From: a virus
Length of the DNA: 64,000 bases
IMG/VR virus record: IMGVR_UViG_3300027631_000002
Span: 96,001 to 160,000 of that record
Reading direction: 5' to 3' (one strand)
Each line of letters begins with the position of its first letter. Position 1 is the stretch's first letter. Both the position numbers and the translations under genes were made by a program. Shown in pieces: positions 1-64,000 of this stretch. The notes under the pieces were generated by a model. The model saw only the letters and a program-made list of their open reading frames with translations, did no database searches and was not told where the DNA came from.

Positions 1-2244
1 AGAGAAAACTTCACAGATGATTATCGAGTAGAATATTATTGGAAATGGTTTTCGGATAATGTACCACAATTCTTTCTATATGATTTTTATGGTGATCAAT
101 TATCTCGAACAACAACTGGATCATATTCATATGTTGGACCAACTCCTTTAAATAATATTGTTTTAAATAGAAATTCTAATACTGATTTATCTAAGGTTTC
201 TGTATCTGAATATCAACAAACAATTTTTGATAGAATTGATTATTCATTAAGTTATATTGATGATGAGGTTGACATTTCTACTTCTGTAGAACCACTTCAA
301 CTATTTGTTGGATTTCAATCACAAAATGAAGGAGCTCTTCGTTCTATACTACAATTGTATAAAAGAGAGGATATAAACTTTACTATTGAAACTAAAGAAG
401 ATACAGAAGTAATTTTACAAACATTGGATATAAATGGTCCTGATAAAAGAGGTTTAATATCTCTTAGTACATACTCAACTGAGTATTTTACTGATAAAGG
501 TTTAAAACCAGGTCAGCATATTGTAATCTATATTAAAGATAAGACTAGTCATATAAATCAGTATATATCATATAATAATGGTACTTTACTTAAAATTAGA
601 GAGGTTTATTCAAAATCTTTAATAGTAGATTTCTTTAATTTATCAACCGATATTATAGAACTAGAATCAACAACTGTTAATCATCCAACTGCAAATGATT
701 TACTTTATTTAAGTTTTGGTATTAAAGTTATTGATAAGGAAATAGGTAGATTTTTTACTTATGGTCAGACAGAAGAAGAAGATATTAGACACAAGATTGA
801 ATTAGGTAATGTTGGTAAACTAATTTCACCAGAAGATGTATTTATATTTAAACAATATGATATTGAAGAAGGTGGTATTGACTGGGTTTATTTGAATATG
901 AAGAGAAAGGAAATGTTGATGATGAAACATTTGATATATCCTTATATTGGATCTTATAAATCAATTATAAATGCTATAAACTTCTTTGGTTATAATGACT
1001 TGGAATTAAATGAATACTATAGAAATATTGATACCAACTCTGCTAATTTTTTAAAGTTATTTAAAGTTGAGATTCCTGATATTTTTGATAATAGTGTTGA
1101 AGGTTGGACTGAGAATGACTTTATTAAACATACGATGCCAAATGATAACTTTGAGGATACCAATTTATTTAATTTAACTTATTTTATTACTGATAAAGAA
1201 GGTAATAATACTTTAAACTATACATTAGATGAGGTTATTATAAAACTTCAAGGATTGAAATACTGGTTAAAGAAAAATATTATCCCTCTAACACATAAGA
1301 TACTTGATATTACTGGTAATGCTTACTTTACTGGAGGAACTCAAATACAACATAAATTACAAGATACTAGAATAGTAAATATTTATGATAATATGACACC
1401 GATTACATCTAAATTAAATGAAGCTTATCTTATGCCTGTAAATAGTGGTTCTACGGTGTATAACTGTGTATTAGATTTTTATTCAATTATTCCAGATGTT
1501 GGTGCAGATAAAACCAAAACTGGTTTAGTTGTACCACCAAAACCTTTTAATGGTAAGACACTAAATTTACCAGACTACTTTACTATTAAAATTAGAACTT
1601 ATAAAACATATAAAGAATGGGCACCGTTTGTTAGTTATGATTTTGGTGACAGAGTAACTTATTATGGTAAGTTATATGAATCAGTTTATCAAAGAGTAGA
1701 GTTTAACATGTTAGTGAATCTTACTAATAAAGTAAACTCTCCTAGAAAGTATGAAAATGTTACTAAATGGATATCTAACCAGTCATACTCGGAAACAAGT
1801 TTAGTTGAATATAATAGAGATATTTATGTTTTATTGAGTCCAACCCAATCAACTACTACACCATATTCTGATTTTACTACTAATATTCAAACTGAAACTT
1901 TTATTTGGAACAAAGTGACAGAGTGGAAGGAAATGGATTGGGATCCAGTTCAAACCATTTCGGAATTTAGACAAGGAAATGACTTATTGCCATTCAATTT
2001 TACATTAGACTCAAATATTGATCCATTTGTAGCAGTAGAGGTAGTATCTGATAATGGATATGGTTGTATTTATAATGATAAAAATAATTATGAAATAAGA
2101 GGATTAAAAGATTTAGTAGAGCCTTATAAACCTATTGAAACAATAGGACCATTTGTTCCTATTATAATCAATACTACACCACCAAGACGACCAAGACGTA
2201 TATTTACACAATTATCTTCACAGATTATAGAAGAAAACCCTTAG
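1..2244 (+). CDS. Large virion structural protein, probably baseplate or wedge associated (5'-truncated; frame open from base 1)
   Basis: Frame 1 has no stop from 1 to 2244. The YPYIGSYKSIINAINFFGYNDL segment resembles baseplate-wedge-type proteins of large myophages. Confidence 0.45.
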   Translation, partial: RENFTDDYRVEYYWKWFSDNVPQFFLYDFYGDQLSRTTTGSYSYVGPTPLNNIVLNRNSNTDLSKVSVSEYQQTIFDRIDYSLSYIDDEVDISTSVEPLQLFVGFQSQNEGALRSILQLYKREDINFTIETKEDTEVILQTLDINGPDKRGLISLSTYSTEYFTDKGLKPGQHIVIYIKDKTSHINQYISYNNGTLLKIREVYSKSLIVDFFNLSTDIIELESTTVNHPTANDLLYLSFGIKVIDKEIGRFFTYGQTEEEDIRHKIELGNVGKLISPEDVFIFKQYDIEEGGIDWVYLNMKRKEMLMMKHLIYPYIGSYKSIINAINFFGYNDLELNEYYRNIDTNSANFLKLFKVEIPDIFDNSVEGWTENDFIKHTMPNDNFEDTNLFNLTYFITDKEGNNTLNYTLDEVIIKLQGLKYWLKKNIIPLTHKILDITGNAYFTGGTQIQHKLQDTRIVNIYDNMTPITSKLNEAYLMPVNSGSTVYNCVLDFYSIIPDVGADKTKTGLVVPPKPFNGKTLNLPDYFTIKIRTYKTYKEWAPFVSYDFGDRVTYYGKLYESVYQRVEFNMLVNLTNKVNSPRKYENVTKWISNQSYSETSLVEYNRDIYVLLSPTQSTTTPYSDFTTNIQTETFIWNKVTEWKEMDWDPVQTISEFRQGNDLLPFNFTLDSNIDPFVAVEVVSDNGYGCIYNDKNNYEIRGLKDLVEPYKPIETIGPFVPIIINTTPPRRPRRIFTQLSSQIIEENP

Positions 2245-2262
2245 ATAAAATCTAAGGGTTTT
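2234..2262. terminator. Bidirectional intrinsic terminator
   Basis: aaaacccttaga-taaaa-tctaagggtttt hairpin between convergent genes. Confidence 0.8.
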
Positions 2263-2275
2263 TATTTTTTGATTA

Positions 2276-2935
2276 CTACTTTACTTCTTCAAATTCAATT
2301 TCTGTTTGATTACTTTTAACATCTTGAGTAACTCCTTCTTCAAAACAAGCAACCCAGTCTAAGACATCTGTTGAAACATTCTTACCAATAGTATCATAAT
2401 AGTTAAAAACTTTACTAACTGCACCAATTCTTTTAAGAATTTCAGAAAATGTATAAGTATCTTTTGTAAGACCTTTAACTTTATGTTCTGCAATTAAATG
2501 GTAGATATATGTTATCTCTGTTGCATCTACTAAGAATGGAATAGAGTCTGTATCATTTGTAAATTTATCTGCTCTCATAGTTCCTAGTATTTCTGTTAGT
2601 TCAATTGCTAAGAATATAGTATTTACATCATATTCTAATTTGCTTTGAATTAAATCACTTAAAAATTTCCATTGAACTCTATTTAAGTTAAAGTTATACT
2701 TAGTTGATTTTAATGCGTTTGTATAATTGATACAAAGTTCTTGAGCACTTTTATAAAGACTGTCTTTTTCTAATTCGGTTTTCCCTTTACCATTATTATT
2801 TTTGATAAAGTCTAATATTGCTTGATATTTATTATCTAGATTAGATTCAAAACCTTCTCCAATATTTTTATAATCTATATCATTTTCTGTAAAAATAACA
2901 CTTGGTTTAATTACGTTTGTTTGTATATCTGACAT
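2276..2935 (-). CDS. Hypothetical protein (219 aa)
   Basis: ORF track; no recognisable motif. Confidence 0.6.
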   Translation of the reverse strand: MSDIQTNVIKPSVIFTENDIDYKNIGEGFESNLDNKYQAILDFIKNNNGKGKTELEKDSLYKSAQELCINYTNALKSTKYNFNLNRVQWKFLSDLIQSKLEYDVNTIFLAIELTEILGTMRADKFTNDTDSIPFLVDATEITYIYHLIAEHKVKGLTKDTYTFSEILKRIGAVSKVFNYYDTIGKNVSTDVLDWVACFEEGVTQDVKSNQTEIEFEEVK

Positions 2936-2951
2936 ACTTTTTTAATTATTT

Positions 2952-3377
2952 TTATACGATAAAATCGTTATCTTTATCCTCTTTTTGCTCTGCAAATAAA
3001 GTTTCCACCTGATTGGCTCTACTAACCTTTTCAACACCATATTTTACTACAATTGATGAAAATGTATTAAAGTCAGTTCCTACTAACTTAATCTTTCCAC
3101 TTTCTAAATTCATGTTGATTTTATCAATTTCTTGTTCAATTAAGATAGTTCTTGATTCCTCATCAAAGGCATCCATTAAATCTTCATTGATAGTAATTTT
3201 TAAATCCTTTTTAAGAACAAATGCGTAGTCATCTGCAATTTTAGAGATTTTAATAAGTTGTTTTTGTTTTTTAACTCCGATAAATTCAAATTCTATTTTT
3301 ACCGGAAATGTTTTTTTATTAAAAACATCAAAAAAATCATTTATTGTATCTTCCGATAGCTCATAAAAATTATCCAT
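2952..3377 (-). CDS. Hypothetical protein (141 aa)
   Basis: ORF track; preceded by an AAAC-N17-TATAAT-type promoter. Confidence 0.6.
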   Translation of the reverse strand: MDNFYELSEDTINDFFDVFNKKTFPVKIEFEFIGVKKQKQLIKISKIADDYAFVLKKDLKITINEDLMDAFDEESRTILIEQEIDKINMNLESGKIKLVGTDFNTFSSIVVKYGVEKVSRANQVETLFAEQKEDKDNDFIV

Positions 3378-3425
3378 ATTATATTTTATATTTTTATATT
3401 ATAAAGAAATATAAAAGAAAGTTTA

Positions 3426-3857
3426 CTAATTTTTAAGTAAAAAGTAAGATATGATACCTAATATTGTTAAGGCAGGAATAAATTTATAATAAAGACTATT
3501 ATAAAGTTTAGGTGTCTCAAGTAGTGAGAATCCAATTACAATTAGATAAGAATATTTGTCAACTTTTTTAATCTCATATGATCTAAAAAGTTCAACTAAT
3601 CCTTTCGAATTTAGGAATCTCGCAACTTCTGCACTATATTCTCTAATATAAGTTTCTGATATTCTATCAATATCTGTTTTTTTTAGTGAATAAGCTTCAC
3701 CAACAAGCTCTTCAGGAACATTTAAAACAGTATATAATCGATAAGCATTATCGACTCTTATATTTAAGTTTTTCTCAAGATCTACTTTGTTCTCTTTAAC
3801 TATTCTTCTATAAGATAGAAAAAGTTTTAATTTTTTTAAAAAAGATATTTTGTTCAT
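3426..3857 (-). CDS. Hypothetical protein with C-terminal transmembrane helix
   Basis: Hydrophobic C-terminus FIPALTILGIISYFLL; directly downstream of the tape-measure-like gene. Confidence 0.6.
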   Translation of the reverse strand: MNKISFLKKLKLFLSYRRIVKENKVDLEKNLNIRVDNAYRLYTVLNVPEELVGEAYSLKKTDIDRISETYIREYSAEVARFLNSKGLVELFRSYEIKKVDKYSYLIVIGFSLLETPKLYNSLYYKFIPALTILGIISYFLLKN

Positions 3858-3890
3858 AATTATATTATATGTATTTATATGGTATTTGTT

Positions 3891-6800
3891 TTAAAACAAA
3901 TTAGTAAACCAGTTACCACCACCGCCACTATTTCCACCACCTACAACAGATTTAGTTTGTACCTGACCTTCAGATGCACCAGAAACATGTTGATCTAAAG
4001 TCATAGTAGTCTGATTTATATTACTTAATAATTGAATAATCATATCAAGTTGGTCATTCGTATTCATTTTTGATTTACCACCTTTGAGAGGTGCTGCTGT
4101 CGGTGCTAATTTTTTATCACCAACTACTGGACGCTTTGTTTTCGTGCCATCATATTCAACCAACTTACTAAATACACTTGCTCTTTCTTCAAGAGTTCTC
4201 ATCATATTTTCTAAATTATCCTTATTCATTGAAGCTAACACTGCTAAATTACCAGTTAGATTTCTTATTAGGCCAACCTTCTTACCATCTATTGATGAAA
4301 GTGCACCACCAAACTTCTTCAATGATGTTGCTAACTTATCATAAGCTCCTGCAATAGTAATCATACCTCTGGCTGCCTGTGAAATAGGATCTAATCCAAG
4401 TAATGATTTTACTCCACTAAAGAAACCAGAATTTTTATCAACACTGGTTAGGTAATTTGCTAGTTTTGCATAATCCATCACATTTTTGGATAAATTCTTC
4501 ATATAGTTAGGATCAATATTTTTTGAAAAATATTGTCTTCCTGACCAAATAGTTTTTGCCGCCTTCACTAATGAAAGTGCTACTAAATTAGTTTTCGCCA
4601 ATCCAAATAGACTTGTATTCATTAAACGATTACTTAGACTTTTGTATCCAGTTAAATTTCTCGTTAAACTTGGAACAAACGCATTATTCATAGGGGTAAA
4701 ATACCTTTTATTATTATGAATTATTTTTGCAGTCGATATCATTGAATACGCAATAAAGTTTATGTTCAAAAGACTAACCGGATCAACATCCATTAAATCG
4801 GTTGCAAGTTTAACATAACTTTTAATCGATTTTGATATGTTAGTTATCCATGTACTTGGTGGATAGGAATTCCAAATAGCTTTTTTAACTGTTCCAAATT
4901 TGTTTGCGACTGAAACTATCGCATTCGCAACTGATTTAATTCCATATACCATATCATTTGCGGCATCTGCACCTGAAGTAAACCAACCACTATTTTCACT
5001 CATATAAGTAAATACTGGTGCAAAAGCTTGTAAAGCTCCTCCAACATTTTTACCCCAATCTGCAGAAGGTGTATTTGATAAATCAAATTTAGACTTATTT
5101 ACACCAAACGCATCAGCTGCTGCAATTATACCATCTACAATAGTTAGTATACCTGCTTTCATATCTTCTGGAGTAACTTTTGTACTAAACATACCACCAC
5201 TACTAAGTGCTGCATATACAGGTGCAAAAGCGGCTATAGCACCACCAACTCCCTCTGCCCACTCTTTAGGTGGCCCACCTTTAAAACTATTTTTAACTTT
5301 AGGATCTGAAAAAAAGTTTGCCGCATCTACAATACCCATTGACACTGTTCTTATCGCTTGTGCAAAATCATCTGGACCAACTCCACCACCAAATAAACTC
5401 ATTATTTTATTTGCTGCCAACATTGCATAAACCGGTGAGAATGCTGCCAATGCAAGAGCAATTCCTCCTGCCCATTCTAATGTAGGTCCACCTGTAAAAT
5501 TACCTTTTGATAAGATTGCGGCCGAATCAACTATTGTTTGTGCAATCAATAAAACAGCTTCACCACCTGCAACTAATGCGGCCATTCCTAATCCAAACGA
5601 TAAAAGAATTACACTACCTAAACCAGCCATTGCTAAACCAAATGCAGTCAAACTTATACCAACACCCATTGCCCATCCTAAACCAGGATAGTTAGCATAT
5701 TTACCTTCTGATAAAATATAAGAAGCGGCAACTATTACTGCTGCAATCCCTACTATAGCAAGTGCTCCTAATGCTAGTGCTGCTCCACCAATACCAGTTT
5801 CAATTATTAAACCAAATACTGTGGCAATTAAACCAAATGCTAATATAGAAGCACCTGTACCAAGTGCCCATTTCCAACCAGGATAATTATCATATTTACC
5901 TTCTGAAATTAAAAGTGATGATACTGCTACAACTCCAGCTAGTATAATCATACATAATCCACCTTCTATAATCTTCTTAATTCCTATTTTTGCAAGTACA
6001 AAAGCGGCAAATCCCATTGCAATTGCGGATATCGCAAAAACAATAGAGAATACTACAATATTAAATAATAGAGCATAGTCAATTGGAGTAGTTTCCGCTA
6101 ATATTTTAGAAGATAACATAATTGCAATTGATAATGCAGTAAATAATAGAGGTAATACAACAACATCTCCCAGTTTTATGTTTTTAATTGCAGGAGCCAT
6201 TAGTTTTAAAGCAAATGCTAATACGACAAATATTATTGATATACCAATTGCTGTAATAAATTTAGCAAAAGTTATTGGAACTACCTCACCCAAATATTCT
6301 GATGATTTTGCTATTGCCATTGACATTGCTATAAGTAATAATGGCATCAATATTGCAGCAACTGCTGCCTGTGCTGGATCTAAACCTTTAAATGCACCTA
6401 TTAGTTTTTTAATCCCAAATGAAATTACTGTAAACATTGCTGCGATTAAAATACCTGTTATCGCTTGTGCAAATGATATCGGAACTATCATTTGTAATAC
6501 CCAAGATGATAGTGCAATTCCTAATGCAATTGCTGGTAATATTAGAGGTAAAAATAAAATAGCTTTTCCTAATGTTGATATATCGGCACCTAGTGCGTTT
6601 ATCAATTTTTTAATTCCAAATGCAATTACTGTAAACATACCTGCTATTAAGATTGCAGTAAATGCCTGAGCAAATGATATTGGTTTTACAAATGCCAATA
6701 CCCAAGATGATAGTGCAATTCCCAATGCAATTGCTGGTAATAAAATCGGTAGAAAAAGAATAGACTTACCTAATGTTACTATATTTTCTCCTAGTGCTAA

Positions 6801-7430
6801 TATCAATTTTTTAATTCCAAACGCAATTACTGTAAACATACCTGCGATTAAAATCGCTGTTATAGATTGACCAAATGATATTGGTTTTATAAAAGACAGA
6901 ACCCAAGATGATAACATAATAGCTATAGACATAATAACCATAACCTTACCAGCAGTAATTGCTTGTTCTACAGTTATTTTGGCTTCTGCTACTTTCTGAA
7001 ATGCGTGTGATATTAAAACTATTGCTAAACCGAGTGAGACAACTGATAGAAAATCAACTTTACCTATTATTTTAAATGCTAAACCAATTGCCAATACCGC
7101 AACCGCTATTAAAAGTATTGTAGTTACACCTTTTTTAAGATTACTTTGTTTTTTAGGATCTTCACCAGTTTCATCAATAGCATTCTTTTTATCAGAATCT
7201 TTCTTCTTTTGCATCTCTAAAATAGTATTCTGTTTCTCTAAAATCTTTTTAGTATCTGACTTAATAGACTTTAAACTAACTGAAATCTCAGTTAGTTGTT
7301 GTGAGAAATTACCACTTTGAAGTGCATTGGTAGTTGTAGTATTACTACCCTCTTTCTTCTCAAGTGCTTTTGAGATCATTTCAAGTGAATCTGATAAATT
7401 ATTTAATGCGTCTAATAACTGCTTATCCAT
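3891..7430 (-). CDS. Tape-measure-like tail protein
   Basis: About 1180 aa, Ala/Gly/Ile-rich amphipathic helices with about three ~65-aa internal repeats (KPISFAQA..AILIAGMFTVIAFGIKKLI). Likely start MDKQLL at 7430, after a late promoter. Confidence 0.7.
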   Translation of the reverse strand: MDKQLLDALNNLSDSLEMISKALEKKEGSNTTTTNALQSGNFSQQLTEISVSLKSIKSDTKKILEKQNTILEMQKKKDSDKKNAIDETGEDPKKQSNLKKGVTTILLIAVAVLAIGLAFKIIGKVDFLSVVSLGLAIVLISHAFQKVAEAKITVEQAITAGKVMVIMSIAIMLSSWVLSFIKPISFGQSITAILIAGMFTVIAFGIKKLILALGENIVTLGKSILFLPILLPAIALGIALSSWVLAFVKPISFAQAFTAILIAGMFTVIAFGIKKLINALGADISTLGKAILFLPLILPAIALGIALSSWVLQMIVPISFAQAITGILIAAMFTVISFGIKKLIGAFKGLDPAQAAVAAILMPLLLIAMSMAIAKSSEYLGEVVPITFAKFITAIGISIIFVVLAFALKLMAPAIKNIKLGDVVVLPLLFTALSIAIMLSSKILAETTPIDYALLFNIVVFSIVFAISAIAMGFAAFVLAKIGIKKIIEGGLCMIILAGVVAVSSLLISEGKYDNYPGWKWALGTGASILAFGLIATVFGLIIETGIGGAALALGALAIVGIAAVIVAASYILSEGKYANYPGLGWAMGVGISLTAFGLAMAGLGSVILLSFGLGMAALVAGGEAVLLIAQTIVDSAAILSKGNFTGGPTLEWAGGIALALAAFSPVYAMLAANKIMSLFGGGVGPDDFAQAIRTVSMGIVDAANFFSDPKVKNSFKGGPPKEWAEGVGGAIAAFAPVYAALSSGGMFSTKVTPEDMKAGILTIVDGIIAAADAFGVNKSKFDLSNTPSADWGKNVGGALQAFAPVFTYMSENSGWFTSGADAANDMVYGIKSVANAIVSVANKFGTVKKAIWNSYPPSTWITNISKSIKSYVKLATDLMDVDPVSLLNINFIAYSMISTAKIIHNNKRYFTPMNNAFVPSLTRNLTGYKSLSNRLMNTSLFGLAKTNLVALSLVKAAKTIWSGRQYFSKNIDPNYMKNLSKNVMDYAKLANYLTSVDKNSGFFSGVKSLLGLDPISQAARGMITIAGAYDKLATSLKKFGGALSSIDGKKVGLIRNLTGNLAVLASMNKDNLENMMRTLEERASVFSKLVEYDGTKTKRPVVGDKKLAPTAAPLKGGKSKMNTNDQLDMIIQLLSNINQTTMTLDQHVSGASEGQVQTKSVVGGGNSGGGGNWFTNLF

Positions 7431-7520
7431 AAAAGTATATATTAAAAAACTTAATCCTTTTAACATTTTATATATTTTTTACTATAATAAATAATAATAT
7501 ATAATAAATAAAATAATCAT

Positions 7521-7985
7521 ATGGAGATGGGACTAAAGAAGACTTTGAAGTACTATATTCTTGGTGAATCTTTAAAAGAAATTGAAGCTAATCGTATATT
7601 AGATAAAATTTCTAAAAAGAAAGCACTTTCCGATAGGGAAAAAAGATTTTTAGAATTATATAATCATAAATCTGAAGAAACTCCTAAAGACCATATGTAT
7701 TTGTCTAAGAATACAACTTGTGAGAGAGTTAGAAATTTACTTGATACTGGTAAGTCAGTAATTTGTGATTTGAGTGATAGAGATGGTAAAATTGGATTAC
7801 AAATTCTAAATATAGAGAATATTCACACTGATGATGATTGTACTGTATTTATGAAAGGAGATGAAACATATAAACTTCAAGATAGATTTTTATACAACAT
7901 AATTTATAATCAAAAATTAAACAAGTATTCCCTACAAGAACAAGGTGAATATTATGAAAAAATAGAGCAAAATAATGAAGATTAA
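7521..7985 (+). CDS. Hypothetical protein with ILDKIS..L...EK.FL helical motif
   Basis: ANRILDKISKKKALSDREKRFL; a similar motif ends ORF 47442..48143. Confidence 0.6.
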   Translation: MEMGLKKTLKYYILGESLKEIEANRILDKISKKKALSDREKRFLELYNHKSEETPKDHMYLSKNTTCERVRNLLDTGKSVICDLSDRDGKIGLQILNIENIHTDDDCTVFMKGDETYKLQDRFLYNIIYNQKLNKYSLQEQGEYYEKIEQNNED

Positions 7986-8256
7986 AAAATTTGATAACTT
8001 TATAAATGAAGTAAGTGGTACTGAGTTAGTTGGTCCAGAAATGGGTATGGGATTTGGTACAACTCCATTAAATAACAATACAATAAGTTCATCAGATACC
8101 TCAGTAATTTTTAGTGATATAAATAATACAATTTATACACTAGATGATTATAATCAATTATATCAAGATTATCTAAAAGCAGGTGGTGGACCATTAAATG
8201 GATTTACGAAAGAGAATTTAGATAAAATTATAGTTTCTTTACAGGAACAGCAGTAG
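7975..8256 (+). CDS. Small protein with capsid-targeting-like leader
   Basis: N-terminus MKIKKFDNFINE. Confidence 0.65.
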   Translation: MKIKKFDNFINEVSGTELVGPEMGMGFGTTPLNNNTISSSDTSVIFSDINNTIYTLDDYNQLYQDYLKAGGGPLNGFTKENLDKIIVSLQEQQ

Positions 8257-8301
8257 AATACAATATATATAACAAATTGATAAAAAAACAGAAATCAAGT
8301 T

Positions 8302-9633
8302 ATGAGTAAATTAGTTACCTTAAATGGTATAAATGATGAAGAACTATTAAATTCTTTATTTAGTAATGAAATATCTATTATAGAAGATATACAAGGAAGT
8401 AAAATTTGGGTTAATTGGAATGGTAAAGAATTCACGATTAAAACAAAGAGTATTTCAAGTGAGCCAATCAATCTTATAGATTTAGCAATGCAGAATTATT
8501 ATAATCCTGCAATTAATTATTTTAACTCTTTAGATAGTAGAGTAAAATCATTGTTAAATAGAAAGTGGTGGTTTTGTTTTGAGTATTTTCCAGACGAGCA
8601 ACCTGCTAATATAGAGTATAATAGAGTTCCTAAGAATAAATTGGTTTTAACAGCTATAAATAAAGCAGGTAAATATGAGTTTTTTTTAGAAGAATTAAAT
8701 GAATATGCAAGACTTTTTGATGTTGAGATTATACCAGTTGTTTTTCAAGGAAAACTAACTGATAAGATGATTGAGGCAATTAAATATTTTTTAAATACTA
8801 GTGAAGAAGATTTAGATTATATTTTTGGTGAAAAGTCATTTACATTTTTCTTTTATAAGATATTAAATCCACTTTCGGAAGGTTCATTTTTAATGGATGA
8901 TGATTTTCAAAAGAATATTGAGAAATTGATTATTAGAAATAACTCGGATGATATGTCATTTGAATTATTAAATCCTTTATATACAAGACTAGGTGAAAAT
9001 AATGATACTGAGTTTGTTGAGATATACACATTGATATTGATAAACTTTTTAAACTTCTGTCAATCTGTTGATTTGAAAGATATAAAGTTAAAAGGTTCAT
9101 CAAAAGATGAAATTTATATCTATTTAATATGTAAACTTTATAATATATATATTAGTGAAGTAAAACAGGATCTATTAGACTTTGATTTTGTAGTACCAGA
9201 ATTTTTTGATAAAGATAAATTTAAAATAAATACAGAACTTATTCTAAATAAAGTAACTAAAGAATATTTATCAGAGTCTGAAAAACTTGAATATATTTTC
9301 AAGGTTATTCTTGGTTCATTTAGTAAGAAAAGAAAAAAAGCAATTGGTATATTCACTGATAATACAGTAAAACTATTCAATAAGTTTATTGATGATATTG
9401 AAGATCATATTGGAACTTACTTACAAAGAATTAGTGAGATAGAATTGACGAGAGCGGGTTTATTAGATTTTGGAGACTTCTTTGATATTCAATATGATGT
9501 TGATGGAGAGGGAGAAGTTTATCCAGATGTTTACTCTGAATTTGAAAAAGGAGTATCAAATGATAAAAAGAAAAAGGGTAAGGGTGGTAAAATGCCAATA
9601 GAACCAATAAATACAACAAAAAAACCCATATAA
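8302..9633 (+). CDS. Rnl2/ATP-dependent-ligase-like protein with degenerate motif I
   Basis: IEDIQGSKIWV aligns to ligase motif I (EKxDGS) but lacks Lys; followed by FCFEYF and EKLII. Confidence 0.4.
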   Translation: MSKLVTLNGINDEELLNSLFSNEISIIEDIQGSKIWVNWNGKEFTIKTKSISSEPINLIDLAMQNYYNPAINYFNSLDSRVKSLLNRKWWFCFEYFPDEQPANIEYNRVPKNKLVLTAINKAGKYEFFLEELNEYARLFDVEIIPVVFQGKLTDKMIEAIKYFLNTSEEDLDYIFGEKSFTFFFYKILNPLSEGSFLMDDDFQKNIEKLIIRNNSDDMSFELLNPLYTRLGENNDTEFVEIYTLILINFLNFCQSVDLKDIKLKGSSKDEIYIYLICKLYNIYISEVKQDLLDFDFVVPEFFDKDKFKINTELILNKVTKEYLSESEKLEYIFKVILGSFSKKRKKAIGIFTDNTVKLFNKFIDDIEDHIGTYLQRISEIELTRAGLLDFGDFFDIQYDVDGEGEVYPDVYSEFEKGVSNDKKKKGKGGKMPIEPINTTKKPI

Positions 9634-9658
9634 TAATGGGTTTTTCTAATATAAAAAT

Positions 9659-9880
9659 ATGAAAGAAATAAATTTAAAAACAAAATCGATCAATGTTGAA
9701 ACAAAGTCAAGACAACTTAAATGTGATTATTCTAGAGAGTTGGTTAAAGATCTTAATTCTTTCCATAATATTGATGTAGAGGCAGAATTAGTAAGACTAT
9801 TAGATAGTGAAATTAAGACATCAATTAGGAAACAAAGTAGAAAGAAAAAAATTGAAAATTTAACGAAACATACTGACTAA
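9659..9880 (+). CDS. Mini-protein homologous to the backbone-helix segment of T4-type major capsid protein gp23
   Basis: VETKSRQLKCDYSRELVKDLNSFHNIDVEAELVRLLDSEI resembles gp23 (IEAKSRQLKAAYSIELAQDLRAVHGMDADAELSGILATEI, recalled from memory). Confidence 0.7.
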   Translation: MKEINLKTKSINVETKSRQLKCDYSRELVKDLNSFHNIDVEAELVRLLDSEIKTSIRKQSRKKKIENLTKHTD

Positions 9881-9896
9881 TTTTCATATAAAAACT

Positions 9897-11129
9897 ATGT
9901 ATATTGAAAATGTAATAATCACTAAAGAAAGCTCTGAAAGCGTAGCAAAACGTATAGATGATAAGTTATTTTCTCTTCAATTTTTACCAGAATGTTTATA
10001 TGGAATATCAACTATAAAAACATTAGAATTTAATAACATTAAACTTAAAACAAACTATCTAATTGATATAGTACATAATTTAATATTAAAGTATTATTTC
10101 AAAAAAGAAAACAGATTCGCTCTAAATGCGACTATTCTAAAGGATAAGTATGGTTATCTTTATAACTATTATATCAACTACTTAGTTTCAAATGGTATTT
10201 TGATACTTAAAACAAACTATCAAAATGGAGTTACATCAAGAATATATGCCTTAGATGAAAATATATTTACTCATAAAATAAAAAGATATAAAAATTTAGA
10301 TAAAGTACTTCTAAAAAAGTATAAAAATAAATTTGTTGATATGATTCATATCAATGATATTTCTAAAGTGAGTTTAATTGAACCACTTATAAAGGAAAAA
10401 TTAGTTTCTGATCTATTCAGTGTTAAAATTGAATATGATAGAGCTATTTTCTTTCTAGATTCCTTAAAACATCAAGATATAGACATATATAACAGAAACA
10501 TATACTCTGTTGATTGTATCAATGATAAACATATCTTTTATCACTTTGATGATTATGGGAGAATGCATACAAACTACACTATTCTTAAATCATTTATTAG
10601 AAAAAACTGTCTATTGATAGATGGTGAAGAAACTTGTGAGATCGACATACCTAACAGCCAGCCATTATTTCTAACTAAAATAATTGACATGCACTCTAAT
10701 CTAGTAGATCAAAAGGAACTTCTCTTATTTAAAGAACTTACCATATCAGGAACATATTATCAATATGTTATGAATCAATTAGGTGAGAGTAATAAGAAAA
10801 AGGTTAAAGAGATGACTTATAAAGTTCTTTTTGGAAGAAATATTGCTACAAGTAAAGTAGATAAAAACTTTAAAAAACTGTTTCCAACAATTCATCAGTT
10901 TATTAAAAATTATAAAAAAGAAAATGGTGATTATAGAGTTCTGGCATATGACTTACAAAAAGCAGAATCGGATTTAGTCTTTAATACCGTTATCAAGAAA
11001 GTAATGCAATTTTATCCAGAGATAAAACTAATAACAATTCATGATAGTATTGTTATACCTAGAAAATATAAGGAAGAAGTGAATCAAATTTTTGAAATAG
11101 AGCTCAAAAAAGAGTTTAACATAAACTAA
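9897..11129 (+). CDS. Family-A polymerase-fold protein with no exonuclease domain
   Basis: Motif A EIDIPNSQP, motif B KVKEMTYKVLFG, motif C TIHDSI, upstream YGRMHT. Confidence 0.6.
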   Translation: MYIENVIITKESSESVAKRIDDKLFSLQFLPECLYGISTIKTLEFNNIKLKTNYLIDIVHNLILKYYFKKENRFALNATILKDKYGYLYNYYINYLVSNGILILKTNYQNGVTSRIYALDENIFTHKIKRYKNLDKVLLKKYKNKFVDMIHINDISKVSLIEPLIKEKLVSDLFSVKIEYDRAIFFLDSLKHQDIDIYNRNIYSVDCINDKHIFYHFDDYGRMHTNYTILKSFIRKNCLLIDGEETCEIDIPNSQPLFLTKIIDMHSNLVDQKELLLFKELTISGTYYQYVMNQLGESNKKKVKEMTYKVLFGRNIATSKVDKNFKKLFPTIHQFIKNYKKENGDYRVLAYDLQKAESDLVFNTVIKKVMQFYPEIKLITIHDSIVIPRKYKEEVNQIFEIELKKEFNIN

Positions 11130-11145
11130 AAATAATATATAAGAA

Positions 11146-11304
11146 ATGAAAACATTTTATTTAAGAATAAAGAATACGAAAGAAGTTTTAATAAAAACAT
11201 CTTGTTATAGTATCGAAGAAGCAGTTGATTACTTTTCAAAGGTTAAACAATTACCAAAAAAAGATTTAGTAAGTATATTCTTGATTACTGAATCGAAAAA
11301 ATAA
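11146..11304 (+). CDS. Small hypothetical protein (52 aa, not in ORF track)
   Basis: MKTFYLRIKNTKEVLIKTSCYSIEEAVDYFSKVKQLPKKDLVSIFLITESKK, preceded by TAATATATA. Confidence 0.55.
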   Translation: MKTFYLRIKNTKEVLIKTSCYSIEEAVDYFSKVKQLPKKDLVSIFLITESKK

Positions 11305-11314
11305 TATATACTTT

Positions 11315-11854
11315 GTGAATTTAGAAAACCCAAATATATCTTATCTTATATTATCATCTGATGGTTTAGATGATATGACATCTGTTCTTTATGCTAAAGA
11401 TTATCAGATACTTCCCTTACAAACTTATTATAGAGAATCTTTTGATAATTCTGCTATGGGTTATAGTGATGTTGATAATGATACACTAAGAAAAGATGTT
11501 ATTTTTTTATTAAATCACTTTCATCAAGAATCTGCGATTATTAAATATAAAGGAGAAAAAAAACCAAGAAGAATCTATAGAACTGGTGCTGAAAAGTTAT
11601 TAGAAATCAATATGTTTAATACTGATTCTGAAAATGTTTCATACTTATATAGAGGATTATCGTTTTCTTTTGTGGAATCAAAGAGATATTGGGTTCCTAA
11701 ATCTAAGGAAGATTTCAAAGTAGGTATGATAGTTGAGTATTTCAATAATAATCAATGGTCTGAAAAAGTAGTTGAAAATCCTAATGATGAATGGGAAAGA
11801 ATGTATAAACTTCTTTTAAAATATGATAAAGTTAGAGTACAATCTATAAATTAA
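11315..11854 (+). CDS. Hypothetical protein (GTG start)
   Basis: ORF track; TAATATATA just upstream. Confidence 0.6.
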   Translation: MNLENPNISYLILSSDGLDDMTSVLYAKDYQILPLQTYYRESFDNSAMGYSDVDNDTLRKDVIFLLNHFHQESAIIKYKGEKKPRRIYRTGAEKLLEINMFNTDSENVSYLYRGLSFSFVESKRYWVPKSKEDFKVGMIVEYFNNNQWSEKVVENPNDEWERMYKLLLKYDKVRVQSIN

Positions 11855-11882
11855 AAAACCTCTCAAAATTTGAGAGGTTTTT
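11853..11882. terminator. Bidirectional intrinsic terminator
   Basis: aaaaaacctctcaaa-a-tttgagaggttttt. Confidence 0.8.
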
Positions 11883-11883
11883 C

Positions 11884-12660
11884 TTATTTTATATGAAACC
11901 ACATAATTCTATTTTTTAGACTCGGTGTTTCTTTCATAAAGTATTTATCTTCATTAAGTGACTTTATTACAAATAGTCCATCTTCTTGACCACCATTTAT
12001 ATCGGCTCTTAAAACAATAAATTTATCTTTTGAAATTATATTTGATTCAATTAAAGTATAATTTGTTGAAATTATAAGTTGTTTATCTCCATAAAAATAT
12101 TTTGATATAGTTTCTGGATGTGCTAATAAAGTAGTTCCTGGACCACGTCTATTATTTACTGCAATATAATTACCACACATAAGTAATTTAGACATAATTT
12201 TTCTTTGACTATATTCAAAGTTTTCTCTAGAAGTTTTATCAGGATCATTAGTTAGAGTTAAATCAAATGATGACATTCCACTTTTTAAAACAGGTTGTCC
12301 TTGTGTAAATTTTTCCATATAGTTTAATAAATCTGTATGTAAATCTTCATAAGATGTAAAGGATGTTTCTTGTACAGTCATTGAAAATATTTTTGGACCA
12401 ATAGTCTGTGTAAAGTTACCGTCTAATATTGGAAGATCTACTCTACTGTTCCAAGTAGATTCTTCTTTTTCACCAGTTACAATATCAATGGCTAGTTCAC
12501 GATTTTTTGATTTTATCTTTAATTGTTCTTGAAGTGTATCTTCTTCTATAAAATCCATGTAAGATATAGTAGCAACAGAGCCACTATGTTGTTTTTCATA
12601 AAAATTACATAAGTATTTTATCTCCTTTTTTATTTCTTCTTCAGTTTTAGAAAGTATCAT
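11884..12660 (-). CDS. Degenerate, truncated paralogue of this phage's major capsid protein
   Basis: TIGPKIFSMTV vs MCP VIGPKISSKTV; QRKIMSKLLMCGNYIAVNNRRGP vs MCP QRKLITKIAHASNYIATEGRVGP. Confidence 0.65.
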   Translation of the reverse strand: MILSKTEEEIKKEIKYLCNFYEKQHSGSVATISYMDFIEEDTLQEQLKIKSKNRELAIDIVTGEKEESTWNSRVDLPILDGNFTQTIGPKIFSMTVQETSFTSYEDLHTDLLNYMEKFTQGQPVLKSGMSSFDLTLTNDPDKTSRENFEYSQRKIMSKLLMCGNYIAVNNRRGPGTTLLAHPETISKYFYGDKQLIISTNYTLIESNIISKDKFIVLRADINGGQEDGLFVIKSLNEDKYFMKETPSLKNRIMWFHIK

Positions 12661-13375
12661 AGAAATTACTCATACCTATTTTTTGTGAACTCATGTTTAT
12701 AGATCTAACTAAATCTTCTTTAGATATTCCAACCATTTGTTGAAGAATCTTTTCATTTATTGGGTTACTATCAATTTTATTATGAAAGAAATGATAAACA
12801 CTTATTGGTAATACATTACTTGTTAAAAAGTTTTTAACTTTATGTGATAGAAACTCATCCGCACCACCTAGTCCAATAAATGATTCATTCCAACCACCTA
12901 TTTTTTGTATAGCAGCTTTTCTAAATATAGAAATTCCACTACATAAAGAAGTTTCTTTACCAGGTCTATTGATTTTTAGTATGTCTTCATATTGTAAATT
13001 CGCTTCATTAGGAAAAAGATCAACAATAGAATTATGTGGACTAACCATTTCATACTTATCAAGTGATTGAATAGACTCAATAAGCTTATTAGGATCTAAT
13101 ATAGTGTCTGCATCACCAAATATTACGATATTTGTATTTGATGATTTTAAACCAACATTATATCCCCAAGATTTATTATAAGGTTTGTCAGTTTTGATAA
13201 AGATGTGTTTACATTTTAATGATAAGTGTGATATTTTAGAGTGTTTATCTTGTTCAACAAGAATAACTTCTACATTTGCAAACCCATTTATCCAATCAAG
13301 AACTCGTCTAAGATTGTTTAGCCTATCTGGGCTGTGTCTATATCCAATTATATAGGTAAAAGAATGTGTATTCAT
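12647..13375 (-). CDS. Glycosyltransferase (GT-A fold, GT2/GT7-like)
   Basis: FNKS-like YNKSWGYNVG, DAD motif (FGDADT), GGWNESFIGLGGAD. Confidence 0.8.
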   Translation of the reverse strand: MNTHSFTYIIGYRHSPDRLNNLRRVLDWINGFANVEVILVEQDKHSKISHLSLKCKHIFIKTDKPYNKSWGYNVGLKSSNTNIVIFGDADTILDPNKLIESIQSLDKYEMVSPHNSIVDLFPNEANLQYEDILKINRPGKETSLCSGISIFRKAAIQKIGGWNESFIGLGGADEFLSHKVKNFLTSNVLPISVYHFFHNKIDSNPINEKILQQMVGISKEDLVRSINMSSQKIGMSNFYDTF

Positions 13376-13416
13376 TACTAATTTATTATTTTTCTAATTA
13401 TATTGTATTTTACCAA

Positions 13417-13569
13417 TTAGTTTAGTGGATTTTGATAACCCTTTTGTTGAGTTATAAGTAACATCTGACTAGTTGATAAATCGTTGTGATTCCATCCCAT
13501 TTTTTTACAATATTCTACTAAAAATTTCTCTTTCAAAAAAGAAATTTCTTGTTTCGTTTTAGTTTTCAT
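13417..13569 (-). CDS. Small hypothetical protein (50 aa, not in ORF track)
   Basis: MKTKTKQEISFLKEKFLVEYCKKMGWNHNDLSTSQMLLITQQKGYQNPLN. Confidence 0.5.
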   Translation of the reverse strand: MKTKTKQEISFLKEKFLVEYCKKMGWNHNDLSTSQMLLITQQKGYQNPLN

Positions 13570-13601
13570 AACTTTGATTTTTATTTTATATATAATTTTA
13601 C

Positions 13602-13609
13602 TATCTTTG
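13602..13609 (+). promoter_or_regulatory. Bacteroidota sigmaA-type -7 element (TAnnTTTG)
   Basis: TATCTTTG ends 4 nt before the ATG at 13614. Other copies at 42908(+), 17290(-), 36291(-) and 46391(-). Confidence 0.55.
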
Positions 13610-13613
13610 TCGT

Positions 13614-14192
13614 ATGGTATTTAAAGTAAGAGGTATATTAGATTTCAGTCCACAGGACAAAACTAAGAAGCATGCTAGTCAAGCTTCTTGGAAGAGAGTT
13701 GCTATGATCCGAACTGAATGTGAATTAGATAGATACTATGCTTGGTTTTTAAAGAAGAGATTTAGTCTTGAATTAAATAGTACCTTGAGAGGAACTCACG
13801 TTACTTTCATCAATGATAAAATGGACGCTAAAACATTTGAACAATTTGCACAAATCTTCAATGGTAAAGAAATTGATTTCTATGTTGAAACTGAGCCAAG
13901 AAGTAATGGTGAGCACTGGTGGTTAAGAGTTCACTGCCCAGAAGCAGAAAGTATTAGAGAAGTTATGGGTTTATCAAGAGAACCATTCTATGGAATGCAC
14001 CTAACATTAGGATATGCTCTAGTTAAATATCCAGAGGCTACTGCACTAAATGATAGTCCACTTGCAATTAAAGTAAGAAAAGATTATATAGAACATTCTA
14101 AATATATTTTAGAGTGTTGTAAAAGACACGAATTGATTTCTAATGAACCTAGAAAATCTTTAAGTGAACATGAAATAATAGAGTTTAAATAA
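13614..14192 (+). CDS. 2H phosphoesterase
   Basis: Two HxT motifs (THVTF, MHLTL) about 70 aa apart, with WWLRV between them. Confidence 0.7.
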   Translation: MVFKVRGILDFSPQDKTKKHASQASWKRVAMIRTECELDRYYAWFLKKRFSLELNSTLRGTHVTFINDKMDAKTFEQFAQIFNGKEIDFYVETEPRSNGEHWWLRVHCPEAESIREVMGLSREPFYGMHLTLGYALVKYPEATALNDSPLAIKVRKDYIEHSKYILECCKRHELISNEPRKSLSEHEIIEFK

Positions 14193-14218
14193 AAAAGAGG
14201 ACAAATGTCCTCTTTTTT
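14191..14218. terminator. Bidirectional intrinsic terminator
   Basis: aaaaaagaggaca-aa-tgtcctctttttt. Confidence 0.8.
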
Positions 14219-15200
14219 ATGTTCTTGATTGATACCACATTGATTTTGGTTCTTCTTTAGGTTCATCTAATTGTTTTGGTTCCTCCTCTTTAATTTCCTC
14301 TTTCTTAGGTACTTCTCTTGGTATATCTGCAATATTATAACGAAACCATTTACTATTTGGATTTCTATAATCTGGTGAACCTCTAAGTGTTTCAACATCA
14401 TCATACAAGTGATTTACTTTTATACCATATTTTAATGCGTGTATACATCTTTGAAAGTTCCTAGAATCACCTAATAGTGAAAATATCTTCCAAATTTCTC
14501 CTTCAATTTGATCATCTATTAGACTTGGTAGTAATTTTTTAAACCTAAATGCACTATTTCTATCCGAGAATATGCCATAATGATACATATTTAGTGCTTC
14601 TCTACCACCCGTCCACATAGGTCTTGGATCTGATTGAGGAAGTGTTAAACTAATTTGCAAATCTGCATTATCATCATAAAGTTCTTGTAGTGTGTATTGT
14701 TTTGGTGGATCTTCTTGGTCCCATTCATCTGGATTATTCCAATTTTCTAACCCATCATCCCAGTTAGACATATTTATTTTAAATGAAAATAAAGGAACAT
14801 CCCATCCTGGTAAAGATCTACCTAATTTTAATTTTGTTTCTTCTAATGGTTCAAAATAAAATTGTATCGTAAAGTATAATTCTCTTTCTGCATCACTCCA
14901 AAGATCAAGCATTTCTTCTTCTGATATATCTTCATATCTTGTATTGATATCACCTATACTTGATCCAGATTTTCTTGTATTTAGAATAAACTTTGCCTTA
15001 GGTTTCGTAAATTTAACCTTTCTATCTATATCACTATAGTTTTTAACGAGTTCTATATTATAAACACCCCATTCTTTTTCGGAACCATAATCTTTTAAAT
15101 TTCTACCTTTTTCTACTTTATGAGGCATATTCATAAATCTTTGACCGGCATCTCTATAGACTTTTGGTGTTAGTTCTTCGTAAGTTTTAATCCATTTCAT
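14217..15200 (-). CDS. Hypothetical protein with capsid-targeting-like leader
   Basis: Likely start MKWIKTYEEL at 15200; TATATATTA late promoter at 15205-15213. Confidence 0.65.
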   Translation of the reverse strand: MKWIKTYEELTPKVYRDAGQRFMNMPHKVEKGRNLKDYGSEKEWGVYNIELVKNYSDIDRKVKFTKPKAKFILNTRKSGSSIGDINTRYEDISEEEMLDLWSDAERELYFTIQFYFEPLEETKLKLGRSLPGWDVPLFSFKINMSNWDDGLENWNNPDEWDQEDPPKQYTLQELYDDNADLQISLTLPQSDPRPMWTGGREALNMYHYGIFSDRNSAFRFKKLLPSLIDDQIEGEIWKIFSLLGDSRNFQRCIHALKYGIKVNHLYDDVETLRGSPDYRNPNSKWFRYNIADIPREVPKKEEIKEEEPKQLDEPKEEPKSMWYQSRT

Positions 15201-15251
15201 AAAGTATATATTATTTTTTAAACTCACATTTATATTCATCATATAATAAAT

Positions 15252-15401
15252 ATGAGAGAACTATCATTAGAAGAAAGAGTACAACTATTTTGTAATAAGT
15301 ATAAAAAACATATTTCTTACGGTTTCGACTTGACACACGAAGATTTAGATAAACATGATATTACTAGAAATATTGAAACTAATTTAAAAAAGGATATATA
15401 A
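15252..15401 (+). CDS. Small hypothetical protein (49 aa, not in ORF track)
   Basis: MRELSLEERVQLFCNKYKKHISYGFDLTHEDLDKHDITRNIETNLKKDI. Confidence 0.45.
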   Translation: MRELSLEERVQLFCNKYKKHISYGFDLTHEDLDKHDITRNIETNLKKDI

Positions 15402-15423
15402 CTAGAAAATAGTAAATTATTAA

Positions 15424-15921
15424 ATGAGTGATATTACAACAATTGGTTATTTAGAAGATCTAGTCGAACAAGTTAAATCTTTGGATACTACTGAATTATC
15501 TGATAAATTAAGTAAAGAAGAAAAAAAAATAAAACAAGTAGTTGAAGAACAAAAAGTTTATTTTTGGATAAGACTTTATTTAAAGGAAGAAGATTCTAAC
15601 TTAGTGATAGGAGATGATATTTCTATCAAATGGACTCCAACTGGTGAAGAATTAAAAACAAAGTTTATCTGTTATGGTAAAACTGGACTACAAAAAGATT
15701 ATGATGAGGAAATAGTAAACTATAATTCAGAAGATGATAAGAAAGTTCTTTGTTTAATGGTTGATGAAGGTCAAGTCAATTATAATGAAGATATTCCTTT
15801 TGTTAGAACTTTATTTAAAGTTGGTCGTCATTTTGAATATCAATTAGTTAAAAGATCAGAATTACTTTTTGTCAATGTTAGAAATGGTATGATTTTAGAC
15901 TACTTCGACTGCGATTTTTGA
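15424..15921 (+). CDS. Hypothetical protein
   Basis: ORF track. Confidence 0.6.
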   Translation: MSDITTIGYLEDLVEQVKSLDTTELSDKLSKEEKKIKQVVEEQKVYFWIRLYLKEEDSNLVIGDDISIKWTPTGEELKTKFICYGKTGLQKDYDEEIVNYNSEDDKKVLCLMVDEGQVNYNEDIPFVRTLFKVGRHFEYQLVKRSELLFVNVRNGMILDYFDCDF

Positions 15922-15924
15922 TTT

Positions 15925-16434
15925 ATGGAAACAGATTCAATAGAATATTTATTATTATCTTACTTTAATGAACTAATTTGGGTGGATCAAAATCCAGTTG
16001 AATTTACTATTAGTGAGACTTTTAAAGAAAATGGAAATATAAGAACTTCAAATAAAGTAGAAGTTTATCAATTACAAGATTTGTTAGTAACTTCTTTGGA
16101 AGATACTAACACTTTTTTGTTTGAACTAATGTCTGATTGCCAGTCAAAACAACTAAATTTTTATCCAAAGAATATAGTATCTAGATTATTCAATTTAAAG
16201 TCAAATAAACGACTTAAAAAAGAATTAGATGGTCTTACATCAAATAACTGGATAATTACTTCTAATCATATATATGATGTTTATATGAAAGATTGTGGAT
16301 ATAATGTTTACTTATCTAATGAGTTTGAAAATCAAATTGTAATTGGTGACAAATCATCTAAATTGATATTAAACAAAAATCTAAAAGAATTCTATTTGGA
16401 TAAGTCTAATATTAGAGTAATAAAGTTAAAATAA
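15925..16434 (+). CDS. Hypothetical protein
   Basis: ORF track. Confidence 0.6.
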   Translation: METDSIEYLLLSYFNELIWVDQNPVEFTISETFKENGNIRTSNKVEVYQLQDLLVTSLEDTNTFLFELMSDCQSKQLNFYPKNIVSRLFNLKSNKRLKKELDGLTSNNWIITSNHIYDVYMKDCGYNVYLSNEFENQIVIGDKSSKLILNKNLKEFYLDKSNIRVIKLK

Positions 16435-16462
16435 AAAAAGTCGAGATAAATCTCGACTTTTT

Positions 16463-16957
16463 TTATTCTATTCCTAATTGTTTTAGTTTAAGATCTCTTT
16501 TAACAGAATCATCAACTATTAGTTGAACCTCACTTTTATTTACCCATTTATCTTGCATAAACTGAATTATACCTGATTTTTTTGCCGCATCTCTTCCAAT
16601 TTGATCCATTGATGTAAAGTCAACTGCTTTAACTTTTACTCTAGATTCGGTTACATCTAAAACTTCTAATTCATAAGTTACTTTGAAAGATTCTGGTTTC
16701 ATTTTGTTACCATCTTTGTCAGTATCAGTCCAACTAAGTCCGTAATCTGGATAAATAACTTTGTGTCCCGGCTCGATTGCAATTAAATCTTTCTTAAAAG
16801 CATCTGCCTTATCCTTTTCTTTTGAGACTTTATCTCTTTCTTTTGAGACTTTATCTTTCTCTTCTCTTATGTCTTCGCACTTAGAATAAAGAATGAAATT
16901 ACCTATCAAAGAACCTAAAAGACATAGAGATAGTACTAATACTACAATTTGTATCAT
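16463..16957 (-). CDS. Membrane-anchored hypothetical protein with coiled coil and C-terminal RDLKLKQL motif
   Basis: N-terminal TM helix; short KVSKE(R/K)D tandem repeat. Confidence 0.6.
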   Translation of the reverse strand: MIQIVVLVLSLCLLGSLIGNFILYSKCEDIREEKDKVSKERDKVSKEKDKADAFKKDLIAIEPGHKVIYPDYGLSWTDTDKDGNKMKPESFKVTYELEVLDVTESRVKVKAVDFTSMDQIGRDAAKKSGIIQFMQDKWVNKSEVQLIVDDSVKRDLKLKQLGIE

Positions 16958-16968
16958 ATTTTTATTTT

Positions 16969-17235
16969 TTAAAGTTCGTAATACATTTCACCATAAATTG
17001 GAGATCTTCTAATTATCTCTTTGATCAATTCAAATCCAATATCTTGAAGTAAATATAGGAATACTTGATCGTTCTCATTCTTAGTTACTATCTCACCTGA
17101 AACTAATTTTTTAATGTCCTGTTTAGTAAAATAAACATCAGTTTTATTATAATCAATACCGTGTTTGGCTATTCCGCTTTTACATAAGTTTGTGAAGGTA
17201 ACCTCATTAAAGACGGTTCTTATTTCTTTTTGCAT
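16969..17235 (-). CDS. Hypothetical protein, probably early
   Basis: ORF track; TAnnTTTG at 17290-17297(-). Confidence 0.55.
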   Translation of the reverse strand: MQKEIRTVFNEVTFTNLCKSGIAKHGIDYNKTDVYFTKQDIKKLVSGEIVTKNENDQVFLYLLQDIGFELIKEIIRRSPIYGEMYYEL

Positions 17236-17364
17236 ATTAAAATCTTTTTTAACTATATAGTTTTTTTATTAGTTTGTTTATTGATTATACAAATATATAA
17301 AAAAATATCTTTTTAACATATTATTTTTAATATATAAATCACAATAAATTATAATTATACTAAC

Positions 17365-19068
17365 ATGAAATGGATTAAAAATAGAAATCTTTTTTTAGAA
17401 GCTAAATTACGTGATGTTATCCTACCAAGACAAGCAAAGGCTGTAATATCAAAATGGGGAGAAAAATACTTAGATTATGAAGAGGTAACACCTACTGATA
17501 AGATCATACAAGGAAGTTGGAAGTTATCTGAAGAAGATAAGAATGAAGTATTAGGTGTTTTCTGTCAAACAGATATGCCACAACTTTTTACTTTGTTTTC
17601 AAGTTTACCAGAACAATTTGGTAATGTTTTAAATCAATCGATCAATACGGATCTATTTAGAGAAGATAAAGCAACATATGAAAGAATTTTCGAAGGATTT
17701 GATATTAGAAAACCTAAATTAGATCAAATACTTGCTATATTCAGTTCAGTTTTTAGAAAACTATCAATTGCTGATACAATGGCAACTTCTGTCATCTCTA
17801 AAGATGAATCAAACAGACCTATTAGAGATGAACAAGGTAATATGATTAGAGTTGAAAAGAAAGCAGGTGATTTAGTTTTTAGTAATAACTTAATCAATAT
17901 AAACTCTTTTATCGGTGACTACAATGATTTAGTTGATAAATGTATTGAAGCAAATGTTGATGGATGGTCTGAATCAGATAAAATGGCGTCTTCAAACTTA
18001 TTTTCTGAAAATAGAAACTTAGGTAGTTTTATAAACTTTGCTGCAACAAATGAGAATACACAATATAAATTAGATTTTGAAATTTTTAATAAAGACATTT
18101 TCTTAAAAATCAGTCATAATCCAAAAGACATTTTGAATATGTCTATTTCTAAGTTCTATTCTTCTTGTCAACACTTATATAGTGGTGGATATAGTCGTCA
18201 AGTTTTGGCAAATGTATTTGATCCAAATAGTATACCAGCTTTTTTAATTTTTGAAACTCCTATTTTCTGGGAAGGTGAAAAAATATCAGAACATTTACCA
18301 TTATCTAGAATGATTATTAGAAATTTAGAGTCATTTGAAGAAAATGCTCCTACAAGATTATATTTTGATAGAGCTTATCCAGATAGAATGCAGAATAAAT
18401 TTGAGGAAATTGTTACTAAATATACAGGAAATGTAAATGATGGTCAAAGAGGAGAAAGATACTTATATACACCAGATTTAGATTTTGAAGATTCGCTAGA
18501 TGCACCATATCAAGATAAGTTATCACTTACACAAGGTAAGATGATTGGTAAAAACATTAAAACATTATATTTAAGTCAAATTGGAAATTGGAAAAATATT
18601 AGAGTTGATCCTAATGCAAGAATTAAAGAATTGATTATCGAAACTACTGAAATACCAGATAGTTTATTGAATATAAATATTACTTTAGATTGGATTAAGT
18701 TTAAGTTTATTGAAATACATACTTTGAAAGACTTTGATAATATCAAAACAACAAATATAGCTTTTGATAAATGTAAATTTTCTAATGATGTTTTACAAGA
18801 TATTAATAAATCAAATCCAAATATTACAAAATTACAAATAATTAGTTGTGATAATGTTGGTTCTTTTGACTTCTCTACTTTCAAAGCATTAGAAGAGTTA
18901 CAAGTAATATATACTTTAGATTCTGCAGAAGATTTGAAATCGATTGTATCAGAAAGTTTGAAGAAATTGATAATTTCTGGAGACTTGGTAACCAAAGAAA
19001 GTAAATCAATAATATCATCTCTTAGAAGTAAAGGATTAAAAATAGAAATAGTTGGACCAGTAATATGA
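17365..19068 (+). CDS. Protein with SC(Q/M)..R..I/W..DR.Y domain, C-terminal leucine-rich repeats and capsid-targeting-like leader
   Basis: SSCQHLY, PLSRMIIR, YFDRAYP; LRR-like IKTLYL/IKELII/ITKLQI/LEELQV/LKKLII; late promoter at 17328. Confidence 0.6.
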   Translation: MKWIKNRNLFLEAKLRDVILPRQAKAVISKWGEKYLDYEEVTPTDKIIQGSWKLSEEDKNEVLGVFCQTDMPQLFTLFSSLPEQFGNVLNQSINTDLFREDKATYERIFEGFDIRKPKLDQILAIFSSVFRKLSIADTMATSVISKDESNRPIRDEQGNMIRVEKKAGDLVFSNNLININSFIGDYNDLVDKCIEANVDGWSESDKMASSNLFSENRNLGSFINFAATNENTQYKLDFEIFNKDIFLKISHNPKDILNMSISKFYSSCQHLYSGGYSRQVLANVFDPNSIPAFLIFETPIFWEGEKISEHLPLSRMIIRNLESFEENAPTRLYFDRAYPDRMQNKFEEIVTKYTGNVNDGQRGERYLYTPDLDFEDSLDAPYQDKLSLTQGKMIGKNIKTLYLSQIGNWKNIRVDPNARIKELIIETTEIPDSLLNINITLDWIKFKFIEIHTLKDFDNIKTTNIAFDKCKFSNDVLQDINKSNPNITKLQIISCDNVGSFDFSTFKALEELQVIYTLDSAEDLKSIVSESLKKLIISGDLVTKESKSIISSLRSKGLKIEIVGPVI

Positions 19069-20843
19069 AAAATCTAAAATATATAAAATTATTTGAGGCA
19101 TTTGATGCAAGAACACTTAATGTAACTTTAAAAAATATTAAAGGATCAGAAGATAAGAAAAACTTTTTATCAAATCTAAAAACAATATGTGATAAATTTG
19201 ATATACCCGAATCTAAACTTAGTGATGACTTATTTACTTATTTACCTTTTAACAAAGCGTTGAAGTTCAACAATGTTGTTTCTGATGACCAACCTTGTGA
19301 TGCAGTAGGTGAATTTGTTCATGGTGAAAGATGTGACAATGGTAAAGTAAGAAGACCTTGGGGTAGAGGATTTAGAGTTGTTGATTGTGGTACTTGTAAA
19401 GGTACTGGTATCAAACCTAAAAGATCAGATTTATCTTTACTTAAATTTTGGTTTAATTCAGAAGGAAAATACGTTGCTACGACTGCAGTAGATGGTATTT
19501 ACAGAGCATCAACTAACACTGCGGCAACAGCATTCTCACCAAATATTACTGATTATGATGTAGTTAAAAGAATTCCCAAAACACAGATAAAAAATCAATT
19601 AGAAACTGGTGATATAATATCAGTAGATCTTGTAGATAATCATTGGAATGGAACCGCTTATAATGTTGAAACACAAATTGTTGCTTATGTTTATAAAGAA
19701 GTAAGATATGGTAATGAGATTAAAGTATTTGCTATTCAAAATAGAAGAGGTAGATATCCTAGACCTTGGAATAGTGACTGGAGAAGTATTGGTAATGAGT
19801 CTTGGACTCTTACAACTTCTAAATGTAATAATATAAACCTATTAAAAGCTAAAGCTAATGCAGGTGGTCAGGATCCTTATGGATATAATACATTATTTGA
19901 TATGTCTAACTTCCGTGTTAGACCAGTTCAAGTTACTTCTACATTGAAAGATGCAAACTTTGCAATTATATTAGATTTTTCTAAATTAGATAAGTTGGGG
20001 GTTGTAAAGAAAACAGAAGTAAAATCTGGTAGAACAGAATCAAGAGAAGGTGCGACTGCATTTATATCTAACGATGATATAAAGAAAGCAAATATTAAAA
20101 GATACTTTGATAAAATTGCGACTAGTTTTAAACTAACTGGAGAATTACAAGATGTTAGTAAGTTTACTAGTATGGCTACTAGAGTTCTTGGTGGTAGATC
20201 TTGTGTGTACTTCTTAAATAATTCTGCAAGTACTAATGAAATGGATACTCTATCAACTATAGCAGGATATATCTTTAAGATGATTAAAAAAATAAAAACT
20301 GCAGAAAAGGCAGATAATCAATCTACAGAAGATGGATTCGTAGGAACTGCAGTTGAAGATTTAAAACAGGATAGAGATTTTATAGATATTATTACTATTA
20401 TTAACGATAAATATAAAAGTTTATTAGATAATTCAATTAAAAAAGTAGATAGTACAACTAGATTCCTTAAACAACTTAAAGATAAAATTAAAGCAGATGC
20501 TAGTGAAGATTGGATGGATAAAGATCTTAGAATACTATCCAATATAGATAACTTATCTGCAGAAATAAACAAATATATTTCATCAATCAAAGTAGATACT
20601 TTAGAAGATGTTGAATTTTTAATACAAGAAATTTACTCTATAAAAAGTTTATTAAGATCTGATAGAATGTCTATGACAAACTTAAATGGTTTATTTGATA
20701 GAATGCGTCCAGGTAGTTATTATAACGAAGTTCGTTATTTATATCCAGCACTTACAGATAGAAGAACTTATTATGGTAATATAAACAACGGTATTCAATC
20801 TATAATTACAATTATAAGAAAAAAACTAGCAATGTTAGACTAA
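19065..20843 (+). CDS. Hypothetical protein with capsid-targeting-like leader and CxxCxGxG zinc finger
   Basis: MKNLKYIKLFEAF; CGTCKGTG. Confidence 0.6.
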   Translation: MKNLKYIKLFEAFDARTLNVTLKNIKGSEDKKNFLSNLKTICDKFDIPESKLSDDLFTYLPFNKALKFNNVVSDDQPCDAVGEFVHGERCDNGKVRRPWGRGFRVVDCGTCKGTGIKPKRSDLSLLKFWFNSEGKYVATTAVDGIYRASTNTAATAFSPNITDYDVVKRIPKTQIKNQLETGDIISVDLVDNHWNGTAYNVETQIVAYVYKEVRYGNEIKVFAIQNRRGRYPRPWNSDWRSIGNESWTLTTSKCNNINLLKAKANAGGQDPYGYNTLFDMSNFRVRPVQVTSTLKDANFAIILDFSKLDKLGVVKKTEVKSGRTESREGATAFISNDDIKKANIKRYFDKIATSFKLTGELQDVSKFTSMATRVLGGRSCVYFLNNSASTNEMDTLSTIAGYIFKMIKKIKTAEKADNQSTEDGFVGTAVEDLKQDRDFIDIITIINDKYKSLLDNSIKKVDSTTRFLKQLKDKIKADASEDWMDKDLRILSNIDNLSAEINKYISSIKVDTLEDVEFLIQEIYSIKSLLRSDRMSMTNLNGLFDRMRPGSYYNEVRYLYPALTDRRTYYGNINNGIQSIITIIRKKLAMLD

Positions 20844-21461
20844 ATGAAACACTTGAAAATATTTGATAATTTTCAAGATAAACAAACATTGATAATTGTC
20901 GATGTTCAAAAGTCTTTTAGAAAGTTTTTTACTGAAATGTATTTACACGAATTAAAAAACTATTGTAAGAAGTTTGAATCTGTTTACCAAATTTGGGATA
21001 ACCACGTCGATGGTAAGAATGTAGATAAAGATTATCTATATGATGAGGATCCAGACATCCCAGTTCATAAAGATTTATATCGTTTTCCTAATCAAAAAGA
21101 TCTAATAGAGAAAAGATATAACTATGATGTAGATGTAGATTTCTATAAAAATATTTTATCTAAAGACGTTTATAAAGATCTAAAAGAAAAGGAATCTAAT
21201 AAGGAATTAAAAAGAGGTGATACTTTCAATACTAAAGAAGGTACATTTATAATTTATATTGGAAATCATCATAAATGGTATCACCTACCGAAAAAACTAC
21301 AGGAACTATTCACTGAATTAAAAGGACAAGAAGTTGTTATGGTTGGTGGTTCTGATTCAGAATGTTATTTAGACGTTGAAACTGCCGCTAAATCATTTGG
21401 AGTTAAAGTAAAAAGAGATTTTAAATATATCTACAGTGCCAATCATTGTCCTATAAAGTAA
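20844..21461 (+). CDS. Isochorismatase/cysteine-hydrolase family protein
   Basis: LIIVDVQKSF and VGGSDSECY motifs; leader MKHLKIFDNF. Confidence 0.65.
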   Translation: MKHLKIFDNFQDKQTLIIVDVQKSFRKFFTEMYLHELKNYCKKFESVYQIWDNHVDGKNVDKDYLYDEDPDIPVHKDLYRFPNQKDLIEKRYNYDVDVDFYKNILSKDVYKDLKEKESNKELKRGDTFNTKEGTFIIYIGNHHKWYHLPKKLQELFTELKGQEVVMVGGSDSECYLDVETAAKSFGVKVKRDFKYIYSANHCPIK

Positions 21462-21464
21462 TAC

Positions 21465-21842
21465 TTAGTTTACTGTTGCATAAACTTGATAATCAGAAAC
21501 CGTAAAACTTATAACCATATATTCTTGGTATCTTTCAGGATCTTCAAAAAACTCTACATATAATTCGTAAGGAACAGAATCTACCTCTGGTATATAATCC
21601 GCAATCTGTGCCATTAGTTCTCCTTCAATTGATTCTGATGATAATCTAGTTTCATGTAATAGTTCTGTTAGATTTGCACCAAAGTTAGGTTCACCTAAAA
21701 CTTCACCTTTATTAGTAAAAATAATCATCTCATACTTTTGTATGATAACTCTGATTACGTCATCTTCGATAAGTTCTGCCAATTTAAACATTGGATGTCC
21801 TGGGTAACAGATATAAAAATCTATAAAGTTAAAGTTCGCCAT
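21465..21842 (-). CDS. Baseplate wedge subunit, gp25-like
   Basis: TNKGEVLGEPNFGANLTELLHE motif, 125 aa, late promoter. Confidence 0.75.
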   Translation of the reverse strand: MANFNFIDFYICYPGHPMFKLAELIEDDVIRVIIQKYEMIIFTNKGEVLGEPNFGANLTELLHETRLSSESIEGELMAQIADYIPEVDSVPYELYVEFFEDPERYQEYMVISFTVSDYQVYATVN

Positions 21843-21873
21843 AAATTATATATTAAAAATTTATATATACTTA

Positions 21874-22245
21874 ATGAGATATTTAAAGAAATTTAATGAA
21901 GGTCAGTCACCATCTGATATAATAGATAGTATAGAGGGCATTTTAGTCGATTTAATGGATAATAATATGGTAGAAATAACTGATAAGTCTTGGGCTTTAG
22001 AGGTTTCTATTAAATTACCGGTCGATATTGTAGATACTGATAATAGGAGAGACTTTATATATAATGAGATTGATTTTGAATCAATTAAAGATAAAGTTTT
22101 AATGCTATTGGATTATATGAAGAATAAAGGATATAAATATAGAATGTCTTGTAAGATTAAGGGAAGTAGTACTTTCTTTTCTGTTAAAAGAGATACTATT
22201 ATTGATTTACCAGTAACAGAAGTAAAAATCATTTTTGATAAATAA
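21874..22245 (+). CDS. Hypothetical protein with capsid-targeting-like leader
   Basis: MRYLKKFNEG. Confidence 0.6.
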   Translation: MRYLKKFNEGQSPSDIIDSIEGILVDLMDNNMVEITDKSWALEVSIKLPVDIVDTDNRRDFIYNEIDFESIKDKVLMLLDYMKNKGYKYRMSCKIKGSSTFFSVKRDTIIDLPVTEVKIIFDK

Positions 22246-22275
22246 TATATAAAATAATAAAAATAAAAATTTAAA

Positions 22276-22635
22276 ATGAAATATTTAAAAAGATTTAATG
22301 AAAGTATTTTAGATGATGTTAGATCTGAAGTAGATAAAACTCGTTCTAGTATTAGTTCTAAGTTTGGACGTTTTTCTAATGTAGAAGATGAATTCAATGA
22401 TGATAGTTTTGAAGTAACTGGTAAATTAGAAATACAAGGTGGTTCATCAAAAACACCAGTTATTAAAATTAGAAGTATGAATAAAACTATAGATGGTACT
22501 TCGGTATTATCTGGTGATATAATGGCTTGGGATTTAACTAAATTTGACGGACAAGAAGTTACTATAAAAGGAACTACTAAAAATGGTGAAAAGCCTTCTT
22601 TTATGAATCCAATTATGGTAAATGAAATACAATAA
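22276..22635 (+). CDS. Hypothetical protein with capsid-targeting-like leader
   Basis: MKYLKRFNES. Confidence 0.6.
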   Translation: MKYLKRFNESILDDVRSEVDKTRSSISSKFGRFSNVEDEFNDDSFEVTGKLEIQGGSSKTPVIKIRSMNKTIDGTSVLSGDIMAWDLTKFDGQEVTIKGTTKNGEKPSFMNPIMVNEIQ

Positions 22636-22664
22636 AAAAAACCCAGTTTTAAACTGGGTTTTTT
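22634..22664. terminator. Bidirectional intrinsic terminator
   Basis: aaaaaaaacccagttt-t-aaactgggtttttt. Confidence 0.8.
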
Positions 22665-23620
22665 AATATATCTCTAAATTTTCCTATAATTGTTATACCA
22701 AGTATTAAAGGATCTGTTGCTCCTTCTAATTTAGATGAATAATCCGCAATTATATAAGCAGTTTCAAATAATTTATTTACACTTTCTCTTTTATCTGTTA
22801 TACACCAATCAATAAAAGGTTTTCCTAATAGTTTAATCATTACATCAATTTTCTCCGCTCCAAAGTTTGACACTAAAAAGTGATAAGTTTTTTCAAAGTC
22901 TAAATCTTCATATAAAGTATTATAAAGTTCTAACTTCACTTTTGCAGAAACATTACCTGTTCCATCACTTATTGCTCCAGTATCTAAATAACTCTGTACT
23001 TCAACTAATACAGAACGAAAGTCTGGAAACTTTTTAGTAATAATATTTACTAAATCTTCTTTTGGTATCTCGGATTCCTCTTTAGGAAGAATTTCATTGA
23101 TAATCTTTTTATAAATCTCTTGTTTAAGGAACTTTTCTTCTTCTACTCCTTGACAGTCAAATCCAATTTGTTTAATTCTTGATTTTAATCCATCTGATAT
23201 TTTATTGATGTGGTTCGTTGTAATGATAAAACGAACATTTTTGTTGTATCTTTCTATAAAAGCTTTAAATGCGTCTTGGAAGTTTGTAGAAACTCTCTCA
23301 AACTCATCTAAGAATACATATTTAATATCTGAATTAGTATCCATCATTGGAGTAAACTTACAGAAGTTATCGATTTCAGTTCTAAGAACATCAATTGATG
23401 TATCCATTGAACAGTTCAATTCTAAGTAAGGAGTTTCTTTTGAGTATCTACCGATTAGTATTCTAGCTAAACTTGTTTTACCGGTTCCGTAGTGACCGTG
23501 GAATATATAGTGTTGGTTTACACCATTTTCTAATTCTTTTCTAATTCTTGGAAGTAATATAATGTCGTCGATAGTTTTTGGACGCCATTTTTCCCATAAT
23601 AATAATTTATTTACTGACAT
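22649..23620 (-). CDS. Clamp loader AAA+ subunit (T4 gp44/RFC-like)
   Basis: LWEKWRPKTIDDIIL, Walker A GHYGTGKTS, Walker B FLDEFE, FIITTN, LKSR. Confidence 0.9.
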   Translation of the reverse strand: MSVNKLLLWEKWRPKTIDDIILLPRIRKELENGVNQHYIFHGHYGTGKTSLARILIGRYSKETPYLELNCSMDTSIDVLRTEIDNFCKFTPMMDTNSDIKYVFLDEFERVSTNFQDAFKAFIERYNKNVRFIITTNHINKISDGLKSRIKQIGFDCQGVEEEKFLKQEIYKKIINEILPKEESEIPKEDLVNIITKKFPDFRSVLVEVQSYLDTGAISDGTGNVSAKVKLELYNTLYEDLDFEKTYHFLVSNFGAEKIDVMIKLLGKPFIDWCITDKRESVNKLFETAYIIADYSSKLEGATDPLILGITIIGKFRDILKNPV

Positions 23621-23667
23621 ATTTTATCTCATTTTCTCATGAGTATATCAAAAATTATCAAGAAAGT

Positions 23668-24228
23668 TTATACTTTTGGACGCCCAATTAGATATTCTTC
23701 TTCTGTTATAGTATGGTCTGGAAGAGTTCTTGTATAAACACCTTGTCTTATCCAGTTTATCTCTGAATGAGGAAAAATTTTACTAACAGTTTGTTTATCA
23801 CAGTATTTACAACCTGCACCTATAAGTATCTCAGCAGGTCTTCCTGAAACTTCAATCCAAAATCCTTCTTTATGCAATAGGACAATCAATTGTTTCATTA
23901 GTTCTTTCCTAGCTTCTTTTGTTCCATCATGACCCCAACCAGAAATCTTGTGTCCATTAGACTCTCTAGAAAATATAACAACATCGGCTTGTGGATCTTT
24001 ATCTATATCAACTGCTGTCCAGAAAGTTAAGTCTGGATCATTTACAACTGCATCAGGACTTGATATTCTAACATGTCCACCAAGTGGTTTATATGCCAAA
24101 TCAACAATCTCCCATATTTCTTTTTTAAGCTTTTTTCTATCTTCCATAGAAAGTTCAACCCATTTATTCTTATCATATAAATCGGAAAAAGTAAAGTCTT
24201 CAAATAATTTAATGTAATTCATTGTCAC
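23668..24228 (-). CDS. Hypothetical protein (possibly GNAT-like) with capsid-targeting-like leader
   Basis: MNYIKLFEDF; AYKPLGG, GWGHDG and GFWIEVSG motifs. Confidence 0.55.
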   Translation of the reverse strand: MTMNYIKLFEDFTFSDLYDKNKWVELSMEDRKKLKKEIWEIVDLAYKPLGGHVRISSPDAVVNDPDLTFWTAVDIDKDPQADVVIFSRESNGHKISGWGHDGTKEARKELMKQLIVLLHKEGFWIEVSGRPAEILIGAGCKYCDKQTVSKIFPHSEINWIRQGVYTRTLPDHTITEEEYLIGRPKV

Positions 24229-25006
24229 TCCATTTTTTTAATAAGTCTAATGCTATTCTTCTTCTACGTCCAATTGGTATAGTAATATCAGTTCTATCTA
24301 TTTCTTTTCCATGTTTTTTAAAAAAATCACTTCTACCATTACTATCAATACCTAATTCAATAAAATCATCATCAGTTAGTATAGGTTCACTTTTATATGG
24401 TTTTGGTTCTTTAGGTTCTATAGATTTTATATGTTTTTTATGATGACAAGGTGACTCTGTCCATACTTGTAATGTTTCTCCTTCTTCCTTAGACATTTTA
24501 AGTAGTTCATCATATGTTAATGTTCCAACTACACCACCATCAATTAACATTTGTTGATATTCTGTGATTGCTTTCATAAATCCATCTTTATCTTCGTAAT
24601 AATCTGGAAATTCTTCAACTTTTTTACCTAAGAAATCTTTCACGGTTCTTTCTGGGGAGAACCAAGTACTTCCTAATCCACCGTTTCTTAATTCTTTATT
24701 AAAACCAAAGATAGCACCTTCTTTAGGGATAATATCAAATGCAGTTCCATACCAACCAATCGAACTATCTGGATTTGGTCTAAAATACATATGTACTGAT
24801 TTTAAAGGATGTGGAATTCCCAAGTTAGCATAATTATTTATAAATTCAATGTAATCTTCATCAATTGAATTTCCAGAACTTACTGTACGTAATTTAGGAT
24901 CATCAATATATTCATCTTTATCAATTTTAACTCCTCTTACTAATGTTCCATTAAATACATTGGGAAATTCATTATTAAAATCTTCAAATATTTTTAAGTA
25001 CTTCAT
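24209..25006 (-). CDS. Hypothetical protein with capsid-targeting-like leader; weak ADP-ribosyltransferase-like motifs
   Basis: MKYLKIFEDF; LVRG, WYGTAFDIIP, QVWTES. Confidence 0.55.
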   Translation of the reverse strand: MKYLKIFEDFNNEFPNVFNGTLVRGVKIDKDEYIDDPKLRTVSSGNSIDEDYIEFINNYANLGIPHPLKSVHMYFRPNPDSSIGWYGTAFDIIPKEGAIFGFNKELRNGGLGSTWFSPERTVKDFLGKKVEEFPDYYEDKDGFMKAITEYQQMLIDGGVVGTLTYDELLKMSKEEGETLQVWTESPCHHKKHIKSIEPKEPKPYKSEPILTDDDFIELGIDSNGRSDFFKKHGKEIDRTDITIPIGRRRRIALDLLKKWSDNELH

Positions 25007-25055
25007 ATATCTATATATTAAGTTTAGAGACTTATATTTTTTTAATATATACTTT

Positions 25056-25961
25056 ATGTCAAAAAATATAACAACAGAAGATTTTATAAAAATGTCAATT
25101 GAATTATTTACGGATAAGTATAATTATTCAAAGACTAATTATGTTAAAATGAAAGATAAGGTTATTATAATATGTAATGTACATAAAATTGAATTTTTAC
25201 AAACACCTGATAAACATTTATCTTCCAAAACAGGAGGTTGTCCTAAATGTAATACAATAGGGAAGGGTAGATTAACTAATAAACTTTTCATAGAAAAATC
25301 AAATTTAATACATTTAAACAAATATGACTATTCTATAACAGAATATATTAAATCAAATGAAAAAGTTAAAATATCTTGTAAAAAACATGGACCTTTTGAG
25401 ATTAATGCAAACTCACACCTAAATGGTAGAGGTTGTTCTAAGTGTGGTGGTAATTATAAATATAAAATTATTGAGTTATTGGATACATTTAATAATATGT
25501 ATAGAGGATATACATATGATTTTAGCAATTATAAAAATATTAAAAGTAGAATATTAGTTAAATGTCCTAAACATTCTCAATTTGAAACAAGTACTGAATT
25601 ATTACTAAATGGATATGGTTGTAGTTCTTGTGGTAAGAAAAGTACTGGTGAAGAAAAAGTATCAGAGGTATTGAATAAGAACAATATAATATATATAAAA
25701 CAAAAGTCTTTTGATGGATGTGTTTTCAAAAATAAAATGCAATTTGATTTTTTTATTCCAGAATTTAATACTTGTATAGAGTATGATGGTATACAACATT
25801 TTGAACCAATTAAATATTTTGGTGGTATTTATTCATTAGAGAAACAAAAAATTAAGGATAGTATTAAAGATAATTTTTGTAAAAAAAATAATATTAAATT
25901 GATAAGAATTCCATATTATGAATTTGATAACATAGAAAAAATATTAAATTATTCATTATGA
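25056..25961 (+). CDS. Free-standing endonuclease with repeated zinc-finger modules and C-terminal PD-(D/E)XK/DUF559-like domain
   Basis: Three CxxH...GCxxC modules; FDFFIP...IEYDGIQH; KLIRIPY; likely ATG at 25056. Confidence 0.8.
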   Translation: MSKNITTEDFIKMSIELFTDKYNYSKTNYVKMKDKVIIICNVHKIEFLQTPDKHLSSKTGGCPKCNTIGKGRLTNKLFIEKSNLIHLNKYDYSITEYIKSNEKVKISCKKHGPFEINANSHLNGRGCSKCGGNYKYKIIELLDTFNNMYRGYTYDFSNYKNIKSRILVKCPKHSQFETSTELLLNGYGCSSCGKKSTGEEKVSEVLNKNNIIYIKQKSFDGCVFKNKMQFDFFIPEFNTCIEYDGIQHFEPIKYFGGIYSLEKQKIKDSIKDNFCKKNNIKLIRIPYYEFDNIEKILNYSL

Positions 25962-26851
25962 TAGGAGATAGGTATAATATGGATGATGTCTTCTTTCGTG
26001 ATCTAACCATCTGCGTTTTAGATACACTAGAAGGACAAGTAAAGTGGATAAATAGATTTACCTCAGGTGATAAATTTGTAGAAGTTCCTTTCTACTATTC
26101 AATGACTGGTGATGAAAGATTTTTGTTAGATACATTTACTGATGATATAGTTTCTGGTGATTCTACTGGAAATGGTAGGTATCTTGAATTAAATACTGAC
26201 ATTATACCAAGAGGACATTTAACACTTAAATCATTTGCAATTCGTTCAGATGAATTTGCAAATCCAAATGTTTGGTTAAGAACAGTTGTTGAGAATGAAG
26301 TTGAAATAAAAAAGGTTTTAGGAAGAATTAGAGCAGTTCCGGTAACTGTTAGTTATGATTTGGTAATCACTTTATCAAGTGAGATAGATACTTTTAAATG
26401 TAGTCAGGCTATTATGGATACATTATGGATATATAAATTCATGTATTTTGAACATAATTTTATGAATATTGATGCAGTTATTTTAATGCCTGATTCAAAT
26501 TCTATTGAAATGACAAGAGATAAGAATTTAACATCTGATAATTCAATAAAAATGACAGTATCATTTGAAGTACAAACATACTACCCTGCTTTTAGAAGAG
26601 ATAGAGCAGATTTCCCTGGTTATACAAAAGAAAATGGTGGAATGTCAGATCTAAATGGATATGAAATAGAGGGTGGATATTCTGACTTTTTTAATAATGT
26701 TCGTGGTGGGACTACTGCAGGAGAGCCAAATAAGGGATTTTTTGTTGCACCTAAAAGAACACGTTGGTTTAATAATATTCTACGAGCTAGAGAACAAAGT
26801 TCTAGAAGATATGATAATCCTAATGGAGATTTGGGAAATAAAAACAAATAA
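25958..26851 (+). CDS. Tail completion/terminator protein, gp15-like
   Basis: DVFFRDLTI..., VPFYY, IPRGHL, VPVTVSYDL pattern; lies in the structural cluster. Confidence 0.55.
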   Translation: MIGDRYNMDDVFFRDLTICVLDTLEGQVKWINRFTSGDKFVEVPFYYSMTGDERFLLDTFTDDIVSGDSTGNGRYLELNTDIIPRGHLTLKSFAIRSDEFANPNVWLRTVVENEVEIKKVLGRIRAVPVTVSYDLVITLSSEIDTFKCSQAIMDTLWIYKFMYFEHNFMNIDAVILMPDSNSIEMTRDKNLTSDNSIKMTVSFEVQTYYPAFRRDRADFPGYTKENGGMSDLNGYEIEGGYSDFFNNVRGGTTAGEPNKGFFVAPKRTRWFNNILRAREQSSRRYDNPNGDLGNKNK

Positions 26852-26923
26852 AACAAAAAAAGGAAAAAAATGACTTTTTTACCTTAATATATAGTAATAT
26901 AAAAAAAATAATAAATTAGAAAT

Positions 26924-28207
26924 ATGAAGAATCTTAAACTTGAATTGTTTAACTTCAAAAAGGATCTTTCTCTTGATCAAGAAGAAATATCTACAATTGT
27001 AGAAGGACATATGAATGCTTGTAATCAACATTCAGAGAAAACTATAATTACTTCTCTTAATGAAAGATTAAAACCTTATACCTATGATAAAGGTGTTAAG
27101 GTATTATTAGAAGGTCTTAATGATGATATGGCTGCATTTGAATTACTATACGAATTGAAAAATTTATATGGTGTTCTTAATACAAGAAATCAAGGAGAAC
27201 TTTACAGACAACCTATAAACGTTTTATTACAAACAATTAATCTTGAATCAGATCAAGATAGAATGTCAAAAATTCTTAATGAATTAGCTATTTATGACTG
27301 GGTTCCAGAAATTAAAGTATTTGTTCATAACTTAACAAAATCTCCAGAAAAAAGATCTAATCTTTTAAGTGGTGGTAGTGGTGAATCAATCTTTACTGTT
27401 GTAGAACAAGTTGAAGAAGGACATGTTGCTTTGGTTAGAGATTCTTGGTTTTTATTGACTGAAAATTCAATTGAAAAAACATTATTAGAAAATCATATTA
27501 AAGATGAGACAGCATTAAGAAGTTTAAGAACTTTGGAAACTGCAATGAAATACTCAACTGTTACTGAAAGTAGAATTAATTTTAGAATTTCAGAATATCT
27601 AACAATTGGTTTATCAGTTGGTAAAAAAAGTGGATTATTCATCAATGATGACGAATTAAATGAAGAAACTACATTAGAAAGTTTGTTTAACTCTCCAATT
27701 ATTCCTATCGTTAACAAAAACTTTTATCCAGTTTTATTAGAAACTTCTAAAAACTTAGATAAATTTGTTGAATTAGATGTTGTAAAAAGAGTTAATAACT
27801 TAGTAAATCCTTATTTAGAAGTATTTGCTTTCAATTACAAAAATAATACATTTGTTTACAGATGTGATGAAAGATATGGTAATTCATTCTTTAAATATGA
27901 ATCTGCTTTAGAATTAGTAAATGAGGTAAGAAATGAACTAAACTATGACTTAACTTACTTCTACGAAAACAAACTAAGTAAAGAATTAATTGTTAAAAGA
28001 AAACTTGAAGATAAAGAAAGAGAAATCACTCTTAAATTAGAAGATGTTGAATTTAACATTGATAAAGTTAAAGGTTCTTTAAAAATGATTGGTGAATCAG
28101 AAGTTTTAACAACTGCTTTATCTAACTTAGAAAAAAGACAAGCTAATCTTTCTACTGAATTAAGTGCAGTTAAAGAATTACAATATAAAGAAAGAATAAA
28201 AGGATAA
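26924..28207 (+). CDS. Late hypothetical protein, acidic with C-terminal coiled coil
   Basis: TAATATATA at 26885; many (L/I)xE sites. Confidence 0.6.
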   Translation: MKNLKLELFNFKKDLSLDQEEISTIVEGHMNACNQHSEKTIITSLNERLKPYTYDKGVKVLLEGLNDDMAAFELLYELKNLYGVLNTRNQGELYRQPINVLLQTINLESDQDRMSKILNELAIYDWVPEIKVFVHNLTKSPEKRSNLLSGGSGESIFTVVEQVEEGHVALVRDSWFLLTENSIEKTLLENHIKDETALRSLRTLETAMKYSTVTESRINFRISEYLTIGLSVGKKSGLFINDDELNEETTLESLFNSPIIPIVNKNFYPVLLETSKNLDKFVELDVVKRVNNLVNPYLEVFAFNYKNNTFVYRCDERYGNSFFKYESALELVNEVRNELNYDLTYFYENKLSKELIVKRKLEDKEREITLKLEDVEFNIDKVKGSLKMIGESEVLTTALSNLEKRQANLSTELSAVKELQYKERIKG

Positions 28208-28280
28208 GATAACTAAACAAGTTATTATTCATAGCATTGCTGATTTCTAATACCTTCGGGTCATGACAATCATATAAATA

Positions 28281-28318
28281 AAAAAAATACTCAAACGAAA
28301 GTTTGAGTATTTTTTTTA
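28281..28318. terminator. Bidirectional intrinsic terminator
   Basis: aaaaaaaatactcaaac-gaaa-gtttgagtattttttt. Confidence 0.85.
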
Positions 28319-28330
28319 ATATATACATAT

Positions 28331-28381
28331 ATGTATTCACTTTATGTTTTAAAAGACCCAGATAGTCTTATTATTAAATAA
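28331..28381 (+). pseudogene. Remnant of a GIY-YIG endonuclease N-terminus
   Basis: MYSLYVLKDPDSLIIK* resembles the YxLxDP..xI(K/R)YVG start of GIY-YIG homing endonucleases but stops after 16 codons. Confidence 0.4.
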
Positions 28382-28489
28382 TCAAGAAAAGGTTATTTTT
28401 TATTAAACTTTTATAATCATAATTATATAACATGAAACCATTAAAAGGTAATTAAAGAGTTTACTCTTATAAAAAATGATTTAACGGTT

Positions 28490-28855
28490 ATTTACTTAAA
28501 CAATAAAGAGCTCTATATAGAGATCATAGTGTCAAAAGCACAAGGACGACTAACAAGAAATGCGGAGAAAATGCTAGAGTTACTAGCAAAAAAGACAATA
28601 AGAAAAATGAGATACTGGTCAAATGATGACAAGTTAGATTGCTACCAAAGTGGTTTACTAGATATGTTTCAAAACTGGTTCAATTTTAATGAAGACAAAT
28701 CAATCAATGCATTTGCTTATTTTACAGAAATCTTTAAAAGAGGATTGGCTAAAGGATGGAATGACCTTTATAAAAAGAAAGGAGATAATGAACATTTAAT
28801 TAAACTTATCTCAATAAATGGTGCCAACGATGGAAATGGATTACACTCAATTTAA
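28490..28855 (+). CDS. Late sigma factor, T4 gp55-like; probable non-AUG start
   Basis: YLNNKELY...DDKLDCYQSGLLDMFQNWFNFNEDKSINAFAYFTEIFKRG. The frame is open from 28445 with no upstream ATG; ATT at 28490 precedes YLNNKEL. Confidence 0.65.
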   Translation: MYLNNKELYIEIIVSKAQGRLTRNAEKMLELLAKKTIRKMRYWSNDDKLDCYQSGLLDMFQNWFNFNEDKSINAFAYFTEIFKRGLAKGWNDLYKKKGDNEHLIKLISINGANDGNGLHSI

Positions 28856-28961
28856 TATACAAACATTTGATTTAGTCTCAGATCCGGGTTTTTCTACTGC
28901 AAATTTTTTTAATAAAAATTATATAAGAATGAAAAGAATAAGAAACTTATTTAATTTTTAG
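28818..28961 (+). CDS. Mini-protein carrying a copy of the prohead-protease DxVxDP motif (not in ORF track)
   Basis: MVPTMEMDYTQFNIQTFDLVSDPGFSTANFFNKNYIRMKRIRNLFNF vs gp21 TYDIVADPGFASA; ATG options at 28818, 28830 and 28836 overlap the sigma 3' end. Confidence 0.55.
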   Translation: MVPTMEMDYTQFNIQTFDLVSDPGFSTANFFNKNYIRMKRIRNLFNF

Positions 28962-28987
28962 TATAGAATACTTTTAAACCAATTTTT

Positions 28988-29287
28988 ATGAATAAAGTTT
29001 ATCTTCAAATCTGGGAAGAGTCAATTATTAATCAAGGAACAAGACCTGATGGTTGTTCACTACATATCGACCTAGAATCAAATCAAAAATATTTAAAATC
29101 AATCTATGAATTTAGAGAAAATTTAAAAATACCAAATGATTATGATTCTGCAGTTGGTGAACCAGTTGAGGTCTTGGTAAACGATGATGTTTACAACCTA
29201 ATAAAGATAGACAAAACAATTAGATTATTACAAAACGAATTTAATAATTTAATACAACTAAAAGATATAATACCAAATGATTGTTAG
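28988..29287 (+). CDS. Hypothetical protein
   Basis: ORF track; WEES...RPDGCSLH motif. Confidence 0.6.
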   Translation: MNKVYLQIWEESIINQGTRPDGCSLHIDLESNQKYLKSIYEFRENLKIPNDYDSAVGEPVEVLVNDDVYNLIKIDKTIRLLQNEFNNLIQLKDIIPNDC

Positions 29288-29606
29288 TTTAATAATTTTA
29301 TTATTTATAATAAATAATATTTATTTTCTTAAAAATAGAGATTATTTACAAAAGAATTTTTCGGAAAAAAATAATATTAGATTACTAGATGTTTTATATT
29401 ATTATATAAATCTATTATACTATGTCTTTGTATTTATTGGTTTATTTACTGACTATAAGTTATATTTCTATATTTTAACTATAACATACCTATTAAAGTT
29501 TCCGCTATATCATATAAATAGAAAGATATATCAAATATTTTCATATTTCTATTCACATATAACAATTATTATTTTACTTACTTTATTATATTCCAAACTT
29601 TTTTAA
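29277..29606 (+). CDS. Small multi-TM membrane protein
   Basis: Three or four hydrophobic segments. Confidence 0.55.
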   Translation: MIVSLIILLFIINNIYFLKNRDYLQKNFSEKNNIRLLDVLYYYINLLYYVFVFIGLFTDYKLYFYILTITYLLKFPLYHINRKIYQIFSYFYSHITIIILLTLLYSKLF

Positions 29607-30113
29607 ATGTAGTTCAGTTATGATTATAAAATCATATCCTTTCTTATCACACCAAGAAATCATAGTTTCCCACTTAGTCTTATTCTTATAAGCCATTTTA
29701 AGATCATACTCGAAGTTTTTTAACTTCTTTAATCCATTTTGAGGTACATTCATTTTTCCTTCTTTTAAATCAATTACCATTTGATATTCTTTCATTGGCT
29801 TTACTTCAACCACGACTCTCTTTCTAGTTCCATCTGCAAGTTGCATCTCATAATAAAAGTCTGGATAATAACAGTGTTCTTTAACTCTCATATCACCATT
29901 GTCAAAATGAGTCATTTGATAAGGTATTTTAAGACACTCTGCACCCCACATTAAAATACTTGAGTTATTATCTAACCAAGTCATTATTCTCTTCTCCCAA
30001 GAGCTTCTAAAGTAAACTCCACCGTTAGTATTTAGTTTCATTACTTTATCCTTATTTATAGGAATAAAATTTCCCTGGTTGTAGTTCTTATTATTTGGTT
30101 TTGAATTTATCAT
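29586..30113 (-). CDS. Head completion nuclease, T4 gp4-like (TnsA-like PD-(D/E)XK)
   Basis: YFRSSWEK, IPY, YYPDFY, VEVKP, N..KWE.....C...G..F.IITE. Confidence 0.85.
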   Translation of the reverse strand: MINSKPNNKNYNQGNFIPINKDKVMKLNTNGGVYFRSSWEKRIMTWLDNNSSILMWGAECLKIPYQMTHFDNGDMRVKEHCYYPDFYYEMQLADGTRKRVVVEVKPMKEYQMVIDLKEGKMNVPQNGLKKLKNFEYDLKMAYKNKTKWETMISWCDKKGYDFIIITELHLKKFGI

Positions 30114-30143
30114 ATTTTATATATAAATAAAAATAATTCTCTT

Positions 30144-30848
30144 ATGGCAGTTGTTGATTCTTTGTTAGAACGTGTTAAACTAGCTTTACTTTATAACGGA
30201 AATGGAATAGTTGAAAATTTTAAAAATAACTCCTTATTTTTCTATGATAAGTATAGTAAATCTAGTAAAGATGTTGAATCTATAAATATTAAAGATATTT
30301 ATCCTGGTGGGTTTTACTTTTTTCACTATAAAGACGATTCTAATTGGATGAAATATTCACCAGTATTTGTTGTCGATTTTAAAAAATTTGAAGATAAAGT
30401 AATTCTATTTGCAGTGAATTTTAATTTTATTCCGATGGAGATAAGAGCTCAGATATTTAATAAGTATATACAAACAAATGACTTTGAAAACAATACTTTC
30501 TTAAAGGTAAATTATGAAGGAATGTATAAAGAATTGTTAAATTCTGGATTTGAATATGCTTTAATGGAGTTTAATGCAGTACAACTAGTTTTGGTTCATA
30601 GAATTCATTTAGAACTACTACCTAGATTTCTTTATTCTCAACATCCTATCAATAAATATGATCCACAAAAACTAGTACAAATTTGGCAAGCAAAACTTTC
30701 TAGTAGAAATGAAAGACATAAAGAAGTAATCTCATCTATTCTAAGTGACTTCTATGATGTAAATAACGAAATATCAGACAAATATAATGTTATGAGAGAT
30801 CATATAAAACGTCTTCAGACCAGTCTTACCAAGTACGGAAAAAGATAG
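30144..30848 (+). CDS. DNA end protector, T4 gp2-like
   Basis: PGGFYFFHY...SPVF...AVNFNFIP...R pattern; adjacent to gp4 as in T4-like phages. Confidence 0.6.
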   Translation: MAVVDSLLERVKLALLYNGNGIVENFKNNSLFFYDKYSKSSKDVESINIKDIYPGGFYFFHYKDDSNWMKYSPVFVVDFKKFEDKVILFAVNFNFIPMEIRAQIFNKYIQTNDFENNTFLKVNYEGMYKELLNSGFEYALMEFNAVQLVLVHRIHLELLPRFLYSQHPINKYDPQKLVQIWQAKLSSRNERHKEVISSILSDFYDVNNEISDKYNVMRDHIKRLQTSLTKYGKR

Positions 30849-30891
30849 TAAAATGTAGAAAGGAAGAAGTTTATTTTTTATATATAGTTAT

Positions 30892-31041
30892 ATGAAAGCA
30901 AAAGATATAATGGAAAAATATAATATAACTCGAAGAACATTACATAATTGGGTTAAAAAAGGTGTTATCGAAGTAGAACTTACTCCAACAGGTAGATATA
31001 TCTACATTGAAAAAAATAAAAAGTCTGATGAAAAGTTGTAG
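30892..31041 (+). CDS. Small MerR/excisionase-type HTH protein (49 aa, not in ORF track)
   Basis: MKAKDIMEKYNITRRTLHNWVKKGVIEVELTPTGRYIY. Confidence 0.65.
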   Translation: MKAKDIMEKYNITRRTLHNWVKKGVIEVELTPTGRYIYIEKNKKSDEKL

Positions 31042-31753
31042 TAAATGTAAGTTAGATAAAGAATTGACTTTATTCTATAAATGTTCATCTAGTAAAGATG
31101 GTCATAGGTCAAATTGTATTACTTGTTGTAAACAATGGAAAATTGATAATAAAGAAAAAATAAATGACTATTTAGTAAGTAATAAGGAAAGACTTTCTAA
31201 AAATAGAAGTGAGAGATACCAGCTCAATAAAGATTTCTTTATCTTAAAATCATCCAACTATTATAAAAATAATAGAGAAGAAATTAAACTCAAATCAAAT
31301 CTATATTATGAGAATAATAAAGAATCTAAGTTAGAGTATCAAAAAGAGTATCAAAAAAATAATAAAGATAAGAGAAATACTTATCTAAGTGAAAGAAGAC
31401 TGAATGATCCCTTATTTAGACTAATAACAAATGTTAGGAATTTAATATATAATTCATTCTATTATAATGGATATTCAAAAAATTCAAAGACCGAAGAACT
31501 ATTAGGATGTTCTTTTGAAGAATTAAAAGAGTATTTAGAATCTAAGTTTGAACCTTGGATGAACTGGGATAATAGAGGATTGTATAGTGGTGAGTTTAAC
31601 TATGGTTGGGATATAGATCATGTTATACCATTATCAAGTGTAAATAAAGAAGATGAAATAATAAAATTAAATCACTATACTAATTTACAACCACTCTGTA
31701 GTAAAATAAACAGAGATATAAAGAAAGATAATTTAGAATATGGCGTCATATAA
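31028..31753 (+). CDS. Free-standing HNH endonuclease with N-terminal zinc finger
   Basis: CSKC...CITCCK; WDIDHVIPLSS...LNHYTNLQPLCSKIN. Confidence 0.85.
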   Translation: MKSCSKCKLDKELTLFYKCSSSKDGHRSNCITCCKQWKIDNKEKINDYLVSNKERLSKNRSERYQLNKDFFILKSSNYYKNNREEIKLKSNLYYENNKESKLEYQKEYQKNNKDKRNTYLSERRLNDPLFRLITNVRNLIYNSFYYNGYSKNSKTEELLGCSFEELKEYLESKFEPWMNWDNRGLYSGEFNYGWDIDHVIPLSSVNKEDEIIKLNHYTNLQPLCSKINRDIKKDNLEYGVI

Positions 31754-33503
31754 TAATTTCAGTCAAGAAAATCAAAATAACGTTGGATCAAACTTTGCGA
31801 TGGTAAATTCATCTGGAGTTGAGAATAAAGGCTTGTTTAGTAGGATTTTGAGAAACTTATCATCATATGGAATGAACTTTGATGACATGATTGTGAGGAA
31901 TCAAGTAGGTATTGGTATCAATGAAGATCCATACGCTGCTAAAGGAAATTCGATGTACGATTTTTTTTCAAGCCGGGCGGTTGCATCAGTATTGAATAGA
32001 AAATCTATTCCTTATTTAGATAAAGCTTACGCAGATAAAAGAAGAATTTTAAGAGAGTATTCAGTTAAAGATGAAATTAGAGACTTTATAAGCACTGTTG
32101 CAGACGAATGTATAGTGTATAATGATGAGAGAGATTTCTGTTCTGTTACTGCACTTCCAACGTCTTATTCACAAGAAGTACAAGATAAGTACCAAGAGTA
32201 TTTTGAAAGAATTTATAACAAGTTTGGATTTGCAGATAATATCACTGCGTGGAACATGATGAAGGATTTCTTAATTGATGGTTATTTAGCACTTGAGATT
32301 ATTTATGATGATAAAAAGAAGAATATTATTGGATTTAATAGAATTAGACCAGAGACAGTAGTTCCTGCATATGAACCAAGTATAGGACACTTATGGATTC
32401 AGTTCCCTGAAGATCCACAATTAAGAAGAATATTTTTAGATTCACAATTAGTTTATATTTCATATTCAACTCAAAATGAATTTTCCGAAACATCATATAT
32501 AGAGGGTTTAATTAAGCCTTATAATCAATTAAAGATTTTACAACAAACAAGAATTATGTTTAACATTATCAATGCTACTGTTTATCAAAAGTTCACTATT
32601 CCAATTAAAGGAATGTCTAGACAAAGAGCAGAAGAACAAATAGGTCAATTGATTCATGATTATTCAGAAGAAGTAGAATGGGATGAATCATTGGGTACAA
32701 TGACGATCAATGGTTCTAAACATTTACCTTACAACAAACAAGTTTGGTTTCCTGATGGGGATGGTGGTACTCCTAATATGGAATTAGTTTCTCCACAAGG
32801 ACATAACTTAAATGATGATTCAATGTTAGATTGGTTCTTCAAAGCTTTAAAAAGATCTTCTAAGATTCCAATGTCAAGATTTGAAAGTGATAATGGTGGG
32901 GGTAATCTAGTTACCGATGCTGCTGAGATGACAAGAGATGAGATTAAGTTTCATAACTTTATTAGTAGATTACGAGCAAATTTTAAAGAATTGATTGTTA
33001 AACCACTAAGACTACAAATGTTGATAGAGTTTCCTGAGTTTATAGAGGATGAATTCTTTACAAATGGAGTCGATGTTACTTTTTTCTCAAATCAAGTATT
33101 TGAAGAATGGAAGAAATTAAATAATTTAGAAAAGAAATCAGGTATTGTTGGAACATTACTTGGTGTAATGAATGGTGAGAAACCATACTTTCATATTGAC
33201 TGGATCATGGATAACATATTTAAACTTACTCCTGAAGAAAAAGCAGAAAACCAAAAATGTTGGGATAAAGATGCTATGAATGCTGCTGCTAATGCAACTG
33301 GTGAACCTGGTATGCCATCTGAAGGTGGTGGAGGTGGTGGAATGCCATCAGAAGGTGGTGCTCCTCCAGAAGGAGGTAGTCAAATCGCTCCAGAAGGTGG
33401 TGGTGCTCAAGCCGCTCCAGAAGGTGGTGGTGCTCAAGCCGCACCTCAAGCCGCACCTGAAGCTCCTCCTGCACCTGAATCCGGTGGGGAATTTGAATTC
33501 TAA
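31740..33503 (+). CDS. Portal protein, T4 gp20-like
   Basis: IDGYLALE, YNQLKILQQ, F.IPI.GMS...AEE.I, WFP.GDGG, L.WF.K.L...SKIPMSR, EITRDE-like EMTRDEIKF..FI.RLR. Confidence 0.9.
   Translation: MASYNNFSQENQNNVGSNFAMVNSSGVENKGLFSRILRNLSSYGMNFDDMIVRNQVGIGINEDPYAAKGNSMYDFFSSRAVASVLNRKSIPYLDKAYADKRRILREYSVKDEIRDFISTVADECIVYNDERDFCSVTALPTSYSQEVQDKYQEYFERIYNKFGFADNITAWNMMKDFLIDGYLALEIIYDDKKKNIIGFNRIRPETVVPAYEPSIGHLWIQFPEDPQLRRIFLDSQLVYISYSTQNEFSETSYIEGLIKPYNQLKILQQTRIMFNIINATVYQKFTIPIKGMSRQRAEEQIGQLIHDYSEEVEWDESLGTMTINGSKHLPYNKQVWFPDGDGGTPNMELVSPQGHNLNDDSMLDWFFKALKRSSKIPMSRFESDNGGGNLVTDAAEMTRDEIKFHNFISRLRANFKELIVKPLRLQMLIEFPEFIEDEFFTNGVDVTFFSNQVFEEWKKLNNLEKKSGIVGTLLGVMNGEKPYFHIDWIMDNIFKLTPEEKAENQKCWDKDAMNAAANATGEPGMPSEGGGGGGMPSEGGAPPEGGSQIAPEGGGAQAAPEGGGAQAAPQAAPEAPPAPESGGEFEF
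33390..33443 (+). repeat. 27-nt tandem repeat (PEGGGAQAA x2) in the portal C-terminal Gly/Pro/Glu tail
   Basis: ccagaaggtggtggtgctcaagccgc(t/a) twice. Confidence 0.8.
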
Positions 33504-33540
33504 TATAAATAAAAAATCCTTTCAATTGAAAGGATTTTTT

Positions 33541-33960
33541 TTATGCAGCATTTTTTGGTGCTTCTATTATAAAGTTTAAAGTCTTTTCATATAGAAATTG
33601 ACTTACTTCAACTTCCATACCTACCTGCATCATTGTTTTAACTATTCTACCACATTCTGTATCAAGTACTTTAGATTTTAAAGTAAGTTTCTCAATCTTA
33701 TTATTATTTAAGACAAATGTCATTCCTGTTATAGAACAACACACCTTTTTTAAGTATACCTGATGACTATGTTGATCATCGAGTGTAATATATTTCTGAA
33801 TATCATCAATATCAAACTGTATTTTTTTACTACCTTCTAAAAGATAATTTAATTTTATCTCACGATAAACAGATTTCCAAGTTGGATAACTAGAAAGTGC
33901 TAAATTATAATCATCAAATTCTAAATCATCTGCTAATATAACATCAAATAAATAGTCCAT
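33541..33960 (-). CDS. Degenerate prohead-protease-like fragment protein
   Basis: SKVLDTECGRIVKTMMQVGMEVEVS resembles the gp21 family K(I/L)LDTPxGxIVKxLxxxG..VSSR. Confidence 0.45.
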   Translation of the reverse strand: MDYLFDVILADDLEFDDYNLALSSYPTWKSVYREIKLNYLLEGSKKIQFDIDDIQKYITLDDQHSHQVYLKKVCCSITGMTFVLNNNKIEKLTLKSKVLDTECGRIVKTMMQVGMEVEVSQFLYEKTLNFIIEAPKNAA

Positions 33961-35843
33961 TAGAACAATTCAAAATCGATTTGTTTTCTGTCTAGATCAA
34001 CTGATTTAACAATTACTTTTACTTCATCACCTAATCTTACTGATCCACCTGATTTTAAATTAACTGTATAGTTTTCTGCATCTACTTTATGATTTCCATT
34101 ATATCTAACCATACCTTCACATTTACTTTCAATAAGTTCAACATACATACCCCAATCGGTTACTCCTGATATAATTCCATCAAATACTTGTCCGATTTTA
34201 TCTTCTAAGAATTCAATCTGTTTATATTTAATAGAATCTCTTTGAGCTTTTGCTGCTAAGATTTCTCTTTCAGAACACCATTTTGCCATACCTTCAATCT
34301 TTTGAGGACTTCCATTAGATTTCTTATTTAAAAAGTCTAATAGAACTCTATGAGTGATTAAGTCTGGATATCTTCTGATTGGTGATGTAAAGTGAGAATA
34401 ATGAGTAAACCCTAATCCATAGTGTCCAGAGTTTACTATTGTATAACTTGCTTTAGACATACATCTTGTGATTAAAGTTTCAATCATATTTTCTTCTGGT
34501 TTACCTTTTATGTCAGCAACTAGTTCATTTATAGATTTTTTCAAATCTTGTGTATTTTCAACAACATCTAAAGTATATCCAAAATTCTTACATATTAGAG
34601 AAAGTGCTTCTAACTTCTCAACATTAGGAGTACTATGTACTCTATAAACATTGTGATACTTCGCATCATAAAGAAGTTTTGCAACTAATTTATTGGCAAG
34701 TAACATATATTCTTCAATTAGTTTATTTGCATCTTTCTGTTCTTTGAAGAAAACTCCAATAGGTTTCTTAGTAGTTGGCTCTAATTTGAATCTAACTTCT
34801 ATACCACCCATTTCGATAGAACCATCACTGATTCTTTGTTTTCTCATTTTCTTAGCAATAGTATCTAATAATAATATTTCGGTTTTGAAATCTCCTTCTT
34901 TACCTTCAATTATTTCTTGAGCTTCTTCATAAGAATATCTTCTATCTGAGTGTATTATAGTTTTTCCAAACCATTTATCTAATAGTTTTCCATCACTATC
35001 TAATTTAACTATAACTGAGAAACAAAGTTTATCTTCATTAGGTCTTAACGAACATACTCCATTACTTAATCTCTCTGGTAACATTGGTACACATCTATCA
35101 ACTAAGTAAACTGATGTTGCTCTTTTAATAGCTTCTTCATCAATTATTCCACCTTCTTTAACATAGTGTGAAACATCTGCAATATGTATACCTACTTCTA
35201 CTGTATTATCATCAAGTATATTAACCGAAAGAGCGTCGTCAAAATCTTTGGCGTCGACTGGGTCAATTGTAAATGTTGTGATATTTCTTAAATCTCGTCT
35301 GTTACTGATTTCTGATTCGTGAATTGTGAAGTCTATCAATTCCGCCTCGGCTTCTACCATTAAAGGAAAGTTGTTTGGTAAACCGTACTCATACATAATT
35401 GAGTTCATTTCTGCATTATTTTCACCTGAACTACCAAGTATCTCTACTATTTTTGCTTTTGGTGATTTTGTTCCTGGTTCCCAGTCGATTAGTTCGACAA
35501 GAACTTTTTGATCGTGTATTGCATCGTTTTCTCCTTTTATATAAAAGTCGACACCTATTTTTTGACTGTCTGGTACTACAAAGATTAGTCTTTTATTTTC
35601 TTTGTTTATTTGTACTTTACCAACAAATTGTGTTCTGAATCTTTCGAGAACTTCAATAACTTCGGCTTCAATTTTATTGTTCTTAGTTATTGTTTTAACT
35701 TTAACTTTATCACCATTAAGTGAGTTAAGTGTATTTTTCTTAAATATGAAGAGATTTTTATCTCCTATATCTATTGAGGCATTTCCGCTGTTTGCGAAAT
35801 CGATAGTGCCCTCAAAAACACTATCTTCTTTAATTTTATTCAT
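33960..35843 (-). CDS. rnr: Ribonuclease R (RNB family)
   Basis: TFTIDPVDAKDFDDALS, VHIADVSHYV, RATSVYL, LIEEYMLLAN, HFTSPIRRYPDL, C-terminal S1. Confidence 0.95.
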   Translation of the reverse strand: MNKIKEDSVFEGTIDFANSGNASIDIGDKNLFIFKKNTLNSLNGDKVKVKTITKNNKIEAEVIEVLERFRTQFVGKVQINKENKRLIFVVPDSQKIGVDFYIKGENDAIHDQKVLVELIDWEPGTKSPKAKIVEILGSSGENNAEMNSIMYEYGLPNNFPLMVEAEAELIDFTIHESEISNRRDLRNITTFTIDPVDAKDFDDALSVNILDDNTVEVGIHIADVSHYVKEGGIIDEEAIKRATSVYLVDRCVPMLPERLSNGVCSLRPNEDKLCFSVIVKLDSDGKLLDKWFGKTIIHSDRRYSYEEAQEIIEGKEGDFKTEILLLDTIAKKMRKQRISDGSIEMGGIEVRFKLEPTTKKPIGVFFKEQKDANKLIEEYMLLANKLVAKLLYDAKYHNVYRVHSTPNVEKLEALSLICKNFGYTLDVVENTQDLKKSINELVADIKGKPEENMIETLITRCMSKASYTIVNSGHYGLGFTHYSHFTSPIRRYPDLITHRVLLDFLNKKSNGSPQKIEGMAKWCSEREILAAKAQRDSIKYKQIEFLEDKIGQVFDGIISGVTDWGMYVELIESKCEGMVRYNGNHKVDAENYTVNLKSGGSVRLGDEVKVIVKSVDLDRKQIDFELF

Positions 35844-36243
35844 TATTTAATTTTTTTTTGTTTTTAGAAATGTTATCTACTCCATACTTCTGTACTAATG
35901 TTTTCTTCATCTTTTCTAAAACTTTTTTATTCTGTATCGGATAATCAACTCCGAAATTTTTTCTTAATGTTTCTTTTCTTTTAACTTCAGAACACTTTCT
36001 ACAATAATAATCTCCCCAATCATTATCATATTTTAAGTAGTTCTTATAGATTACTTCTTTTTCAATTCCACAAGTGTCACATTTACATTTGATTTTGTAA
36101 TGTGATCCTTTCGGTAATAATTCAACTGGAATTATAATTTCTTCACTTATATACACATCATATCCTAAATCATCATAATAGTTGTAATTTGACTCAGTGA
36201 TTTTCACATTTATCTCTCTTGATAGGATCATAAAAAACCGCAT
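35836..36243 (-). CDS. Zinc-finger protein with KYGVD-type repeats (endonuclease-associated DNA-binding module, no nuclease domain)
   Basis: CKCDTCG, CRKC, NFGVDYPIQ/KYGVDNISK. Confidence 0.55.
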   Translation of the reverse strand: MRFFMILSREINVKITESNYNYYDDLGYDVYISEEIIIPVELLPKGSHYKIKCKCDTCGIEKEVIYKNYLKYDNDWGDYYCRKCSEVKRKETLRKNFGVDYPIQNKKVLEKMKKTLVQKYGVDNISKNKKKLNNE

Positions 36244-36429
36244 TTTTTTAAGTATTTATTAAATATAGCGTTTCTCCTCTAAAATTTTCACAAAGATAAA
36301 AAATCCAGTAGATATACCTAATAAAAATCAAAAAAATTTTTTTACTATAAAGAATCCACCTTTAAAATTTTATTGTTTTCCAGGTTAAATATATACCATC
36401 GTAATAACTACAAAAAATAATTATTTTAA

Positions 36430-38640
36430 ATGAAACCGGTTTTAATAGTAGAAAATTCAACAAGTTCGCTTATTAGAGAGTCAAACTCTACTAATAAGGA
36501 GTATGTATTGGGTGGTACTTTTACTGAGTTTGGTGTAAAGAATCGTAATGAGAGGATATATCAAGCTGAGAAATTTTTACCAGCACTACAAGAAATGAAT
36601 GAAAGAATGAGCAGCCTAGGTGTTGTTTATGGTGAATTCGATCACCCGGATGTTTTTGATACTTCGTTATCAAGAGCATCACACATTATTACAAAGGCAG
36701 AATTTGTTGCTGAAAAGAACATTGTTGCTGGAGAAATAAAATTACTAAGTACTTACTGGGGTAAGGAAGCTAAATCATTAGTTGATGACGGATGTCCAGT
36801 TTTTGTATCATCAAGAGCAGCTGGTATAACAGAATCAGATGGTTCAGTATCATTAAAAAAACTTTTTACTTATGACATTGTTGCAGATCCTGGATTTGCA
36901 TCAGCAAAAATGAGTGTAAGAGTATTAAATGAATCGTTAGGTTTTTGCCCAGAAGGACAAATCGAAAAAAATAACTTTAGGATATATGAATTATCTGACG
37001 AGTCAAAAATAAATGAACTATTCAATATGAACAAAGATGAATTTGTAACCAAGAAACAGTTAAGTGATTATTCACAGTATTTGGTTAAAGAGATTGCTTC
37101 AACAAAGAGTGAAGTGAAAAGTGCAATTTCAAAAGGTAATATGAGCCCACAGAAATTGGAACAATTGTTAGAGTATTATGAAGAATTAAATAATACTAAT
37201 TCACAAGTTGCTAAATATTTAGATTATTTAGCTGACAAAATTCAAGTTGTAGTTAATGAAAATAAATCATTAAAAGACACAACTGAAAAATTGGCTAAAC
37301 ACAACGACTATTTAGCAGAAAATTTAGAAAAAGCTATTGCTTATTCTGAATATGTTGCTGAAAACTTAGACAAAAACATTGAGTATTCAGAATACTTAGC
37401 TGAAAACTTAGACAAAAACATTAATTATTCAGAATATATTGCAGAGAACTTAGATAAAAATATCTCTTATTCAGAATACTTAGCTGAAAACTTAGACAAA
37501 AACATTGAATATTCTGAATATTTAGCAGAAAACTTAGACAAGAATATTGCTTACTCAGAATATATTGCAGAAAATTTAGACAAAAACATCGCTTACTCAG
37601 AATATATTGCTGAGAATGTTGATAACTCAATTGCTTACTCAGAATACTTAGCAGAACACGTAGAAGGTAACATCGCTTACTCAGAATACATTGCTGAACA
37701 TTTAGATGATAACATTGCATACTCTGAATATGTTGCTGAAAGTTTAGATAAATCTATCTCTTATCAAGGAATGATCGTTGAAAGATTAAATGGTGGTTTT
37801 AAATTAAATGAATCTACTGAAGAAGGTGATGAAGCTCAATTCCCTACATTACAAGACGCTGGTTTTGAAGAAAATGAAGATGAATTAGAAGGATCAGAAG
37901 AAGATGAATTCACAGGACACGAAGATCACGAAGGTCACGAAGGTCATGAAGGATTTGCAGAAGAGGCTAAAGAATTTGCTGAAGAGGCTAAAGAGTTTGC
38001 TGAAGATGCTGCAGAGTTTGCTGGAGAACACGAAGGTGAAGGTCACGAAGGTGAAGAACATGAAGAAGAATTAGAAGGTGAAGAAGGTCAAGGTCTTGAA
38101 TCTCAATTTATGGGAGAAGAAGACTCAGAACTTTCTGAATCAATAAATAAATTAATTGAAGAAGCTAAAAAACGTAAAGTTTCTGAAAGCAGTGATTTGA
38201 ACTTTTTAAAGTTCTTAAACAAATCACAAGTTGATAGCTTTTATGCATTATCAAACGAAGAACAAGAAAATGTGAAACTACACATAAACGAAAGTAGTTA
38301 TTTTACACAGAAAGAAGTTCTTACATTGATTGCAGAGTCATTATCAACAAAGAATGAATCTCTTGAAGAAAGAGTAATCAGATTGATGCCGGAAAACATT
38401 AAGCCAATCTGGGGACAGTTAAACGAATCTGCTAAAAAGTCTATCTTGTCACAAGCTAGATTATATCCAGAAGACGTATTAAAAACTGAAAATCAAATTG
38501 AGCATTTCTGGGGAACTAGAAATATCAAAAAAAATGAATCTTCAACTAAGAAATTAGTAGCACATGAAGCTTTAATCCAAGAAGACAAATTGTCTGATAA
38601 TGAGATGACTGCAATAATGGAAAGATTCAAAAGTATATAA
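36430..38640 (+). CDS. Prohead protease (T4 gp21-like) fused to scaffold/core domain
   Basis: KNRNERIY, GEFDHP, SHII, VSSRAAG, YDIVADPGF, followed by long coiled-coil repeats and an acidic linker; directly upstream of the MCP. Confidence 0.9.
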   Translation: MKPVLIVENSTSSLIRESNSTNKEYVLGGTFTEFGVKNRNERIYQAEKFLPALQEMNERMSSLGVVYGEFDHPDVFDTSLSRASHIITKAEFVAEKNIVAGEIKLLSTYWGKEAKSLVDDGCPVFVSSRAAGITESDGSVSLKKLFTYDIVADPGFASAKMSVRVLNESLGFCPEGQIEKNNFRIYELSDESKINELFNMNKDEFVTKKQLSDYSQYLVKEIASTKSEVKSAISKGNMSPQKLEQLLEYYEELNNTNSQVAKYLDYLADKIQVVVNENKSLKDTTEKLAKHNDYLAENLEKAIAYSEYVAENLDKNIEYSEYLAENLDKNINYSEYIAENLDKNISYSEYLAENLDKNIEYSEYLAENLDKNIAYSEYIAENLDKNIAYSEYIAENVDNSIAYSEYLAEHVEGNIAYSEYIAEHLDDNIAYSEYVAESLDKSISYQGMIVERLNGGFKLNESTEEGDEAQFPTLQDAGFEENEDELEGSEEDEFTGHEDHEGHEGHEGFAEEAKEFAEEAKEFAEDAAEFAGEHEGEGHEGEEHEEELEGEEGQGLESQFMGEEDSELSESINKLIEEAKKRKVSESSDLNFLKFLNKSQVDSFYALSNEEQENVKLHINESSYFTQKEVLTLIAESLSTKNESLEERVIRLMPENIKPIWGQLNESAKKSILSQARLYPEDVLKTENQIEHFWGTRNIKKNESSTKKLVAHEALIQEDKLSDNEMTAIMERFKSI
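37306..37767 (+). repeat. 11 tandem 42-nt (14-aa) coding repeats EY(L/I/V)AENLDKNIxYS
   Basis: Direct reading of the translation; synonymous variation among units. Confidence 0.9.
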
Positions 38641-38728
38641 TCTATAAAAAATCCATACTTGTCAAAAACGAGTAAAAACAAGGATATATATAGTATTATA
38701 AAAAAACTAAAAAAAAAATAAAAATTTT

Positions 38729-40435
38729 ATGTCACACATTAGAATAGATAATCAAAAAGCCATGAAAAAATGGTCTCCAGTGTTGGAAAACATGGGAATT
38801 ACAGGTGATAGAGTAGAATGGATGTCAGAATATGCTGAATTTCACTCAATCAATGAGAATGCGTATGTAAACGCATCAAACGTAGCAGGTATGGGTAATG
38901 TCCTTTCTGCACAACCACAAGCTTATGCAGGACAAACAATCGGTGGTTCTTTGGCTGCAGGAACAATTGGTTCAGGTGATGTTGGTCAAAACTTGTTACC
39001 AGTTGCAATGAAAATTGCAGGTCAAACAATCGGTCTTGACTTAGTTGCTGTTAAACCAACTCCAGGTCCGAAAATCGACTTACTTTATATTGACTTTCAA
39101 TATGATGATACTCGTTTAGGTGCTGCTGATGAGAAACCACAAGTTTTCAAAGCTACAGCAGACCAATTATCTGCAGTACAAATTGCTCTAAGAGCTCAAA
39201 TGACAACTTCTGGTATCGTTGAAACACAAGGTGGTTTACAAGGTCCTAGATTATATGTTGTTGGTATCAATGCTAACTCAACTTTAACTACAAATGAACC
39301 AGCTGGAAAAGCTAATCTTGTTGAATTCTTAGGATTCTCTCGTATCGATGGTTTCCCAATATTCAAAGCTTACAGACAAGCTAATAGTGCAAATGGTTAT
39401 GCTGCTGGTGGTTCTGCTGCTGCAACTTGGGATTTTGATACTACAAGAAATACATTTGGACCAACTCAAGCAATGACTACTGCAATTGGATCATTAGCAG
39501 GTGTTACTGTATCTAACGTTTCAATCTCATTAGTATCTGCATTAGAAGATCACATTCCTGGTTTCTCTGCTAACTGGTACGGACCTTCAACTCAAACTGC
39601 TGGTGCTTACCCAATGGACAGACAGACAGATGATGATTCTTACTCAGGAGTTATTGGACCAAAAATCTCTTCTAAAACAGTTGCTGTTGGTACTATTGAA
39701 GTATCTTCTGCACTTAGAAGAACTGAGATTGAAGACATCAAAGCTAACACAGGTATGGATATCGTTCAAAAAATGGAATCAATCCTTGTTAATGAATTGT
39801 CTCAAACAATCTCTAAACAAATTGTTAATAAAATCTTCGAAATGGGAGATTTGAATAGAACTAATGCACCTTTAGCAGGAAGTACTTACTCTAATGCTAT
39901 CACTAATCAAACTTTGTTTGACTTAGATACTAAATATGCAGGAGCTTCAAATGGTCCTGGTGGTGAAACTACTCACGCTGTACAAAGAAAATTGATCACG
40001 AAAATTGCTCATGCTTCTAACTACATCGCAACAGAAGGACGTGTTGGGCCAGCTCAATACTTAATCACAAATGGAGGTTTAGCAGCAGCTTTACAAGATA
40101 TCGCTGGATACACAATCAATCCATTGAAATCTAAAATGAACTCTCAAGGTCAATTGTACCCAGTAGGTTCAATCGGAGACATCTCTATCTATGTTGATCC
40201 ATACATGAGATATAACGATAACAGAATCGTTTTAGGAAGAAAAAATAATCCTGATCAACCAGGTATTATTTTCGTACCTTACTTAATGGCTCAGTCAATT
40301 AGCATCATCTCTGAGGCTACATTCGCACCAAGAATGTTACTTAGATCAAGATATGCAGTAACTGAAGTTGGATGGTACCCACAAAAACAGTTCATGACTA
40401 TCAAAGTTTCTGATACTCTAGGATTACTTAACTAA
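38729..40435 (+). CDS. Major capsid protein, T4 gp23-like
   Basis: KKWSPVLE, LLPVAMKI..QTIGLDLVAVKP, NYIA...R.G, YVDPY, PYL, RY; strong codon bias. Confidence 0.9.
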   Translation: MSHIRIDNQKAMKKWSPVLENMGITGDRVEWMSEYAEFHSINENAYVNASNVAGMGNVLSAQPQAYAGQTIGGSLAAGTIGSGDVGQNLLPVAMKIAGQTIGLDLVAVKPTPGPKIDLLYIDFQYDDTRLGAADEKPQVFKATADQLSAVQIALRAQMTTSGIVETQGGLQGPRLYVVGINANSTLTTNEPAGKANLVEFLGFSRIDGFPIFKAYRQANSANGYAAGGSAAATWDFDTTRNTFGPTQAMTTAIGSLAGVTVSNVSISLVSALEDHIPGFSANWYGPSTQTAGAYPMDRQTDDDSYSGVIGPKISSKTVAVGTIEVSSALRRTEIEDIKANTGMDIVQKMESILVNELSQTISKQIVNKIFEMGDLNRTNAPLAGSTYSNAITNQTLFDLDTKYAGASNGPGGETTHAVQRKLITKIAHASNYIATEGRVGPAQYLITNGGLAAALQDIAGYTINPLKSKMNSQGQLYPVGSIGDISIYVDPYMRYNDNRIVLGRKNNPDQPGIIFVPYLMAQSISIISEATFAPRMLLRSRYAVTEVGWYPQKQFMTIKVSDTLGLLN

Positions 40436-40454
40436 TTATTAGTTATAATATTTC

Positions 40455-40483
40455 AAAAAAAGACCCAATTGGGTCTTTTTTTG
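40455..40483 (+). terminator. Intrinsic terminator after the capsid gene
   Basis: aaaaaaagacccaattgggtcttttttt. Confidence 0.8.
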
Positions 40484-40507
40484 TTTTATATAAATAATAT
40501 ATACAAT

Positions 40508-40900
40508 ATGAAATTAAAGAAATATTCACAGTTTAATGAATCTAAAAAAGATAAATTTCCTAATATTAAAAAAATGGAAGTTGATGGATTTATTATTCAT
40601 TTAGGTAAAGATGCCAGATCTAATGATCATTTAACATTTAATGTTGCTAATAATGATGACTTATGGATGCACGTAAAAGGTGTTCCAGGAAGTCATGTAG
40701 TTATTGTTGTTAAAGATAATATACCTACTCCAGAAGTTATTAAAAAAGTTGCTGAAATTGCAAAAGATAATAGTAAGGCAAAAGGTACTGATAAAGCTAC
40801 AGTGGTTTATTGTAAACGTCGTTTCGTTTCAAAAAAATCAGGTATGAATGACGGACAAGTTATGGTTGATTATAAAAATGCACATGAAGTCACTATATAA
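40508..40900 (+). CDS. NFACT-R (DUF814, RqcH/Rqc2 RNA-binding) domain protein with capsid-targeting-like leader
   Basis: GKDARSNDHLT, DLWMHVKGVPGSHVVI, VVYC..RFVSK..G...GQV; leader MKLKKYSQFNES. Confidence 0.85.
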   Translation: MKLKKYSQFNESKKDKFPNIKKMEVDGFIIHLGKDARSNDHLTFNVANNDDLWMHVKGVPGSHVVIVVKDNIPTPEVIKKVAEIAKDNSKAKGTDKATVVYCKRRFVSKKSGMNDGQVMVDYKNAHEVTI

Positions 40901-40933
40901 TTTTAATATATAATAAAAATAAAAACATTCTAA

Positions 40934-42310
40934 ATGGCAAATGATTATAAAATGAAATATGAAGATGAAATAAAGATCGCATTTTCTGCTAGGTTAGTAA
41001 AACTTCTAACTACAATGGAAGATGATCATGATGATTATATTGCATATGAACTTAACTGGATGGCAGATCCTAGGTCTAAATATGCCAATGATATGAATAT
41101 ATCAAGATTGGATATCTCTGATTCAGATTATTTCTTTGATGCTATAATAGGTGGAAGAAGACAATATATCAAAATTGGAACATTTTTAAGAAGTTATTTC
41201 CCTGGCGTTTATGACGAAGAAAGTATTAGAAAATTCTCTACTACTATTGTAAATCTTAAAAAGGGAGTAAAAGTTGCAGTACAACCAGTTGGTACACCAA
41301 TTGAACATAAGCCATTTGTTTATAATCCTAAAGATGTTCGTTCAACATTCTTATCATTAGTAACAAAAACTTATCCAATGGGTCATGAAACTGAGGTTTT
41401 AGAGTTTTTACCAGACTTAGAATTAGATAAATTTGGGAATTATTATAAAGTAATTGCCGGAGATGATACTACAATGTTTACATCTCACTTAGATACTGCA
41501 GATAGAGCTCAATTACCTACTAAACTTCTATCAAAAATAGAAGATGGTGATGAGTATATTTATACTGATGGTACATCCATATTAGGTGCTGATGATAAAG
41601 CAGGAGTTGCAGTAATGTTATATATGATGGAAAATAAAATACCAGGTATTTATTACTTCTTTATCGGAGAAGAAAGAGGTGGTATTGGTTCAAGAGATTT
41701 GGCAAGTGAATATAATTCATTTGAGTTTCTAAAAAATGTTAAGAAGTGTGTTTCTTTTGATAGAAGAAAAACTGGTTCAGTTATTACTTCTCAATATGGT
41801 AGAGTTTGTTGTTCAAACGAATTTGCTACAGCACTTTGTAAAGAATATAACAAAAGTGGATTAAACTTATCTACTGATCCAACAGGAGTATTTACCGATT
41901 CTGCATCATTTATAGATGATATATCAGAATGTACTAACGTATCTGTTGGATATAATAACGAGCATACATTTAGAGAGATTCAAAATATGACTTATTTAGA
42001 GAAATTAGCAAAAGCTTCTTTAAAAGTAAATTGGTCACAATTACCTTCAGTAAGAAAAGTAGGTATAAATGAAGAATTATTAAGAAGACATAAAACTTTG
42101 ATTGATACTGTTAAAAAATCTATATTTGGGTTAGATGTTAAAGTAGTTGGTGTACAAGATAAAATATTTATTAAAATAGATTTAGATCTTGCTGATGTTA
42201 AAACTATTTTTGATACATTATCACAAGTACAAGGTTTATTATATAAACATAGAACCGCAGATCCTTATGTTGTTTTTGACGAAACAACCATCAAAATAGA
42301 ATTAAAATAA
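40934..42310 (+). CDS. M28/M20-like zinc peptidase with N-terminal KIGxFL domain
   Basis: SHLDT, LGADDKAG, GEE, SFDRR, TDSA, NEHT. Confidence 0.75.
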   Translation: MANDYKMKYEDEIKIAFSARLVKLLTTMEDDHDDYIAYELNWMADPRSKYANDMNISRLDISDSDYFFDAIIGGRRQYIKIGTFLRSYFPGVYDEESIRKFSTTIVNLKKGVKVAVQPVGTPIEHKPFVYNPKDVRSTFLSLVTKTYPMGHETEVLEFLPDLELDKFGNYYKVIAGDDTTMFTSHLDTADRAQLPTKLLSKIEDGDEYIYTDGTSILGADDKAGVAVMLYMMENKIPGIYYFFIGEERGGIGSRDLASEYNSFEFLKNVKKCVSFDRRKTGSVITSQYGRVCCSNEFATALCKEYNKSGLNLSTDPTGVFTDSASFIDDISECTNVSVGYNNEHTFREIQNMTYLEKLAKASLKVNWSQLPSVRKVGINEELLRRHKTLIDTVKKSIFGLDVKVVGVQDKIFIKIDLDLADVKTIFDTLSQVQGLLYKHRTADPYVVFDETTIKIELK

Positions 42311-42311
42311 T

Positions 42312-42902
42312 ATGATACAAAAGTATAAAAGATTTACAGAAAGAGTTGATGATGATGCCTGGGAAGGTACAGATCAAGATTGGAATGATGATTGGGCGGG
42401 TGGTTCTAGAAAGAGCAATTCTTTAGGATCTCGTTTTGATATGTCTGGTGAAATACCGGATGATGATGAAGATTTCTATGATAGTGAATACTATGGTGGT
42501 GCAGCTCATAACTTTGATCATTATGATAATAAAGATGGTGATAAAGATAGAGATCCAGATTTATCTGATGAGGATATAGAAGATGATGATATGGAACACT
42601 TAAAGTACTTATTAAGAGGTATGTTTAAAAACAAAGGTATTGAAAATGTTTCTATTACTAATGATAATTTAGACTTATCTATTAGATGTTCTATGGGTCA
42701 TAGAGAAAGATTAAGTGATGTAATAAATGTTTTTGATCTTTTAAATAAATTAAAAATGGATATTCTACCTCAATATGATTCAGAATTTGATATGTGGGAA
42801 AATCAAAGAGGTCAAACTTTAGAATTTGGATTCTATTATGATGAAGGATTAAATGATGATACTGATGAAGATTTTGGAGAAGATGATGAAAGTCCATTTT
42901 AA
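42312..42902 (+). CDS. Very acidic protein with capsid-targeting-like leader
   Basis: MIQKYKRFTE; Asp/Glu-rich. Confidence 0.6.
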   Translation: MIQKYKRFTERVDDDAWEGTDQDWNDDWAGGSRKSNSLGSRFDMSGEIPDDDEDFYDSEYYGGAAHNFDHYDNKDGDKDRDPDLSDEDIEDDDMEHLKYLLRGMFKNKGIENVSITNDNLDLSIRCSMGHRERLSDVINVFDLLNKLKMDILPQYDSEFDMWENQRGQTLEFGFYYDEGLNDDTDEDFGEDDESPF

Positions 42903-42932
42903 TTTTGTATATTTGTAAAAAATTAAACAATT

Positions 42933-44210
42933 ATGGCAAAAAATGAAAGTATAAATCCTTTAGATATAAAGGATACTTTTTTGAAACTAACTGAATATAC
43001 AATTCCTTATGGTGATGAAACTAAATTGGAAAAATATCTACCAAAAGGATATAAAAAAGATTCTATTGGTAACTATTATATTCAAGTAGGTAATTCAGAA
43101 ACATTGTTCACAACACACTTAGATACTTATTGTACTAAATATGAAAAGGTAAATCACGTTATTGAAGGTGATATTATTAAAACCGATGAAACAACCATAT
43201 TAGGTGGTGATAATAAATTAGGAATGTGTATTCTATTATACATGATTTCTAAAGGAATACCTGGAACTTATTACTTCTTCTTGGGAGAAGAACCAATTTT
43301 AAGTGGTGGTTTATGGGGATCACAAAATGCTTTAAAAGCAAATCCAGAATTCTTCAAAAAATTTAAAAGAGCAGTTGCATTTGATAGAAAACAAACAGGT
43401 TCTGTTGTTCTAAGACAGAAAGGTAGATTTTGTTGTTCTATTGATTTTGCAGATGCTTTATCAGATGAACTAACTAATCTAGGAGTTGAGTCTAAACCAG
43501 ATCCAAACGCTTATTATACAGATACTGCTACTTTCTTAGACATTATTCCAGAATGTACTAACATTAGTGCTGGCGGATGGAATGAACACTATAAAACAGA
43601 GTATGTAGATTTATCCTACACTAAAAAAGTTGCAGAAGCTGCTTGTAAAATTGATTGGGAAAACTTACCAACTGAAAGAAAAGTAACTTATTTTGAACCA
43701 AAATATAAAATTGAACCAAGACATCGTTTCTCTAATAAGAGTGTCGTAAAAGAAGTTAAATTTATTTTAAATAAATATGACTTATTACACACAAATACAT
43801 TAGAGTATGATACTTATAACACTGATACTCTTGTATTTAATACTTGGTTTGAAGATATTGGTATTAAAGTAACCATTTTAGATGATATTTTAGTTCAAAT
43901 CGAAGGTCAAAAAGATGTTAAATTTGATTTCAAAGATGTTAAAAAATTAAATACATATTTAGGAAATCTATTTGGTATTGATATTAGTCCAGATGATTAT
44001 AAGATGATGATCTTTAATGACGACTCGGTGAGCGTATTAGGGATGCGTTTTAAGAGCTTTGAAGAGTATGTTAAATACTTTGATAGTATAAACACGGATG
44101 ATACGTCATATGTCATTAAAAAAGGTGGTGAACAATATAAAGAGTATTATGGTGATGTGATACCAAAAGAACTAGTTATTAAGTGGTTTACTGATAATGT
44201 TCTTGAATAA
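42933..44210 (+). CDS. Second M28/M20-like zinc peptidase
   Basis: THLDT, LGGDNKLG, GEE, AFDRK, TDTA, NEHY; paralogue of 40934..42310. Confidence 0.75.
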   Translation: MAKNESINPLDIKDTFLKLTEYTIPYGDETKLEKYLPKGYKKDSIGNYYIQVGNSETLFTTHLDTYCTKYEKVNHVIEGDIIKTDETTILGGDNKLGMCILLYMISKGIPGTYYFFLGEEPILSGGLWGSQNALKANPEFFKKFKRAVAFDRKQTGSVVLRQKGRFCCSIDFADALSDELTNLGVESKPDPNAYYTDTATFLDIIPECTNISAGGWNEHYKTEYVDLSYTKKVAEAACKIDWENLPTERKVTYFEPKYKIEPRHRFSNKSVVKEVKFILNKYDLLHTNTLEYDTYNTDTLVFNTWFEDIGIKVTILDDILVQIEGQKDVKFDFKDVKKLNTYLGNLFGIDISPDDYKMMIFNDDSVSVLGMRFKSFEEYVKYFDSINTDDTSYVIKKGGEQYKEYYGDVIPKELVIKWFTDNVLE

Positions 44211-44256
44211 TAAAAAAAAATAAAGCCAAAAACTAAACTTTTTGGCTTTTTTAATC

Positions 44257-44265
44257 TAATATATA
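44257..44265 (+). promoter_or_regulatory. Putative late promoter TAATATATA (this copy precedes tmRNA)
   Basis: Same motif at 17328, 26885, 40495, 40904, 54938 and 55854 (+), and 7436, 15205, 21847, 25012, 53757, 54565, 59107 and 61872 (-), each shortly upstream of a gene start. Confidence 0.7.
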
Positions 44266-44276
44266 AACAAACAATT

Positions 44277-44653
44277 GGGGATGTAATAGCATTGATTCTT
44301 GGTTGATTAATAATTATGCAAGTATCGGGTGGCCTACAATGACCGATTAATAAATTAGATGGTACAATTTTAAACGGCAACGTTAATCAAGTAGGAACAA
44401 GTGAAGATTTAGTAGCTTGCTTACAAAACAATTTGATCTCTAACAGAGATTTAGTAGTAGCTTAATCAAATAAGACTAATACACCAAAAATTCTACAGCT
44501 GTGGTCACCAGTTTAAAAGTGAAACTTTTTTATTAGTACTTTGAGATTCAAAAACTGATTATTTTGTAAGACTTAGAAAAACTTACTAAACTTGTAAACG
44601 AATAATTTGCGATGACTAAAAAGACACGTGAGGCAGTATCACGTCATCTCCAC
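44277..44653 (+). ncRNA. ssrA: tmRNA
   Basis: 5' GGGGATG pairs with 3' CATCTCC-A with G3.U70; T-arm cgtga-GGCAGTA-tcacg; resume codon after taaac; tag ORF 44376..44465. Confidence 0.85.
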
Positions 44654-44656
44654 AAC

Positions 44657-44686
44657 AAAAAAACCCACTCATGAGTGGGTTTTTTT
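44657..44686 (+). terminator. Intrinsic terminator after tmRNA
   Basis: aaaaaaacccactcatgagtgggtttttt. Confidence 0.85.
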
Positions 44687-44701
44687 ATAATATATAAAAT
44701 T

Positions 44702-45211
44702 ATGATAACAAAATTTGATGGTAGATATGGGTTCTTATCCAATTTCTACCCGTGTAAAATAGAATACCAAGGTATTACATACAATAGTGTTGAAACATAC
44801 TATGTTGCTATGAAGTGTAATAATGACCAAATGATTGATGGTAAATACTATACTGCTGCTGATTTTAGAGAACTGGTTGCTAATATGGCACCTGGTAAAG
44901 CTAAACAATTGGGCAAGGTTATAAAAGTACGTTCTGAGTGGGATTCAAAGAAGTTGGGTTTTATGGAATGGGCAGTTAAAGAGAAGTTCAAAGATGAAAC
45001 ATTAAAAGAAATGTTACTAATGACTGAAGATAAAGATATTATTGAAGGTAATTATTGGCACGATGTCTATTGGGGTCAATGTACTTGTGAAAAGTGTGTT
45101 GGTAAAGGTAAAAATAAATTAGGTAAACTTCTAATGGATATAAGAAGTGAATTAAATGGTACTAAAAAACCAAATCTTTTTGATGTTTTATTTAAAGACA
45201 AAAAAGCTTAG
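44702..45211 (+). CDS. NADAR (YbiA-like) family protein
   Basis: FLSNFY, SVE.YY.A.K, AKQLG, W......M....KF, IIEGN.WHD.YWG, G.NKLGKLLM.IR. Confidence 0.9.
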   Translation: MITKFDGRYGFLSNFYPCKIEYQGITYNSVETYYVAMKCNNDQMIDGKYYTAADFRELVANMAPGKAKQLGKVIKVRSEWDSKKLGFMEWAVKEKFKDETLKEMLLMTEDKDIIEGNYWHDVYWGQCTCEKCVGKGKNKLGKLLMDIRSELNGTKKPNLFDVLFKDKKA

Positions 45212-45228
45212 ATTTCTCTAAGCTTTTT

Positions 45229-46368
45229 TTAATTTCTGTTATCTTCATATCTACCATTAGTTGCTCTAAGTCTCATAGAATAACCTTTAGGTGGGTAAGA
45301 TTGTAATATACCTTTAGAATAATCATCTTCTAACACCTCTGTTTTACGATTAAATAGATTTAATGTAAGAACTTCTACTGGTTGTTCAACAATAACTTTC
45401 TTTTGATAAAAAGTTAAGTACATAAATGTATCTAAATAAGGCCACTCATCAATATCAGTAGTATCCAAATCAATGAATAGTTTCATTGATGTGTTTAAAA
45501 CATCATTAAATGATAAATATCCTTCTTTTTCTCTAACCTCGTCAAATTTAGATAAAACCCATTCATCACAAATATAAGGTTTGTCCATTATCTTTTGTCC
45601 ACAATTAGTCGTCCATACTAAACATCTACCAACAAACTTATCAAACATTTTAATTGCAACCATACTGATCTTATCCGGATTCTTTGTATAAAGATCTAAA
45701 AAACTTAATTTATCTGTCATACAAGAACCACCTAATGATGATTTAGATGCTTGATAGTTTTCTCTTTTATATCCTTCTAAGATTTGTTTACCTGTTAAAT
45801 ACTCAACTCTAATATGATCACCTGTCTGATATGAAACATAATCATTATGACTTTTCTCTATTTTTTTATTATCAAATAAAGACTCTATTTTAAATATATC
45901 TGTATATTGTTTGAAGAATGAAGTTAAAAATCTACCAAATTTTAAATCAGTACTTCTATTTTTTTCAGAATTTACTAATCTAATCATTCCTTTAGTTTCA
46001 GATATATCAAACTTATTATAATCTGGAAACATCCTTTTATCTTCTATCGAAAGAATATCAATTCTTTTACTTTGAAAAAAAGTAATTAGTTTTTTGGATA
46101 TTTCAAATTTATCTTTTAAGTTTTCAACACCATTTAGACCTAGTATAACTACACCATCAGTAAGTGATCCATCATATTCTTGTTTAAATGCCCAAGAGTA
46201 AATATAACCTAGTCTATCGGCGGCTTGATTTCCTGATTTTTCTGGTTCATTATGACAAATATAGTAGTATGGATCCTCTTGTTGAATTTTACCTTCAATT
46301 TGCACACCATCTACAATTGCAATTACTCTACTACCTGGTTTGTACTCAATCCCTTTATATATAAGCAT
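45229..46368 (-). CDS. GSCM...GRCLVW...MD domain protein
   Basis: KFGRFL, LGGSCMT, GRCLVW, IMDKPY, WPYLDTF; TAnnTTTG promoter at 46391(-). Confidence 0.65.
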   Translation of the reverse strand: MLIYKGIEYKPGSRVIAIVDGVQIEGKIQQEDPYYYICHNEPEKSGNQAADRLGYIYSWAFKQEYDGSLTDGVVILGLNGVENLKDKFEISKKLITFFQSKRIDILSIEDKRMFPDYNKFDISETKGMIRLVNSEKNRSTDLKFGRFLTSFFKQYTDIFKIESLFDNKKIEKSHNDYVSYQTGDHIRVEYLTGKQILEGYKRENYQASKSSLGGSCMTDKLSFLDLYTKNPDKISMVAIKMFDKFVGRCLVWTTNCGQKIMDKPYICDEWVLSKFDEVREKEGYLSFNDVLNTSMKLFIDLDTTDIDEWPYLDTFMYLTFYQKKVIVEQPVEVLTLNLFNRKTEVLEDDYSKGILQSYPPKGYSMRLRATNGRYEDNRN

Positions 46369-46418
46369 ACTTTTCTATTTTTTATCTTGACAAAAGTAAT
46401 AAAAAAAAATTATATACC

Positions 46419-46444
46419 AAACATTTTCCAATAAAATTATATAA
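46419..46444 (+). promoter_or_regulatory. Putative phage early/middle promoter AAAC-N16/17-ATATAA
   Basis: Also at 9866, 28405, 56570, 60272, 61890 and 63448 (+), with close variants upstream of the clamp loader and M42 peptidase (-). Confidence 0.6.
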
Positions 46445-46462
46445 TAATAAAAACTATATAAA

Positions 46463-47428
46463 ATGAGCGTCATAAGCTATTTCGGAGGCAAGGCAAACTT
46501 TCAATCCTTTATCACACCTAACATTCCAACGGATTGTAAAACATACATCGAACCATTTTCTGGTTCATTCGCAATATATTTAGATTCTAATTTAGAGTTT
46601 ACTAATGTTGTATTTAATGATAGAAACAGACATCAAGCAAATCTAATGAAATGTTGTTCTCAACCACAAGATTTCTTAGTAGAACTTAAATCCTTATTAG
46701 CACCAGGTGGTTTACTTCACACAACTGAAACAGAATTAGATAAAAAATGGGATTTCTATAAAGCAATTTATAGAACTTATGTTACTAATGATTTCTTAGA
46801 TGATATGAACTTTGAGATTGGTGATTTTAAAGTAGGTGCGATTTATGCTTTCTTAATTACATCAAGTTTCAGTTCTGTTTATCCTAGAGGTGGTGGATTT
46901 ACTGGATTTAAGAAAAAAACAAACAAATTAAATCTTTTAATTCTAATCAATAAATTAGAAAAAAACAAATACACTGAAAGGTTACAAAAAATTACTAACT
47001 TTCATAATTTAGACTTTGAAGATGTTATCACAATGTATGATGCAGAAGATACTTATATGTATTTAGACCCACCTTACGCTCGTTTTAATGACTTAAAAAA
47101 CGATGATGATGGTAGAAGATTATTTTGGTATGGTTGTGACACAGAGAACACCTTTGGGATTTCTTCACATAGACGTTTATTAGAATTATTAAAGAGTTCT
47201 AAAAGTAGATGGTCATTATCATATTACTATTTTCCTTTATTGGAAGAGTTATTACCAAGAGATGAGTATTTTTGGACTTCAAAAGAATTTCATAGACCAT
47301 CTGCAGTAATTAAGAATAAAGTAGAGGGAGTTGAGAAAGAAAAGGGTATTGAATTATTGATTATGAACTATGATCCAGAAACTGGAAAAATGTTAAATAT
47401 AAAAGAAGAAATAAAAGAGGATTTATAA
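46463..47428 (+). CDS. DNA adenine methyltransferase (Dam/D12 class)
   Basis: YFGGK, YIEPFSGS, NDRN, YLDPPY, ELLIMNY. Confidence 0.85.
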   Translation: MSVISYFGGKANFQSFITPNIPTDCKTYIEPFSGSFAIYLDSNLEFTNVVFNDRNRHQANLMKCCSQPQDFLVELKSLLAPGGLLHTTETELDKKWDFYKAIYRTYVTNDFLDDMNFEIGDFKVGAIYAFLITSSFSSVYPRGGGFTGFKKKTNKLNLLILINKLEKNKYTERLQKITNFHNLDFEDVITMYDAEDTYMYLDPPYARFNDLKNDDDGRRLFWYGCDTENTFGISSHRRLLELLKSSKSRWSLSYYYFPLLEELLPRDEYFWTSKEFHRPSAVIKNKVEGVEKEKGIELLIMNYDPETGKMLNIKEEIKEDL

Positions 47429-47441
47429 TCCTCTTTTTTAT

Positions 47442-48143
47442 TTATTTACTTAACTTCTCTAAATCATCTTTTTCTTTCTCAGTTAAAGAACTCATACCGA
47501 ATTTACTTATCTTATCAAGTATATCATCTAATTCTTTTGGTTCTTGCATATCATCTAGTTTACTACCAACCTTACCAAATGCTTCTAAACTATCTTCTTT
47601 GTCTCTTAGATTTGAAGTTCTTGGATCTAATCCTTTAAATAATTCTCCTAAATCTTTAAGATCTTTCATAAATTGTCTATCATCCTCAATTTCATCATCA
47701 ATCTTTTTAATAAATGAAATCATTTTCTTAGTTGTATCTATTGCGTTTTGTAATACTTTATTTGCTTCTTCTTCTTTACCTTCTGCAACTTTAATATTCT
47801 CTATTTTTAATAGATCTAGAATAGAGTCTGATAATTGATAAACATCAACACCAGTTCTTGATTTTATTAAATCAGAAAGTGATGTTTTATTTGCCATTTC
47901 TTTTTGATTTTTAGTAAAATGATATTTAATAGTATCAAATACTGAATAATCAAATAGTTCAAACATTTTATTCTCAAAATCGTTTTCCACTTTTTTATCT
48001 TTAAAAGTAAATGGTATATAAGTACCTTTTATTCTTTTAATAATAGATTGTATAAATCCACTTGTATTAAGTAATGCTTTTAATACAAATTGTGTAATTT
48101 TACCTTCATTTAGAAAGTCGTCATATTTCTTAATTCTACTCAT
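47442..48143 (-). CDS. Hypothetical protein with capsid-targeting-like leader and C-terminal LDDILDKIS.FGMSSLT.KEK motif
   Basis: MSRIKKYDDFLNE. Confidence 0.6.
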   Translation of the reverse strand: MSRIKKYDDFLNEGKITQFVLKALLNTSGFIQSIIKRIKGTYIPFTFKDKKVENDFENKMFELFDYSVFDTIKYHFTKNQKEMANKTSLSDLIKSRTGVDVYQLSDSILDLLKIENIKVAEGKEEEANKVLQNAIDTTKKMISFIKKIDDEIEDDRQFMKDLKDLGELFKGLDPRTSNLRDKEDSLEAFGKVGSKLDDMQEPKELDDILDKISKFGMSSLTEKEKDDLEKLSK

Positions 48144-48148
48144 ATTTT

Positions 48149-48853
48149 TTATTGATTTTTTAGTTTTCTGTCTAATAATTTGGCAATATTTGAACCAATT
48201 AAGTAGTGTATATTTTTAATTCCATCTACTTCAATTGTTTCTATTTCATCCATAAATCTAAATTGGAATTTATATTTATCTTGATCTTCTGGATTTTCGG
48301 TTAAATCTTTATCGATTTTGTGTATTGATAATTCGATATCATAACTATTGTTAATATTCATTTTAAAGTCAAATGTGGTTTTATCACAAGAAACCATTTT
48401 AAACTTTGGTTCATACTCTACTTCAAATACTGAATACTCTGTAATTTTTGCTCTTTTCATATAATAATTTAAGAACATCGCAGGAGCTTCAATAAAGTCG
48501 GACAGTATTTGTATATCTTCTCCAAAGTTATTTGACTCAATAATATCATCAATTTTCTTTTTCATATCAATAATACTAGTAAATTCTATCCTATGATAAA
48601 CACAGTTTATATCATAAAGATATAAAAATGAATTATCAATAATATTTCTTTTATTTAGATCAGTTTTAAAGATAAATTTAGTGTGTATAATAGATATGTC
48701 TTCAGTTGATAAACCATGTAAGCAAATTACAAGTTTTAAGAACTGTTCATCATCTGATTTTTCATACACTGTATCGATTGATGTAACAACACCATCTTCT
48801 TCACTGAAAATCTCTTTAAATGCTTCTTCTATTTCTGATATTCTAATGTTCAT
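48149..48853 (-). CDS. Hypothetical protein
   Basis: ORF track. Confidence 0.6.
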   Translation of the reverse strand: MNIRISEIEEAFKEIFSEEDGVVTSIDTVYEKSDDEQFLKLVICLHGLSTEDISIIHTKFIFKTDLNKRNIIDNSFLYLYDINCVYHRIEFTSIIDMKKKIDDIIESNNFGEDIQILSDFIEAPAMFLNYYMKRAKITEYSVFEVEYEPKFKMVSCDKTTFDFKMNINNSYDIELSIHKIDKDLTENPEDQDKYKFQFRFMDEIETIEVDGIKNIHYLIGSNIAKLLDRKLKNQ

Positions 48854-48855
48854 AA

Positions 48856-58653: not shown

Positions 58654-59102
58654 TATATTATTATAAATTTACCCTCGTCTTTATATTCGTGAAAATGTCT
58701 TAGTGAAAAAATAAATTTAGTTCCTATTCTATTTGGTTTAGAAGACTCCAAGCATTCAAATTCCATTGCTATAGTTTCATCATAATCCCAACCAGAATCT
58801 CTTGCAAAATCACTCCAATAATTAACAAATTCATAAACTTCATTTTTTAAGAAATATTCTTCACCGTGTCCCGCTACTTTGTGAGTAAATTTTGGTACTA
58901 ATCTTCTGAATAAGGACGTTGATTTTATAAATTTGATTTTATCACCAATTTTTAAATCTGCAACAGCAACTCTTTTTTTGGCTTCTTGTTCAGAGTTATA
59001 TAACATACCATCATATTTTGATATTGGTACTTTCGTACCCTTCTCGGCACCATATAACCCACCTTTTGGTATAAAACCTTCATAATGTTTAATATATTTC
59101 AT
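58653..59102 (-). CDS. Hypothetical protein with capsid-targeting-like leader
   Basis: MKYIKHYEGF; late promoter at 59107. Confidence 0.6.
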   Translation of the reverse strand: MKYIKHYEGFIPKGGLYGAEKGTKVPISKYDGMLYNSEQEAKKRVAVADLKIGDKIKFIKSTSLFRRLVPKFTHKVAGHGEEYFLKNEVYEFVNYWSDFARDSGWDYDETIAMEFECLESSKPNRIGTKFIFSLRHFHEYKDEGKFIII

Positions 59103-59150
59103 AAACTATATATTAAATAAAAAACCCATCTTTTTGAGATGGGTTGTTTT

Positions 59151-60221
59151 TTAAGAGTTGTATTTAAAATTATGATTCTCTTCAATATTTAGAAGAGTTT
59201 CGTAAATCAACTCTATAACATTTTTAATATCTTCCTTATGAACAGTTTCACAAGTTGTGTGCATGTACTTGAGTGCTAAAGAAATAAGTGCAGAAGGAGT
59301 ACCACCATTCGCATAAGCAAACGCATCGGTATCTGTTCCAGTTGATCTTGAAGATGCTGCTAACTGGTGAGGGATTTTTTTAGCCGTTGCAGTATCCAAA
59401 ATCAATTTTCTCAATTTATTATGAACTGCAGGACCTCTTGTAATAACACCTCCATCACCAGCAATGTGATCACCTTGTTTACTTGCGGTATAGCAAGGTG
59501 ATGATGTTTCATGACAAACATCAGTAATAATAGCAACATTTGGTTTAATTGTGTGTGCAATCATTTCAGCACCACGTAATCCAATTTCTTCTTGAACTGA
59601 ATTAACAATGTAAAGTTTAAATGGTAGTTTTTTACCTTTCTCTTTTAATTTTCTTGCAACCTCGGCAATCATAAAACCACCAATTCTATTGTCAAGAGCT
59701 CTACCAGAGTAGTAATCTTTACCAAGTTTCATCAACTCATCTTTAAAAGTAACTACAGTACCAACTTGAATACCCATCTTGGCAACATCCTCTTTTGAAG
59801 AAGCACCAATATCGATAAAAATTGAACTTAAATCAACCTCTTTCTTTCTATCAGCAATATGTATCGCTGGATGTCCAAAGACGCCTGTAACGACTCCTTT
59901 TTCTCCCCATAGATTTACTCTCATAGAAGGAGCAATTTGTACGTCAGAGCCACCATTTCTGATAACTCTAATATATCCTTTTGAGTCAATGTAGTTTACA
60001 AACCAACTGATTTCATCAGAGTGTGCTTCGATAACAACTTTAAAGTCAGACTCTAAATTACCGGTAACACCATAAGCAGTACCATAATTATCAAGTTCTA
60101 CAGAATCGACATACTTTTCAATATTGTCCATCCAAACTTTTTGTCCACCTAATTCATACTCAAAACCTGTTGGAGAAGTACTGTTCAAGTACTCTTTTAA
60201 AAACTTTTTGTTTAATTTCAT
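59151..60221 (-). CDS. M42 family metallo-aminopeptidase
   Basis: SPTGFE, EAHSDEI, ALDNRIG, QEEIGLRGA, TDVCH, STGTDTDA, KYMHT. Confidence 0.9.
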   Translation of the reverse strand: MKLNKKFLKEYLNSTSPTGFEYELGGQKVWMDNIEKYVDSVELDNYGTAYGVTGNLESDFKVVIEAHSDEISWFVNYIDSKGYIRVIRNGGSDVQIAPSMRVNLWGEKGVVTGVFGHPAIHIADRKKEVDLSSIFIDIGASSKEDVAKMGIQVGTVVTFKDELMKLGKDYYSGRALDNRIGGFMIAEVARKLKEKGKKLPFKLYIVNSVQEEIGLRGAEMIAHTIKPNVAIITDVCHETSSPCYTASKQGDHIAGDGGVITRGPAVHNKLRKLILDTATAKKIPHQLAASSRSTGTDTDAFAYANGGTPSALISLALKYMHTTCETVHKEDIKNVIELIYETLLNIEENHNFKYNS

Positions 60222-60302
60222 TTTAGATATTTTAATGTTCTTATGTTATACATGAAAATGTAATTTAGTTTAAACAAAGTTATCAACTTTGATATAATCA
60301 TT

Positions 60303-60629
60303 ATGAAATTTAGACTAATAAATGACTTTATATTAAATACTGGATTTGGTGAAGAAATAATTCTCCAAAAAGGAGATATTACTGAACCTAATGAAAATGG
60401 TGATTATTCATTTCCTAAAATAAGTAGAACATTTACTAAAGAAGATTTACTTTCAAAACCTGAGTTATTTGAAGAGTTACTTGAATTAAAATTGGATGTA
60501 AGAGAAATTACTGAAGATGATGATAATAAAATAGGTAATTGGAGAATACAACTTGATGTAAAAACATCAAGAAAGAAATTAAAGGAAATAGAAAAGTTTA
60601 TAAGAGAGAATGTAAATGAAATGCTTTAA
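60303..60629 (+). CDS. Hypothetical protein
   Basis: ORF track; promoter at 60272. Confidence 0.55.
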   Translation: MKFRLINDFILNTGFGEEIILQKGDITEPNENGDYSFPKISRTFTKEDLLSKPELFEELLELKLDVREITEDDDNKIGNWRIQLDVKTSRKKLKEIEKFIRENVNEML

Positions 60630-60896
60630 TTATTTAAAAAAACCAAATCTTTTCATTCTAGTTTTACTTAACATTTTACTATACTCATCAATTATATAAG
60701 ATCTTAATTCATCATCCAGTTCAATACCCATTTCAAATGCTCTTTCAAAGTCATCTTCACTTGAGAAACTAACTTCTCCATTTATTACTTTAAATGAGAA
60801 TTCTTGGTCATCAATGAAAACTTCAAGGTTATTACCATGAACATCAAATGGTTCAATATCAAAATTGAATTCTTCAAATAATTTTAAGTGTTTCAT
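60630..60896 (-). CDS. Small protein with capsid-targeting-like leader
   Basis: MKHLKLFEEF. Confidence 0.6.
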   Translation of the reverse strand: MKHLKLFEEFNFDIEPFDVHGNNLEVFIDDQEFSFKVINGEVSFSSEDDFERAFEMGIELDDELRSYIIDEYSKMLSKTRMKRFGFFK

Positions 60897-61867
60897 TACT
60901 CTTCTGTTTTCAATAAGTCTTCTAAATATAAGTATATATATTTGTGGTATCTTTTTAAGATAAATGGATCAACATTTCTTTTAATATCACCATATAATCT
61001 AAATCTACCGGAATTTTGTGTAAGTTTATCTATTCCTTCTTTAGGAGTTGTGATTGTTGGAAACATAGTAACTATTTCTTTAGCAACTGAAAAAGCAAAC
61101 GCCATAACCTCATCTTTATTAGAGAAATATTTTTTCTGATCTTTTGGTTCTGGTAAAGGCATATCTATATTTGGTCTTCTAGAATGTTGTCCTACGTGAA
61201 TTTGTTCATGTTTAAGTATGTCACCAAGTGGAACTTGATCAAAGAAGTCTTTTGGTATAAAAGGCATTGGTAAATTTAAAACAACTCTAGGTCTTTTCGT
61301 AACTGGATTTACTAACGCAAAAAACTGAGCAGATCTTGGTGGTGCAGTTGCTTTATCTCTTTCTGGTAAATCATTTAAGAAAGTATTATAATCTACAATC
61401 TCTATATCATACTCTGCTCCGAGTGTAGTCAATTCTGGTATTTGAAATCTATGATGTCTCGGATATGTATTGATTTCCCCCATTAAACCATCTACTGCCT
61501 CATTTTTGTAATCAACGATTGCCTCATTTACTTTACTTTCAGATATACCTAATATAGAGTGAATATCTTGTTCAATCATTTCAACTCCTGCTTCCATTGA
61601 TTCTACTTCCTCTTCAAAGTCAAGTACGTCATTTGCAATTTTAGTAACTTTCATATCATCAATGTCAAATTCATATCTAACATTCATACCATTTGCTGAG
61701 AAATTTATAAACAACTCATGGTCATCTTTATTCTCCCACTCATATATAAGTGTATCACTATTTTCAGTGTTGTCAAGTAAATCTTTGATTTCTTGCATTC
61801 TCATGTCTAAATAACTATCTGGGTTAGTGACATTCTCGTTGATAAATTGGTTCCAGTTTTTAATCAT
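60896..61867 (-). CDS. Zincin-like HExxH metalloprotease-domain protein with capsid-targeting-like leader
   Basis: LKHEQIH followed by YFSNKDEVMAFA; MIKNWNQFINE. Confidence 0.6.
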   Translation of the reverse strand: MIKNWNQFINENVTNPDSYLDMRMQEIKDLLDNTENSDTLIYEWENKDDHELFINFSANGMNVRYEFDIDDMKVTKIANDVLDFEEEVESMEAGVEMIEQDIHSILGISESKVNEAIVDYKNEAVDGLMGEINTYPRHHRFQIPELTTLGAEYDIEIVDYNTFLNDLPERDKATAPPRSAQFFALVNPVTKRPRVVLNLPMPFIPKDFFDQVPLGDILKHEQIHVGQHSRRPNIDMPLPEPKDQKKYFSNKDEVMAFAFSVAKEIVTMFPTITTPKEGIDKLTQNSGRFRLYGDIKRNVDPFILKRYHKYIYLYLEDLLKTEE

Positions 61868-61937
61868 AAATTATATATTAAAAACTATTAAACAAAAAAT
61901 GTACTTTTTTATATAATCTCTAATAATTAAATTAAAT

Positions 61938-62720
61938 ATGGCAGGAAAAGTAAAGTTAAAAGTAGTACCAAGTATGTTTAGTGACTTCATCGAGAAGTTA
62001 AATACCGTAGCATCCATTGATGACACCGTTAAATTAAAGATAGATAATGAAAATATTCTAATGTATGCAATGTTAGGTGGTGGTAATGTTATTTTGGCAT
62101 TTAAAAACTTCTTACTACCTACAAAAGAATACTTTGATAATGATATGGAAGATTTTTCATTAGACATTATCATACCATCTGCTAAAAAGTTCGTAAAAAA
62201 CTTAGCATTCATAAAAGATATGGACAAAATAGGATTTGATGTTTCTTATAAAGAGTCACCAGATGATGATTCATTATATATTGCAAGAGGACTTCAAATA
62301 TCTTCTGGTAAATTTAAAGTAAATTGGTTAGGTGGTGAAGGTGGAACAATAAGAGATATTGGTAAAGCAGCATTAGCTCAACGATTAGATGTTAGAAATA
62401 AAAAATGGACTTTTAATATTCCTAATAGTGATTTCTTAGACATTAAAAAGTTATCTGGTATAAATGGTGAAAGAATTATAAATATGGATGTTGTTAAAGG
62501 AATTGTTACTTTATCAGAGAAATCTTCTTGGGAATTAGAAGTTGATAATCTAAACGATGATAGAGTTGCCAGTTTAATTTTAAATAAAAGATTTTTAAGT
62601 TGTATAAATGATAAGATGGAATCAATAGAATTTATTATCTTTGATAACTTTATGTTGATAAAAGATGAAAACTCAAATTTAATGTTGAGCTTTGAACAAG
62701 ACTTTAGTGACGATGAGTAG
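61938..62720 (+). CDS. Probable DNA sliding clamp (gp45-like)
   Basis: 260 aa with two-domain beta/alpha periodicity, acidic C-terminus, replication-class promoter, near the polymerase. Confidence 0.5.
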   Translation: MAGKVKLKVVPSMFSDFIEKLNTVASIDDTVKLKIDNENILMYAMLGGGNVILAFKNFLLPTKEYFDNDMEDFSLDIIIPSAKKFVKNLAFIKDMDKIGFDVSYKESPDDDSLYIARGLQISSGKFKVNWLGGEGGTIRDIGKAALAQRLDVRNKKWTFNIPNSDFLDIKKLSGINGERIINMDVVKGIVTLSEKSSWELEVDNLNDDRVASLILNKRFLSCINDKMESIEFIIFDNFMLIKDENSNLMLSFEQDFSDDE

Positions 62721-62893
62721 TAAAATGACCTGGAATTGGAATATAATTGGTAATGATCAAAGATTAGTATTCAAAATACCACTAGAATCATTGAAGTCAA
62801 AAAATAGATGGTGGGAAATCTGGAAAAAGAATTCTTACAATTTTAAAAACAAATATATAAACAGACAAATAAAAATAATAAAAATATTCAACA

Positions 62894-63427
62894 TTGAATA
62901 AAAAACAACTAAATTCTAAAAGAAAACACAAAATAAATGATGATATTAAGTCATTTGAAGTTAGACTAATCGTTACAGGTGCCGCACCAGAAGTGATGAA
63001 GACTAAAGATGCACTTCGTTTAGCAGATTCAGAAGGAAAAGATCTTATTTTAATCAATGAGAATCAAGATCCACCTATTGCTAAAATCGAAGATTACGGT
63101 AAATTTCTTTATAACATCGAAAAGATGTTAAAAGAACAAAAGAAAAATGCCATAAAATCAGAATTAAAAGAAATAAAACTCTCTTGTGAGATTTCAGACC
63201 ATGACTTAGAAATTAAAGCTAAGAAAGGTAAAGAGTTTTTATTAGATAATGATAAGGTAAAATGTGTTATTCAATTAAAAGGAAGACAAAAAGGTAATCC
63301 AGATAGAGGACAACTAGTAATGCTAAAATTTGCCACAATGTTGGACGAGTTTGGATCTGCCGAAAATATACCAAAACTTGAGTCTAGTAAATGGCTTATG
63401 ATATTAAAACCAAAAAAGAAGAACTAA
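62894..63427 (+). CDS. infC: Translation initiation factor IF-3 (TTG start)
   Basis: IN..I...EVRLI, AL.LA...G.DLILI, PPIAKI.DYGKFLY, KEIKL...I.DHDL.IK, KVKC.I.LKGRQ. Confidence 0.9.
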   Translation: MNKKQLNSKRKHKINDDIKSFEVRLIVTGAAPEVMKTKDALRLADSEGKDLILINENQDPPIAKIEDYGKFLYNIEKMLKEQKKNAIKSELKEIKLSCEISDHDLEIKAKKGKEFLLDNDKVKCVIQLKGRQKGNPDRGQLVMLKFATMLDEFGSAENIPKLESSKWLMILKPKKKN

Positions 63428-63440
63428 TGTTCTTCTTTTT
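63413..63440 (+). terminator. Intrinsic terminator after infC
   Basis: aaaaaagaagaac-taat-gttcttctttttt. Confidence 0.8.
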
Positions 63441-63478
63441 TATTTAAAAACTTTTCTATCATGAATCATATAATATTT

Positions 63479-64000
63479 ATGACAAAGGATGAAAAAAGAC
63501 AAAGAATAGAACAGCTGAAAATACAAGCAGTTCAGTTAAAGAAAGATGTTGAGTATTACAATGCAATGCAGACAGCTCTAAAATTGGTATTAAATGGTAG
63601 CTATGTCTAACCCCCACTACGTTATGTGGTGGGGGTTAGACATAAAAAAAACGGAGCATTTGCAACTGCCTACTTCATATTATATAATAATCACGTAGCA
63701 GGTACAATAACGGCACAAGGTCGTGATTTAACAAAAACAATGGATAGAGTAAATGAAGATTATTGGTATAACCAATGGCATCTTGATTTTGATGTACATG
63801 ATAAAGTAGGAATTAAAAATGTTACTCAAATTGATAAAAGTGAGCATGTGAGTATTTATGCAGATACTGACTCATTATTTGTATCATTTAAACCGGCAAT
63901 CGATCATTGTGATTGGAATAATCTAGTTTTAAGTGAGATTGATTCTATAGATAAAAAGTTTATTGTTCTTTCAAAAGCAAAAGTAAAACATAATAATCCG
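63479..64000 (+). CDS. Family-B DNA polymerase, polymerase-domain subunit (3'-truncated), interrupted by a 48-nt stop-containing insert in motif B
   Basis: 63479..63604 encodes MTKDEK...QTALKLVLNGSY; 63653 onward in the same frame encodes GAFAT...ITAQGR...IYADTDSLF (motifs B and C). Confidence 0.85.
63603..63650 (+). other. 48-nt insertion element: 18-bp stem-loop plus A7, with in-frame TAA
   Basis: atgtctaacccccactac-gttat-gtggtgggggttagacat-aaaaaaa; removing 48 nt restores S-Y-G. Confidence 0.85.

What the first reader, a model, noticed from the sequence alone, without database searches (positions are those of the whole stretch)
63590..63665. DNA polymerase catalytic motif split by a 48-nt hairpin with an in-frame stop: candidate ribosomal bypass element or ultra-short intron
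Seen directly: the PolB ORF from ATG 63479 reads ...ALKLVLNGSY, then GTC TAA, and resumes exactly 48 nt later in the same frame with GAF...YADTDS. The insert is an 18-bp GC-rich stem (17 Watson-Crick pairs and one G.U, 5-nt loop) followed by an A-tract. Removing 63603-63650 (T|AC GGA) or 63605-63652 (TAT|GGA) restores motif B (KxxxNSxYG-type). It is unlike the window's terminators, which have a 5' A-run and 3' T-run; here no U-tract follows the stem on either strand. There is no target-site duplication and no intein Cys/His-Asn. Established: T4 gene 60 is decoded by bypassing a 50-nt gap that contains a stop codon and a hairpin, after a nascent peptide of about 46 residues; here the nascent peptide is 42-43 residues. 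The YG pair is essential, so plain readthrough (a 16-aa insert) should be inactivating. Inference: (a) bypassing, either Tyr-tRNA leaving UAU and landing on near-cognate AAC, or Val GUC to in-frame GUU at 63635 leaving a 6-aa insert; (b) protein-catalysed excision and ligation of a mini-intron; (c) a regulatory switch gating replication. An ATG at 63603 could also -1 frameshift on the A8 run into the polymerase frame.
Basis: partly seen in the sequence, partly recalled or inferred. Interest (0 to 1): 0.9.

Follow-up and report, generated by a model that had tools for sequence, protein, structure and literature searches.

The report
Ribosome-hop gap in megaphage DNA polymerase
A giant phage's DNA polymerase gene is interrupted in its catalytic motif by 48 untranslatable bases; dozens of related phages carry varied versions, spread by a selfish nuclease gene and paired with hidden RNA structures, so ribosomes most likely hop over the gap as in phage T4 gene 60, though no RNA or protein data could be obtained to prove it.

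Summary
The gene is the C-terminal subunit of a split family-B polymerase of a huge, probably Bacteroidota-infecting phage. Of 71 scorable loci, 47 carry a 36-48-nt C-run/G-run hairpin in motif B (33 distinct versions, six codons, all three frames); 24 are empty. Both flanks are under purifying selection, and near-complete carriers have no second copy. At five codons the insert ends in a triplet from the same codon box as the preceding codon (24/24), the signature of peptidyl-tRNA re-pairing. At the Tyr site, including this window, landing is only near-cognate (0/9 matched). Thirty of 32 carriers hide a 5' stem-loop in synonymous codons that ends at the take-off codon and moves with it. This window and one relative lack it and instead extend the insert stem 9 bp over the take-off codon. 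An adjacent HNH-fold nuclease occurs only with inserts (21/35 vs 0/17); here it is absent and the insert sits in an imported ~190-nt tract. Best reading: programmed ribosomal bypass, analogous but not homologous to T4 gene 60/MobA (~0.72); RNA excision ~0.13. The scan noted this family before in other genomes; I found no paper on it.

The parts
63479..63604 (+). First 42 codons of the PolB C-terminal subunit (fingers helix and motif B up to Tyr42; Lys35 at 63581-63583, Asn39 at 63593-63595)
   Evidence: relatives start at the same Met; dN/dS 0.03-0.10
63602..63604 (+). Inferred take-off codon UAU (Tyr42), paired at the base of the extended stem
   Evidence: first C of the stem lies 5-7 nt after the take-off codon in 33/33 distinct elements (6 nt here)
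63605..63652 (+). 48-nt coding gap, absent in 24 related loci
63608..63610 (+). In-frame stop TAA, second codon of the gap
   Evidence: first in-frame stop is codon 2 in 23/33 and codon 1 in 4/33 elements
63611..63635 (+). Family core hairpin: C5 arm, variable upper stem, 5-nt loop, G5 arm
   Evidence: first three C-G pairs 33/33; identical core in L002
63602..63644 (+). Extended hairpin: 63636-63644 is a perfect inverted copy of 63602-63610; found only here and in L015
63644..63651 (+). A8 run; 5 unpaired nt between stem end and landing triplet (A7 in L015)
63650..63652 (+). Inferred near-cognate landing triplet AAC (pairs tRNA-Tyr at positions 2 and 3)
   Evidence: inference; AAC also in L005, L006, L015
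63653..64000 (+). Resume codon GGA and remainder of the PolB C subunit (motif C at 63857-63874); continues 939 nt beyond the window
   Evidence: dN/dS 0.07-0.12 against six relatives
63479..63670 (+). Imported (gene-conversion) tract: follows nuclease-bearing L015 at 23 of 27 informative sites; right border between about 63670 and 63684, after which the gene follows empty-site L003
63428..63478 (.). 51-nt intergenic stretch where 21 insert-bearing relatives carry a divergent HNH-fold nuclease gene; none here

Best explanation
A mobile coding gap that is decoded by programmed ribosomal bypassing. Steps: (1) shown: the gap interrupts motif B of the polymerase C subunit, which is single-copy in near-complete carriers and under purifying selection on both sides. 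(2) shown by association, mechanism inferred: an HNH-fold free-standing nuclease beside the gene spreads the gap, which destroys its target; here only the gap and about 140 nt of upstream coding sequence were copied in. (3) inferred: the C/G stem meets the mRNA entry channel as Tyr42 is decoded, translocation is hindered, and peptidyl-tRNA-Tyr leaves UAU. (4) inferred: RNA refolding behind the ribosome drives it forward. In most relatives a 5' stem-loop hidden in synonymous codons does this; here the 9-bp stem extension over the take-off codon replaces it. (5) inferred: the ribosome stops about 5 nt past the refolded stem, tRNA-Tyr re-pairs on AAC (two of three positions) and decoding resumes at GGA, giving intact NGSYGAF. 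Ribosomes that do not take off add Val and stop at TAA (43-aa peptide).
For: 24/24 distinct non-Tyr elements end in a triplet of the same codon box as the take-off codon, at five different codons. The base before matches in 2/24 and the third base in 6/24, so the repeat is codon positions 1-2, not a DNA duplication; it is the first such triplet past the G-run in all but the Gly-site pair. Lengths fall in all three frames (9/14/10) and all nine in-frame versions contain a stop. Geometry is fixed: stem starts 5-7 nt after take-off in 33/33; landing lies 4-8 nt past the stem end in 30/33, including this window and L015 where the G-run is 14 and 13 nt away. 5' stem-loop: median z -5.0 in 32 carriers vs -0.05 in 17 empty genes, p 3e-7; downstream control windows do not differ; its 3' arm ends within -6 to +5 nt of the take-off codon whichever codon that is. 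T4 gene 60 uses such a 5' stem-loop and a take-off stem-loop to drive sliding (bioRxiv 10.1101/2022.08.31.505936; PMC11194080). dN/dS 0.03-0.13. One C-subunit gene in the 98%-complete carriers G001 and G002. Nuclease in 21/35 carriers vs 0/17 empty loci, Fisher p 1e-5; HNH fold Z 7.3, rmsd 4.5, 90 aligned to 4h9d. Presence is scattered on the tree: 14 changes, shuffled mean 14.3.
Against: At the Tyr site no member has a matched landing codon (AAC x4, AGC, TAA x2, CAA, GAC) and CAA pairs at one position only. This window lacks the 5' stem-loop (z 0.1) and holds competing triplets, including an in-frame TAT in the loop and an in-frame CAT at 63641. A stop directly after take-off, typical of gene 60, is found in 4/33 only. 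No 3' stem-loop after landing. The nuclease link is not significant after phylogenetic correction (about 4 pairs same way, 0 opposite, sign test median p 0.125). The genome is 30% complete, so a second copy in this genome itself is not excluded.
Confidence: 0.72

Rival explanations
1. The 48 nt are removed from the RNA, either by an endonuclease plus phage RNA ligase (protein-spliced mini-intron) or by RNA polymerase skipping the hairpin.
For: Needs no codon match, so it explains the Tyr site directly. The genome encodes a polynucleotide kinase and an RNA ligase. A helix-linker-helix arrangement could mark a cut site. In one register the removed piece starts exactly at the 18-bp stem.
Against: No junction dinucleotide is shared by all 33 elements in any valid register (best 23/33; group I-like U|...G only 6/33). 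The 5' junction is inside a helix here but mostly at a helix end or unpaired in relatives. The 3' junction distance varies 4-10 nt without consensus. No conserved helix brings the junctions together (median z -0.1; exon-exon helix here p 0.14). It does not explain codon-phased matches at five sites. No Rfam family reaches threshold. The joined form was not found in two collections, a weak test.
Confidence: 0.13
2. The gap is partly decoded: readthrough (16-aa insert), a Val GUC-to-GUU hop (6-aa insert), or landing at in-frame TAT or CAT (9- or 3-aa insert), and the enzyme tolerates the insert.
For: This element is a multiple of three and those triplets are in frame.
Against: 24 of 33 elements are out of frame, including the sister L015 (46 nt); L050 and L051 differ by one base. 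No stop-free in-frame insert exists among 71 loci. Tyr-Gly adjacency is invariant in all relatives and aligns with motif B of solved family-B polymerases.
Confidence: 0.06
3. The hairpin is a regulatory gate on replication (attenuation or condition-dependent decoding), kept for the phage's benefit.
For: It sits in an essential gene and any bypass would limit polymerase output.
Against: Empty alleles occur in the nearest relatives (L003 96%, L004 93%) and in two curated 635-642-kb genomes. Near-identical genes carry different elements at different codons (L016 vs L017). Distribution follows a nuclease and conversion tracts.
Confidence: 0.04
4. The gene is dead or the insert is an assembly error; a second intact copy, or a subpopulation with the gap deleted from the DNA, supplies the polymerase.
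For: The contig is 30% complete; no reads were examined.
Against: The same core occurs in independent assemblies; 428 open codons with dN/dS 0.07-0.12; single C-subunit gene in 98%-complete carriers; the 5' stem-loop in relatives shows selection to accommodate the insert.
Confidence: 0.05

Closest known systems
Phage T4 gene 60 50-nt translational bypass within the MobA homing-endonuclease element, and its homologues (Manning and Atkins, bioRxiv 10.1101/2022.08.31.505936; reviews PMC7026636, PMC5009743)
   Same: Short non-coding gap near the start of the second half of a split essential gene; neighbouring HNH nuclease that can be lost; take-off and landing codons read by one tRNA; hairpin and stop in the gap; 5' stem-loop; AU-rich 3' part with a G-rich stretch 5-8 nt before landing; repeated gain and loss among close relatives. 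[quoted passage not shown]
   Different: Target is DNA polymerase motif B, not topoisomerase. Six take-off codons (Ala, Leu, Val, Gly, Ser, Tyr) instead of Gly/Asp at one site. The stop is usually the second codon. A 10-11-bp C/G stem starts 6 nt after take-off, with no conserved UUCG tip. The 5' stem-loop is nearly universal and moves with the site, whereas Manning and Atkins found it poorly conserved. Unmatched landing at Tyr. The nuclease is co-located but divergent and carries DUF7487 repeats. Probable Bacteroidota host.
byps of Magnusiomyces capitatus mitochondria (as summarised; the original paper was not available)
   Same: 27-55-nt mobile hairpin inserts, matched or imperfectly matched take-off/landing codons, AU-rich 3' part.
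   Different: 81 copies across 12 genes on mitochondrial ribosomes with an unused A-site codon; here one copy per genome, confined to motif B, on bacterial ribosomes, with a nuclease partner.
Split T4-type polymerases (gp43A/gp43B; from my own knowledge)
   Same: Gene divided at the fingers; the N-terminal subunit (exonuclease and motif A) is a separate ORF.
   Different: The two halves lie about 95-135 kb apart in near-complete relatives, and the second half carries the gap.

Membership tests
T4 gene 60 / MobA bypass cassette | Inserted in the topoisomerase II large-subunit gene with MobA-derived terminal extensions | tested here: not met
   The host gene is a family-B polymerase
T4 gene 60 / MobA bypass cassette | Take-off and landing codons read by the same tRNA | tested here: inconclusive
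   Met in 24/24 non-Tyr elements; not met in 9 Tyr-site elements, including this one (TAT to AAC)
T4 gene 60 / MobA bypass cassette | [quoted passage not shown] | tested here: not met
   Here GTC then TAA; stop at codon 1 in 4/33, codon 2 in 23/33. Rarity of the sense codons in the host was not tested.
T4 gene 60 / MobA bypass cassette | Take-off stem-loop with the take-off codon in its 5' side | tested here: met
   Met in this window and L015; in other members the stem starts about 6 nt downstream
T4 gene 60 / MobA bypass cassette | 5' stem-loop upstream of take-off | tested here: not met
   Absent in this window (z 0.1 and 0.5); present in 30/32 family members
T4 gene 60 / MobA bypass cassette | Mini Shine-Dalgarno 5-7 nt before landing | tested here: inconclusive
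   G-run is 5-9 nt before landing in 30/33, but 14 nt here; landing tracks the stem end better. Bacteroidota sequester the anti-SD (PMC9723584).
T4 gene 60 / MobA bypass cassette | Adjacent free-standing homing endonuclease that mobilises the gap | tested here: inconclusive
   HNH-fold gene beside 21/35 carriers and 0/17 empty loci; absent here; conversion tract present; cleavage and homology to MobA not tested
Programmed translational bypassing (general) | Unspliced mRNA yields a protein lacking the gap | not testable with these tools
Group I / group II self-splicing intron | Catalytic core and U|...G or group II ends | tested here: not met
   36-48 nt only; U|...G possible in 6/33; no Rfam family at threshold
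Protein-spliced (bulge-helix-bulge or tRNA-type) intron | Shared structure placing both junctions for an endonuclease | tested here: not met
   Junction context differs among members; no conserved enclosing helix
Intein | In-frame protein insert with Cys/Ser start and His-Asn end | tested here: not met
   Stop-containing, mostly out of frame
Intrinsic terminator | Hairpin followed by a U-tract | tested here: not met
   true terminators of these phages have the same C/G stem but with T-runs

The most novel reading that the evidence does not exclude
A second, independently evolved family of programmed ribosomal bypass in which the landing point is set mainly by RNA refolding (about 5 nt past the reformed hairpin) rather than by codon match, so that an essential catalytic Tyr-Gly junction is built with near-cognate re-pairing. 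Two interchangeable RNA drives exist: a 5' stem-loop written in synonymous codons, or, as in this window, a stem extended over the take-off codon.
Probability: 0.5. Interest if true: 0.9.

Novelty: new variant of a known kind. Interest (0 to 1): 0.8.

Why it matters
Long programmed bypassing in bacteria has been shown at the bench only for T4 gene 60. This family offers 33 natural variants with six take-off codons, matched and unmatched landing, and a 5' stem-loop that shifts with the take-off site. That makes open questions directly testable: how much codon re-pairing landing needs, whether RNA refolding alone measures the jump, and whether a special nascent peptide is required. This window is the natural control that lacks the 5' stem-loop. 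It also suggests that ribosomes of Bacteroidota, which hide their anti-Shine-Dalgarno, can bypass. Practically, gene callers truncate motif B from these polymerases in about two thirds of the loci seen.

Tried and rejected
Lang 2014 and Bonocora 2011 were not held; they are cited only through other papers. Four literature searches aimed at this element found nothing on it. A pattern able to catch both gapped and joined forms found only L015's contig. Target-site duplication rejected: the repeat is codon positions 1-2 only. Shine-Dalgarno as the ruler for landing is doubtful: spacing is 14 and 13 nt here and in L015. A Ser12 enrichment in carriers (25/32 vs 0/17) first looked like a nascent-peptide signal; it is conserved at synonymous bases and pairs as the 5' arm of the 5' stem-loop in Tyr- and Ser-site members, and this window lacks it. 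An enclosing helix joining the flanks is seen in a few members (L047, L064, L023) but not in general. No 3' stem-loop. No other intragenic copies among the hairpin-like matches examined in five genomes; those were intergenic terminators or chance. Pair counts on a MAFFT alignment of nine Tyr-site elements were weak because stems were not in register. Sequence search of the nuclease against solved structures gave nothing; Foldseek E-values were all above 0.001. Three automatic insert calls (L031, L039, L055) were false and reset to empty. The tree is a quick IQ-TREE run without bootstrap; duplicates and intein-split or truncated rows were left out.

Full report
Observation. The sequence is as described. 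The ORF from ATG 63479 reads to Tyr42 (TAT 63602-63604), then GTC TAA, and resumes in frame at GGA 63653 for 428 codons, ending beyond the window. The stem 63603-63643 folds at -33.1 kcal/mol with z -9.2. It is the strongest long GC-rich hairpin of the 180-kb contig and the only one inside a gene. It is not a terminator and matches no Rfam family at threshold.

The gene and the phage. The window lies in a 179.6-kb virus record estimated 30% complete. The ORF holds motifs B and C only. In near-complete relatives the exonuclease and motif A half is a separate ORF about 95-135 kb away, so the polymerase is split at the fingers. Relatives encode bS21, and nearly all of the 80 best matches of the window's peptidase gene are titled as Bacteroidota; the host is therefore probably Bacteroidota (inference). 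The closest GenBank records are uncultured 635-642-kb phages, both with an empty site.

A family of gaps. A scan of viral contigs gave 71 related loci. With the window, 71 could be scored: 47 carry an insert, 24 are empty. The 33 distinct inserts are 36-48 nt, fall in all three frames (9, 14, 10) and sit after six codons of motif B: Ala33, Leu34, Val37, Gly40, Ser41, Tyr42. All have a C-run/G-run stem whose first three C-G pairs never vary, while the upper stem changes sequence and still pairs. All nine in-frame versions contain a stop. The window's 25-nt core is identical in L002, and its extended form recurs in L015 with a 46-nt length, which argues against an assembly error and against frame-dependent readings.

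The gene is working. dN/dS is 0.03-0.13 downstream and similar upstream, for carriers as for empty genes. The 98%-complete carriers G001 and G002 have one C-subunit gene each. Tyr-Gly is invariant and adjacent once the gap is removed. Something must therefore remove or skip the gap.

Evidence for a ribosome. At the five non-Tyr sites, the last triplet of the gap belongs to the same codon box as the codon before it in 24 of 24 distinct elements, most often CTT to CTA. The base before the triplet agrees in 2 of 24 and the third base in 6 of 24. A DNA duplication or a nuclease has no reason to respect codon phase at five sites; a peptidyl-tRNA does. Empty genes use TTA or TTG at the Leu site in 7 of 18 cases, carriers never. 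The stem begins 5-7 nt after the take-off codon in 33 of 33. [quoted passage not shown] Landing lies 4-8 nt past the stem end in 30 of 33.

A hidden second structure. Carriers differ from empty genes at synonymous positions upstream. Folding shows why: a 5' stem-loop with median z -5.0 against synonymous shuffles in 32 carriers, against -0.05 in 17 empty genes (p 3e-7). Two downstream control windows show no difference. Its 3' arm ends within -6 to +5 nt of the take-off codon (my search stopped at +5) and its partners change with the site: codons 15-19 for Ala and Leu sites, codons 9-12 for the Tyr site. [quoted passage not shown] Only two carriers lack this structure: this window (z 0.1) and L015 (z 0.7). 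These are the same two whose insert stem is extended by 9 bp over the take-off codon, raising it from about -21 to -34.5 kcal/mol. Their landing triplet moved away from the G-run (14 and 13 nt) but stayed 5 and 4 nt from the stem end. I infer that the extension replaces the 5' stem-loop and that the refolded stem measures the jump. This rests on one evolutionary event.

The weak point. No Tyr-site element has a matched landing codon: AAC four times, AGC, TAA twice, CAA, GAC. Eight of nine can pair tRNA-Tyr at two positions. In this window AAC is the only triplet in the A-run that offers a C to the wobble base. Imperfect matches are reported for yeast mitochondrial bypass elements (PMC5009743). 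In-frame TAT and CAT inside the stem-loop could compete.

How it spreads. A divergent gene directly upstream occurs in 21 of 35 carriers and 0 of 17 empty loci (Fisher p 1e-5; independent pairs about 4 to 0, not significant). Its C-terminal domain has an HNH-like motif; the best structural match is an HNH nicking endonuclease (Z 7.3, rmsd 4.5, 90 aligned), and PHROG matches are homing endonucleases. On the polymerase tree, presence needs 14 changes, as many as shuffled labels, at least 9 forced by strong branches. The window has no such gene and its upstream region equals that of empty L003. Yet its first 48 codons follow nuclease-bearing L015 at 23 of 27 informative sites, and from about 63684 on it follows L003. 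The gap was thus copied in with a short tract, as expected if a nuclease from a co-infecting phage cut the empty site (inference). This parallels MobA and the gene 60 gap. The stems resemble these phages' own terminators without the T-run, a possible origin.

Rivals. RNA excision remains possible: the genome has a polynucleotide kinase and an RNA ligase and the Tyr site needs no match under it. But no junction dinucleotide is shared across valid registers, the 5' junction is paired here and mostly not elsewhere, and no conserved helix joins the flanks. Partial decoding fails on the out-of-frame majority. A regulatory purpose fits poorly with empty close relatives. A dead gene fits poorly.

Membership and novelty. 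It works like T4 gene 60 bypassing but is not a member of the MobA cassette family: different gene, several take-off codons, stop not adjacent, different stem. Literature searches found no description; the library lacks most subscription journals. Earlier notes of this scan reached the same reading for 38-42-nt members in other genomes. I formed my reading before seeing them and do not count them as evidence. The short summaries I saw do not mention the site-tracking 5' stem-loop or its replacement by a stem extension. Verdict: real, functional, mobile coding gap; bypass 0.72; new variant of a known kind; interest 0.8.

Noticed in passing
L040:2311-3924, L047, L053, L059, L069; L050:4088-4700; L060:3875-5797: A second mobile element at motif C of the same gene: a contiguous intein (L060), a split intein (L050), or a split intein with a 366-371-aa ORF of unknown family between its halves. 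Several genes carry both this and the motif B gap.
   Followed up: partly
L016, L017, L018: Nearly identical polymerase genes carry different gaps at different codons (Ala33 with nuclease, Tyr42 without), showing recent replacement of one element by another.
   Followed up: partly
L054:2993-3757: A GIY-YIG/NUMOD3 nuclease occupies the upstream position instead of the HNH gene in a gap carrier; nuclease swaps are also reported for MobA cassettes.
   Followed up: no
L047, L064, L023, L019, L063 gap 3' ends: In some members upstream codons 10-14 can pair with the landing region, with apparent compensatory changes; not general across the family.
   Followed up: partly
window 62894-63427: Phage-encoded two-domain translation initiation factor IF3 with a probable TTG start, directly upstream of the polymerase subunit.
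   Followed up: no
window 59151-60221: Peptidase-like gene 60-66% identical to Bacteroidota genes; used as the host clue.
   Followed up: partly
window 61938-62720: 260-aa gene conserved upstream in 34 related loci, no Pfam or PHROG match; identity not established.
   Followed up: no
G000:21450-22593 (outside the window): Five tRNA-like genes with hairpins inserted in the D-loop region and variable anticodon arms; their hairpins are of another type than the polymerase gap.
   Followed up: partly
G000:27260-29131 (L097): Polynucleotide kinase and RNA ligase genes; relevant to the RNA-excision rival but common in large phages.
   Followed up: partly
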